Below, one piece after another: positions 1 to 64,000 of a stretch of DNA of 64,000 nt. Numbering within the stretch: position 1 is the first letter of the stretch; the number at the start of each line of letters is the position of its first letter. The notes beneath the pieces are model-generated. The model was not told the origin of the DNA and did no database searches. It was given only the letters and a program-made list of their open reading frames with translations. Made by a program: the position numbers and the translations under genes. This stretch comes from Trichodelitschia bisporula. Lineage: Eukaryota. The stretch spans positions 1,246,174 to 1,310,173 of the forward strand of contig ML996691.1 of assembly GCA_010356995.1 (NCBI GenBank), given 5' to 3'.

Positions 1-629
1 TTCCACGGTGACACCCCGCCTCCAGCTTTTCGTCTTTCGTTCAACAGCCAGGGTCTGGCCACCTTGGACATGTACTTGAGCACTGGGCGCAGCGGAAGCG
101 ATATCAGAGCAGCTGCTTGTAGTGTCTATCGGCTCGCAGGCCCGATCCTGGCTGTCGATCCTTTGGCTTCGCGGGGTAGTTTCGTACCGCTCCCCATCTC
201 GAAGAAGCCAGCGAAGGGAAACGGAATCAAAGAAGCGGTTGAATTTTTGGAAACTGAACCATCAGCATCGCTCACAAAGAAAGGCTCTTCTTACTCCTCA
301 TCAAAAGTCGGAATCTCGACTTCCAGCGTAAAGCTGGCATTGATACGAAAGACCTCCCTGGGCGAGTGGCCATGGTCCCGTGAGCGCCATCGCCTCCAGG
401 ATTCCCCTTCACCGTCTGTAAACTCCACCTCCACCGGCCCATCCTCATCGAAATGCGTCTCTCGAGAGCCGGCATGGAGAAGGCTGCTTTTCGTTTCGGT
501 GTCCCGCTCGATATAAATAGCCGGCTTGAGGATGCTGATGGCTGTGTAATCCTGCGGGAGCGGAGTGATGCGCTCCTCCAAGTTTGCTAGGCGCACGTGA
601 GACGCTATCTGCGGTCGACATTCCCGCAT
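1..629 (-). CDS. Hypothetical protein, 5' part; runs off the left edge of the window; start uncertain
   Basis: ORF 291-629 ends at a GTAAGA donor (294). A 41-nt intron with CTGAT branch and CAG acceptor (254) joins it to a frame (DFQKFNRFFDSVSLRWLL...) that stays open to position 1. No family recognised. Confidence 0.4.
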
Positions 630-1011
630 TTTGGCTTATCAACTTGGGCAGTGCAAATAACGAGCGATGAGACGGTTCACAGCGAGCAAAAGGAAGCGGG
701 AGGAGCAGCGCCATTTTATTAGATTTATACCGTCTATAAAGGTTGCGAAGTGACAGTGAAGCGTGAGCCAGTAAGGTGCGCGTGGGGCTAGTCAGATGCA
801 GGTTGAGGGTCGGTGGTCGCGATGCCAGAATGACCTGCCGCCTTGGTGTTTCAGACGTCGGATCAGCCACAACATGCAGGAGGATGTGGCTGGAGGCCGC
901 GCCAAGTGGTGTGGCACACCATGAGATCACGACTCCATCATGTCAAAACGCGGACATCTGAACACCTTTTCTCTCTTTATTTCATCGAGCCCATTAATCC
1001 ACCGGCTGTGC

Positions 1012-2589
1012 TCATGGATACTGTCCAAGAATGGTGTCGATCGAGTCTGTTGACACTTCGTATTTGGTGCAGTCCTTGTCATACTCGTTCGGATTCCCGT
1101 ACGAGACCTCAGGCTTGTTGTTGAAGCCGAACCGGATGAGCGTGGTATCTGCAATGGTTAGTGGCTATTCCATTTTTCGATGCTATACTGACCATTTGGA
1201 TCGTAGGCCTTGTAGCCCAGCTTGGTCAGGCCGTGCTCGGGATCCTTTGCGAAATTCGCCCAAGCCGTCATCATGACCTTTGTCAAGGCGGCCTCATCAG
1301 CCGTGTCCTTGCTCGATCCATTGTTATTGTGTAGCTTCGGCGTGCCGAAAACAAGCGGCAACTCGCTTCCGTGGTACGCTCCGGCTCCCGGCATGATGCG
1401 GTTGTTCGGGTAATCGGCAAAGTAGCGGTACCGCCAGATCGGGATCTTGTAGTCGATCCTCGCCTTTGCGCTCTTCATGGCTACGCACGTGAAGCAGAGG
1501 TTCATCCTCGTCACGTCTGAGTCCGTCATCTGACGCTTGACGACGCGGAAGAAGCCGCCCTCGTTGTGCGTTGATCCCGTAAACGTCGGCCGTTTGGCGA
1601 ACGCGCCGAGCTTGACGCGTGCCGCATAGTCCTCCCAGATGATCTTATCATCGTATGTCGGTCCAAAGGTGGTGCCCGGCACCCGCGGCCCGGTGTTGAC
1701 GTATTTCATAATCTGCCGCCATGACTTCGTCCGCATGCACGGGATGCTCTTCTCGCCAGCCTCCGGGCCACCACATCCCAGCTTCGACGAGGCGTTGAAC
1801 CACGGGCCCAAGTTGTTCTTGTCCGAAATTCCGCGGGTGAAGACGGACCCGGATTGCGGAATGAAGCCCGCGACGATCGGATCCTCCGGCCATGCAAACG
1901 CGTACGCATCAGTGGCACCGCCTCCGGCACTCTCTCCGAAGAGAGTGATGCGCTTTGGATCCCCGCCAAACGCGGCAATGTTGTCCCGTACCCACTCGAT
2001 CGAGGCGCGAATGTCCTCCATGCCCATATTCTGGTGCTCGAAGCCCGGGACGCCCGGGAAGCCGAAGATGTTGAGCCGGTAGTTCATGCTGACCACCACT
2101 ACATCTTGCTGATCTGCCAGCGGTGCACCATTTAGGTACGGCGTTCGGCTCTCGCCGACGTTAAAGCCGCCGCCATAGATGGATACCAAAACCGCCTTAG
2201 CCTTTTCGCCCGTCTGCATCTTAGTCCAGATATTCAGTGTCAAGCAGTCTTCGTCTTGCGTCTTGCTGGAGATGGCATCGCGGGAAGGACAACTCGGACC
2301 CTTCAACGGTCAGATCGCTTCTCATGCGGGATTCTCAACTTACAAAGTCGGTCGCCTTGATTGTTCCATTTCCTTTGTACGGCTGCGGTGGCTTCCATCT
2401 CAGGTTACCGACCGGTGGCGCCGCATATGGAACTCCCAGGTACTCTGACACCTCCGGTGCCAGACGACCCTTCCTCCCCGTAACCGTGAAGCCGCTGCGC
2501 GTGCGGACACCTTGCCCAACAGCCCATGACGACTGCGCCTCCGCCAGCTGAGCCGCCAGCGCCGCGAGCGCGATGCAAAACGAGCGCAT
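1012..2589 (-). CDS. Secreted type-B carboxylesterase / cholinesterase-like alpha/beta hydrolase (3 exons)
   Basis: Signal peptide MRSFCIALAALAAQLAEA; motifs YLGVPYAAPPVGNLRWKPP, EDCLTLNIW, YGGGF and FGGDPKRITLFGESAGG (catalytic Ser); Glu in THNEG and His in AYHGSE. Introns about 2301-2343 and 1150-1192; last exon ends ...ILGQYP*. Confidence 0.93.
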
Positions 2590-3480
2590 TCTGAAAGCGA
2601 ATGTGAATGCGACCCGGAAGGAGTGACTTGGGTCGCTTCCGCGGACACATCTGATTTCTTATTCCAAAGTCTCACTCTGCTTGCCATTTCGCGCGACCAA
2701 AACGAGTGCGAACGTAGATTGGCGAGCGCGTCTTACCATTATTGCGGCGCTCGGGCCTAGGGTCATACACTGTTCGAAGTCGAAATATGCAGGGTTCCTG
2801 CAAACTACGCAAGGCTGATCTCGCATGCCTCGTATTGGCTGCTGGATGGGTGTTTCGCGTAAGTCGCATCCGTTTAGAATTCTGTGGCACAGTTGGCCGA
2901 GGCGTTCGCAAAAGATCTTTCCTTTCTCTTCCGTTATACGTTTCGCCGCATCAGTAGGGCAGTTTTTAAATATTCGGGTCTGCGATGCTGGCTCAAGATC
3001 TCGGCTTCGCGGTTGCCGCGGCTCGTTCGATACGCACACAGGGCTGACCTCTGGGCGCCACGACGATCGTTAAAGGGCTAGGCCACATATTTCCTCGCCA
3101 CTGCAGAATCTCTTTGAGGCATCGAGATCTGATGCTTTACGGCAGATCCGGAACTGGCCATGTCGAATGAATGTCGCCTTCGAGCCTTTTCTCCGGGAGC
3201 AGGCCGTTCAAGGAGAGGCGATTTGCTTACGTTTGCAAAGCCGAGCCGTGTATGTGGGACTTGAAGTAGTGTTCGGGGCCGTCTCCCGATGTATAACATT
3301 GGAAATCATTATACCAGCATGAATAAAACTCCCATCGAATGCCGAGCCCGTATCCAAGCTTTGCAAGCGAGAATGGCGACCCTTCTGGACCGCCTCCCGA
3401 CGAGTACCTCCTTTCGAATACCCACTTCATAGTCTCGCAACCCGCAAATAACCCCCATCAAATCGGACCAGATGTGTCAA

Positions 3481-3569
3481 GGGCGCATGTTCTAGCGGTA
3501 TGATTTTCGCTTCGCATTAACCAAGTGCGGGTATGTGAAAGGTCCGGGGTTCAATTCCCCGTGTGTCCA
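3481..3569 (+). tRNA. tRNA-Ala(CGC) with 17-nt intron (3517-3533)
   Basis: Acceptor stem GGGCGCA/TGTGTCC; anticodon stem TTCGC/GTGAA around TT-CGC-A; T arm CGGGG-TTCAATT-CCCCG; T-run follows. Confidence 0.92.
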
Positions 3570-4523
3570 TCTTTTGGCTGCTGGCCATGTATTTTGGTAA
3601 GTGGAATAGATGGAGCTCTTCTATGATATCCCGGTTCTCCATTGGTACGAACATGTCATTCAGCTTCTTTTCTTGAAGTCTTCGGCACATTTTTTGTCTA
3701 GCTCGGTGCTATTCCGCGGATTGAGTAATAAATTTGCACAGTGGGGCTTCATCAATTTGCGACTACTTCCCGTTTGGGATTGCGGTTCGGCCCGTTGCAT
3801 TTGCTAGCGCGGGTTAGCGGACAGGTCTTGACGAGGATTCATTGGCGGGCAGGTAACTGATGCATTTACACGGAGTATGGATGTACTGTAACCAAATCTT
3901 GCCTCTGTTTTCACTTGTGCAAACTCGCAGTATCCTTCCAGCTTGATGCAGAATATCCCGTTCCTCAATACTCTGGTTAGCCAGCTCTTCTCCTCCAGAT
4001 TCCTGAACTACGAACGCTGGCTGATGTCAGGTGGGCGGTGGTGGGGAATCATAATGCAATGAGGCGAGCATTTGCTCATTGGGGAAATAACAATACCAGA
4101 GAATTCTGGACATTGAGATGGCAAAACGGTCTCAGCGGCTTTTTGGGAGTACATGCTGCAGTAGGTGTGGACTGCTCTACATTCATGATTCAATTCCTGG
4201 TTCACTCTCAGCCTTGCGACCTCCACATTCCGACCCCGTCCGCTGAACGGAGAATTTTGGACTCGCGTCGGCTTCGAGGCCCTACCTCAAGCGCCTACTT
4301 AGTAGTAAATAACACTCCCGAGCCTCAATGGGTTTCAATCTGGAGGAGCGAAGATAGTGTACGGTGGTGGGGCCGGAGAGTTGGCGTGGATGCACCAAGA
4401 GATCGATTGGTCGGAAGCAACACAAACTGTAGGCTGACCGGAAGTCATGGGATGAGCATGGACGTCTCTAACATTTCTCAAATTGGTGTCTTTGTACACG
4501 ATTCCACTCTCCTACACAGCTAA

Positions 4524-5742
4524 CTACTTTGCGTAGGCGAAATGCGTGACAATCAGAGCCATCTGCTCAGCACCATCATCACCGTCGAGAACAGTCTTCA
4601 TCGCACCCATCTTCATGCCACCGTGGCCACCTTGCTCACGCGAGGGATGCTGCTCCAAGTCGTAGTGAGCCTCCATGTAGATCTTGTCACCCTTGGTGAC
4701 CTTGAGGGGCGTGTCGCAAAGGGTCGTCGTAGCGATCGTCTCCCACACCTTGCCGTCTGAAGTGTGGCTAGTATGGCCTGGGCCGCCATACGTGGCCACA
4801 GAGTTGCAGATCTCCTTGTTGTTGACTTTGAAAACGATGTTGACACCACCATCATGTAGATGACCCCGCATGTTAACAATGTACCCATCATGGGCGACAA
4901 CGATGCCCGTGCTATTGACCGAGAACTTGGTCACGCCGTGAGGGGGATGGATACCCGTCCCGCTCTCACCGCTGCACAGCCCGGGATCAACCAGCTGCTG
5001 GCGCGCATCAAGGTACCCAGGCACCTTCCCGGGGAGGAACTCGATCTCAGCGGAAATGTAGACGGTCCGCTCGACGTTGTTGTAGTTGACCACATCCATC
5101 ATGTTCAGCACGTGCCGGTCCTTGGTCAGGTAGTACCCGGACTTGATCTCATTCTTCGCCGCCGCGAAGGTCATCCCCGCGACCTCAGTCGCGCCGCCCG
5201 AGAGGACGGAAATGGGGATTGTCGCCGCCTTCCCTAGGTCTTCACACCCGAACGCCGCCACGGGCGCGGACGTGAAGTCCATGAACACGTTGTGGTGGTT
5301 GTAGATCCCGTCCTTGGTGTCCGCGCGCTGGAACTTCTCGTCCAGGATCATGGTTTCTGTTTCTAGGACCGTGACGTCGCGCGGGTAGTCGTCGGCTACT
5401 AGGTACTGGTACCCTGTGCCGCCCTTGTCCATGGACATGCCGTTGCCGACTCTGGTCGTGCTCTGCGCGGGTTAGGTAAGGCCCAGTCTAATGTTGGTCA
5501 CAACGTACATTTGCGGCCTTGAGCTTGTACGGCCCGTACTGGAGCCGGAGGCGCTTCGCGCCGGCAAAACGAGGGGTGATTTCCTCGACCTTCATGGCCT
5601 TCTTCGGGGTCGCTGTGCGCATGCTTTCGGCGAGAGCTTGGACCTGGGCTGCCACCACATCACCGCCGACCGGAGGGTCGCGCTTCTGGATGGCGGCGCC
5701 ATTGACTACGGCGGACAACAACAGGGTTAGGAGCAACTGCAT
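4524..5742 (-). CDS. Secreted uncharacterised protein (390 aa) with copper type II monooxygenase-like (PHM/DBH, SURNod19-like) motif pattern
   Basis: Signal peptide MQLLLTLLLSAVVNG followed by a Kex2-like KR. A 46-nt intron 5463-5508 (GTACGT..CTAAC..CAG) joins the exons in frame. Motifs YNHHN, RGHLHDGG, KGDKIYMEAHYD, EQM. The gene model is solid; the function is inferred. Confidence 0.8.
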
Positions 5743-6705
5743 GTTTGAGGAGAAATGAACAAATGTCGTTTGACAGACTACGAGTATGTGATGCGCCTGT
5801 CCATCATATATACGTTCCTTACCACGGGAAGCTCGAAATCCCACTTTCAGTGGCCAATGTTTACGCTTGCAGAGCTTCTTGCGATAAGTTGGCGGTGGAT
5901 ATTCAATCAAAGCGCCTGAAAGCTTGATAGCCCTGGGGTGGTGGTCTTAGCCTGATCGACCGTGGGAGTGCCGTTTCCGCGTTTCGCATAAGGGGTATGT
6001 GGGGAACCCGGAGAGAGGCTAGAGTGCCGTACTTTCGCTCCGCATGAGAAGTTCGCGACAAACAGCGGACGAATTACCACGACAGCCGGATGTACAATAT
6101 GCCGTATGAAGCCCTCACTCGAGAAGATAATAAAGCCAGTCAGGTGGCCTTAAGTTTGGTCGCGATATGATCTTCGACACGGAACATCGTCCTTGGTGCT
6201 CGGAGGCGGGGCTCCAAAGCCCTACATCTCGAAAGGTAAACAGAACGAGCACCAAGACGCAGGAACGAGTTTTGCCCAAAATCAAGCAAACAAGCCACGG
6301 GAAGGCTAACGCCGTCTGGACCTTGCCAAATAGATGATTTATGCATCGAGGCTGGAGTGAGGCCGTGGAGCTGGCTGTCTCAGCGCAGTAACTTTGCTCC
6401 AAAGTGCATGGGGCTCAACGGTGGGCCATGGAACGTCCTCGTCAGGCTGGCTCGGGTGGAAATGCTTCCGTCTTGTTGTATAGTGGCTCGGCTTCAAGGG
6501 GCGGCAATGTGTAGGGCATCCTGTGCTTCCGGTGCCGGGCAAGGCTGAAGATGAAGCTGAACGCGCGCGCCCAGAATGATTCAACGCCGTAGTCCGTCGC
6601 AAGATATGATAAACAAGAGGAACGCTCTTTGAGGTCGAGCCTGATGTATTAGTACTCTAGAGTTACGATAAGGAAGGCTAGCTGATACTAAGGAAGAAGA
6701 ATCGT

Positions 6706-6914
6706 TCACTCCCACCACTCCTTAAGGCAGGAGGCACAAATAACATGGCCGCACCCTAAACACGGGGGGCCACATCAACTAGAGTAGGGGCAACATCTTT
6801 GCTCTGGCAATGGCAGCATATCCAGACCCAGTTTACATCGGCCATTTTAGCAGGAGCGGAGTTGTGGTAATTGACATTAGCAGGAGCAAAGGTAGAAGGA
6901 GCCTGGTTGGTCAT
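6706..6914 (-). pseudogene. Small Cys-rich double-zinc-ribbon-type protein with a 1-nt frameshift (or an assembly error)
   Basis: Frame 1 reads MTNQAPS...WVWICCHCQSKDVAPTLVDVAP. Adding one C to the C6 run (6764-6769) continues as PCLGCGHVICASCLKEWWE*, completing WxCCxC...CxxCxHxxCxxC. Confidence 0.6.
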
Positions 6915-7118
6915 TTTAACACAAAAGAATTGATATATCGGCAAATTGAATTGGAATGAGAAGCTGGTGTACGATACTGGTAATCCTTCCTTTGACGGAG
7001 ATCGCGCAATAGCTCCTTCCCATAGCTTCCCCGCCACGGATGCAGCCCCGTAGCTTGGCGCTCATAACTTGTGGATAAGATTGAAGAACGTTTTCCCTGT
7101 ACCTTTGAGCATCAAATA

Positions 7119-7210
7119 TCCGGTATGGTCTAGTGGTTAGGATCACCCGCTCTCATCAGAAGAGTTGCTACGGCGCCGGGTAGGCCCGGGTTCGATTCCC
7201 GGTACCGGAA
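7119..7210 (+). tRNA. tRNA-Glu(CTC) with 20-nt intron (7156-7175)
   Basis: Acceptor TCCGGTA/TACCGGA; anticodon stem ACCCG/CGGGT around CT-CTC-A; T arm CCGGG-TTCGATT-CCCGG; T-run downstream. Confidence 0.93.
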
Positions 7211-8889
7211 TATGTTCACATATGTCTTTTTGCTCTTGGGATGGTTCGTCGTGAAGTCGACCATGATAATTTCTTTTTTAGCGTGAGGATCGGACTAGGA
7301 CGACAGTTATGGCAGAAGCAACTTCAACTGATAGTCTTGTACAGAAAACAGCTCGCCTTCATCACTTTACGTTACCTATTCATCACCCCCCAGAGTAATC
7401 CCTAATCTCAAGACCTTTGACTATAAACGAGGGCAAACTGCCGTCATGCCATCATGTCGACACCATTCCGCAATCCAGCCAATAGCGACATGCGACGGAA
7501 TCTGATTGCCTACGGTACACAGTGTCATAGCCAGCTAGTTCTAGTTCCAGGTGCTAGACGGTGGGATCTGGCCCAGTGGCCGCTGCCTGGTAGTGTATGT
7601 GGGGCACTGATGGCGTGGCATACGGCTGAGGAAAGGTACCATAGTAAAGCTGCCTGGCCAGGACACCGAGTTGAGCACGAGGGTTGGACGTCGAAGGGAG
7701 TTGAAGCGTTAAAGGGGCTTTGATAGTGAGGTCGGTAGCGCCGCACGCGAGAAAGCAAGGCCGGGTTCGTCGCGTGTTGTTGACTTCTTTGTTGGCCTCG
7801 CGGTGGCTGAGCTGGGTGCGGGGTTGCTGGGAGCGTTATCGATAGCCCAATTGGGAAGGTCGCTGTGGCGGTGCAACACGTGTGACTTGGCATGGTTTGC
7901 TGGCTCTTTCGCTGACTTCTTGCTGATGACTCGAAAACGGGAGTCACTGCGCATGGTGCTGATTGCAAAGGTCAGTAAGACGAACTCTCGACACCGTAGC
8001 AGCTCATAGACACCGGTCGGGCCGGAGTCAAAAAAGATAACGGCGAAGCCACTGCGTCACCTGAAGCCGAAGGAGCCCGGATCATCACGGGGCACGGGCC
8101 TAGTGCAAAGCCCCCCTGTCGCCGCTGCGTGTGCAGCGTGCAGTGAATGGCAGAGCTGTCCGTGCCACTTCTCCAACTTTGTCATCCTCACTGTAAAGTG
8201 TGAAAGCAACTCTACACCTCCACCTCTCTGCCTCATCTCTCTCCTCCTCGCAACCTATATTCACCTACCTCTCGCTCCTTGCCAACTTCTCACTTCTAGG
8301 CGTCTCGAGATCTTTGGAGAGGAGGGTCGTCGTGCTGAGGCAAAGGACCACATATACTTGGCCATCTCTCGCTGCCTGGCTCCATCGGCCGCCACCGTCA
8401 ATATCTCTGGTACTCTCGTCCCGACATCCCCACCCTATCGCTCGCCCGGCCGCTTTCCGTCAGACCAGCTAGGTTCCCGCAAGTCGCAGTCATACAGTCA
8501 CCGACCTGCCTCACACTCTCCGCCTGTTGTAGCCTTACAGGCTCACCATATCCTCCACTCTTCGATCCCCGCTAGGTCGCAGCCACAGCCCCCGGAGCCA
8601 CCTCCCACTACCCCCCGCCTTACGCATATCACCCCCCTTCCCCTCTCCCGCGCTGTCGGTCTCGTCAGACTAGGTCGACGAGATTCGGCACCGTATAAAC
8701 ATCACCACGGCTCGGTCTCAGAACGGTCGGAAGCGAAAACTATCCTCAACTTCCCGCACTGCCGCCGAACCCGTCGCCAAGAAGCTGCCATCGCTGTCCA
8801 GAGTTGGCTCCGAGTCCCTGCTGACGCAACTGCCTCCCAGTGTTTTGCCCTTCTCGCCCGCTCCGACCCCAGCTACCACGACCGCGGTT

Positions 8890-10597
8890 ATGGAGTCCGA
8901 TGACGAGATCAATAGCTTCCACACGAGTGACGATGAGGGCATGGACGACCCTGATAGCGACCTCAGCAACGGTGAGGGTAAGCGAAGCCTCCGTCCTAGG
9001 CTTCTCATAGCTAATGTTTTATACCAGATTCTGATGTCGAAGACGAGCTAGAGGAGTACGACGGCGATGACGTGGGCTTCGAGAGCCAAGAGAAAATCGG
9101 AAAGCAGCAGAAGAAGCCATACGAAGTTGACTTCAAGGTCTACAGCCCCGAAGACATCCAGCGCGCACAGCAGCGCACCGTCGATGAGGTCAAGGGCGTG
9201 TTACAACAGTCACCTGAAGCCACGGCTATCCTTCTCCGCTCCTTCCGATGGAATAGGGACAAGCTCATCGATGCATACATGGAGCGACGTGAGGCCGTCC
9301 TCGAGCAGGCTGGCCTGGGCGATGAGGCTTCCTCAGGGGCCAAGATCATGACCGTCCCTGGCTTCTGCTGCGAGATCTGCTGGGACGACTCCCCAGAGAT
9401 GCAGACTTTCGCCATGAAGTGCGGACATCGCTTCTGCGTCGACTGCTACAAGCGCTACCTAACCACGAAGATTAAGGAGGAGGGTGAAGCGTCTAGGATT
9501 CGATGCCCAGGCGATGACTGTAGCCGTGTCGTCGACTCCAAGTCTATCGATCTCCTGGTGTCGGAGGACGCTCACGACCGGTACGTTCTTTGCCTTAAGG
9601 AAGTGCCTCGCTGACCCTGCAGCTATCTCGAACTTCTCACGCGCACATACGTTGACGACCTCGAGAACCTCAAGTGGTGCCCGGCACCTAACTGTGTCTA
9701 CGCCGTCGACTGCAAGATAAAGCCGCGCGATCTCCCCCGCATTGTGCCGACAGTGCACTGCGACTGCAGCCACGAGTTCTGCTTCGGTTGCACGCTCAAC
9801 GATCATCAGCCTGCCCCATGCATGCTGGTCAGGAAGTGGCTGAAGAAATGCGAGGATGATTCGGAGACGGCGAACTGGATCTCGGCGAACACAAAGGAGT
9901 GCCCGCGGTGCCACTCGACGATTGAGAAGAATGGCGGGTGCAACCACATGACGTGCCGCAAGTGCCGGCATGAGTTCTGCTGGATGTGTATGGGAGTGTG
10001 GAGCGAGCACGGAACCAGCTGGTACAACTGCAACCGGTACGAGGAGCGGTCTGGTGCCGAGGCGCGTGATGCGCAAGCCAAGTCGCGGCAGTCGTTGGAG
10101 CGCTATCTGCATTACTACAACCGCTACGCCAACCACGAGCAGTCGGCGAAGCTGGACAAAGACATCTACATCAAGACGGAAAAGAAGATGACGCAGCTGC
10201 AGACGACTGCGGGTATGTCGTGGATAGAGGTGCAGTTCCTCGAGGCGGCGTCGCAGGCGCTGCAGCAGTGTCGCCAGACGCTCAAGTGGACGTATGCTTT
10301 CGCCTTTTACCTGGCGCGCAACAACCAGACGGAGATCTTTGAGGACAACCAAAAGGATCTGGAGTTTGCGGTGGAGAACCTTAGTGAGATGTTTGAGAAG
10401 CCGGTTGACCAGCTTGCGGGTCTGAAGGTCGACATGATGGACAAGACCTCGTACTGCAACCGCCGGCGCATCATTCTGCTCAGCGACACGGCTGAGAACC
10501 TGAAGAACGGTATGTTTGCTGTGGCTGTATATTCGGAGTACCGCTAACCGCGCTAGGTAACTGGGAGTTCAACGTTGACTTCGACACGCCGCGCTAA
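8890..10597 (+). CDS. HEL1: Ariadne-family RBR E3 ubiquitin ligase (ARIH1/Hel1/Dbl4-like), 4 exons
   Basis: Acidic N-terminus; RING1 (CEICWDD..CGHRFCVDC..CPGDDC); IBR (WCPAPNC..CDCSHEFCFGC); RING2 TKECPRCHSTIEKNGGCNHMTC; Ariadne domain LERYLHYYNRYANHEQS. Introns about 8978-9027, 9581-9621 and 10510-10556. Confidence 0.93.
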
Positions 10598-11545
10598 GTG
10601 CAGTGAGTGAGGGCCGTTCAGATAGAATATGAGGCGTTGATGCGATTGGTTGCGTGCGCTTCTGCTTTCGTTCCACTTTTGGGTGTTTCCTTTTTCGGGT
10701 ATTTGCATAGCTTGGTGTTTAGGTCGGCGCTGGGAGACGGTACGAATCATCTGTCTCCGTGATGGCGGACGGGAGGATCATGGGGTTGCAACCTACGGAT
10801 TGAAGCGACAACCGAGGGTTTTGAGTGCGTTGGACTTGAGCGAGGATATCACTTGGGCGAGGATGTTCATGGTTCCTGATGGGCGAAAAATCTCACTCCG
10901 CTGTGGTTATGTGCTTTTATTTGCTTTGGCATGTTTTCTTATGGCGATAGATCGTTTGCAACATTTGCTTGGTTTCATTACGTCTTATCGTCGGGGTTGG
11001 GACTCTTTACTCCGCTGCTGGTGGTGGGGGGAGGGAGGGCGAGGGATGGTGATGTGGGATGTACGATGCCCTTTTTGTTTCTCTTCTCAGCTGTCTCGGG
11101 GGGTAGGGGAGAGGAAAGAAAGCAGAGTATCCCTTTTACATGACCTTGATGCGTGCTGAGGTTTCTGGGAGAGTACCCGACCCCAGCCCTCCGGCTCCAC
11201 GAGGGTGCACCAACGAGGCTGCCACACCCGCAATGGCACCGTCCTCCACGCACCATTCACGCCCTAACCACTCCCCCTTTCGCACGGAACTTTCCAGCCT
11301 CACCGTCCCTCATCATACCCACCCCGGATCATACGACGGGTCCACTCCACGCCAGTGTGTGGGGGGATGACATCAGTCCCACGCGGGTACATAACGCAGC
11401 CACGCCTCGCCTCCCACGAGCTCTACCTCCCTCCCGTATCTCGCCGGTGTCAATGAACAACCACCTCAGCACCAACATCCTAAACCTCAGTCCGCCCCTG
11501 CCTTCCCAATCCCCTCCCACCACCCACCCGCCGCCCACCGCGAAA

Positions 11546-11977
11546 ATGGCGCCTCTAGGTATCACCAATACGGGCATCAACGACACGCCCGAAGACCGCA
11601 GCCACACGGCTAGCGGGCATAAGGCGAACTTGTCGAATCCGCGTACGCCCGCCTCCGCCCTCTCTTCCTAACTAACGACGCAGACACGAGCACTACGTCG
11701 AAAGAACACTCCGCCGGGTTGTTAAGGGAGCTCGGCGGGGAAGACGCGTTTTATAGTAAGCACCCGGCACCGATGGGAGATCATAGTGCGCCGGGGATGA
11801 GGAATCGGGGGAATGTGGTTGGGGGGTTGAAGGCGTGAGTGAATATGAATGGAAAGAAAATGGGGGAGGGGGGCTGACTAGGGTAGGACGGTGAATGCGC
11901 CGGAGGAGAGTGGGCGGATTGTTAGTGAGGAGGGGAGGGAAAGGGCGGCGGGGAAGTTGAGGGAGATGGGCGCGTAG
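11546..11977 (+). CDS. Conidiation protein Con-6 family, two repeats, 3 exons
   Basis: Spliced product contains GHKANLSNPHTSTTSKEHS and NVVGGLKATVNAP...VSEEGRERAAGKL, matching Con-6 repeats. Introns 11643-11683 and about 11835-11887. Confidence 0.8.
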
Positions 11978-12648
11978 GTTTCGCTGGGGAAGGGATTGCG
12001 TGCATTACTTGTCTGGAAGTGGACCTAGGGTGGGCAAAGCGAAGCTGACGGGAGCAAGGCTCTAACGCGTGCAACGGCAACTGTGTAAGCTGAAGATTGG
12101 AGTAGAAGACAAAAAGAGGAAGAGAGTCAGAGACTCTCGAGACTTAAATACGCGATGCCAAGTATCCTCCTTTGCTCCTTCCTTATATCATGAGCTTATG
12201 ACATCATGTCCCCTAGTACGCTCCTTTCTGACATAACGATGCTCTTTCCATATCCACATCAGAAGTGGAGCAGTAACGACCGAGGCTGTGAGCTCTGATA
12301 TCGCCTTCATCCTGGCAAGGTTGTGATGACGTTGTCACGAGCCCACCGAAGGACGCCGCGCAGAATCCTGACTGAGACAAAAAAGTCGGCCGGCGAAGGG
12401 TTCGTCGCCATTCTGGGCTTTTGTAGAAGAGGTGTCTCTCCGTTTCTGTGTCTTTGACGATGCGTCTTGGGCCGTGTGGTTGCCTCAAGACGTCTCCAGA
12501 TCCAAGGCTGGAAGACGATGATTCCGTGAGTGTTGACGCGTAACCGCTATCATGAGACCATATTCCTGATGCTACAATGCCTACCTTAACAAAGCACTCT
12601 ACGTCTAGCGCCGTGCACCAATGCATCCATCCAAGATTCGTCTACCCC

Positions 12649-15055
12649 CTAGTCCTCGTCCTCCTCACTCTCCTCCTCACCCGAACTCTCCTCCTCATTC
12701 AAATACTCAACCAACTCAGTAGCCTTCTCCCTAATCCTCAGCATATCATCCCCCTCCCTACTCTTCTCATCCTCAAACCACTGCAACGCCCCCTCCGCCT
12801 CAACAACATCCAGCGCAACCAGATTCTTGAGCACATGCAGGAATATCAAATCCCCATCCTTGCGATGGCTCAGATCCTGCTGCAGCAGCAGTAGGAAATC
12901 ATGCTGATCCGGCTTTTCGCTGCTCTCATCGCCCCGGTCGAACATCGTCCGGCTAATCAGGCTCTCACATGGAGTAAGCACTTCCTTCGCCGTCTGTGCG
13001 ATCGAGCCCCCTCCTTCGACGAGCTGGACGATGCGCTTCATGAACGCCGAGACTACCGCCCGGCGCACCTGGTGCTCCGACGCATTGGTGCTGAGCCGCA
13101 GGGCACTCAGCTCGAGCGCCATGTTGGCCGCGAGATCGCCGCGCTGCAGGCCGTCGAGGAGGGAATTTGCGGCCTCGTGATGGAAGTCGCGGGCCATGCC
13201 GGCGTCGTGGCTGTCGTCTGAAGCAATACTGAGGAATGATGATCCAGCGGAGCGGGTGCGCTTAGGACGATCTTCCAGGTCGGATTCTTCGTCGTCGAAG
13301 TCGTTGAAGGAGGATATGGAGTCAATAGAGACGGCGAATGTGGCGTCAGAGTAGACTATCCCGTTAGTAGAGTCTCTCGCGAGGCTGAGGAAGGATTTAC
13401 CGAGCCCTGTGCCCTTGAGTCCGGGGAGATCCTCGTCCTCGTCTTCCGAGTCGTGGTACTCGAATCCATCTCCATTACGCCCAACAATTTCAGCATCCGG
13501 CGAACCCTTCTCAGCAGGAGCCGAGTCTTCATCATGTCGTCTCCGCTTCGTGGTCGTGATCCGACGCTCCGCCCGCACGATTACGCCATCTGCAATACGC
13601 ACACCATACGAGAGCAACGCGCCAGGCAAGATGGTACACCCCTTGCCAATGACAACGCCATTCGCAATTACAGCCCGGCGTATCACACTCCCATCACCAA
13701 TAACCACATCTCCCCAGATGAACGAGTTTTCGATGGTAACGTTTTTCCCGACCTCGCATTTGCGGCCCAGGACCGAGCTTTCCACGACACTCCCGTCGCC
13801 TATCCGCGTGCCCTCTCCAAGCACCGAGTGCCGCCCCACGACGCACGTCCGTGCGAGCATGACGTTTTGCTCTTTGTACATGCATCCCCGCTGGTAGCGG
13901 TATGACTGACTGCGGAGCAAGTTGGTGTCCGGGCAGATGGGATATGCCCAGCGCTCGAGGACATCGCGTGTGACGGCGTCGTACGTTCGCAAGTTGCGCA
14001 CACGGGCCGCGTATCCCTGATTGATGATGTGCGTATGGATGGTCTTCCCGTTGAGGTCGTAATCCTTCAGCACGCTATACAGGTAATTCCGCCGCGGCGC
14101 CTGAAAATCGAAGTTATCGCTCCACAGGGCCAAGGCGTCGGGGGTACAAATATCGATGCCGCAGTCAATGAGATCGGTGTGGACGATCAGCTCAGGGCAA
14201 TCCAGCACCTCCGGCTCGACTCTCGCGATATGGTCAGGGTCACCGGTGATCTGCTCGTAGTGCAGCACGCGGTTCTTGCTTGGGTCGATCATCCAGATGG
14301 GCTCGACACCCATGGCTCTTGTGCGATGCCCGAGTTCTGCCTCGCGCAGCACCATAGTCATGATTGCGTTCTTGTCCTTTTCCCGGCGGGCGCGGTGAGC
14401 GTCGAGGGCGGGTTGCATGGCGATGTTGGCGATTACGTCGCCGTAGACGACTATGAAGTCGTTGGTGAGGATGTCGCGCTTGTCGAGGTCGCGCATGGCA
14501 TCGCCCATGGAGCGGGATGTAGAGCGGATGAGTTCGAGGGACTTGAAGGGTGAGAGCGATTTGGGGGTGGTGGTGCTCCATTTCGACTTGCTGCTTATGT
14601 TAGACGGGTTCTAGGGAGCTTGGTAAAAGTTGACATACTGAATGTACTCCTCCACTTGTTCCGTGTGCGCGGCGCAGTAGACATAGACCTCGTCCACTTT
14701 TGCATTCGCGAGGAACTCCAATGTATACTCGATCAAGGGGACATTCGCGAGTGGTAGGAGACACTAAGCCTTCATTAACATTGCCTCTCCCGCCTAAGGG
14801 CCTGACATGGTGCGCAAAAGGAAGTGGGGAGGCGCGGGGTATAAATGTGCGGGGCAACGCACACGAGGCCTCTCGAGAGTGAACGGTGTGAAGCGTGTTT
14901 CGAAAGAGTCTGCAAGAATCTACACATAGGACATTAGCGCATGCAAGCCAGTTGAAATCGAATGCACACACAACTGCTTGAAGGAGCTCCTCGCGCTCTT
15001 CCGTCTTCGCAGGTTTGCGGCCCTTGTCGGCTGCCGCCGCGGGCTTTTTCGCCAT
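12649..15055 (-). CDS. GCD6: Translation initiation factor eIF2B epsilon subunit
   Basis: N-terminal [57 protein letters not shown] (NF motif); hexapeptide left-handed beta-helix; C-terminal W2 domain. Four introns. Confidence 0.95.
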
Positions 15056-15241
15056 GACGGGTATGAATTGGGCAGTCAGAACCTAGTCCACGGCCGTTGA
15101 CAGTGTGCAAAAGCGAATGAGCAAGGATTCGGGGCTTTCAAAGGCAAATGAGCGAAGGTTCGGCGATCGGTGAGTAGTGATGTTGACGGTGGCGGTTCAC
15201 AGGTCACCAAATGTTTCGCATGTCGATCTTCAGAAGCGGGA

Positions 15242-15248
15242 TGAGTCA
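15242..15248. promoter_or_regulatory. Candidate Gcn4/CpcA (AP-1-type) element upstream of GCD6
   Basis: ATGAGTCA about 190 nt upstream of the GCD6 ATG; motif match only. Confidence 0.35.
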
Positions 15249-17982
15249 GAAACTCTTTCTTCCCCGCACAAGGCCGAAGAGCTATGCACACTTTAAAAGT
15301 CGCAGCACCCCGTGACACCTGGGGATACCTCACCAGGGCGCCACGACTTTTTCATACAGCCCTCTACGACTCCCGCTTCGGCACGAAACAGCCAACGTTC
15401 GGGAACGCAGCCACGCAGCCTACCGACCGCGCAACGGCCCGCTGCACCCTCGCGGACTGGCTTCAAGCCCCAAACAGCCAAACGATCTATACCCACACTT
15501 AAGATGATTACAGTAACTATTTACCGAAGGGGCCGGTCGTCGATCCACAACACGTCTTCATTCCTCTTCCTCTATCCCGTATAGCAACGACCGAGCCTCG
15601 TACTCGGCAACCTCAACAGCAAACATCCAATCTTGCATACATCTCCCAGCACCCTTCGCACCTGCCTTCTCGCTGCGCTCTCAATTCTCCGTTACGCCTC
15701 CGAGCGTACTCTCCACCACTTTCCTACGATATATTCATCCTCGCCAGTGCAACGTAACACTTCGTTCGCCTCTCTTCCCTCTCGCCTATCGATGATCACC
15801 TCTCGTCACTCCCGCCACCCCTAACGCCATCCCTCCCCCACCTCAGCACCACATCTTTTTGGAAAAAGGCCATGAACATGCGTCCGCAAACAACCAAGCG
15901 GCTGCTCAAGGGTCGATAGGATCGGCGACAGGGGGACAAGGCTGGCATCCAGGATTCGAACGAGTCATCCAGGCCCGTGTACGTTCCTCTCGCCATAAAG
16001 CTGTGTCTCCGGCGATGAGAAGAATTTTTGAAACGTATGCGAGCCTAGATAACTACTTCGAATAGTACATACTAGCCTTGTACCCCTTTCGCCGATCCTT
16101 TCAACCTCCGTACAGCCGCATGGTGGTTGTGTTCGTGCACATGTCCATGGAGTTGATAAACAGCTTAGTTCACTGGACGGTGGTGGGTTGGCTGGCAGTG
16201 CCCGTACAAGTACTGAAAGGATGAGAGGAATCGTTGGCCTCCGATGAGGGAAACTGCTCGACTTTATCCGCTGTTCGGCATTCGGATAATCCCCTTCTGG
16301 CCCATCGCAGTACCCAGTTCCGAATACGGCCATGCCTGCATCCTGTGCGACGCTCATCATTAAATAGCACTTGCCGTTGCTTCATTGCACGCCCAAGTCC
16401 AAATCCCATCAGTGACACAGCTCAAATGAAGTATACCATCGAGTTGTGCAAGAGGATGCCATACTTCAGCCTGAATACCTTGATGCTGCCATCCCCGAAC
16501 CTCACAGTTCATCTCAGACTCCAGCTCGAACTGGGGTTAGCCGTTGCCAAGCCGCCAAGTCTCGATCAGAGTACAGGCATGTCAAGATAAGAAAGTTGCG
16601 ATAACTTCATCAACCCCCGAATAGCTTCCCTCTCCAAGTCGATCGAAACTCTCTCCCATCCCAAGCCCCTCCAACAACGCTTACACTCCAGGACAGCCCG
16701 CCCCCCCACCCCTCTCCAGCCCAGCATCCTTCCCCCGCAAACCCACCGCTCAATGACACCCTACCCATCAACCACCCACCACGAACAGCACGAACAGCAT
16801 GAACCCCAAAATCCTCCACAACCCCTTCTCAACGCCCCCCTGGGTCTAGCCCCTCCTTACGCCGTTCCAACGGCCGCCCCGCGCACCAGGCACCAGCACT
16901 GAGCGGGGGTGCGCCTCGCGGCCCCGCCGTCGCACACCTCGCGCCATGGACTGCGTTCCAGACCTTCCGCTGTTCCAGACCCTCAGCCGACCGCGATCGA
17001 GACCGCCGCAACCGCCCCCCAGCACCAGAGGGCGTTTTACCGAACCAGTGCCTGCGTGCCGTCCCGTGGGCTTGGATTGCTTGTGTGCGGGGGCGCGGAG
17101 GGGTTCCGCGGTGCTGGATGAGATTGGGGAGATCGAATGCTTCGTGGTCGGTTGTCGTGGTGCTTGGGTGGTGTCGGTGCGGCTAGGTTCGCGATACAAC
17201 CCCTGCCAATATCAGATGCGCGCAATGATTTTGAACCGGTAAGTTCTGTAGAACGTATCGTTTGCAATTGCAGAGCTGTTGAGTTGTTCTCGAGCAGTGT
17301 GGCACGGTATGCGCTCCAGTGTCTTCACCTCCTCGCGATTGAACCGCCCGTAGACCAAAAATCCTCACCTCCCAAGGCATCACGAATCACCAAACCTCAA
17401 TCACACCCCCATCCCAACACAACCCACCAACTCCTCCCAAATTCCGCCCTCTACCCCTCCCAACACCCCCCAAAAATACCATCCCAGCAATCCCTCCCCT
17501 CCTCCCCCCTCCAAACCCGCTATCCACCCCCCGCCAAGCCAACCGACCGCTCCAGAACACCTCAGCCTCCCGCAAACCGCAGCCCACGCCGCCGGATCAC
17601 CATGCCACCACGGGCGCCCGGGACGTCAAATGCTTACTTCAACCTCCTCCCTCCCCACATTTCACCCTCCTGTCCCCATCATGCCCCTCCTGCCCCTCCC
17701 CGACTCCACTACCCACCCAAAAACGCCGTTACGCTACGCCATTGACGCTACGCCGAACCGTTGCCAACTTCCGATATTGCAACGGCGCCCCCCCGCCCAA
17801 CCTCGGCCTTCCCCGCGCAATATCTCCCAAACCGGGCGCTCCACCGGCAGGTCGCTGCCGGGGGCTTCTCTACTGTAATACCGCATCACGGGCACGCCTT
17901 TGCTCGGAGCCTCGGAATTCAACAGTCTATGTTTCCTGCAACAGGATATACACATTGGCACCGGTGACTATACAAAAATCCC

Positions 17983-18021
17983 TTCGCCGTCGCCGTCGCC
18001 CTTCGCCGTCGCCGTCGCCGT
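17983..18021. repeat. (TCGCCG)n hexamer microsatellite, imperfect
   Basis: About 6 tandem copies are visible. Confidence 0.7.
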
Positions 18022-18681
18022 TCCCCGCACCTTGAGGAAGGGAAGGGACGATGCAAGGCCGCGTATTCAATATTAACAACTACACCCCGTGCCCCATCCC
18101 CACCCAGACCCACCGTCATAGCAAATCCCGTCTCAACCGGCCCATCTAACTTTCAAACTCCGTTTTACACATCCTGGAACACACAACAAAGGCGCGCAGC
18201 GCTGCACACAAGCCCATGCATCCCAGCCACCCAAGAGCAACGGGGAAAGTATTCCGTCCTTCCAAGACAAAAGAATTGGGTATGATGGCTCAAAATTCGA
18301 GCTTCGAGTAAAAAACCCGAAAATAATACCCATCCACCCATGGCCTGGCCCCAGCACGCCACCGCTTCTCCCAGAACAGAATGCCACTCCTCGCTCCCGT
18401 TCCATACTCGTAGCAGCCGGCCCCATTCTCCGTCAAAGAAAAGCATGTACACTTCGGCCTCTCAGCCAGAATTCCATATCCGTGTTCCCCGTTCCCAGTT
18501 CCAGAGATTAATGCCTGTCCCGCCCTTAACGCCGACTACCGGGACCTGTAGCCACCCAAGGCCTCCCTGCCAAAAACCTGCCCGTCCTGTCCGCTCCTAT
18601 ACAACAGGGGTAGCGTGAGCTCTTCGGAACGACCCTTGCCATACCCGCCGGTTCTGCATGCGCGCCACCGTGATCTCCCTG

Positions 18682-21013
18682 TTATTGCCCAAAGCCCATG
18701 CCTCCGGCAGGAGGGTGCGTGGGCGTGGGCGGTTGCATCTGCTGCCTCTGCGCCAAATGCTGTTGCTGCAGCACCACCTGTTGCGCCTGCTGCTGCTGCT
18801 GCACCTGCTGCACGCCCTGCGGCTGCGGCACCGGTTGCGGTTGTGACACCTGCGGCAACATCCGCGGCCTCTTCGCATCCACGCCCTGGGCATCCTCCGG
18901 CGCACTCGAAAGCTCCGAAATCTTCCTCCTATGCTGCATCTGCGGCTGCAAGCTCTTGGCCTGGAGCTGCATTTGTGGGGGGACGGCGCCGGTAGTCGGC
19001 GCGTATTGCATTCCGGGCATGGGCCCTTGCTGCGCTGGCAATCCGCCGTAAGACACGAGGGGCCCTTGCATGAGCTGGCCTGGCATTGTCGGGAGGGCGT
19101 GGTATTCCTCGACTAGTTGCGGGCCTGCACCGACGGGGGACACGCCGGGCATTTGGTTGGGGGAATGCCAGTTGGCGGCTGTGACGGGGGATTTGGTGGG
19201 GGGTTCGTCGTCTTTGATGGCTTGTTGCGCGCCTGGGGCTTGGAGGCCTCGTGGGTCGCCTTTTAGGTGGGCTAGGTGCTTGACTAGGATGGAATGGAGG
19301 CCGTCCTTGGTGAAGGGCTTTGGGAGGACGTCGTTCATGCCTAGTATGTTAGAACCATCCCTGTTAACAATTTGCGGCAATACGTACCATGTTGGAAATA
19401 CATGGCAATGTCGTCGCTGCGGATGTTAGAGGTCATGGCGATAACGGGGGTGTTGTCGATGCGCCGGATGTGAGAGCATGCCGAGATGCCATCCAAGTTG
19501 GGCATGATGATGTCCATCAGCACCAGGTCGTACTTGGAGTTGGATTGCACTTTGGTGACTGCTTCCATCCCGTCAAACTAAGTTTCGTCAGCCCGGCCAC
19601 CACAAGAACTACGCCACGCTTACAGCGCAATCTACGTGGCACTGGAAGTTGTAAAGAAACTTGCTTCCTATCCGCCGACACGTGGGATCGTCTTCGACAA
19701 GCAGGATTCGAGGCTGGCGCACCCATCCGGGGTCAGGAAAGTTGTTCTTCTTCCGTATCTGGCCGTTCTCGCTTTCTCTCGTGGGGGGAACCGTGTACGG
19801 AATGTTGTGAATGTGCGCTTCGAACATCGGATCAATACCATTGTTAGGCCCAACTGGGTACACAAGACTATCCAGCTCACTCATTCTCATAGATCCAGCA
19901 GAACTGGCCGAATTTGGCGCCTGGCGACTGGACGGTCGTGCACGCGCAGCGATGTCCGGAGGTGGCGTCGTCAGCGTGTGGTTGAGCCGTATGGACTGCT
20001 CATTCAGGTGTTCAAGGGCCCGAACGTTGAATGTCTGGTCCGCGTTCGTTTCACTGAGTAGCTTAGCGGCATGTTGAAGCGGCGACGCCGGAGCATCATC
20101 CTCAGCCGGGGCAATGCGCTGCTGCTCCGTTGTGGTGTCGTGTCCGTTAGCAGGGAACGGCGTTACTAATCGGCTGTCCCTGCGCCTCTGTGAGTCAACC
20201 GTGTTAAGGAAGGCCATGACATTCTCCATGACGTGCTCGTGGTTGATGACAGCCTTCTGCAGGCCAAGAACCTCATGCGTGAGCATGTTGTTCTGGCCGC
20301 GGAGATCATTGTAGAGCTCCTGCAGCGTGACCAACTGCTGCTGCGTCGCGACGAGCTGAGTATTCATCATGTCCATCTGCTGCGTCGGTATAGAGTCTTC
20401 CTGTGTCGTTGGAGCTTTCCGGGGCGCGGGCGCCTTCCGGCGGATGTTCTCGAGCGCATCTTTATTGTTGGCCTTAAAATCGGGGTGCTTGAATTCCCAG
20501 GCCTGTAACAGCTCAGTGTGTGCTCCCTCGACGTGGGGGTGCACTTACTCTAGGCCCGTATGGCGAATGTGCGCTGTCTTCATTATTGTGTCGTACTTTG
20601 TGAAAATCGTACTTGTTTAGCTGCCGGACAAAGCTCGCAAAGTTGCTGTGCTTGAAGTGCTTGGGAAGGATTTGTTTCGTAAAAACGTCGGTCTGCCGTG
20701 AATTAGCTTTCTCTCCCATGTCGCTGGACGCGTCACTTACGTCAAGCACGACGAAGCTCTCGCCATCGAGTCCCCAGCGAACTACTGTATTATCGGCGGG
20801 GTTCTCCAACATCCTGCGCATATTAGCAACTGAAACGGGAGTCTGGCCAAGGCGACCGATTGCGCGAGATTTACTTGTACAGCTTGCGAACCTGCACGTC
20901 TGCAAGTTAGCGGAGAACGAGAGAGCGGGCGACGTCGCATCGACGTAATAATGTGGAGCACTCACAAAGTCGCTGGAGCCCGTAGCACCACCACCTCCGG
21001 AATTGGCCTCCAT
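18682..21013 (-). CDS. SKN7: Skn7/Prr1/SrrA response-regulator transcription factor (HSF DNA-binding domain, coiled coil, receiver domain, Gln-rich tail)
   Basis: SSDFVRKLY (includes a 17-nt micro-exon about 20876-20892); LPKHFKHSNFASFVRQLNKYDFHKVR; ILLVEDDPTCRRIGSKFL; LVLMDIIMP (phospho-acceptor Asp); DVLPKPFTK. Multiple introns. Confidence 0.95.
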
Positions 21014-24000
21014 GTCTTCTTATTTTGGAACAAGTACCTAACACTCATTCCAAGCGCCGCCTGCGCAGACGGCGAACGATGTCACCACGGACCCGGGCAG
21101 GTACTCCCTCAACCCCACGGTACGCGGACAGCCGACGTTACCCCTCGAGGCGATTGGGCGATTGCGATGCGACGGAAAAGCACGCCGTGGGCTGTGGGGG
21201 AAACAAAGAAGATCCTCAAGAGCTGGGGTGTGGGTGGCGTGCGGGTAGTGATGCGATGAAGATGCGCAGCGGTCGCGGGATCTGGTGGCCGGGGTTGAAG
21301 ATGTTTAGAAAGGATTCTTTTTGACGAGGCCGCGGTGATGGATGATAATGGGTGCTCGAGCAGCGCAGAGGCCCGGGTTTCCCAGACCTTGGAGACAGGG
21401 CCGATCGGGGGACGGTTAGGGTAGGTCCGAGCCCGCGGCAACGTCAAAGCCAGAGGTACCGTACTAACACTACGGCAAGGAGTGACGGCTCAAAGAGTGC
21501 GCCTCACGTTACCGGGAGAGTGTGGCGGGGGAGGAGGAAAGGAAGGGGGCAAAGGGAGGAACGCGCGCGGAATTAGGTAAAGATGGCGAAGAGTTTTGGC
21601 CTTCTTGTCACTCGACGACGTTCTTCACGCAATGACGCGACCAAAAGCAAAGATGGAAAGGAAGAACCAATGGGGCACGTATTGAGTTCTTCTCGCACTT
21701 CACTCTCTCACTCTTTTGGAGGCAGGGTGGAAACTGATGCGGATTGGAGGCCCAAAAGCTCCTCGGAGACGTGGATGGGAGAGAGGCCAAGGGCGAAGGG
21801 GGAGGGGAGGGGGGGGAGGGGGGTGTGGTGTTGGTGGAGAGAAGACGGAGGGGGAGGGGAGATGAGGGGCTGGTTGGATTCCCTGCGGTGAGAGAGCGAG
21901 TGGCTTGACACCAAAGACCAAGGATGAAGGAAGTCTACTACAACTTCCAAGGGTGGGCGACGGCGGAGCAAAAAAGCTGGCAGCAACAGAGGCAAAGTAG
22001 TGCAGAGTATCCGTAATGTTGAGGGAGATGAGAAGTCGAAGACGAAGTGGGCAAAATGCTCGGTAAACGGGAGATGCTGAAGGGAGGTGGCAAGACATTT
22101 ATGAAGGAGAACAGACAGCGACATACGGAGTACGCAACTGGTGGAATACAAGGACCCCAAGTGCATGTGTTTTCACGATTCCTTCTAGTCGATCTCGATT
22201 AGATACGACCCCGCGTATCCACATACTACGAGTAAACAGCAGCATTGAAACTGTTTCGACCGTGCGATGCCGTTTAGTCAGGCTTCATCGTCTTCTTTTT
22301 CTTCTGGACTTATTTATTTAGCAACCGTTCACTCCTCACTCCCCCACTCGCACCTCTGAATAGATGCACGGTGGTGGCTTTACAGCGCTGTGACAGCTGT
22401 GATCTGAACTGGCAAAAGCACCATACCATCTCCTACGGTAGAAGCGACCCGTGAATGACACGACGGGGATAGAGTTTCTCTCAGCTGTGAGGTTAGCGAG
22501 TCGTCCCAGAAAGCACCGTGAAGAGTGGGGTTTTCTTGCAGGGAGGCATGTATTGTGGCACTTGCCGTACCGAAAGTGGTGAACTTGAAGCCGATGCGAG
22601 GGTTTTATGGAGGCGCAACTCAGTATCCAACGAGAGGGCAGCGTCAGGGACCCTACCACAGTAACCTTAGATGTCCCTCACTACTCCGTGCTCCACCCTC
22701 CCCCTCCACCTCGCCAATCTTCCAATGAACATCCGGAGCGCAGCCCGAGAGGCTGAGAATATGCTCCTCCTCGTCAGTGGCGGGACTTGGCGCATGCGTC
22801 GTCAGAGCGTCTCTCTGAATTGCGCATGGGGCGGAAAGCGGGAGGGGCTGCGCATCGAAAAGACAAAAAAAACTTCCTCAATCCCATTTGTCTCAACAAG
22901 GAAATTTGGTCAACATTTCAAGATGGACCCTGGTACCCACACCAGTACGTTGCGTATCCGTACAAAAGGGTCAAAAGCTTGTGGTCGTCACCTGCTGAGG
23001 TATGCACTACCACAGTAAGAATATCCTCGTCTCCCTTACGGGTAACGCGCAGACACATTTCGTTGCAACTCTTCAAGACTCTTGTGTATTCCGTTCCCGC
23101 CCGTGGCTTCGTATTGAAGCGGTGGAAGACGCGCAAGACTCCCTGCTGGCGGGCACGGCCTGACGGCGGCAGCGGCGAGCATTAGAGCGGACGTTTCCGC
23201 CAGCCGGCCGGCGCGGCATACGGATGGTAATGAGAATGGAAGATTGGTAGTAAAGATCGGCGCACCCAAGAAGCGTCCCAAGGCGAAGCACAGCCATCGG
23301 CGGTATTTGCGCCCCGCTAGGATCCCCGACTCTGGCCCGGTTGGCCGTTGCCGTTTGGGAGAGCCGGGCTGCGCTGGACCCTTGGACTTAGGGTGGAGAG
23401 CGGTTCCGTTGTGCGGGAACGCGCCAGACCGCCGATACCCGTTGTTGCTTGAAGTGTTCGCGGCGTCGCGTGGACGTTGGTTTCTCTCCGAAGATGAACT
23501 ATGGGACTGCTTGGGCGGGACCAAACGGCGTTAGGGTTTCTACCGTTGGCACCGTTCAGAGGTAAGGGACCTGTTACGGAAAGATAGCATTCGCCGCTGT
23601 CATATGATGTCGCTTGCGTGGGCACTATGAACCGAACTCTTTGAGCGGATGAGCTTGCGTTGCAATTGTCGTAAGGTTTTCGCGGCCAGTTGCTGGTGAC
23701 CATTTGCTCAGGACATTTTAGGACGGTGGAGGCCGAGCCCAAGGTCTGGACGCTTCAGCCTGATTTTATCGCCATGGCCCCTCCTTCCGCTACGATGCAC
23801 TCCTCCGTTTCGCCGACAGTTCTGCGTCATCGTTCCTGTCTTTCATCATGACAGTTCTCCGTGGTGGAGGGAGCTGCTTCACGACGTAGATATACAGTCG
23901 GGCTCTACTCCGCACCCGAAACTGCGAATGCTGAGCACTTTCAACTTACATCGGAAACTTAGTACGTGATATCCCCTAATCGAGCGTGCTGCTGATGTCT

Positions 24001-24593
24001 TCGGCATGCAAGGAGTAGACAAGACTGTTACCAGATGCCATGGTCGCGCAGTCATATCTCAAGGCTATAGTAGGGCACAGAATCGCACCACTGCCGGTCT
24101 CCTTTACCTCTTGTCAACAACTTCTCGGAGGTCATGTAGCTTCTGGGTCAAAGCAAGAGCGCTTGCTACCGAGAACAAACCTTCGAGAGACAGCGATGTA
24201 TTGCTTTTGCTTGGGTGCTTACACCGCTGTGGCCGTACGGGCTGTTGCATATATTGATGTAGTGAAGGGCGGAGGAAGGGCAGGCTGAATGGCAAGGCAT
24301 TGACACGACTGTGTGATTCTGAGACTGCTGTAGCTTACGGTCCTATATATACCTCGCATCGACAAACAACTGAACTGCTTCGAGATTCTTGCTGTGGTAG
24401 TCTCGCCTTCCCGAAGGCGAGATGCCGGGCAGATGACCGCTGCATACATGGGCTGACTGAAAAAAGCTAATTGGAGCAAGGGCTCTAGAACTCCCATATG
24501 CAAAGGCAACTGTGAAAACTGAAGTTTGGAGTAAAGCCGAAGAGAGGAAGACACTCAAGAATGAATACATAATGATGCCGGGTATCCTCATAT

Positions 24594-24694
24594 GGTCCTT
24601 CCTCATATAATACGCACATCATGCCCCTTCCTCAGATGAAAATGCTCCTTCCTGACATAGCGAAGCTCCTTCCTGACATAGCGAAGCTCCTTCC
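24594..24694. repeat. 21-bp minisatellite GCTCCTTCCTGACATAGCGAA
   Basis: Two perfect copies (24644-24685), a partial third, and two degenerate upstream copies. Confidence 0.8.
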
Positions 24695-26142
24695 ATGTCT
24701 ACATCAAATTTTTTCCGTGGCGGATCGGATGCCCGCGAGCCATGTGGGCGAGAGTCGAGACGTCAATCGGCAATCACTGCATTCCATCGCATTCCATCAC
24801 ATTACATTTAACCCCAATTATGCTAGACCAGCGGTTGTGGAGTATAAACAGCACATTCCGGTACGTCTGGACTCTAGACGCGAGGATAAAGTCACTGAAG
24901 GTAGACATCGCCTAGCGGGCCGGAGATTCGAAAGCACCGAACAGCTTTTTGTCGTTGTCCACCCGTCGACACTCCGGCTACGCTCCTGCGCGCCTAGGAA
25001 CAGCCCTAGCGGCTGGCTGCTAACCGCCGGTTCCCGACGACTGCTGGTTCCAGAGCCGCAAATACATGTCTGATATCGACGGGACCGAGCCGCCCGATGG
25101 CACATGAAACGCTCAACTGAACAGACGGCGAAAGAACAGTGTGCCTAGTTCTAGTGTGCTCTGATGTCTGGATTATCAAAGACTTGGCTGGAATATTGAA
25201 CACCAGCAATCCTTCCGCACTAGTTATGGCGCATGTAAGGTTTGCCGCCCGTTCCGAGACGCCCTCCTCGTGTGCGACCCCACAGGACGATCAACTGCAG
25301 GGTCTTCCATAGGCGCGCTAGGAGACTGGTCCGGAGTAATTGGCGAAGTGCTGTTGGTTTTCCTGGTCTTCCTCTGATGCGGGTATGCACCAGTGTGAAA
25401 CGACCCTGGACTGAAAGGGACTGGTGGAGACCAGCAGGCGGCTACAACGCGAGAGTCATTCATGGCCATCCCGCGCGGGTGAAGTACCTAACTTGCTCAT
25501 GAGGTTTCTTTATTACCCCACGACTTCGAGGTAACCGAGTCAGATGTATGCAACAATCGTACGTTTAGTAGGCCCGGATTTGCTTCAGGTGAGGTTAACC
25601 GAACCCTCGTACCGTCCTGTACCCGACTTTTCCTTGGTGGTGGGCTAGACGAGATGGCTTTCTGCTGTGAACGCTTATGCCCATTAACATCTCAAACGAC
25701 AACACTCCTGGAAGCTTTCGATGACCCGATTCATTGATGCCTGTCAAATTATGGCTGTTAATGGCTGTTGAGCGGTTAGCTCGAAGCGATGCGACGTCGG
25801 CAGGTATGACGGCACCAGACGACGTCGACTTGTTCACGTGATATTACACCACGATACCTGCCAATGATGCAGCAATCAAGCGCAGCTCCAGCTTCCTTTC
25901 GAATCGTGACCCGTCAAAACCTTTCCACTGAAAACTCCGCATCGTGCCCCAGCCAAGCGAAATCGTGGCGTCGAACCCAATCTCACCAACCATCCCCCCG
26001 CGCTGATTGGCCCACCTCTCACCTCCACTCCAACCACCACCCGACAACCATCACCACACTTCGCAACCCGAATTCCCATCCCCACCCTCAATTCCCCCTC
26101 AACCCCCCCTCCATTCCCCTCAATTTCCTATCAAACCCAACA

Positions 26143-27028
26143 ATGTCCCTCCTCCTCCGCCGCACCACCGCGAGCCGCAGCATCCTCGCTCGCCAATTCC
26201 ACACCTCCCCCCGCACCCTCGTCAAAATCGGCGACCGCGTGCCCTCCATCGAAGTCTACGAGGACAGTCCGGGCAACACCGTGAACCTAGCCAAGGAGCT
26301 CCAGGGCAAAGGCCTTATCATCGGTGTCCCGGCTGCGTATAGTAAGTCAATTGCCTCTCAATTGCATCCCTAGCTCCGGCTTGTGATCTGTCCCGGCCAT
26401 CAATTACATCGGGATGCTATCCGCGCTGAACGCTACCCGACCCCGTTGGCTATTAGACCCCTGTCCGTGCTTCAATCGCGGGTCCAGCACGAGCTGCCCG
26501 GACCTAAGTGAACGTGTACTGACCACCCGACCCCAGGCCCCGCATGCTCCGCCTCGCACATCCCCGGGTACATCAACAGCGCCAAACTCTCCTCCGCGGG
26601 CCCAGTGTTCGTCGTCTCTGTCAACGACGCCTTCGTGTAAGCCCCATTTTCCCAATTCCCCTCCCCCCAAATTCCCCTCCCCTCCTCTCCAATCCCCCCA
26701 CCCCCCTCCCCCCAAACCCAACTAACACCCCTTAGCATGAAAGCCTGGGGCAAGGACCTAGACCCCAGCGGCAAGAGCGGAATCCGCTTCGTCGCCGACC
26801 CCGCAGGCAAGTTCACCAAGGCGCTGGATCTGGAGTTCGACGGCAAAGCGATCTTTGGGAATGATCGGAGTAAGCGGTATGCGCTTGTGATTGAGGGGGG
26901 AAAGGTTAAGAGCGCGTTTGTGGAGCCGGATAATACGGGGTTGGAGGGTGAGTTTTTGTGGGTTTGAGATGGGTGAGGGTGAGCTGACGGGGTTTACAGT
27001 TTCCAAGGCGGAGAATGTGCTTGGTTAA
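26143..27028 (+). CDS. Prx5/Ahp1-type peroxiredoxin with mitochondrial-type presequence, 4 exons
   Basis: Arg/Ser-rich leader MSLLLRRTTASRSILARQFHTS; GVPAAYSPACSASHIPGY (peroxidatic Cys); SVNDAFVMKAW; RSKRYAL. Introns 26342-26536, about 26637-26736 and 26948-26999. Confidence 0.93.
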
Positions 27029-27222
27029 GTGCCTCCCCGCGCGTGGGAGGTTCGACTTGGGTGTGCATTCGAAGCCAGTGGGGGAAAAAGGAGACTTCAA
27101 GCATTCTAGCACGGGATATTTCAGAGCTCAATAGATCTTTGATGTTAGGGCATCAGAACATGAGGAAGTCTGACCCCTGACTAGGTTTAGCCTCGAAATC
27201 CGTCAAATGGAACCCTCAGTAC

Positions 27223-30200
27223 CTAAGCTTCCTCCTCATCGTACTCCACCTTTTCTGTCGTGATACACCCATCCCTGGCTTCGTAAATCACCCTCTCCCG
27301 TCGCATCTTCCCGTCGCTCTCCCTTATCACCCGAAGTACCGGCCTGACTTCGGTGCACATCTGTACCCTTCCCGCGGTGCGTACGGCTGCTTCAGGCGGA
27401 ATTCCCAACGCGCCATTCGAAGCAGGGAGGACCCTCTCCGACCGTTCCATCGGCGAGAGATAGGAAGCTCCCGCTGCGGTTTCGTCGAGCAGCTTTGCGC
27501 AGTCGTCGAGGAAGACCAGGCTGGGACTCCGGGCCATCGGGGTATGGCCGCTGAGCTGCGGATGCGCCTCCTCCTGCTCATCATCCGAGTCCTCGATGGA
27601 CCTGCGCTTCCTTGCGCTCCTTTCCACCCCGCTCACCCACTCCACACCCACCCCTCTCCCCCCGTACGCGTCCCAATCTCCTCCATACCCGTCCCCGCAC
27701 CCCTCCCTCCCCCCTCCTCCCAAACCTCCCTCACCGCACCCCCCAACGCAAGCGTAACCGACCTCGCAACCCCATTCCCCACAATCCCCCAACTGCCGCC
27801 CCATGCCCCCACCACAACCTTGTGGTCCAAGTACCCCTGCACGCGCCTCACCTCCCCCACCGTGAGGCACCTGCTCTCCCCCCAATGCACCCTAATCCCC
27901 GCCTTCGAACCCGTCGGATCACTGAACGTCGTAATCGTCGGCGCCAGCCCCTCGCCTTTCACCCTCTGATACGCATGACTCGGCCGTAAACTCGCCCTTG
28001 CTTCAAACTCCTCCAATTTCGGCCCGAGAACACCGACCTGGCTGGCGCGTTTTAGGTTCATGCCTACCGGCACCGCAGCAATGGCGACTCGTTTTATAGG
28101 CCTGAGGATGCTGACGAGCCGGTGATCCGGCTGCGCCGCGCACACGCCCACATGCCCGTCGCCCAGGAAGGGCAAGTCCGCACACACAGCCGCGGGACTC
28201 ACGTGGCCGAACGGTGTGAGCTCGAACTTGCGCTGCACGTACGGGGTCCCATCCGGCGCACGATCTAGATTACTCGCCCGGGTGCCAAAGCCAGGCGGGT
28301 GAGCATGCGTCGACTGCGGTGGGCGCAGCGGCGGGCCCCCCGGCGCCGCGGCCGCAATAAATAGCCGGGTGCGAGACTGTGGCGTGCCGTGCGACTAGGC
28401 GTCCAGGGCGAAGGGGTGCAGCTGGTAGCCCATCGCCACCAGGGCGCCCATGAAAGTGCCGAAAAGCCCGGCCGCGGCGCGAGAGCGCGTGAGGCTGGGG
28501 ACGTTTTCGAGGAGGGCGTAGCGCGGGGTGTAGGTTGCGATAAACGCGGCGATGGAGGCGAGTTTACTGGCGTTCAGGACGGAGCGGCGGGAGTGCGGGC
28601 TTGGTTGCAGCAGACTGAAGGCCTGGCACGGGGAGCCCGCGGAGATAAAGTCCACAGCGCCGACGGGGGGGACGAGGGGGGAGGATTCGCCGCGCAGGGA
28701 CCGGTGAGGAGGTCGTCTACTGAGCCGTAGAAGATGCTGATGGAGGGGTTGAGCCGGTTGGCGAGCAGCGTGTGCACGGATTGGAGATCCCATTTACAAG
28801 CCCAGTGCACGTCGATCGCGCCGCCTTCTTCGAGACCCCGGTCGAGGTTGCCGCCGCCGGAAAGGAGGGATAGGGCGGCGAGTTTGGGGTGCGCCGGGGA
28901 GGGGCGTGGGATCCCAGCCTTGGAGGAGGGGGAGGGACTCGTGGGGCGTGAGGGGCTGGAGACGCTTCCCGGCGGCGGGGTCGATGCGGGTTGTGATGTA
29001 GAAGCAGTCGACCTGCCCGCCGCGATCATAGGGCGTTGGGATGAGCTTCTCGGAGACGGCTTGCGGTGTGTATGTCCGGATGTGGCACTTTCGGACTATA
29101 GCGTTGGCTGGCAAGTTCAGTATGTTTCCAGTCCAGACGAGCTCGTTTGGAGCGGCATTTCGGTCTCCGCAATTGCGGTTTCGGCGTAGTAGTTGGCAAA
29201 TTTTGATGTTCCCGTCTGCAGAGTTGTACACTACCACCGCCGGCTCGAGAACGGTGTTGTTTGCGAATGGCTTGACCAATACAGCAGTACCAGGAGGATA
29301 TACGGTGGTATTGTCATCCTGGTGATTGTCTTCCTGGCAGGAAGAGTGAAAGTCTTCTTTCTGCAAGGTCCTGAACGACTTTTCCTCGGCACGGTACGTC
29401 TGCCGAACAAACCAGTCATGTTCCGGAACCTCCTTTGGTGACCAAACCACATTGGTTTTCCCAAGAACATCAGCGAGCAGAAAGTCCTCGGATCCGCAGT
29501 TGCAATGGTCCGACATGAAGAGCTCGTTCTGAAGCGGGTAATTCTCCCCCAACGTCATCGCACCGGCGCGATACATCCAAGTGACCTGAAGGTACTGTTC
29601 TCCCAGTTTGTTCGGATAAATCTTGCGAACGTACGCCTCCCACACCTCCATCCCGCCCACCCAAACCGACTTCTCATCGCGGCTGACCAGGACCATATCT
29701 CCTTCACGGATCCTGCCGAAAGTTTCAGGCTTCGGGGCCGTAAATGATTCCCTTGTAACGAACGGTCGGAAACCCATGGCCTTCATTCGCACGCGCTGAG
29801 CAGCGAGGACTCTTTCGCCTGCTTGACATGCAAAACCGGGGCGAACGGCATCTTCTTGAAAAACTCGTACACAAAGGGCGTGACGATTGTGACTGCTGGC
29901 AAGTCCTTACTTCTAGTGGGAGGTTGCCGCTCCACTGCCCTGAGCTTCTTCGCGTCGACCTCGCACCAGACGAAGCGCTTCCGCAACCGATCGCCGATGT
30001 TCGTGGCTTCTTTCCACAGATAATCGAAATGTGCCGCGACGGCAGGGCGGAAGTCCCAAATCGTCATTATGTTCAACCACTTCTGGAAGGGTTCTGAGTT
30101 GCCGTATCGCTCGACCAGCCATTCGCGGAAATGCGTCCGGAAATTACCAAGTTCGACGCTTTTGTAGGCAATCAGGTAGTCCACAAAATGCTTTCCAAAT

Positions 30201-30966
30201 GTCGCGATCCAGAGGAAGGGTTCGTAATAACAAGCGTATTCGGAAGCCAGGCGACCCAGACGAAACCAGATCCGGGACCTGAAGCGGTGTTGCACGGTGT
30301 ACGACTGGATCCCGATATCAGCCGCCGTGGGACAGAGGCTGTCGTAACCGTTGACGGAGAACACGTTGAATGGAAATCCGCACACACGTCGCTCCTCGCT
30401 GCCCACGTGTAGTGCTCCATCGAATAAGAATTATTTGCACCCGGTTCCAATACTGAGGTTGCGCAGGGAGATGAGTTCGCCGTTGCGGTTCTCCAGGTCG
30501 CTGGTTCCCGGGAGGTAGATAGCGAAGTCTTTGAGGTCAAAATCAATGAAGTCTTCCGAAGGGTCGTATCCAGAATAGCTGGAATGGTCCTTCTCCGCTT
30601 GATGTCGGCACCACACTTCCAAGAGCTCAACCAATGCTTGCTTTTCGGGAATGACAGGAAGGTGGTGACTCCAACCGTGATAGGCGGACTTGGGATACTG
30701 CAGTTCCGACCGTTGGAGGCCGATAGCCCGCTCGCGGATGCCTGGTCCTGAATATTGCTTCTTCTGTTTCTTAGCCGGGCGTTTGACTCAAACTCTGACT
30801 CTGACTCAATAGGCGAGTGATCCAACTCTGTGTACACGATGAAGGAATCTAGATCCGACTCGACCGTGGCCCTTGCCCGTCGGCAAACCGATCGCTGCCG
30901 AACAGTGGCATTACGAGCGCGAATTTGTGCCGGGGTCAGAAGTGGCTGATCCGAATCCGAGTCCAT
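27223..30966 (-). pseudogene. dim-2: DIM-2-type DNA (cytosine-5) methyltransferase, disrupted
   Basis: In order: N-terminal replication-foci-like region (FLFDG..YYEPFLWIATFGKHFVDYL), BAH domains (NELFMSDHCNC, PNELVWT), motif I SGGGNLDRGLE, motif IV AGSPCQ, VI ENV, VIII PQSRTR, IX RCLTVGEVRRVQG, X GNGV. Stops at 30431-30433 and 28395-28397; frameshifts near 30790, 29790, 28895, 28703 and about 27670, without usable introns. Confidence 0.88.
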
Positions 30967-32351
30967 GATGATGGCTTCCAACTCTGGTTTGATATCCGGG
31001 ATTGGTGTTGAATCAAAAAATCATAGATCTGGCCGCGGCTGTGCAATTGGGTGCTCTGTATCCAATGCGGTGATCGAAGCCGATTTCATTCGCTGGATCG
31101 GTGCCGGTGTTACACATTCTGCTCGGCCGGTTAGCTTCAGTGATACCGCGCATGGAAATCCACCTACCGTGATCCGGCACGCTCATCGGCTGAGCACGAA
31201 GCGAGAAGTTCGCGAAGGGAAATGATCGAAAGGAAAAAGGGCAGGACATTGGTAGAAATGCGCTCGAGAGAACTTAAGTGCATGTACGTCGCGTGCAAGT
31301 ACCCGAAACCATAGAGGATTCCGTAGAAGCAAGGGGAATAGAGTAAGGTTATGGACGCCTGAAAACAAATCGACGCTCCTGGATGCATTCTGTAGGAGAA
31401 GACCAAAGGATTGCCTTGATTTTATGTACAAGCCCGTGCGATTATATCTCGGGGCCAAGAAGCAATGCTGTGGGCGCTCACAGATAAAGCAGGTGCGTTT
31501 CCAGGCAGGTACGCTGCAGATGTACAAGCCGGCACGCGCACACCAGCCATTTGACGAACGCTAAAAGGATGCAGTTGAGGAAAAGCACGCATGTAGAATA
31601 GAAGCCAAGGAGGGCAGAGGTCGAACGACGATATATAGTTGCAAAGCAACGGCCAGTTGTCCCAGAGGACACGGTACGAGGTACCGTCTGAGGTGGTGTT
31701 TAGCGTCAAAGTCCACAAGTGGAATGTCCGGATCACGCTCACGTGCCAAAACACGCCAAGTCACAAGGCGATCGTCCGCGGCTGGCATGGGAGGAAATCT
31801 GGTGACAGGTCGTAAGTCCTGCTGAGCGCATGTGGCTTCCCTGTGTGCTGTAGATAACAGTCATTTGCTGCCGTCGACCGCCCTGGACAACGACTGAACA
31901 TCCGGGGACATGTTTTACACATAGTTTGACCACAAGTTTGTCGGAGAGGTGAAAAGCGTCATTACAGCGGACGGGATGAGCCCGAACCAACGCACCGCAC
32001 GTTGCGGCGTAACCGTGTCATTCCTAGAAAGAATCCCATAGTCCCGTTGAATCTAGTAGTTGCATGTGCCGCAACTAGCAATGCAATTTGAAGTTCCTGC
32101 CACCCATATGCAGTCTGAGAAAGAAGCCTGGGTTCGAGGACGAATTGTACCTTTGACCCGACGGTGCCATATCATGTACCCCGTAACGCCACACCAGTCA
32201 TTCTCGAGAAGAGCCCTTGTCCAGGAAATCGCCCAGCTTTCAACTTTGTCTCCGAAACTCCAGCGCCTGGCTCCGCAAACTTGACCATCTTTCTGATTCC
32301 GTGCAGCGAGTGCGGACCCACAGTCTTCACCTCCGGGGCCCGCGCCTCATG

Positions 32352-32964
32352 CTAATCGATACCATGCTGCTGTTTGAGGGCTTCTAAATTGGCACGGCGC
32401 TGCTCGAGGTCCTCTTTTGACTTGGCCATCTTCTCTGGCTGGTGGTATAATACTGTCGAGTGTCAGCAGGGAACGGGCGGAAGGACGCAGAACGGGCGCA
32501 ACACGTACCCACGAGGTAGCGGTTCTGGAAGTTGAAGCCGTTTAGCTTATCGCAGGCCTGTTTGGCATCCATGACATCTTCGTAGACGACAAACGCGGTG
32601 CCCTTGGTGTTGTTGGCAATGCCCTGACGGATTTGGCTGCAAGACTCATCAGCATGGCCATCAAATGGAGGCGTAGTATCCATCGAGTTCACATACCGGA
32701 TAGGGCCGAACTTTCCAAAGAGATCGAAGAGATCCTCGGGAGTAACGTTGTAGCTGGATGGGCATCAGTCGCGCACGATGGAAAAGGTAGAGCGAAAGGC
32801 TCCATTCATCTCGGTGGCATCGTCATACCTCAGGTTCTTTACGAATAGAGCTCTGTGAGGTTAAGTCAGCATGTTGACGGGTCGCGTGGCCGGATGCCCA
32901 AGGCAGACGGGAAAGGGAGGACGAACCGATTGACTTCTGGGGCAAGTTTACCACCGCGACTCAT
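32352..32964 (-). CDS. SF3B6: Pre-mRNA branch-site protein p14 (SF3b14/SF3B6), 5 exons
   Basis: Spliced: [100 protein letters not shown] domain; four canonical introns. Confidence 0.95.
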
Positions 32965-34126
32965 ATCTTGGCTAAATCGGTGGAGCGAATCTTTTTCTCT
33001 GCGGACGTTGAAGACGCGGGTTGCGAAGCGGGGGGGTTGGTGTCGATGGATTGGGTGGGTGAGATCGGGGCGAGGGGGGTGGTGTTGAGAGGCGTGGTGG
33101 AGGTCTGCCGGCAGTGCAGGCGGAGGCAACGGAGATCACGGTCACAGAAGCCCGCGAGTGGACGATTTGCAGGCGCACGTGACCGGGTGGAGCGGAGGTG
33201 GGCTGCGTCTGTTTGCGGAGGGCGGACGACTGGTCGATCTTGGGTTCAAGCCTTCACGACTGTGCGACGGGAAGAGTTGCTACACCGGAACGCGTTCCTT
33301 AGAGACTGTTATCGACGAAAAATGAGGAAAGGACAGAGAGAAGCAGAAGGCGATGATGTATGCGCATCGACAAGATTTCAACGTTGGAAGTAGTTTGACG
33401 ATGTGGTGGTGACTGCAGCCGTTATTTCCCCTCCCCAACGGAGTGAATAAACTTTATCCTCAGGCAAGAAACTGCAGCAGATCAGGCAGCAACTGCTTCT
33501 TGGTGAGAGAGAGCCGTGGATGCCTGAGAGAGCATCGAGGGAGGGACGAAAGCGACGGGGAAGGACAGAAACGACTGCAGCCATGGCGTCTCAATCCACA
33601 CTGCAACAAGAAAAATCAAGCAATAACCGTCTTGTGTATCACCATCGCTACCTCTATCTATCATCGTCTTCTTGTGCAGCCCTCGCTGTTCCTTTGCGCG
33701 TCGAGTTCTTCGCGCCCTCGCGTTGCTGGGGCCTCGCTTATACTCAGTGTCGGTGCCTGCGGTGACTTCTGCGGGCTCTGCGGGCTCCTCTCTCTCTCCG
33801 TCTCGTCGACTCCCCGCCAGCAACTCCCCTCTCGCCCTGCCTCCTCTACCTAACCTACCTACCTACCCCCCCCCCAATAACACCACCACCACTCTCTCAT
33901 CTCAACCATCCCACGATAACTGCAGTAACTCCTTTCACATCTGACTCTTCCAGCGCCTCTAGATGCTTAACGCTCTTCTCTGCCACTTCATCCACCTCTC
34001 CCGTCTCGACTGGATGGGCCGCAAGCGGTGCTGAACTGCCGCCGACCCCCCTCCTCCCCCCGGCGGCATCTTCTCTATCGTCCCACTTCACTCGTCCGCG
34101 CCATCTCTTCTGCAACTCTCACTACA

Positions 34127-37100
34127 ATGAGCTGCAACTCATTCCGCAAGGGATTAGTGGATCCTAATGCGCGCACAAGATCCCCGCCACGCGCATCCGA
34201 CGCCGTTGAGCTGTTGCCCGATTCCCTCTTCGTGAAAAACATCGCCGAGCGACTGAAGACTAGTCGTCCCAACTCCGTTCCGTTCCTCGTCGCCAACCAT
34301 ATCGCGCCTCACGCCCAAAGTCGCAAAAATAACAAGAGAACAGATACAGTCCGACATCGCGTCGCGAATCCGCAGGCGCCGCGACACTCGCACTCTCACT
34401 CCGCGAGCGCCAACATGCACATACCCCCTCAGTCGCCCATCGACGCCCTTGCGTCTGTTGCCGTTCAAGTCACAAGTCCCACCTTCCACAACCACCTCAT
34501 CTTGGATCATGAAGCGCATGGTTTGCCGGCGCCGAACACACATGCCTCACTGCGTTGGGACGCCCCTCACCAGGATGTCGGCGCGCGCGGATTTGGCACG
34601 GAAGGGCGGCCGGCGAAGCGTGCCCGCTCCGAGATGCTCCCATCACCGCAGCAGCAGTCGCCAACGTTCGTTGACGCGAACGTGCGCCCTTCGACGAGTT
34701 ACAACATGTCCTTCGGTTGGAGCTACAACGTGGAGCAGTCCATCGACCGTGGCCATCGTCTCGGCGCGTCGCCGGCGCTGGCGCAGAGCCTGAATTTCGC
34801 AGAGCCTCCGATCTTGGACGAGAAGCGCATGAGCGACGCAGAGCTGTTACTTGGCTTCTCAAGAGGTAGCAGCCATTCATTGACAACTGCGTCGGGTTTC
34901 GGGCAGCAGCGCATCGGCCCTCCAGAGGAACATCATTCGACTCCTGTCCGGCCTTACGAGAGGCATGACAATGCTCGCAATCTAGCTTTCTTGACTTCTC
35001 CCGTCATACCTACGCCGAGTAAGCATATGCCGATGTTGCGGAATCCTCCGGCGGCTGCCGTTGCAGCAAATCCTCACCCGCTGCATTTCGATCATCTGTC
35101 CCCGAAGGCCGCGATGCAGACGCATACCCCTCCCGATGATCTGGGTATCTCCGGTCTTCAGCCGAGTCCAGTGGCAGATGTGGCGTCCCTGCACTATGTG
35201 CCAACGATGGAAGAGGTGGTCGCCGAAACCAAACAGGAAGAAGCAAACGGGCTGCATGTGGACAACGCTGTTACCCTCCCCACGACATCGCACATGGATG
35301 AACGTTATATCGGCATGAGAGTTCCGACCAGTGGTGGAGATGCGCAGTTTCATTCTCCACAGAGTTTACCTGCCGAAATGGACGATTCTGCCACCGCTCA
35401 CAACGGCGTTGTAGGAGCTCAAGCCTTTGCCAAGCAGCAAACTACAATTCCTGAGCACCATATGCTTCGAGCGCCTACTTCGAGCAATAGTCGGCGTCAG
35501 AGCACTGCTTCCAAACCAACCTTCTCCGTCTCTGACTTACACCCATCTACTCCACGTTCTCACTCTCTGCCCCCATCAACAATGGCTGACAACAAGCCCC
35601 CTACCCCCCAGAACGAGAAGGAGTCTACCGAAACCACGGTGCCTGCTAAAGGTTTCACCGACGAGGATACTCGGTGTGCTGGGTGCAATTTCTCTCCGGA
35701 TTCTCTGTCTGATGAACACATCGACTGGTTGAGTTGCGACGGCTGTAACGGATGGTATCACGCGGCCTGCGCCGGATACTCAGCGCGCGAGACCCGGCGC
35801 ATCGATAAGTTCTTCTGCCGGGTGTGCAAGCCCATTCATGGGGCAACAACATGTACGTATTCCGATCTCAAAGTAACACTCGCTAACAAGACCCAGTCCT
35901 TCGGAAGTCGACTCGTGTGCATACCTCAGTGGACTATGCTGGCCTCAATGAGGGGGTGTATCGGACCGGCGAGGAGAACCCGGAGCACCACTACATCCCA
36001 CCCCTGAAGCGTGGAGACCTAGAATTCCTCCCGGAAACCTTCCCGCGTATGAGTCCGGAGATGGTTACTGCCGAGTATTTCGAGAAGTGCTTGAGTATGA
36101 CTGAACCGGTCGTCATCCCTGCGGCGCTTAATCCTCGTCCGCCGCCTGTCGGCAAAGTCCCTTTCATGTACCCCGGGCGCGAGAACGACATGACCCCTGA
36201 AGATAACATTCCGGAGACGAATGTGGAATACGAGGTGGTTCCTGACGATGGTCAAGACGGCCTGGACATGGTCATCCCGCAAGGACTGACCGTTCGCGAC
36301 GTCGTCAAACTTTGCAGCCCGGACTACCCTGTCGAGGTCATCGACGTCAAGTCTCAGGAGGGCGACACCAAAAAGAAGTGGACGCTGCAGAAATGGGCCG
36401 ACTACTACGAATCGACGGGAGAGAAAGCTATCCGCAACGTCATCAGCCTCGAAGTCTCCCAGATGCCGTTAGGACGTCTGATCCGCCGCCCGAAGGTTGT
36501 CCGGGACATGGACCTGCAGGACGCTGTATGGCCGAAAAGTGACAAGAGCGCAAACTCCGTGGGCTTCTACTGCCTGATGTCCGTTGCAGACAGCTACACA
36601 GACTTCCACATCGACTTTGGTGGCTCATCAGTGTACTACCACATCCTTCGCGGCTCCAAGGTGTTCTTTTTCATCCCACCCACGAAGGCCAACTTGAAGA
36701 CATACGAGAAATGGTGCTGCTCGCCTGCGCAGAACTTCACGTGGCTTCCCGATCATACCCATGAGTGTTATCGAGTCGATTTGTCCGCAGGTGACACCAT
36801 GCTTATCCCCTCTGGATGGATCCACGCTGTTTGGACGCCGGAAAACAGCCTGGTCATCGGAGGCAACTTTCTCACCCGGCTTCACTACAGCATGCAACTT
36901 CGCGTCGTTGAGGTGGAACGGGCTTGCCGAACCGTAGACAGGTACAAGTACCCGCATTTCCAGAAGGTGCAGTGGTATGCCGTCTTGCAGTACCTGGAGA
37001 CGGACCCGCTTCCTGTAAGTGTGAGGCAGCAGTTCTATGAGGGCAAGAAGTTCAAGCGAGAGGTGCCGGTGTACCGTCTGTTCAACAGCTTCGGGCACAA

Positions 37101-39086
37101 TTCCGAGCCGGGCCCGGAGCAATACCACGCGCGGTACTATCCTAAGGCCGAGTTGGACGGTCTTCCGGACCTTGTTAGTTACATCTTCCGGACCGTCATG
37201 ATCTACATGAACCGCCTCGATGGCATTACCCAGCGGGCGCGCGACGCCGTCATCAAAAACATTCCCAAAGGCAAGGGCGATCCACTGGAAATTGCTAAGA
37301 ACTTCGCCATGTGGGCTGCCTGGAAGCGGGGCAATGAAGATATTCCGCAGTGGGCGCATCCAGACGGGGTACTTCCTGGAAAGGCCGATGCTGGCCAGAA
37401 GAAGATTAGCGCTGCCGAGATGAAAAAGTTGGAACGCGCGTCAGCTATCGATGCGAGTCGGATTCCTGAGCGTCAGTCGGCTCGTCTGTCCCTGGCTATG
37501 GAGAAGGAAAAGAGCGAAATAGCTGGTTCTCGCCAGTCGTCTCCTGCACCCGCTAGCACGCCGAAGACGTCCGTTCTTGGGCCGCGTCGCACGGCATGCG
37601 ATGTCTGCCGCAAGCGCAAGATGCGCTGCAAGCACATGGATCCCAGCGCCCCCACTAGCGGAGCGAAACTGTCCATGGACGAGTCTCCTGGATCCGCGCA
37701 ACGCTCGAGCAAGGTAATGGTTGCTGTCCTCATTCCGTCGTCTCCCTCTCTTACCGTAAAGCCGGCGACCGTCCAGGCGCCACTTGCAGAGACCGTAGCA
37801 CCCAACAATGGGACTACCCCGAACGCGGACAGCCAAGAGTCCAAAAAGGGTCGCAACAAGGCCTGCTCGGACTGCCGCAAATCAAAGGTAAGCCTTGAAC
37901 TCCGGGTTGAAGTTATTTCCCACTTTTGTATCTGACATGTCGCTAGCGACGCTGCATCCATGATGAGAACGGAAAAGTTGACCCTGTGAAGAAAAGCGAA
38001 CCGGTCGTTCCTCGTGGCTCGACGAAGCGGAAACAGCCTGGGGATGCAAGCACGCCCAGCAGCGCCAATAAGCGGGTCAAGAAGGAAGCCCCCAACTCGG
38101 CATCCAGCCTCCCTAGCCTCGGACATGACGCCATTCCGCTCGTCGTAGATGACCAGACTTCCGGCCACGAATACCGTGAGTCTTCCCTGGTCGGCGATGA
38201 CACTTTCATGGCCATGACGCCCACGCACTCGAACTCTATGCAGCGCCGCAAGTCGTCGTCAGCGAACGACCTGCAGCAACCACGTGAGGAAATGCCACCT
38301 GTGCTACAGACCGTCAACGATCCCTCCAACGGGCATCATGTGGTTGAAGAAACCAACGACATTGAAATGAAGGATGCGACACCTCCCAAAGCAACTCCTG
38401 AGCCCATCGATACAATCAAAGTGGCGCCTCGACGTGGCTCGGCACTGCGCCCTGGTGCGACGCCACAGGGTGCGAAAGACAAAGTGAGTACCCAAGGAGC
38501 GGACAAGGGGAACCGGTCACCAGCGACGTCGGCTCTCAGCGAACCACCGACTTCTCCTGTTTCGTACGCCAATGGCGTTTCTTTGGCTCTCCCCGCCAAA
38601 CGCCAGCGGAATCAATCTCTTACTTCGTCTGTTCTCAGCGATGCTCCAGTCGAGCAGTCTCCCAACGGCGTCGCGGAGCGGAGTTTGCAGCAGAACGGCC
38701 ATGACAGTGCAACGCCGACGCGCAGTCGGCAGTCATCACGCAACCCGAAAGCCGTAGAGCGCTTTACTGATATACAATCCGAGCATCCGACCGTACACTC
38801 CCCCGAAGCCTCTGCCCCTGCCGGCGCTGAGAATCCACGTCACTCGACTGTCGAGCAAGCAAAGAACCGACGGGCGTCTACTGGTCGTTCCAGCGCCCGT
38901 TCTTCTTCGAAGCTTGAGCAGGGTGCTAGGGCTCGGACTTCTCTGAGTGCCAAGGCTGAGATCAAGAAAGAGTCGGTTGCCGCGGATGCGCCACCTGTTG
39001 AGGAGACGGATGAGGAGAAGAGCTTGCGCGTAGCCATGATGCTGCAGCAAGCGGAGTTTGGGCTGCGGAGACGCGGCCGGGAATAG
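34127..39086 (+). CDS. JHD1: PHD + JmjC histone H3K36 demethylase (Jhd1/KDM2 family), 3 exons
   Basis: PHD (CAGC..WLSCDGCNGWYHAAC..FFCRVC); JmjC with TDFHIDFGGSSVYYH and IPSGWIHAV (HxD..H); NVISLEVS; two CxxCx6CxH motifs. Introns about 35853-35897 and 37888-37946. Start codon somewhat uncertain. Confidence 0.92.
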
Positions 39087-39789
39087 ATGCTTAGTCTCAG
39101 TTGTCCTTCCTTGCCATTTGGCTGCGGTTAGATGGGAGCTTGATACCCTCGTGTATGTTTAGCAGGAGTTGACTACGGTGATGACAGGGATGGTGACGAA
39201 TGCGTGCGCTCTGGTTCGCGGGTACGGGGCGTAATGCGGGGCGGGCCAGGTCTGACACGGGGAGTGATATGGGAGGAATTGTGCTTTATCGAATGTGCTA
39301 ATGCTAGCTTTTCATTTGTGTTCACGTTGCCAGGGCGTCGGGGTGGGGGATTGGGATGTCATGGTATTTATTCGGGTTGCAGGGGTTGCGGGGGCGGGAT
39401 GGATTCTGGGGCAGGATGGATTCTGGGGCCATGGGGGGGTTAAAATAGGCCACATGGGGATGTATACTTGCGTTTAGGCTGGAGCTGCGCGGCTTTGAAG
39501 TTGAGGCGATCATGGTATGGTGGGGGGTGATGTCGTTCATTTGTGGTGCGGCAAGGGGAGATTCAAATCAAAGCTTTGCTGCTTTCTTTGCTCATCCGCG
39601 ATGTCGTGCATCGTCAATATCTAATCGATGCATTCAAGCACAATTAATCACAATCCCGCACATCAGACCAATCTCCTTCTCCAACTGGCAGCCTCTCCCT
39701 CCACCAAAACCTCGGCGCCCTGTCTCAGCCTTCCAGATCCCGCATGGGGCTGAACAAGCCCCGGCCTATCGATAGCTCCTTTTTTTCTG

Positions 39790-39796
39790 TGACTCA
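39790..39796. promoter_or_regulatory. Gcn4/CpcA response element upstream of HIS7
   Basis: TGACTCA about 105 nt before the ATG, preceded by a poly(T) tract; expected for an amino-acid biosynthesis gene. Confidence 0.6.
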
Positions 39797-39899
39797 ATTT
39801 TCCACCCCTCCACCCCCACCATCGCCATCCCACCTCACATCGCGCAATTGCCCCTCTCCCTCCCACCAACCGCTCGCTCCCTCTTTTTCGCAAAACGCA

Positions 39900-41636
39900 A
39901 TGCCGACCGTCCACCTGCTGGATTATGTCGCAGGCAACGTCCGCTCCCTCGTCAACGCCATCGAGGCGCTGGGTTGGACGGTCGAGTGGGTGAAGTCGCC
40001 GGCTGAGGTCGCGAACGCTGATGTGCGCTTTTCCCCATCCCCTCAATATACCCTCCCCCCCATCGTCCCCCTCCTCCCCCCATTCACCAGCTAATGTATC
40101 CAGAAACTCATCCTCCCCGGCGTCGGCCACTTCGGGCACTGCCTCACCCAATTCGCAGAGGCAGGCTACACAGCCCCGATCAAAGCACACATCGCCTCCG
40201 GCAAGCCCTTCCTCGGCATCTGCGTCGGGCTCCAAGCGCTCTTCGAAGGCAGCGATGAGAACCCAGCCGTGCCCGGCTTCGGCGTGATCCCTGGGACGTT
40301 GCGCCGGTTCGACGCGACGGATAAGAGCGTGCCGCACATCGGGTGGAACAGCGCGAACGCCGGCGGCGCGGACGAGCTTTATGGTCTCCGGCCCACGAGT
40401 AAATATTACTACGTGCACAGCTACGCCGTGCCGTACGAGGCTGGGGCGTTAGAAGAGGCGGGGTGGCGCGTGGCGCGGGCGAGATATGGGAAAGAGGAGT
40501 TTGTGGGTGCGGTGGCGAGGGGGAGTGTCCTTGCTACGCAGTTTCATCCTGAGAAGAGCGGGGTTGCGGGGTTGAGGCTTATTAAAGCTTTCCTGGAGGG
40601 CAGGGTCGAGGCGCCGCTGGCGGAGGAGTGGAGGGTTTCGGATGAGAAGGCGGAGAGGGAGGAGGGGCTTACGCGACGGGTTATTGCGTGCCTGGATGTA
40701 CGCGCGAATGATGCGGGGGATTTGGTGGTTACGAAGGGGGATCAGTACGATGTGCGCGAGAGGGAGGGCACGGCTGTGGGGGGGCAGGTGCGCAATCTCG
40801 GGAAACCGGTTGAGCTGGCGAGGAGGTACTATGAGCAGGGCGCGGATGAGGTGACCTTCCTCAATATTACGAGTTTTCGGAATTGTCCGGTGGCGGATTT
40901 GCCGATGGTGGAGATTGTGAGGAGGACGGCGGAGAGGGTGTTTGTTCCGCTTACGGTTGGGGGGGGGATTCGGGATGTGGTGGAGCCGGATGGGGAGAGG
41001 GTTTCTGCGTTGGATATTGCGACGCTTTATTTTAGGAATGGGGCGGATAAAGTGTCTATTGGGAGTGATGCGGTGGATGCCGCTGAGGCGTGGTTTAAGA
41101 GGGGGGAGAGGTGTGTGGGTGATACGGCGATTGAGACGATTGCGGCGGCGTATGGGAGACAGGCTGTTGTTGTCAGTGTTGATCCGCGGCGGGTGTACGT
41201 CGCCAGCCTGGGGGACACGAAGCACGAGTGCGTGCGTGCGCCGACGCCCGGCCCGAACGGGGAGGCGTGGTGCTGGTATCAGTGCACTGTTAAGGGGGGG
41301 CGCGAGGGGCGTGATATCTCCGCGCAGGAGCTGGTCCGCGCCGTCGAGGCCCTCGGGGCAGGAGAGGTGTTGCTCAATTGTATTGACCGCGATGGGTCCG
41401 GGCATGGGTTTGAGCTGGAATTGGTTAGGGCGGTGAAGGCGGCGTGCTCGATTCCTGTCATTGCGAGTAGCGGTGCGGGGAGGCCGGAGCATTTTTCAGA
41501 GGTGTTTAGGGAGACGGGGGCGGATGCTGCGTTGGGGGCGGGGATGTTTCATCGGGGGGAGTGGACGGTGGGGGAGGTTAAGGGTGTTATGCATAAAGAA
41601 GGGTTGTTGGTGAGAGGGGTGGAGAATGAGATATAG
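39900..41636 (+). CDS. HIS7: Imidazole glycerol phosphate synthase HisHF (glutaminase + cyclase)
   Basis: LLDYVAGNVRSL, LPGVGHFG, GICVGLQ, QFHPEKSG, RVIACLDVR..VVTKGDQYDV, LNCIDRDG, VIASSGAG. One intron about 40023-40103. Confidence 0.97.
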
Positions 41637-42076
41637 AATGGACACTGGGAATGTTGGATGGTTTGGGACGATTGGATTGGGCGGTGATAGAGGTGGACTT
41701 GGGTGTATATGATGGCATAACAAAAGTTCATGACAATGGGTTGTTAATTGGCTTTACAAGTGATTTACCACAGATGGACGATATGACCAGTTACCTATGT
41801 CGGAGGTGGGAAGTAGGCGATGCTGTCGCGATCGTCGTCCCTTTGACGTTCTTATGCAAGGCTGAAACCAAATCCGGAACGCCCAAACGGAAAACTCCCG
41901 AGCCGAGGCTGAGTAAAGTTAAACACAAAGCCCTTACCCACATTTCCGTCCTCAACTTACCAGCCCTTACTTTCAAAACCCAACTGAGCGCTCTCACTGC
42001 TTTCCATCTGCAAGTATGGAGCAAAATTACACCCACTGAAACACATTCGTTTGTCCCAAAAATCAAGCATCGACCA

Positions 42077-42168
42077 GCGTTGGTGGTTTAGTGGTAAAAT
42101 CCGTCGTTGCCATCCGAATTCATTCGGGATGATTCGACGGGCCCCGGGTTCGATTCCCGGCCGACGCA
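42077..42168 (+). tRNA. tRNA-Gly(GCC) with 21-nt intron (42113-42133)
   Basis: Acceptor GCGTTGG/CCGACGC; anticodon stem CGTCG/CGACG around TT-GCC-A; T arm CCGGG-TTCGATT-CCCGG; TTTT terminator. Confidence 0.93.
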
Positions 42169-42398
42169 TTTTTGCACTTTTGACTTTGAAGGCGATGAAG
42201 TGTGGAGTTGGACGAGCGGAGATGGGGGACTGGGATGTTGAGGCTCAATGTTTTGGGGGGGTCGAGGACAAGTCTCGAAGGCGGCATGAGTTTGGAAGTT
42301 TTTGTGGAGGTGATGGGGTTGGAATATAGATTTCACGAGGCTGAGAGAAGGCAAAGTGTGGAATATCTCAATGCAGTGTCTTGAATACCTAGCCGCAA

Positions 42399-42426
42399 GT
42401 TCAACCTCTAGTTCAACCTCTAGTTC
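42399..42426. repeat. 12-bp tandem repeat GTTCAACCTCTA
   Basis: Two full copies plus a partial copy. Confidence 0.6.
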
Positions 42427-42470
42427 TAGCCCTTTACTCTCCCCGGAGACACCGCCCAGAAAAGCAACCT

Positions 42471-45400
42471 TCAAGCACGCGTGAAGGCCATTTCACAAAA
42501 TGCCTGTGGGAGACCAGATAATCCTATAGGCCCTAGATTCTGCATGTGGCTTCGATCGAGTGTACTCACTGGCGCCATTGCCTCTCGGTAGACGGTGTGA
42601 CAAGCACACTTGGAGAGTTTTCGATGGCGACTTTGGGCAAGCGAAGGGGAATGAGCGACGGAAGGACGCCGCGATATGCCAGCGGGAGTAGAAGCCAAGG
42701 GTTCTGAGGGTCTTCTGTTGCAGCAGAGAAAATGTTGGCTGGGTGAATGGAGCAAGGAGAACGCGCAAGACACAGGGACTTGTGATATACCGGATATCAT
42801 AAGGCTCACGGAGAGAGCAAGGAGCGGTAGCCATCCTGCCCCAAAGTTTTCGAAAAACCCCATCTCCCAGTACCGCGCATAGGCGAAAGCCATGGCGTGT
42901 GGTCTAAGTGGTAGAGGTAGGACGGTCACCTGAGTGTCCAGGTCGCCAAAATCGAGCCCGATTGATGGATTCCAGTGCGGCACGAGTCACCACCACCGTG
43001 TCTGGCGACATGACAGAGGAATCAAGTCGTTTATACCCTAAGATCCCGTCCCGTACCTAATCCATCCCTGTGCTCGATCATTCTCTTGATTCCACACTAG
43101 CGTTTACCAGGAGGACCAGGCGTCCTCTTGGCGTCATCAGGGCAAGCACACTCGCCAGGCTCTCGGCTCCGCTCACAGAGGGTGTAAGTCGGTTTGGCCT
43201 CATCGCACTTGAGCTTCCGAGCGCGATGGGTGAAGCAGCCGGTCTTGGTGCGCTTTTTATTCGCAATGTGGGTGGCCTTTGCAGCGGGAGGGGTCGGCGG
43301 GGAGAGGGGACAAGATTCCGGGGCCGTCTGATTCCGATGTCCTTCTCGGTATTGTGAACCGAGCTGTTGAAGGATCTCGTTCTGCCCGCCGGAGATTGTC
43401 AAGCTTCTGCTGCAGCTTGCGCTGGGCTTCGTGACCGGATGACAGTTGCCGCTGGCTGATTCGCCGAGGAATCGGAGCGAGGCGTGCGGGAGCTGCAAGA
43501 TGTTCGACAGGGGCAGGGGCTCCTGATCAGACGCGTCTATAGGGTGGAGAGGTAACAAGCAACGCAGCGGAGAAAAGGGGGGTTTGGGGTGAAAGTAGTA
43601 GCTTCGAAGGGGATAAGTCCTGCAGGAAGGATGGGCACATCGTACGGTTCACCGTGTCGAAGTTCGGCAGGGCGGCTATCTGTGATGGTCGGAGGGTGCC
43701 CGGTATGCTCATAGTGACTTGCTAAGAGAGGTACTCGTATGCTTGAGGATGTAGAAGGGAGGTAATGTTTTATAAAGAAGGGTTGGGAGCGCGGACGAGC
43801 GGCTGATGATATCAGCAACGTACCATAGTTATATGCATTGCTACAAAATTTCAACTTGCGCTTCTTCGCCTCCGCCTGAGGGATCGGGTTGAGAAAGCCG
43901 GGTGTACCAGATATGATTCCGGCCGGGGAAGGAGGACCGACCGCCCCGCGGCAGCGGTCGTCGCCGCCATTTTCGGCGTCGATACAGCCTTCGGTGCCGC
44001 CAGGGCTGTCATCAAATTGCCGATCCAGCCCGGGCACTTTCCCGACAGGGAGCGGCCTATGGATGCGCTCAATGGCATCTGGACCACTCAGGCGATCCCA
44101 GTCAATCCGGGACGCATCATAGCGTGGTTGCGGCGAATCTCCGCACCAATCGGTACGAAGGTACCGGCATTCATTGGACTGGTAGCCTTCGGTCGTCATG
44201 CCGGTAGGCGTCGAGCCGTGAGAGACGCCGGAGGAACCGGATATACCGCGCCGTGCGGCGCATGCCGGACATGCTCTCCATCGTGCATGCTTGTCAAATT
44301 GAGCACCTGGTCAGCACGGAGATTCGCCGATTTCATCACGTTGACCAGCTGGGGGGCAATCATAGAATCCCCGAAGGTATTCACGATGTGCCGCCGCAGC
44401 TCCGGATCCTCTAACTGGGGCGGCTCGTCGCGAACGCGCTGCCCTAGGAAAGATGAGCCGACGATGCTCAGATGATTGAAGGCATTGGCGAGGGAGTCTA
44501 TTTGAAGTGTTAGTGATATGCAGGCCAATGATGAAGATATGTAGCCATGATTCGATGGAAGAGGAGATTCATCGCGTGGATCGGGACTTGCGAGCCAAAA
44601 GTTTGTTCGTTTAATCTCTTACCGCCGTGGCTCGCATCGAATTGATTATCGATGCCCGGTGTATTCCCAGTCGGCATTGGGTTATGGTAACGGCCTCGAG
44701 TCCCGACGGTATAATGGTTCACGATGATGGAGTCGATGTTGCCGCTTTCAGACTCATCATGTGCGTGCGGTTTGCCTGGCCTAGACCACCAGTGCTCCGG
44801 TCATCCAGCCCTCCAGCATGCTCCCGCCTCTTCACCTCCCCCGCCACCCTCCCCTGCGGCCATACCGTCTGCGGGTCCTCGGGTTCTGGATGCGTGAGTC
44901 GCTGTGACCAGCACTCATCTGATCCCGGTCAAGGCCAGGACGCATTAACCCATGACCAGCGCGAATGGAAGCACCAATCTCAGGGGGGACGCAAGGGCTG
45001 CGCTTATATAGACGCCTAGGCCCACCCCGCGAGAATATGTGGGGAGCGAGTTGAAATGAGGTTGGCTCTCGTATAACTCGGGAGACTGAGTAAGCAACCT
45101 GCAGGCATACCCCGACGTGCGGCGCAAGGGTTGCTGATGTGTGGAGAAGTCCACCGTGTGGTTTTGGGGCAAGTAAGTTCCCCGGTGAATAGACGCCGCA
45201 ACATGATGTTCCGGCTCGTTCTATAGCTGACGATGCTGGCCAGCCTTTCTCGCAGGGAAAGAGGTTGTGAGGGTCGGTGTGGAGAGGGTCTGCTTCACTG
45301 GGTGGCTTTGCCAATGGTCAGTGGAAATTCATTCAAGGAATGGTGTTGACAATGCGAGATCGTTGAGAATTCGAAGGAGGCAGTCAAATGCTGCAAGACC

Positions 45401-45514
45401 TTTTGCAAAAGGAGCGTCGGGCTCATAACTGTTAACTGCTACAAAACGTGATGTAGCACTTGACAACATTGACCCGACGTTGCTGCCCCCTGTGGATTCA
45501 GGGACCGCGCTCAT
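42471..45514 (-). pseudogene. Degenerate Zn(II)2Cys6 transcription factor remnant; boundaries uncertain
   Basis: KKRTKTGCFTHRARKLKCDEAKPTYTLCERSREPGECACP (about 43140-43260) is a Zn2Cys6 motif with Cys2->His and Cys4->Tyr. It is flanked by short same-strand ORF fragments in different frames (..YWEMGFFENFGAGWL.. downstream; MSAVPE..SRFVAVN upstream). Confidence 0.5.
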
Positions 45515-48091
45515 ATAAACGGCATAGGTCGACGACGCGCTTGGTCAGGAAGCAAGATGCAGGCCTGATCACTCGTGATTGACCCTCCGGCAGCCGTATT
45601 TCTCGAGCGCAGAGCCTTCCACAATTGGGGAGGTCTGGTGCTCGCGCGGTCTTGACGGAAGTAAAAGCTGGGAGCGTATGTGACGAAGGGATGGTTCGGG
45701 GGAGCAGGACCTGGGGAGGTGGATATGAGGTGTGTGGAGAAGTTAGGAAAAAAAGGGTATGGGGTCGAGGCGCGCCGGTGTAGGAAGGTGACACCATCGG
45801 ACCGGTAAGAACGCACGGTTTGTTCCCGCTGTCGCTTTCATGAAGGTCGCCACCATGCTTCAGAAGCTCGTACAGTTGGTCGTACTGGGGGAGTATTTCG
45901 GTGGGCGTGGCACGAGAGCCGTGGTCCAAGAGGCAACCTCCCCCGTCCTTTTAAACAGACGTTCCACCTCATCCAGGACAGTGGGAGCCATTGCAAGCGA
46001 TGGCAAGGCAGCGCCTCGTGACCAAGCCGCGACGGTGATGCCCAGACCACCCGGCAGTAGCCATTGCCGATGGAGGCAGAGAGTGAGGGATAGAAGTCGC
46101 CGTCGCCGGAGTCATCGTATCTTTCTACCATCGCCGGGAGGATATCAGATGCAAGAAACAGCGTCAGGCGCAGGTACAGTCGCCGGAGCCAGCATCAAGC
46201 TCGTATGGAAGGGAAGGAAGGTCGCTGGAAGAGGGTACTGGGTTTCTGGTACTCTTAGCGGATGGCGAGATGATGAGCTTCTGGTGCGCGGGCCCAGTCG
46301 TCTGGATCGATCTCGCCGGATCCGGCTGAGATATCACACGTCGTCGACCTGTAACGCGTGGGGAGCAGGCGCCGGGGACATCGGACGGTCGGCTTCGGAT
46401 TTGAGTCGAAGAAGAACCAGCAAGGCATATACCCCGCGGAGAAGCTCCCATCTCCTCGAGGCAACACAGCGAGGGGTGCAATTATCGCTGACAAGGGAGA
46501 GTCTCGGCGAGAGACCATAATCTCTTAAGTATGATCACGGAGTGTCCGTAGTCATCCCACAGAGCAGTGGCAAGTTTCTTCCCCGCCGGTAACCGCAGAC
46601 CACCGTCGATACCAAGGGGTAAATAGGCGATTTGTGCCAAAGAGGCCGTGATATTTGACGGCTTTGCGCTGGGGGGAGGTAGCTAGATCCTGGGAAGGCT
46701 ACGCTTGAGAGGTACGTACAGGTTGCTTTCTGCTGATCAAGATGGGGAGCCTGTGTTCGATGTCGGACCTGAAAGCGCGGCCCTGCTGACCGCGTAATAC
46801 CCTAAGCCCGTGATGCAGAAGGATCGTCGAATCGTGTGTTTGCCGTGGTGGCGGTGGACCCGAAGTGCCTCGTCCTCGGATCAAAGAGCACGTTGAACTA
46901 GCAGAGACGGTGGTGGCCGGATGGGCGGTGCGGATGTTGCCGGTGTTTCGATCGCAGGATACGGTTCGGACCGGCCAGCTGCAATCATTTGTTTCAGGCG
47001 GGCCTGCTGCCGCGAGCGGATTGAACCTCAGGGTATACAACCCCAGCCCCGCAATGCCAACCCGGAGTCATCGGTGAAGCTCTAACCTTCCTCCCGGCGT
47101 AACCGGTCATTCGGACCCAGATTCGCTCGACATGACGGTGTGAAAGGCCAGGTGACGCACACCCCCTGAATGTCATCGTCTCGGCGATGATTCTGCCGGG
47201 TGGCGCCCGGGGATGATGCCGCTGAGACATGGCCTGAGAGTGAAAAGGTGGTGGATAAGCGCGGCGCTGGGGGGTTGTGTGAACGAAGATGAAACGGACC
47301 GGTGGACGTGACGGTCGGTTCTGGCTTCGCGGGAGGGGGGGGGGGGGGCTTGTAACATGGCCCACATCTGCGGGATGCAAATGAGGGGGAGAAAGATAGG
47401 GAAGGAGAAGGCAATGAAGATGGAGATTATGGGGCAGAGAGAGTGTGACTGTGATAATCTCCGAAGATAAGCGTACATCCAAGGTATAGCGGAGGCGAAG
47501 GCCGCCGGTGGCATGGTGCTGGAGAGGGGAAGATGAGCCGATGATATACTATAGTCGTGAGGATGCAATGGAGACGAAGATGAGGGGAGATGCGGACCTT
47601 TATCCACCGTCAAGAGTCACCGCGCACTCAGCCTCAACGCAAACGTGGACGCACGATGAATATGCGATGACTAGCCGGCGTTCGACAGCAGCGATTAACA
47701 CTCTCGTAAACAGCGGGACACGTCTCGGACGAGCCTTTAGAGGAGTCAGCAAGATCAGGAGTAGAAGACGTCAAGCACAGTCATGGCAGAACGCAGCCGT
47801 AAATACAATCTATTGCCCGCCAACTCAGCGCAACCAACAAGACTATGTAAACCCTCATAAGCCTCATTCCCGCTCATGACCGTAACAAGCTCAAGCTCGC
47901 CCAAAGACGCGCCAACGAAAGCCAAACACACTCACGAACAATACAATCGAAATCACAACCCCCTCGTCCCCCTTCACTCTCGCCTCCCAAAACAAGATCC
48001 ATAAACAACAACATCCAAGAAGGCGGTCGCTAGCGCTACCTCAACCAACAACCCACCACTGCCCTTGTCTCCCCTCCTCACTCCCCTACAA

Positions 48092-50137
48092 CTACATCCC
48101 CCAAAACCCCCCCTCCCTAAGCAAATCCCCCTCCGCCCCCAAAAACACATCATCCCCCCCCACCACCAACCCCAGCGCATCCATCCCCCCCTCCGTCCCC
48201 CCCACCGCCCCCCCCTCCGCAGGCGGACTCTCCGGCGGCGTTGGCGCCCCCCCCGCGGCCGCCGCCTGCGACAGCTGGAAAATGAGATCCGTGGCATCGG
48301 GGTCGAACGGACTCGAATAATCAAGCGGAGAAGTATTATCGAAGCTAGGCCCACGCGTTAGCCCCTTGCCCTCATCCCGTATTCCCAGATCAACGTACCT
48401 GAAATGCTCGCTCGTCACACTTCCACCAGCCGCGTCTAGATCCACGAGACGCGCCGTGTCTAAAGCGCCGAAGTCCAGCCCCCCGTCCTCGGGCCCGGGG
48501 GAGGGCGAGTCCTCGCCGGACGAGCCCGAGCTCTCGCCGCGGAACCGCGCCTCGGCATCGCGCGCCCGTGCCCGCGCGGCTTTGTCCACGCGCGAATCCA
48601 TGTCGGGGCGCTTCTTGCGGGGCCGGCCGCGGCGGGCAGTTGGTTTATTCTCCCTCGCGCCGGGGAAGGCACCTACACAGCTCCCCCTCTGCCTATGCCG
48701 CGTCAACGCATCCTGGCGCACGAAATCCTGGCCGCAGGGACAGCGGTAGGGTTTCTGGCCGGAGTGGATCTTGGCGTGGCGCTTCAGGTCGTGCGGGCGG
48801 ACGAAGGTCTTGCCGCAGTGGGGGCATTTGAATTGGCGGTCGCCGAGGTGGGTTTGCACGTGGCTGCGCACGTTTTCGCGGCGTTGGAAGCCGCGCTTGT
48901 TGCAGGTGGGGAAGAGGCAAGTGAACGTGTTGCTGGACACGTCGTGCGAGATAAGGGCGGCGACTTCTTCCGGGGCCACGCCGGTGTCTGCTAGGGTGGC
49001 TTCGTAGGCGGCGTCGAGGGAGAGGTCGGCTATGGAGATGGGGCGGGGGGAGAGGGAGGGGGAGAGGCCGTCGGAGAAGAGGTCTTCTACGTCGGCGAGT
49101 GTTGTTTGGGAGGAGAGGTGCGGGGCGGAGGAGAAAGAGAGGTGGGGGGTGGGTTGTTGGTCGTAGGAGTCGAAGGAGGAGATGGGGTGCGCGTGCGGGG
49201 AGAGGTAGGGCGAGGGGTGCTGGTGCGCCGAGTGGTGGCTGTGCTGGCTGTGCTGCGGGGACATGGCGGTTGGGGAGTAGTGCGATAGCGATGGGGTCTC
49301 GTCGAAGTCGAACGCCGTGGAGCCGGGGGGTTCGAGGGACAGGCTGTCTGGGAAGTCGAGCGGTATGGGCGCGACGTCTAGCTTTGGGGGCTGGGAGGCC
49401 GAGGGCCGCTTTTGGGGCGTGGCGACGGGGGTTGGCAGGATGTTGATGAATACGTTATTGCCCGGGCCATAGACTGAGTCGATGGACTCTTTGAGCTTCT
49501 GGAGAGCCTCTTCGCAGCGCCCGCTTAGGTGGTTGGGCGGCGGAGGGGCGAACTGCGGGCCTTGCGAGAGTTGCGGCGAGGCTGTGAGACGGGACGCGCG
49601 GGGCGTGGTGGGGGAGGGGAGGAAGTCCTCCTCCTTGAAGTCGAACGGCCCGGGGAAAGCTTGCATTGCGGGCTGTAGGTGGGACGTTTGAACCGAAAGA
49701 GTCGGTGAGCTCTGCTCATGCATATGCTGATGCCGGTGCTGGTCATGATCAAGCCGCGGATCGAATTGGCTCTGCTGTATCTCGTGCTGAAACTGATGAT
49801 TGTGCTGGTGGTGTTGGAACTCATGTCCCGGCGTCGCCAGTCTGTGCTGCTGCGCTACCTGCAACGGATGCTGTGATTGTGAGTAAATACTTACCGTACT
49901 GTCGTCCTGCGTGATGGGGCCCAGGGTCGGGGCCAGCGGGTCCGGGCGCCGGAAGCCCGTGTGCTGGTCGAGCGAGAGACCGCGGCGATGGGCATTGCGG
50001 CGCGGTGAGACGCTGCCAGCGGTGCGCTGGAGGGCGGGGACGGGGCGTACATTGGGGGCCTCGAGCTGGGGGGTTGAATTTTGGCGGCGGTGAGCTTTGC
50101 GGCGTTGCTCGATGCTCGAGGTGGCTGTGGACAGCAT
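48092..50137 (-). CDS. ACE2: C2H2 zinc-finger transcription factor, Ace2/Swi5 family
   Basis: N-terminal HRRQNST and HRRGLSLD; fingers CLFPTCNKRGFQRRENVRSHVQTHLGDRQFKCPHCGKTFVRPHDLKRHAKIHSGQKPYRCPCGQDFVRQDALTRH; RRGRPRKKRP. Confidence 0.88.
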   Translation of the reverse strand: MLSTATSSIEQRRKAHRRQNSTPQLEAPNVRPVPALQRTAGSVSPRRNAHRRGLSLDQHTGFRRPDPLAPTLGPITQDDSTVSIYSQSQHPLQVAQQHRLATPGHEFQHHQHNHQFQHEIQQSQFDPRLDHDQHRHQHMHEQSSPTLSVQTSHLQPAMQAFPGPFDFKEEDFLPSPTTPRASRLTASPQLSQGPQFAPPPPNHLSGRCEEALQKLKESIDSVYGPGNNVFINILPTPVATPQKRPSASQPPKLDVAPIPLDFPDSLSLEPPGSTAFDFDETPSLSHYSPTAMSPQHSQHSHHSAHQHPSPYLSPHAHPISSFDSYDQQPTPHLSFSSAPHLSSQTTLADVEDLFSDGLSPSLSPRPISIADLSLDAAYEATLADTGVAPEEVAALISHDVSSNTFTCLFPTCNKRGFQRRENVRSHVQTHLGDRQFKCPHCGKTFVRPHDLKRHAKIHSGQKPYRCPCGQDFVRQDALTRHRQRGSCVGAFPGARENKPTARRGRPRKKRPDMDSRVDKAARARARDAEARFRGESSGSSGEDSPSPGPEDGGLDFGALDTARLVDLDAAGGSVTSEHFRYVDLGIRDEGKGLTRGPSFDNTSPLDYSSPFDPDATDLIFQLSQAAAAGGAPTPPESPPAEGGAVGGTEGGMDALGLVVGGDDVFLGAEGDLLREGGFWGM

Positions 50138-51047
50138 GTCTGGGGTGTGCAAGTGGGAGTCCGGATGGGTGTTGTCGACTTATTTGATCCGTGACTATCT
50201 CATCGTTAGTTGGGAGCTGCAAACATTGGACGGGAAGCCCACCTCGCGCAGCGCAAGCCGCGTTGGCCGGGCGAATTGAAAAAGCGTGAAGCTTCTCAGT
50301 CAATCGCAATTAGGATGGCTAAACTCGAGGTGCGAGTCCGGCTCAGCAGCCGATGATAGTAGAGAGTGGAAGGGAGCGTAGGCCTTGAAGCTTTACTCTC
50401 GCGATGTGTATGGATATCTTTGTGTTCAAGCTAAAGTGCAGATGTTTGGACAGCAGGTAGGCTAGTGTTGGGAGGATGATGTGGAGAAGAGACGGACGGA
50501 GGGCGACGCGACGGGAGTAACTGGGATAAAATGTGAGAGAGACTGAAAACACGCGGTTGCACGGGGCAACGCGGTGTGGTGAGATCAAGGCAGGGCGTCA
50601 TGGGGGATGGGGCCGCCGAGGGAACCTAGCCCCGGCTGGCTCGTTGGCGCGGGCGCTGGCGCGGTAACGCGCGACAAAGCTGCGCCGGCGCGTCATCAAA
50701 CAGTCAATAAACCAGTCGGTGCATTTATGTAGTCAGGGCGATTTAGAGTAAAATTACGGAGCGGAAGTCTAGATTTGTTCGGATAGACGATGGGATGGGA
50801 TGAACTTGGGCCATCTATGGTTGTGATGGGGCTGAGGTGCCGGGGCGACGCGCTCAAACACGCCAACACGGGTTCGCTAACGGACAGGGGGCCGCACCCG
50901 GATGAACTATTCCCCCGGCCTTTCGTGCCAAGCCCCACGCACACCCCCGCCGCCGCACTTAAGTCCAAATTCCCAGCAACACCAAAACTCCTCCCCACGA
51001 ACATCCCTTCGACGACTGAAGACGCATAACCCCAGTGGTTTGTTGAG

Positions 51048-51625
<578 letters not shown>

Positions 51626-52557
51626 GTGTCTGGATCGACTGGTTTTCGTTTCGATGGCTAGGAGGCTAGTGTTGCTTTAAAGGCCGTAGTTGCTTTGAAG
51701 GGTCATTGCTGTACCATAGTCAATTGACGTCAACCTCATCGCATTTTCGTACGTGATATGCCAATGCGCTTTTGTGAAAGCGAGCATCCCATCTGTATTG
51801 TCCTACGGCTGGCCTCACAGGCTCTTCAGCTGCCATCGAGCCGCCTTCGGCAAGCATGGGCTCTCGCCTTCAGCAAGCAAGGGCACTCGACCTCACACAG
51901 CGATGAAACATCAAAGTGGACACGTGAAGCACTGGATTCTACATGCATATCTACCTCCATCCTCCCCTTCTCCACACCTATATATACACACACATACGAA
52001 GCAAAGCAACCCATCAAACGAGAAAGATCACTAACAAGACCATAGGCTCCAGTCTGAAAACGAAGCGCAGTACACTTTGTGTATCCGACAGGGCAAATAG
52101 ACAGACAGAGCAGACAGGGTAGTGCGTAGATAGACAAGTTCGAACGTTCCACAACAGCCTTGTAACTCCACGCAAGGAAAATGATAAGACGCTTTTGAAC
52201 AGCAAGTGACCTCTTGAGACGGCCAGGGAATGACGTGAAGCGAACCGAACCGGTCGTTGCCGACGTGAGATATGACGGATGAGTGTAAGGAAACAAAGTC
52301 TGTAGTGAGACTGAGGGTCGGATTCTCCGAGCCGGAGGCAGGTGAGTGTAGGTCCAAGAAAAATGTGCCAGTAGCACCAGCGAGGCGCGTGCGAATGTCG
52401 CAGGTATATCCCCCATCCCACAAAAGAAACTCCCCCCATCGAAGCGAAAACACACTCTCACTCTCACTCGAACGAAGAAAAACCCATCCGCCCAAAAAAA
52501 ACCCACCCATGAATCCCATCCCATAACCCCATATCACACACCCTACCACATCCATCT

Positions 52558-55500
52558 CTAAAACCCCTTAAACGGATCAAACTCAAACTCATCCCCATAA
52601 ACAACCCCACTCCTCCGCCCATCACTCACGCTCGCCCCCCCGCTGCCACTCCCACTCGCCACACTCCCCCCATACCCCCTCCGCCCCCTCCTATGCACTC
52701 CAATCCCCCCCACCGCCCCCCCCGCAAACCCAAGTCCAGAAACACTCATTCCATCCTCCGCCAGCCCCTCGCTAGTCCCAAACTCACCCTCCACAAAAGC
52801 TTCCATCCGCACCATACCCACTTCGTCGAGTAAGGGCGCCCGCCCCGTCCGGCCCACGCTGCTAACGTCACTCGTCCGCGCACTCACGCCCCCCCAGCTA
52901 CCGGGCCCGATGCTAACGGATGGACTCCCGAAGTCACTACTCGCCGCGGAAGCCGCGCTGCTGTGCCCAATATGCGGCCCCGGTATCGTGGCGTACCCTA
53001 GCGCACGCAATGCGCTCGGCGGCGCCCTAGGGCCCGTCATGCTCCTCTTCCGCCCATGATGGGGAAAGCGCGGTATGGACGGCGGTTCCGCAGCATCAGG
53101 CACAGGCGCCGCACGGGCCGGACTACCAGCCCCAAAGTCATGATGGTGCGCGGGCCCCGAGGCGCCGGAGTGATAGGAAGGCGTCGCAGTGCTAGCGGTC
53201 GTGAGATCGCGCTTCACGCCGGGGGTGGGGCGGGACTTGTCCTTGGCCAGGCGGACGGAGTCGCGGGGCCCGCCGCGGCGGAGGGAAGTGGTGTTCGGGT
53301 GGAGAGGGACGAGGGGCGCGTCGTCCAGCTCCTCTGGGGGAGGCGGGGGGGCCAGACCGGGTGCTAGCATGGGGGAGTGCGCTAGGAAGGACAGCGCGGT
53401 TAGCCAGGTATAATGCCGTTCGCGGGACATGGCTGTGAATTTAAGCGCGCGGGCGGGGGTCAGGATGAGGATTGAGCGGTTGAAGGGCTCTGCGATACCG
53501 TGGTTCTTCGGCAGGGGCGTGTCGTCCCTGACATCCAGCACGGATTGGATAACCAGCTTGCGCCCGTTCTTGCCCATCAGCGCCGAGTTCGAGGCCGGCT
53601 GCTTGGTGCTCCACATGACGGCGCGCTCGTATGGCGAGAGCCACACCCAGCGCTTGTGCCGCACGCCGTTGCCGGTGACATTGACGGACCCATCCGTGCC
53701 AGGCCGGCCCATGACTTCCTGCGGGGACTCGGGGACGCCGAAGGATTTACGCCGGCGCACGTACTTCCACATCCACTCGCCCACCATGGTCGCAGCGATG
53801 GCGTCGATGACGCTGCCCTGCGATGCGCGGCCGGCTTCGACGTTGCCGGAAGGCAGACCGTTAGCGTCGGTAAGGGCCTTGGAGTCAGCGTCCTGCACCG
53901 GGAAGCCGTTCTTTGGGTTCGTGACGTTGTCCTGCGGCATAGGCGGGTAGGACGGGCTGAGCGGGACGGGGTCGATGGGCGGCGAGCGGCTGCGTTGGCG
54001 GCCGCGCGAATTCGAGCGCTGGATTACCGTCGCGGAGCGTACCTTGCGCAGACTGTCCTTGCGGACGACCTGGTGGCGCGGTTGCCTCCGACTACCGAAC
54101 AGACCCCCGGAGCGGGGCGTGGGGCTCTGCGACCCCTCGCTCTTGCTCTGCGGGAAGAGACGGCGGGAGCTATCCCGGGCAGGGACGGGGAACGGCGGGC
54201 CGATGGATTTGTTGCTCAAGTGAGAGGAGCCGACGCTTGCGATACTCGGGGTGCGCGAGCGGTGGGCGTGGGCGGCGGTGCCGGACTGGATGAGGGCAGA
54301 GCGGCGGATGCTGGTTTGGCGGGCGAGGCCGCCGCTGCGCAGTTTCGATTTTTCGAAGGAGCTGCGCGTTTCGAGGGAGCTGCGGCCGCTGGTGATGGAC
54401 TGGGAGTAGTTTGATGCCTCGGGCTCGGTGCGCGGCTTCGATTCGACTTCCTTGTCTTCAGGGACGGGGCTGGGCCGCGTGCCGAAGTGGCGGATGTGCT
54501 TGAGGGCGCGGCTGGACATGGACGGCGTTTGAAAGGTGGATGATTTGGAGTCCTCGTCACCCTTCTGCGGCTCGTCTTCTTCGATATCGTCCTCGAATCC
54601 GGCGAACAGGCTGCTGTTCCTGAACGGTCGCCGCGGGCCGTCGAACCGTTCTCCGAAGAGCGGACCATTGTCGTTGTTGCCGGGATAGCGGTAGTCGATC
54701 CTTCCAGGTGGAGAAGTAGGAGACGGAAGCGGAGGAGGCGAGGAAGGAATGTGGTCGGAATTGGGAGAGGCAGAACGCTGGAAGATGCTTGCGAGATGCG
54801 GTCTTGTGACGGGAGACTTTTCCCTGCTAATCCGGCCCTTGACGAACTCAGGCGTGGGTGGGTTTGAGGTGATGTACGAAGGCAGAAGGTGCGGCGGCAG
54901 CTTCGCCAGACGCTGGTCCGTCCGGATCTCCTCCGTCTGCACGGATGTGGAGACATACGCGGCCATATTAGAGAAGGTGGTCTGAGTGCTGATATTCTTG
55001 GTGTTAGGCGGCAACATCGTTTCCTTTGGCGACGAAGGCGCAGACCCGGGAGGAATGATGGCAATTGCGGGAATTGGAATGGGTGCAGGAGCGGGAGCAC
55101 GTCCAAAGCCCATCGACATCTTCGGCGATGTCTTAGGTTCAGGGATGTCCGTCTGCGTTGCAACCGAGACAGGCTCGGACTGCTCCTCGAGAGATAATGG
55201 CTGAAGAGGGGAGTTTGGCGGAGAAACAGCGGGGGTAGCTGGCGGGCTAGGCGGAGAATCGATCGTCTGCATCGCAGCCGACACCATCACCGGCGACGCT
55301 TTCTGCGGCGTAGGAGGCGTGGGCGACATTTGCTGGCCTCTGTCAACGAGCGGCGGTGTCGGGGACACGCGCTTCTTGCGCTGATTCGCCTCGATCTCTT
55401 GCGAGGGCATTTCCGGCACAGGCGGGAGCTTATTGACGACCGGCGCCAGAGGCGGGGAAGGAGGCGGCGAGAACTGGATTCCAGTGTCCACATATTCAAC

Positions 55501-56748
55501 CGGTGTCCTTTCGAGCTTCTCAAGTTTCTCCAGCTTCTCCCCGATGAACGCTTCGAGCGCAGCTGACTTCCGCAGGTCGAAATCCAACGCTGTGGCGTAC
55601 GGTCCACGATGCTCAGACATGAGTCCGAGGATACGCTTCGCCTTCTCGTCATGGTAGTGCGATTGCCGCGACTCCATAGCCCGCCTCGCACGGATCTCCT
55701 GCTCGGTCAACTCCTCGTCCTCGTCACCAAGGTCATCCAGGTACTCGTCTTCCTCGTCCAGCTGCAGCTCATCCGCGAGGCTGATACCGTTGCCCTTGGG
55801 ATCGCCACCAGCCGCACTCTGTTGAGAGAAGCGATAGAGTCTGTTCAAGCTGCGCCGGCTGCTTGCACTCATCGTCCGCCGGTGCTTGGTAACCTTTCGC
55901 CTGGGAGAGCACGTGATGCTCGCTGTGTCGCTTTCTTCGCCAACGCCGCTGTCCTTGGTATTATCCTCTTCCTCGCCTTCGGCGCCACCATTCTCAAGGT
56001 GGAATTGGGCGGCCTCGTGCTGGGCTGCCAGCTCCTCGAGGACAGTTTTTAAGCGCGTCTCGGTGATGTGCACACGGCGCTCATACGAGCGTTTCTCCAG
56101 GTCCCACGCATCCTTCTCTTTCTCCCAGATAGCATGTCGACGCTCGGAATCCTCCTCTTGCGTGCGGATACGCTTCTGCGCCGCTTCTAGCTTCGCCTTC
56201 AGGTCCACATTAGACTCCTTGGTGTCATCGCGGTCCTTGGCCATTTCTTCGAGCGCGGCAAGCGTTCCATGTTCGAGTTGCTGGAATTGGCGCTTCAGCG
56301 TGCGCCGATCCTTGTCCGAATTCGAAAGCTGCTCGGCGATATCTTCCTTCTCGTTGCGCGCCGCCTGCAAGTTCCCTTCAAGGTCTTCGATGAACTTGTG
56401 TTTAGAGTCGAGCTCACGACGCAGGTTCAGAATTTCCGACACGAGAGAAGCATGCAGCGTTGGTGTGAACCGGCGCGGATCGCAGAGCACGGAGTCGTCG
56501 TTGGCGTCATTGTCGTTGTTCTTGTACTCGTCATTGTTCGTGCCCGGGGATGAATGGGGCATTGGCGGCGGCGAGGACGAGGGAAGCGGCGGCGGAGAAG
56601 ACGATCCCGCGCGGGACCGAGTGCCGGGACGCGACGACCGCCTGGATCGAGATATCATCGGTGTTTGGTAAGGCGTGTCGACGGGCGAGGGGAGCGCAGT
56701 TCCTGAGCCAACGGCCTCGAGGTCGCCAAAGTAGTCACTCGTCGCCAT
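52558..56748 (-). CDS. Num1/ApsA/Mcp5-like cortical protein (coiled coil + Mcp5-type PH domain), probably a paralogue of ApsA
   Basis: DPRRFTPTLHASLVSEILNLRREL coiled coil; S/P-rich middle with xxTQT repeats; PH region GEWMWKYVRRRK..RHKRWVWLSPYERAVMWS..SILILTPARALKFTA..RHYTWLTALSFL. Single long ORF; start uncertain. Confidence 0.82.
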   Translation of the reverse strand: MATSDYFGDLEAVGSGTALPSPVDTPYQTPMISRSRRSSRPGTRSRAGSSSPPPLPSSSPPPMPHSSPGTNNDEYKNNDNDANDDSVLCDPRRFTPTLHASLVSEILNLRRELDSKHKFIEDLEGNLQAARNEKEDIAEQLSNSDKDRRTLKRQFQQLEHGTLAALEEMAKDRDDTKESNVDLKAKLEAAQKRIRTQEEDSERRHAIWEKEKDAWDLEKRSYERRVHITETRLKTVLEELAAQHEAAQFHLENGGAEGEEEDNTKDSGVGEESDTASITCSPRRKVTKHRRTMSASSRRSLNRLYRFSQQSAAGGDPKGNGISLADELQLDEEDEYLDDLGDEDEELTEQEIRARRAMESRQSHYHDEKAKRILGLMSEHRGPYATALDFDLRKSAALEAFIGEKLEKLEKLERTPVEYVDTGIQFSPPPSPPLAPVVNKLPPVPEMPSQEIEANQRKKRVSPTPPLVDRGQQMSPTPPTPQKASPVMVSAAMQTIDSPPSPPATPAVSPPNSPLQPLSLEEQSEPVSVATQTDIPEPKTSPKMSMGFGRAPAPAPIPIPAIAIIPPGSAPSSPKETMLPPNTKNISTQTTFSNMAAYVSTSVQTEEIRTDQRLAKLPPHLLPSYITSNPPTPEFVKGRISREKSPVTRPHLASIFQRSASPNSDHIPSSPPPLPSPTSPPGRIDYRYPGNNDNGPLFGERFDGPRRPFRNSSLFAGFEDDIEEDEPQKGDEDSKSSTFQTPSMSSRALKHIRHFGTRPSPVPEDKEVESKPRTEPEASNYSQSITSGRSSLETRSSFEKSKLRSGGLARQTSIRRSALIQSGTAAHAHRSRTPSIASVGSSHLSNKSIGPPFPVPARDSSRRLFPQSKSEGSQSPTPRSGGLFGSRRQPRHQVVRKDSLRKVRSATVIQRSNSRGRQRSRSPPIDPVPLSPSYPPMPQDNVTNPKNGFPVQDADSKALTDANGLPSGNVEAGRASQGSVIDAIAATMVGEWMWKYVRRRKSFGVPESPQEVMGRPGTDGSVNVTGNGVRHKRWVWLSPYERAVMWSTKQPASNSALMGKNGRKLVIQSVLDVRDDTPLPKNHGIAEPFNRSILILTPARALKFTAMSRERHYTWLTALSFLAHSPMLAPGLAPPPPPEELDDAPLVPLHPNTTSLRRGGPRDSVRLAKDKSRPTPGVKRDLTTASTATPSYHSGASGPAHHHDFGAGSPARAAPVPDAAEPPSIPRFPHHGRKRSMTGPRAPPSALRALGYATIPGPHIGHSSAASAASSDFGSPSVSIGPGSWGGVSARTSDVSSVGRTGRAPLLDEVGMVRMEAFVEGEFGTSEGLAEDGMSVSGLGFAGGAVGGIGVHRRGRRGYGGSVASGSGSGGASVSDGRRSGVVYGDEFEFDPFKGF

Positions 56749-59700
56749 AACTTGAGAGGGGTAAATTGGTACTTTGGATTGTATTTCCAGCTCAGTCCGG
56801 GGGGTGAGGGCGGGACTCAAGATAGGTGAAACATGTTCCCTGGGGTGTTCGTGCTCCAGCGAGGGATGGAGCCGGGTTCCCTAGTAATGAAGTGCCACGG
56901 ATCTACGAGGTGCAAAGTTCACGCTGATTTCTAGTCCAGGGTGATTGTTGCAGAGCGATGAAGTCGAAAGGGGGTTCCTGATTCGAGCGTGTGAGCGGCA
57001 CTGCGCTGTCCAGACGACGTCGAGAAGGTCCAGCCGAGGGAGTGAAATAAGTGAGAGACTGAGAGAGCGAGAGAAACGAGAGCTGGAGACGAAGGTGTCG
57101 CGACTATGGCGACAATATACCACCTGCCTTGTCTATCTTGAGGGGTTGTCAATTGGTACTCGGAGAAGGGGAGGGAGGGGAGTCGTGCGGTACGTACGGT
57201 CTATAATGCACTAACCACACGATGCGCCAGCTCTATGCACAAGGCAACAGTCGTCTCAATGGGGGACAAGCTCAAAGATGCTGAACGAAAGATGATGAAG
57301 GAGAGTAGAGTTTTAGGTCCGGTATCCGTTATGGTAAATGTTGACGCGCTTCCGAGAAGGGACGAGAAGCAACAGAGGCTCACTCGCTCGGGTACCTTGG
57401 GGGAGAGTTTGGTGTCTGAGCTTTCGGCACCGTTCCTTGCGCGCGTCGCGTTAGAGGCAAAGCCAACGACGGTAAAAGAGACCGTGCTTAGGGGGAGGGG
57501 TGGAGACTGGGAAAGAGGCGGCGGAGGGGGCGTGCGAGGCGTGAGAGAAAAGGGAGATGGCAGAGACTCTCAAAGACTACAAATTTGGTCGACACAAGCC
57601 TTGTAGATGGGGCCCGCAGCTCATTTAGAGTTAGCACGCCTCTTCACTTCACGCAGCAGCAGAAGAGTCAGCTAGAAAGAGAGGAGAGTGAGAGGAGCTG
57701 GGGGTTGGAAAGGCTGCAGGAGGATTGATGCGCCGTTTTCTCCGCTCTGGAGAGAGAACTGGGGATTTGTGGACTGGTGGATTGGTGAACCAGGGGATTT
57801 TGGAGAGGGGAGAAATGCGGCAGCTTACGCCAAATCCGACTGGGATTGGAGGTTGTGGATTTGGGGAAGGAGGGGTGAGCTGGACTGCTGCAGGGTTCCG
57901 CTTGTGGGGGTAACCTTTTTTTTTCGACCTCGAGCTGCCGTACCTTTTTGGAATGCAGAGAAAGACGGAGCAGAAGAATGAGGTTTGATGATCAGAAAGA
58001 GTTGAGTTTCTCTAGAAAGTCGAATTGACCAACAGTTCAGCGATGTGAAGATGATCGCCAAACCAGGATCCCTTTCGCAGTTGTCCCTCCGCCAACGAAC
58101 AACACCGACATCACACTCCTGAGCCAGCCCAGAGCTCCCTATCATCAACACCCGGAGGAGCAGAAGAAATTAGACTACGCACGGATGCTTTTTTGCTCGT
58201 GGGCGTGGAAGCGGCTCGTGCTTCCCCCCCAAGCGAAGCTGTTTTCGGGATGGCGCCGTTGATCCCCATTGGGCGTTCGACACTAGAGCCGGAAAGCTTT
58301 GGAGATATCAAAAAGCCTCTGCCTTGGATCCGTTGTGATGCGCAGAAACTGCAGGCAGTTCTCTGGCTCGCTGTGATGGAACAATGAACTGTTGCGCTGT
58401 GCGCGGCCCACTGCCCTACGATGCGAAAGCCCTGCCGGCAGCTGCTGTGGCCAGATGCCAAAACCCGGTGGAGTACGAAACGTCGAATGGTGGCGCTGGA
58501 GGTCTTGCTCCAGAGTGCTCCAGAGTGCTCCAGACAATCTGACTGGCCGCGCGCCCTCCGTTCATATTTAGGACATAGCTCCGCAGCGAATCCGTCTCTC
58601 CAATGCTCCCACGACGCGCGTCTATCGCCATTGAAACCGCTCCCATCGTCGCCGCTCACGCGTCGCCGAAACATCAGCGATCAACCGCGCCCGTCCCCTC
58701 ATCCATCCGCCGCGCGCAAAATTACCCGTCTGCGCATCCCCGTCCCGCAGTACCCGCAACATCGGCTCCACCACCCTTCCCCCGCCGCGGCGCGCGAACC
58801 GGGCCTAGCGCGCACGCCCGCTGTTTCAACCTCCCGGTGCTTTCCTCACCTGTGGCTGCCGGCAACGCTGCGTGCCCGAGACACGGCGTCGCTTTTTTAT
58901 GCCTGCGCCAGGCGACCAGGCACGAGTTGCTGCAAGAGAGGTGAGAGAGGCACAGCAGTTGTTTGCTTGCGATGCGCGTTGATGCGAAGGGATTGGAGTG
59001 ATGTTTCGACGTGCGGTTTCTGAGCTGGAGGGCAGAGGCTACGCTTCGACGTCGGTACTGGGCGGGTGTTTCGTCAGGCACCCCATCGCAATCGCGTCTT
59101 CTCCCATCCATTCATGCCCTCGTAACCCGCTCAGCCAATGCCAAAAATTCTTTTTCGCATTTCCCTTTCTTCGAGTCCGAAACTCGTGTCCGCGCCATTC
59201 ACGCCCTCACCCATTGGCTGCTCTCCAACTCCCCCGTCTCTTGCAAGCTCACAATATCCCTCCATGAATTCCCCTCCCTTTTGCTGCCTGTTTCCCCGTG
59301 GAAAAGAGTGCGTGGGCGCCGGATGGCAACCCGATACGAACGTGATGCCCAGCCCGCCACGCAGCCCGCCTTCCCCATCGCCATCTCCCGCGACGCAACC
59401 TCATCACACATTAGACTTTCACCGGCGTGATCGCGCCGGCCCATTCCCTACGTGACGAGAGAAATCTTCCGCAACTCAAAAACTTTCCGAACCGCGGATC
59501 AGCGTCCGGTCTTCATATTCCCTGCCCGTTAGCTGCCCATCCCCCGGATTCTATCACGTTGTCGTTGTTGTCGTCGTCGCTGCTGCTGCTGTTGAAGTGA
59601 TAGCAGGGCCTCGAACCCTCACCCCAATCGGCCCATCCTTGTCCCGGCTGCAGTACCGTAGTAAGGCGCCCCCAGTCCGTAGCCCGGTCATTAAAATTGG

Positions 59701-62136
59701 GGATAAGCTCGCATGCCCTGGGAGGCGGGGGGATGCTTGCTGCGTGTGCCGCGATCGCAGACGACGTACTTTGTCCTGTGCCTAGGGCTGGCGATGGGGG
59801 GGTATTTGGGTAGGGCAGAGGGTGGGAATGTGCGAAGCTTCTGGATGGAAGTGTGGGCTGCTGGGGAAGGAAGGCTATGGCGCTGAAGAAAAGAGGGTGC
59901 CATGCGGCGAGGTGGAGGACTGCAATGTCGGAGAGGGAGACGTCGTGCGCCAACGGGGAAGGGACACGACGGTCGCTCTTTATCCCGCCAACATGCACCG
60001 CGCATTGTACGTACACCGTACGGATGTACAAAACTACAGTTTGAGACCTCTGCTTGAGCGAGTAGCCTCGTGCCTGTGCAGAGGGCATGACGGCTGCACT
60101 TTCCTCCGCCAGCGCATACTGCGCGCCGCGCGTATAAAACTGCAAGTTGAAACCGCGTTGTATGATCGCCTCCAGGTCTCGCCATCTACTTGGGCTCAAC
60201 ATCTTGCGGGTCGTTGGCAGCGTTCTCGGATTGCGATCCCATATTAGCAGCTTTGCCAACCTCAAAAGCGCCTGTGTAGCCTCGACACAGGCGCCTTTGT
60301 GGTTGGCAACGCGGCTAATCATGGGATCGCAATCAGCGAGCTTGGCCGGACACTCGATTTCCATGCCGGAGACTGACTCCTCCGCTGCGCATGCCACATC
60401 CTCAACTTCGCCGTAAGGCCGGCATTCTCAAGCCACGCCGACGACGATGAGGGCCACCCTTGCGACGAGGTTGATATGTGGCATCCACATCGGATATGTC
60501 GGTCATCAACATCACAATCGAAGGTCTGGCAAGCTCACGGACTGCCTCATCACCTAGCGACGAGATATAAACCGTCAGTCCCCCATATACCCCCCTCTGC
60601 GTTTCCCCTCGATTAACAGACCAGATGCAGGTCCCCGCCTCAGCAGCCCACCCGCGATAAAGTACCGGTACCACCCACGCCGCCGGTCCCGGAGCACACG
60701 ACAACGTGGCGCCTGAGCTTGTTCGTCACACGTTGCACGACGTCGGATCCGAAGGTGCGGGCCGTGACTCGGGCCGGGCTGTGGTCGAGTGGAGAGGGTT
60801 GAGGACGGCATATGAGTATCGCGGGAGGAAAGGCGATTGGAGTCGTGGGACGGCGCTGCGCTCTGTCTATTAGGCTGGGCGATGCATCTTCACTCCTGAA
60901 GCAAATCGCAATGCATTGCTCTCTCACCGTCTGTCCGATGACAAAGCTTCATCCGCAATGCCCGCTTCGTGTCCAAGCGGAATCCCAAAGCAACAATGCA
61001 CACCCCACCCCCTTCCTCAAATATACTTTCCTGCCAGCCGAAAACTGGTACCTGATCTTCCCGGCCTCGCATTCGTCCACAGTCACGCATATACACCCAG
61101 TCTATCTAGCAGTGGCTCTCGGACCGCGCCCCCAATCAGGTAATATCTCGGACGGACAAGGGCGATATAACGCGCGTACGAGTCGCGGGCGTAGCAGTAC
61201 CCACACCACCAGCCTCAGTACCTCCCCCCCAACCCGTGCACACCCGCATCCCACCATCCCCAGCATCACCATCCTCCCCAACCACCTTCCAACCTTTCAC
61301 TCCCTGCCCCCAATGCCAACTCTCCCCGCCCCTCCCCTCCGCACCGCAATCCTCCAAACCCGACAGCACGGTTTGACAGCGGCGCCATTAATCCCCCTAA
61401 ACGAGGTACAAAGTGACATGTATATCGCTCTAAAGTGACATATATGAAGTCGCGCCGCACGGGCGCCGACAGGGGAGGGCCGCTTCGGCTGACCTGGGGC
61501 ATCCTTGGGGCGGAGGCGGGCCGAACGCGTGGGGCGGGGAGTGCGGAGGGGACTCGGAACGGAGGGATAGAGGATAGAAGGCGGCTCGGGAAGGTTGTGG
61601 TTAATATCATTAGGGAAGATGGTCAGACGGGGCGGGTATGATTATTTCCTGTGCTCGCTGGGCAGGCTGAAGCGGGCCGGGAAGGCTGTAAGGTGCGACC
61701 CGCGATTGGCTTGGCGTACGTAGAACGTCGGTGGAGGGATGGAAAACTTCATCTTGTCTGTCATCACGTCTGCTGGATGGCTTCTTCAATCAAGTTTACT
61801 ATGTGAGGTGATCTTTGCCATTGCCTTCACTTTCTCATGTTCATCCTGTCCAAGAATCTGCCGGATGGCATATGATTCAGCTTTCTCTAGAAAATAGTCT
61901 AGTGATGGGGGTGAGCAACCCGATTTATTGCATTCTTGCACTCATGAGTTTGACAGAGTCTGCCACGCTGTGAGAGCAAGCCCGGACCTAGTGAGGACAA
62001 TGTTGCATTTCCGATTAAACCGCTGGGCTACGGTCATAAGCGTAGCGATACACCACTGCATAACTCCAACCACCCATTAGGACAAGCCGGACCGAACATT
62101 CCATCAAATACCCACCAACCCCATTATGCCGCAAAC

Positions 62137-64000
62137 CTACGCCCACATGCGCGTGAACTTCTCATCGAAACTGGCCTTCAACTGCGTGAACGCCTGGAGC
62201 ACCTTTGGAAGTCCCTGCAAGTCGATATGTATCGTCTCCGCTGGCGTCGTCCGGTTCTGACTGGACCGCGTGCCTTCTCCTGTGGACGACTCCATGACCG
62301 CCGCAGCATCATCGCTCTCACCCTCGTCATCCGACGACGACCCCGACGTCTCCGGCGTGCTCTTCGCAAGCACTTCATTTTCCTCTTGCGTCACTCGCTC
62401 ATCCTCAACGCCCACAACGTCCTCCATACCTTCATCCGGCCGCGCCGTTTCATCCAAGATATTAGCGATGCTAGTCACAATAGTGGCCAGCACGAGCGAA
62501 AAATCGGCCAGTGCGTACCAGACATCGCTTCTACGTATGCCATTTGCAACCTCCAGCTCCTTGACGGAGCCGTGCTTGTAGAAGTCGTACAGGTACGCGT
62601 TGAGCGGCTCCGACTTCTCAACTGGGAGATACGGCACCACCGCCTCCTCAAGGAACACGCCCCCGCGCACCGTGCTACATAACTCAGCGATGCTGCCGAA
62701 TTCGTCTCCGTGGCCAGAGAGCGCGACGAAAGCTGAGCGGACTGTGGGTGCGGGGAGCGTCCCCGGCGTCGCTGGGCCGCCGGACCCACCAACCGCCACG
62801 CCCGTCAGCGGCAGCGCAACGTCCGGAGACTTCAAATGCTGCTCCGCGAATGTTCGCACGTATGCTACAAACACGGCGAGCGTATCGGCGTTGTGCGCAG
62901 CGATGACATCTTGGGCAGGGACCGGGAGGGGCGGGAGGAAAACAACGGAGGACGAGCGGTGCACGACCTTGTCGATGAACTCGGAGTCGGCTTGGCGGGC
63001 CGGGCGCTGACCAAACAGGTGCGCCATCACGAGCATCAGCGTCCGACACGTGCTTTGCGGCTTGGTGTCGATGTCGGCGCACAGCTTGTGCAGGTAGCCG
63101 CTGCTGAGCAGCGCGTGGAAGACCCAGGCGCTACCCTCAGTGTAATATAAATGAGATACGCAGCCAGCGAAGTTGATCGGCACGCCTCGCGCGTCGAGGA
63201 GGTATTGGCGGCGCAGGTACTCGATAGAGAAGCGCAGGTGGTGGAGAACGGCTGCGCGTGAGTCCCCGGAGCCCAGATACAGGCACGGTTGCGAGAGGAT
63301 GGCATTTATCGTCTGGTTCGCGTACGGCGAGTTGCCCGACCCATGGAGCAGGACCGCGAGGCGGAGCACCATCGATGTCGTAATCGGGAAGTGGCCGCTC
63401 AGATCGGGGAGCCGCGAGCCGATGAGCCGGAACACCTTAACGGTCGGAACACAGAGGAACACGACGTTTCCGAGGACGTCGAAGCTGCGACGGCCGGCAC
63501 GCCCGGCACACTGCCGGAAGTTGAGCGCCGTCAAGAAGACCGAGTCGCCAGCAAACATGACTGTCTTGCACGGCATGTTGATACCAAGAGCGAGGGTACC
63601 GGTCGCGATGATAACGCGGAGGAAGCCCTTGCGGAAGAGGACCTCCACGATAATCCGATACTTGCGGTTCATACCGGAGTGATGGATGCCTATACCGCGC
63701 TCAAGGGCTTCGATGAGCCATTTGCTCACCTTTCGCCCGCGCAGTTCCGCTTGGTATTGCGCCAGCTCCGACGGGGCAAGCTTCTTGACGTCCACGAAGT
63801 GGAAACCATTGAGCGGAGCCTTCGGGTTGAAGCACGCCCACTTGCTCTCTCTCAGCCCGACGCCCTCGCGTTTATCCTCCTTTGCCGATGGCTTTTCACC
63901 TTCTTCGTCTCGGCCCTTGACCTTCTTCGGGGCCTTGGCCTTTTTGACGCGAGCCGTCGCGGCTTCCTGCTCCCGCAAATACTCAGCATAGTCAGCCATT
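62137..64000 (-). CDS. DDX60-like (Ski2-like) DExD/H helicase, C-terminal part; 5' end outside the window
   Basis: RGIGIHHSGMN..VEVLFRKGFLRVIIATGTLALGINMPCKTVMFAGDSVFLTALNFRQCAGRAGRR (helicase motifs IVa-VI); LNAYLYDF C-terminal domain. Confidence 0.85.
   Translation of the reverse strand, partial: MADYAEYLREQEAATARVKKAKAPKKVKGRDEEGEKPSAKEDKREGVGLRESKWACFNPKAPLNGFHFVDVKKLAPSELAQYQAELRGRKVSKWLIEALERGIGIHHSGMNRKYRIIVEVLFRKGFLRVIIATGTLALGINMPCKTVMFAGDSVFLTALNFRQCAGRAGRRSFDVLGNVVFLCVPTVKVFRLIGSRLPDLSGHFPITTSMVLRLAVLLHGSGNSPYANQTINAILSQPCLYLGSGDSRAAVLHHLRFSIEYLRRQYLLDARGVPINFAGCVSHLYYTEGSAWVFHALLSSGYLHKLCADIDTKPQSTCRTLMLVMAHLFGQRPARQADSEFIDKVVHRSSSVVFLPPLPVPAQDVIAAHNADTLAVFVAYVRTFAEQHLKSPDVALPLTGVAVGGSGGPATPGTLPAPTVRSAFVALSGHGDEFGSIAELCSTVRGGVFLEEAVVPYLPVEKSEPLNAYLYDFYKHGSVKELEVANGIRRSDVWYALADFSLVLATIVTSIANILDETARPDEGMEDVVGVEDERVTQEENEVLAKSTPETSGSSSDDEGESDDAAAVMESSTGEGTRSSQNRTTPAETIHIDLQGLPKVLQAFTQLKASFDEKFTRMWA

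Follow-up and report, generated by a model that had tools for sequence, protein, structure and literature searches.

The minus strand of the window (the whole 64,000-nucleotide stretch of Trichodelitschia bisporula contig ML996691.1 that was analysed) carries a gene of the DIM-2 DNA methyltransferase type, whose reading frame is interrupted several times. Enzymes of this class deposit 5-methylcytosine (5mC) at heterochromatin or repeats. We consider it very probable that the strain sequenced from this dung fungus (Dothideomycetes, Phaeotrichales) carries here a transcribed unitary pseudogene for a DNA cytosine-5 methyltransferase of the DIM-2 class.

Identity and layout of the locus

Pfam matches to DUF7893, which is typical of DIM-2 proteins, to BAH and to DNA_methylase (PF00145, E 1e-08 on one frame piece) are spread over several frame pieces, following the DIM-2 order, in which DUF7893 and BAH precede a C5-methyltransferase domain that bears motifs I-X (Table 1). 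An intact DIM-2 protein of Aulographum matched the window in tblastn with an E value of 1e-150, so that homology is far above chance. Many database relatives carry the source name Dim-2, and most protein matches contain PF25423, PF00145 and PF01426, with PF01426 or PF25423 being absent from some; the best relative outside T. bisporula is only 40% identical. Alignment with homologs placed the segments which we take to be motifs I, IV, VI, VIII, IX and X in order between 28873 and 27759, including the GSPCQ of motif IV that presumably bears the catalytic Cys, while several otherwise conserved residues are substituted in the stretch of motifs IX and X. By descent the locus belongs to the DIM-2 genes, but it does not count as a functional member of the class.

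Table 1. Features of the dim-2 locus of T. bisporula, in coordinates of the window; L0 to L6 are the lesions in order of transcription.
Feature	Position	Strand	Remarks
dim-2 coding remnant, very probably a pseudogene	27223..30966	-	ATG 30966-30964 to last stop 27225-27223; ORFs, Pfam, tblastn
DUF7893 (PF25423)	29954..30220	-	Pfam E 9.8e-28; residues 71-159 of frame 29783-30430
BAH (PF01426)	29370..29705	-	Pfam E 6.8e-08; residues 68-179 of frame 28794-29906
Motif I, LSLLSGGGNLDRGLEEGG	28820..28873	-	out of frame with both preceding and following sequence
Motif IV, GSPCQ	28623..28637	-	homolog alignment
Motif VIII, QSRTR	28365..28379	-	homolog alignment
Motifs IX and X, RCLTVGEVRRVQGY .. GNGVARS	27759..27872	-	homolog alignment
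L0, probable frameshift, one-base loss type	30780..30795	-	phase 0 to 1 at about 30788; adjoins AAA run
L1, in-frame TAA	30431..30433	-	ahead of conserved FLFDG
L2, frameshift, one-base loss type	29795..29830	-	phase 1 to 2 at about 29810; between ..VLHVKQAKES and ..AAQRVRMKAMGF
L3, frameshift, one-base gain type	28895..28925	-	C4 runs; phase 2 to 1 at about 28900; between ..LLQGWDPTP and PKLAALSLLSGGGN
L4, frameshift, one-base loss type	28665..28700	-	C6/C7 runs; phase 1 to 2 at about 28680; between ..GPCAANP and LVPPVGAVDFIS
L5, in-frame TAG (TGG to TAG) at Trp	28395..28397	-	Trp in 18 of 18 homologs
L6, probable frameshift, one-base loss type	27636..27720	-	G-rich runs; phase 2 to 0
RNA contig X3, record 14	27805..31575	-	collinear with DNA except for the 5'UTR intron; 0 other letters, 0 gaps
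5'UTR intron, 49 nt, GT..AG	31119..31167	-	joint 31118/31168 (CT..AC on + strand); spliced in X3 and X4

Lesions in DNA and RNA

Frame changes were tracked by codon phase (the coordinate modulo 3), and both they and the stops were placed against 18 homologs. This revealed two in-frame stops, three firm frameshifts (L2, L3 and L4) and two probable ones (L0 and L6), and neither the DNA nor the RNA contigs contain a single open frame for the whole enzyme. An earlier note, made from the sequence alone, had described ordered domains and methyltransferase motifs split by two stops and about five frameshifts; ORFs, Pfam and tblastn recovered the ordered parts and both stops where it had put them, while its count of frameshifts stands for three and is only probable for the other two. 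The three are regarded as firm because homolog-aligned sequence flanks each of them on both sides, matching intact homologs without added length. At L2 both frames are open, so the exact base is not fixable. Of the homologs, 15 have a residue at the site of L1, namely R in seven, Q in two and others in six, and owing to these differences the ancestral codon is not fixed.

The two outermost lesions allow other readings. L0 separates the frame of the ATG (..ESEFES) from the conserved frame (KRPAKKQKK..LQYPKSAYHGW), which lacks an ATG and runs into a TGA at 30790-30788 on its upstream side. The lesion could alternatively represent the loss of a start codon and not a frameshift. At the other end, the methyltransferase frame stops at a TGA (27635-27633) and a tail frame continues to the final TAG. 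The tail frame retains a base composition of the coding type, and its residues from 27720-27226 found no support among the 18 homologs in BLASTP (best E 0.44), so that the reading frame may naturally end with the stop at 27633.

DNA contigs from two runs, X1 (26639-32800) and X2 (26670-32800), contain all seven lesions and show neither a differing letter nor a gap, although the window DNA may itself stem from these runs, which hence form a non-independent sample. The contigs X3 and X4 come from a sample differing from the DNA runs, though DNA and RNA perhaps derive from one strain. Their run type was judged from splice joints: they are treated as real RNA because of their GT..AG joints, and three further GT..AG joints were seen in the RNA runs at the neighbouring Redoxin gene. 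Over 27805-31118 (X3) and 28098-31118 (X4) they are unspliced and identical to the DNA; six of the seven lesions are covered and unaltered, and no joint lies within 27805-31118. The stretch 27628-27804 is without RNA contig cover, L6 being seen in the DNA contigs only. Neither X3 nor X4 revealed a spliced or edited cDNA that restores the frame, in agreement with the earlier reading, with the proviso that contigs lose rare variants and a minor isoform would stay hidden. Six of the seven lesions can thus be explained neither by assembly error nor by real introns, because the DNA is identical and the RNA runs unspliced through them while the introns of the 5'UTR and of the neighbouring gene are spliced.

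The history that we propose begins with a single-exon coding region which would have specified an N-terminal tail, DUF7893, BAH and a DNMT1-like catalytic domain. It would subsequently have been damaged by two nonsense mutations and by single-base frameshifts, three to five in number, most of which arose in homopolymer runs. The promoter is still active and the 5'UTR intron still removed, and the mRNA bears every lesion within its cover; with the lesions in the mRNA, any ribosome is prevented from reading motif I, motifs IV-VI and motifs VIII-X in one frame. The longest predicted product from the first ATG would keep to the native sequence for about 59 residues and then continue out of frame. 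The locus cannot give rise to an active enzyme.

Other explanations of the broken frame

The remnant might have acquired a new, non-catalytic role: its transcript could work as non-coding RNA, or translation from an internal ATG could yield a chromatin reader with BAH only. The transcript does assemble readily from two RNA runs, and the 370-codon BAH frame (28794-29906) has ATG codons near its start. We nevertheless regard this role as quite unlikely: transcription of young pseudogenes is common, the ATG of the BAH frame comes after many others and over 1 kb away from the 5' end, and nothing observed points to selection on the remnant. In a comparison meant to reveal relaxed constraint, changes were found at 19 of its 127 conserved columns, and six homologs at a comparable distance gave 12-18 of 135-139; this alignment did not include the public protein model P0001, which derives from the locus itself.

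P0001 (1008 aa), annotated as an S-adenosyl-L-methionine-dependent methyltransferase, derives from the dim-2 locus and bridges its lesions by six "introns" of 167, 42, 80, 222, 45 and 161 nt, each of them on a lesion. Were the model right, these would be real introns and a 1008-aa enzyme would be made. All six gaps have GT..AG ends, a good GTAATG donor opens the first (30912-30746), and the sixth is without RNA contig cover. The RNA contigs from two runs, however, pass unspliced through the first five, yet have the 5'UTR intron removed; two of the gaps measure merely 42 and 45 nt, and the gaps excise homolog-aligned residues, including the region of the invariant Trp and, by a single intron, the whole of the cofactor-binding motif I. 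That such an enzyme is made is very improbable; P0001 is an annotation artefact, a pseudogene stitched together by invented introns.

Damage by RIP following a duplication, the route originally put forward for dim2 of Zymoseptoria tritici, is very improbable as an explanation of the loss. The change of TGG to TAG equals C-to-T at CpA on the other strand and the TAA could derive from CAA; inactivation of dim2 by RIP and CpA-specific C-to-T changes have been reported (Möller 2021, PMC8016269). Two substitutions are nevertheless too few for a mutational process to be assigned, and RIP does not produce indels, the type to which most of the lesions belong. GC over the remnant is 0.51-0.70 without AT-rich drift, the locus and its flanks assemble as one DNA contig, and the genome (25.8 Mb, 1.4% repeats) is scored 'no_rip' in supplement files 1 and 12 of PMC12543289. 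RIP was rejected on composition as the cause of inactivation, its hallmarks (dense transitions, AT-rich sequence, duplicates) not being found here.

Sequencing or assembly errors in GC-rich homopolymers, with the gene intact in the organism, would fit the position of three or four frame changes in or beside C or G runs, but this explanation is hardly credible. De Bruijn contigs from two DNA and two RNA runs match the window at each covered lesion, two lesions are base substitutions, and the published assembly is Illumina-only, made with AllPaths-LG (PMC7082219, Supplementary Table 5). The contig layout does expose read-level disagreement where it is real, as in the C-rich tract at 26639-26727. 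The earlier note had pointed to neighbours that stay in frame as an argument against generic error, and this was borne out, as was its conclusion: each flanking gene, among them HIS7 despite its G runs of 6-9 bases, has one uninterrupted frame (513-1440 codons), and six such frames, 13.7 kb in total, hold 26 comparable homopolymer runs of at least 6 bases without a break. Stop-to-stop frames that reach 110 codons or more number 187, and the accompanying Pfam scan covered 129 and a further 12 of them, plus two frames of the Redoxin gene, with the 15 frames of the dim-2 locus and 31 beyond 50309 set aside.

Rescue by recoding, that is, stage-specific A-to-I editing of the stops as in sexual tissue of Fusarium and Neurospora together with ribosomal frameshifting, has next to no chance of being correct: restorative editing classically acts on a UAG that stands in place of a Trp codon and converts it to UGG (PMC10776026, PMC4817773, PMC11156358), but three to five frameshifts are beyond repair by editing, the RNA contigs (of unstated growth stage) have no changed letters, and the abstracts of these three papers describe such editing for Sordariomycetes, not for Dothideomycetes.

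Loss of DIM-2 and known systems

Among the annotated proteins, which the search for an intact copy covered, no second DIM-2 protein of T. bisporula was found: P0001 is the sole entry of the species (1 of 19 and 1 of 56 protein matches), while a protein search with the catalytic piece, crowded by 8000 candidates, returned P0001 alone and carries no information on this point. Intact DIM-2 homologs occur in other Dothideomycetes, namely Aulographum and Hortaea, and these, together with the presence of a remnant, argue for an independent loss, as had been suggested before. The loss may be recent or at least fairly young, to judge from codon-position composition (GC3 exceeds GC2 in the remnant, as in coding DNA) and the 108 of 127 conserved residues that are kept. 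It may hold for the lineage beyond this one strain, and DIM-2-dependent 5mC would be lost in T. bisporula. We suppose that the enzyme was lost once the need for it had relaxed, in a genome that is poor in repeats and lacks RIP.

Publications that name T. bisporula are, by their titles and abstracts, taxonomic or general-genomic, and no published link between this species and DNA methyltransferases was found in the literature. That the fungus represents a natural and recent DIM-2 null which transcribes its dead gene in a repeat-poor (1.4%) genome without RIP is a doubtful proposition, though one with consequences. If true, it would offer, in a saprobe and thus outside a pathogen, a test of the effect of DIM-2 methylation on mutation spectra and transposon control, and if other isolates or sister Phaeotrichales were found to carry an intact allele, a second wild DIM-2-polymorphic system besides Z. 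tritici. As a study system it would combine few repeats with no RIP signature in a Dothideomycete saprobe in which DIM-2-type 5mC is expected to be absent, which is cheap to check. Because gene callers bridge such lesions by splicing, the number of Dim2-positive fungi would moreover be overestimated in homology-based surveys. T. bisporula would probably be counted as Dim2-positive by such a survey, since a protein model exists; as this model is an artefact, presence/absence surveys of DNA-methylation genes in predicted proteomes would misscore the species, and probably other species likewise.

Dim2 has been lost or pseudogenised repeatedly in Ascomycota, according to a survey of 1,239 genomes that includes T. 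bisporula (PMC12543289). The present locus is a further case of this known pattern, a data point and not a principle. It shares its domain order with DIM-2 of Neurospora crassa and the ascomycete orthologs (DNMT1-related, with BAH), but five to seven breaks interrupt its frame, leaving no possible enzyme. As in Z. tritici, a Dothideomycete appears to have a recently inactivated dim2 with a recognisable remnant while relatives kept the gene; there, however, gene amplification and RIP left many C-to-T changes, and the trait is polymorphic among isolates (PMC8016269), whereas the locus of T. bisporula is single-copy among annotated proteins, high in GC and damaged mainly by one-base indels. The premature UAG at a conserved Trp in a transcribed gene recalls the restoratively edited 'pseudogenes' of Fusarium graminearum, but those are interrupted by stops only, which editing can fix (PMC10776026), while the gene of T. 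bisporula is frameshifted as well.

The dim-2 locus and its lesions

The dim-2 locus reads as one long gene in pieces over three reading frames (see table). Pfam matches to DUF7893, BAH and DNA_methylase, a trio also found in its database relatives, many of which were named Dim-2 by their source, together with a tblastn alignment of P0003, the intact 1404-aa homolog of Aulographum hederae, to most of the locus (E 1e-150, two pieces jointly), show that it is by descent a DIM-2-class DNA cytosine methyltransferase gene. The methyltransferase motif numbers (I, IV-VI, VIII-X) are presumed ones. GC amounts to 0.61-0.70 over the final ~1.9 kb of the gene (27500-29150) versus 0.51-0.57 upstream; a mid-gene block that is C-rich on the coding strand (28400-29150, plus-strand skew +0.26 to +0.33) is followed by a strongly G-rich one (27500-27950, skew reaching -0.60), and the change sets in near the start of the catalytic domain.

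Three-frame translations and alignment of the X-bridged read-through with 18 homologs placed seven lesions, L0 to L6, bearing out the two stops and about five frameshifts counted in the earlier note. As homologs vary at L1, showing R (7), Q (2) or other residues (6), the ancestral codon of this TAA could be any of several; L5 is a TGG-to-TAG change. L2, L3 and L4 are flanked on either side by homolog-aligned sequence without extra length and are therefore not introns, even by homology alone; codon phase assigns L2 and L4 to the one-base loss type and L3 to the one-base gain type. At L0, no ATG occurs in the conserved frame, which ends upstream at a TGA (30790-30788), and since the N-terminal tail is not alignable, this lesion may represent a frameshift or, alternatively, loss of the start codon. 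The catalytic frame ends at a stop (27633-27635), and the tail frame beyond L6 (222 codons) is coding-like in composition (GC1 0.64, GC2 0.49, GC3 0.71); as it matched no homolog C-terminus (best E 0.44), L6 is graded a probable frameshift only. The lesions leave motif I, motifs IV-VI and motifs VIII-X unreadable together. The indels lie mainly in G- and C-rich runs, which fits replication slippage.

Features of the dim-2 locus, gaps of its public protein model P0001, and flanking genes
Feature	Position	Strand	Remark
dim-2 gene	30966 (ATG) to 27223-27225 (stop)	minus
DUF7893	piece 29783-30430	minus	Pfam, E 9.8e-28
BAH	piece 28794-29906	minus	Pfam, E 6.8e-08
DNA_methylase	piece 28395-28793	minus	Pfam, E 1e-08
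Motif I	28873-28820	minus	presumed number
Motifs IV-VI	28637-28500	minus	presumed numbers
Motifs VIII-X	28379-27759	minus	presumed numbers
L0	~30788	minus	break between sole ATG-started frame and conserved frame
L1	30431-30433	minus	in-frame TAA directly before conserved FLFDG
L2	~29830-29795	minus	frame change
L3	~28925-28895	minus	frame change, C4 runs
L4	~28700-28665	minus	frame change, C6/C7 runs
L5	28395-28397	minus	in-frame TAG; Trp in 18/18 homologs
L6	27720-27636	minus	G-rich; break between catalytic frame and open tail frame
P0001 gap 1	30912-30746		lesion beneath
P0001 gap 2	30439-30398		lesion beneath
P0001 gap 3	29791-29712		lesion beneath
P0001 gap 4	28937-28716		lesion beneath
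P0001 gap 5	28439-28395		lesion beneath
P0001 gap 6	27758-27598		lesion beneath
Carboxylesterase			flanking
Ariadne-type E3 ligase			flanking
eIF2B-epsilon			flanking, 653-codon frame
HSF-type factor			flanking
Redoxin gene		plus	flanking
RRM protein			flanking
PHD/JmjC protein		plus	flanking
HIS7			flanking, 513 codons
C2H2 zinc-finger protein			flanking, 695 codons
Mcp5-PH protein			flanking, 1440 codons

DNA and RNA contigs across the locus

Contigs of four public runs were compared with the window over 25800-32800. Both DNA sets, X1 (26639-32800) and X2 (26670-32800), revealed 0 other letters and 0 gaps; their runs are a possible source of the window DNA, and they exclude consensus error without amounting to a second sample. 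X3 and X4, from a different sample and RNA-like in behaviour, displayed three GT..AG joints in the Redoxin gene (26342-26536, 26637-26735, 26947-26998) and minus-strand joints at 31119-31167, 32453-32508 and 32637-32696. X3 record 14 is free of joints and letter changes over 27805-31118, after which a 49-nt intron is spliced out and the contig extends as far as 31575; the pattern of X4 record 18 is the same, with 28098-31118 unjoined and unchanged. Given these collinear contigs, the RNA carries L0 to L5, and the dominant transcript retains the first five introns of P0001. RNA contig cover is absent at 27628-27804, so that L6 is confirmed in DNA only.

An internal control demonstrated that the comparison reveals disagreement: at a C-rich tract (26639-26727), the DNA contigs are interrupted and short contigs with variant sequence are seen. 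This tract, in Redoxin intron 2, is the sole DNA-contig break within the 7 kb compared, and its poly-C loose end and short variants suggest length variation or read trouble. The Redoxin RNA contig extends to 27627, ~400 nt into the dim-2 tail frame (26999-27627), through either convergent overlapping transcripts or merging of both strands, the contigs being strand-blind. A single X4 contig (28098-32636) links the dim-2 transcript with the upstream RRM-protein gene through the intergenic stretch, unlike X3, which lacks cover at 31650-31883; the bridge may reflect read-through transcription, or else a DNA component of the X4 run.

Restorative A-to-I editing of UAG/UAA, known in Fusarium and Neurospora sexual tissue (PMC10776026, PMC4817773 and PMC11156358), might be invoked to rescue the transcript, and the TAG at a Trp codon (L5) would suit it, but frameshifts are beyond repair by such a change. 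A non-catalytic role of the transcript or of a BAH-only product is conceivable but unsupported. RIP, described for dim2 of Zymoseptoria tritici (PMC8016269), does not fit a locus with a GC of 0.51-0.70 and lesions that are mostly indels. For L0-L5, both real introns and assembly error can be dismissed: X3 and X4 pass these lesions unspliced and with letters unchanged, which also answers the spliced or edited cDNA considered in the earlier note, and DNA and RNA contigs agree in carrying them.

Public gene model and neighbouring genes

P0001, the top database match (NCBI 'S-adenosyl-L-methionine-dependent methyltransferase [Trichodelitschia bisporula]', 1008 aa), has seven exons in letter-for-letter agreement with the window reading frames. 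Its fourth gap drops L3 together with the entire motif I and shifts the reading to the frame in force after L4. The damage is hidden by this model; in practical terms, the entry for the protein in the public record ought to be that of a pseudogene. The assembly of T. bisporula (Dothideomycetes, Phaeotrichales) was built from Illumina HiSeq libraries with AllPaths-LG, according to Supplementary Table 5 of PMC7082219.

The neighbours do stay in frame, as had been claimed: six flanking open frames, 13.7 kb in total, contain 26 homopolymer runs that are 6 or more bases long, and HIS7 is unbroken throughout G runs of 7, 9, 6, 7 and 6 bases; the dim-2 region has 7 such homopolymer runs in 3.7 kb. 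Two plus-strand frames within 33971-37932, one of 678 codons with a PHD finger and one of 682 codons with JmjC/JHD, lie in different phases and overlap at 35887-36004. They could be linked by any of several candidate GT..AG introns (59-65 nt), and a single histone-demethylase gene containing a normal intron is the probable reading. This predicted gene and the broken DNA methyltransferase gene are 3 kb apart.

Probable loss of DIM-2 and comparison with known cases

The lesions in the DNA contigs, with L0-L5 also in the RNA contigs, confirm that the DIM-2 gene is pseudogenised. Its promoter is still active and its 5'UTR intron still spliced, but its mRNA cannot be translated into an enzyme, so that the locus is most likely a transcribed unitary pseudogene. 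No second T. bisporula protein was among the 19 or 56 hits of DIM-2 protein searches. The best match outside this species has 40% identity, and hence no close sister genome is at hand for dating the loss. There are signs in the sequence that the loss is not ancient, because the consensus residue is kept in 108 of 127 highly conserved columns of the homolog alignment and GC3 (0.56-0.86) resembles that of neighbouring genes (0.60-0.79), GC2 being lowest. Departures number 19 in these 127 columns, whereas six homologs of similar distance show 12-18 in 135-139, and so slight an excess does not prove relaxed selection. According to a survey of 1,239 genomes (PMC12543289, supplement files 1 and 12), repeats make up 1.4% of the genome and its score is 'no_rip'; a scarcity of targets left for DIM-2 to methylate may plausibly, if conjecturally, explain the loss. 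The interpretation of the earlier note, that this lineage may have lost DIM-2-dependent methylation recently and independently, is supported.

No literature linking T. bisporula with DNA methyltransferases was found, and none of the papers naming the species, judged by title or abstract, concerned methylation. The best-scoring intact relatives in a whole-protein search (56 hits) were largely lichen-forming fungi and Eurotiales (Paecilomyces, Trichophyton), in contrast to the description of Dim2 as 'nearly absent' in Eurotiomycetes in PMC12543289. The same survey also reports that Dim2 was repeatedly lost and pseudogenised in Ascomycota, and dim-2 of T. bisporula is a fresh instance of this, of modest novelty. 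Its path differs from that of Z. tritici dim2: the gene, probably single-copy, has been broken by point stops and slippage-type indels.
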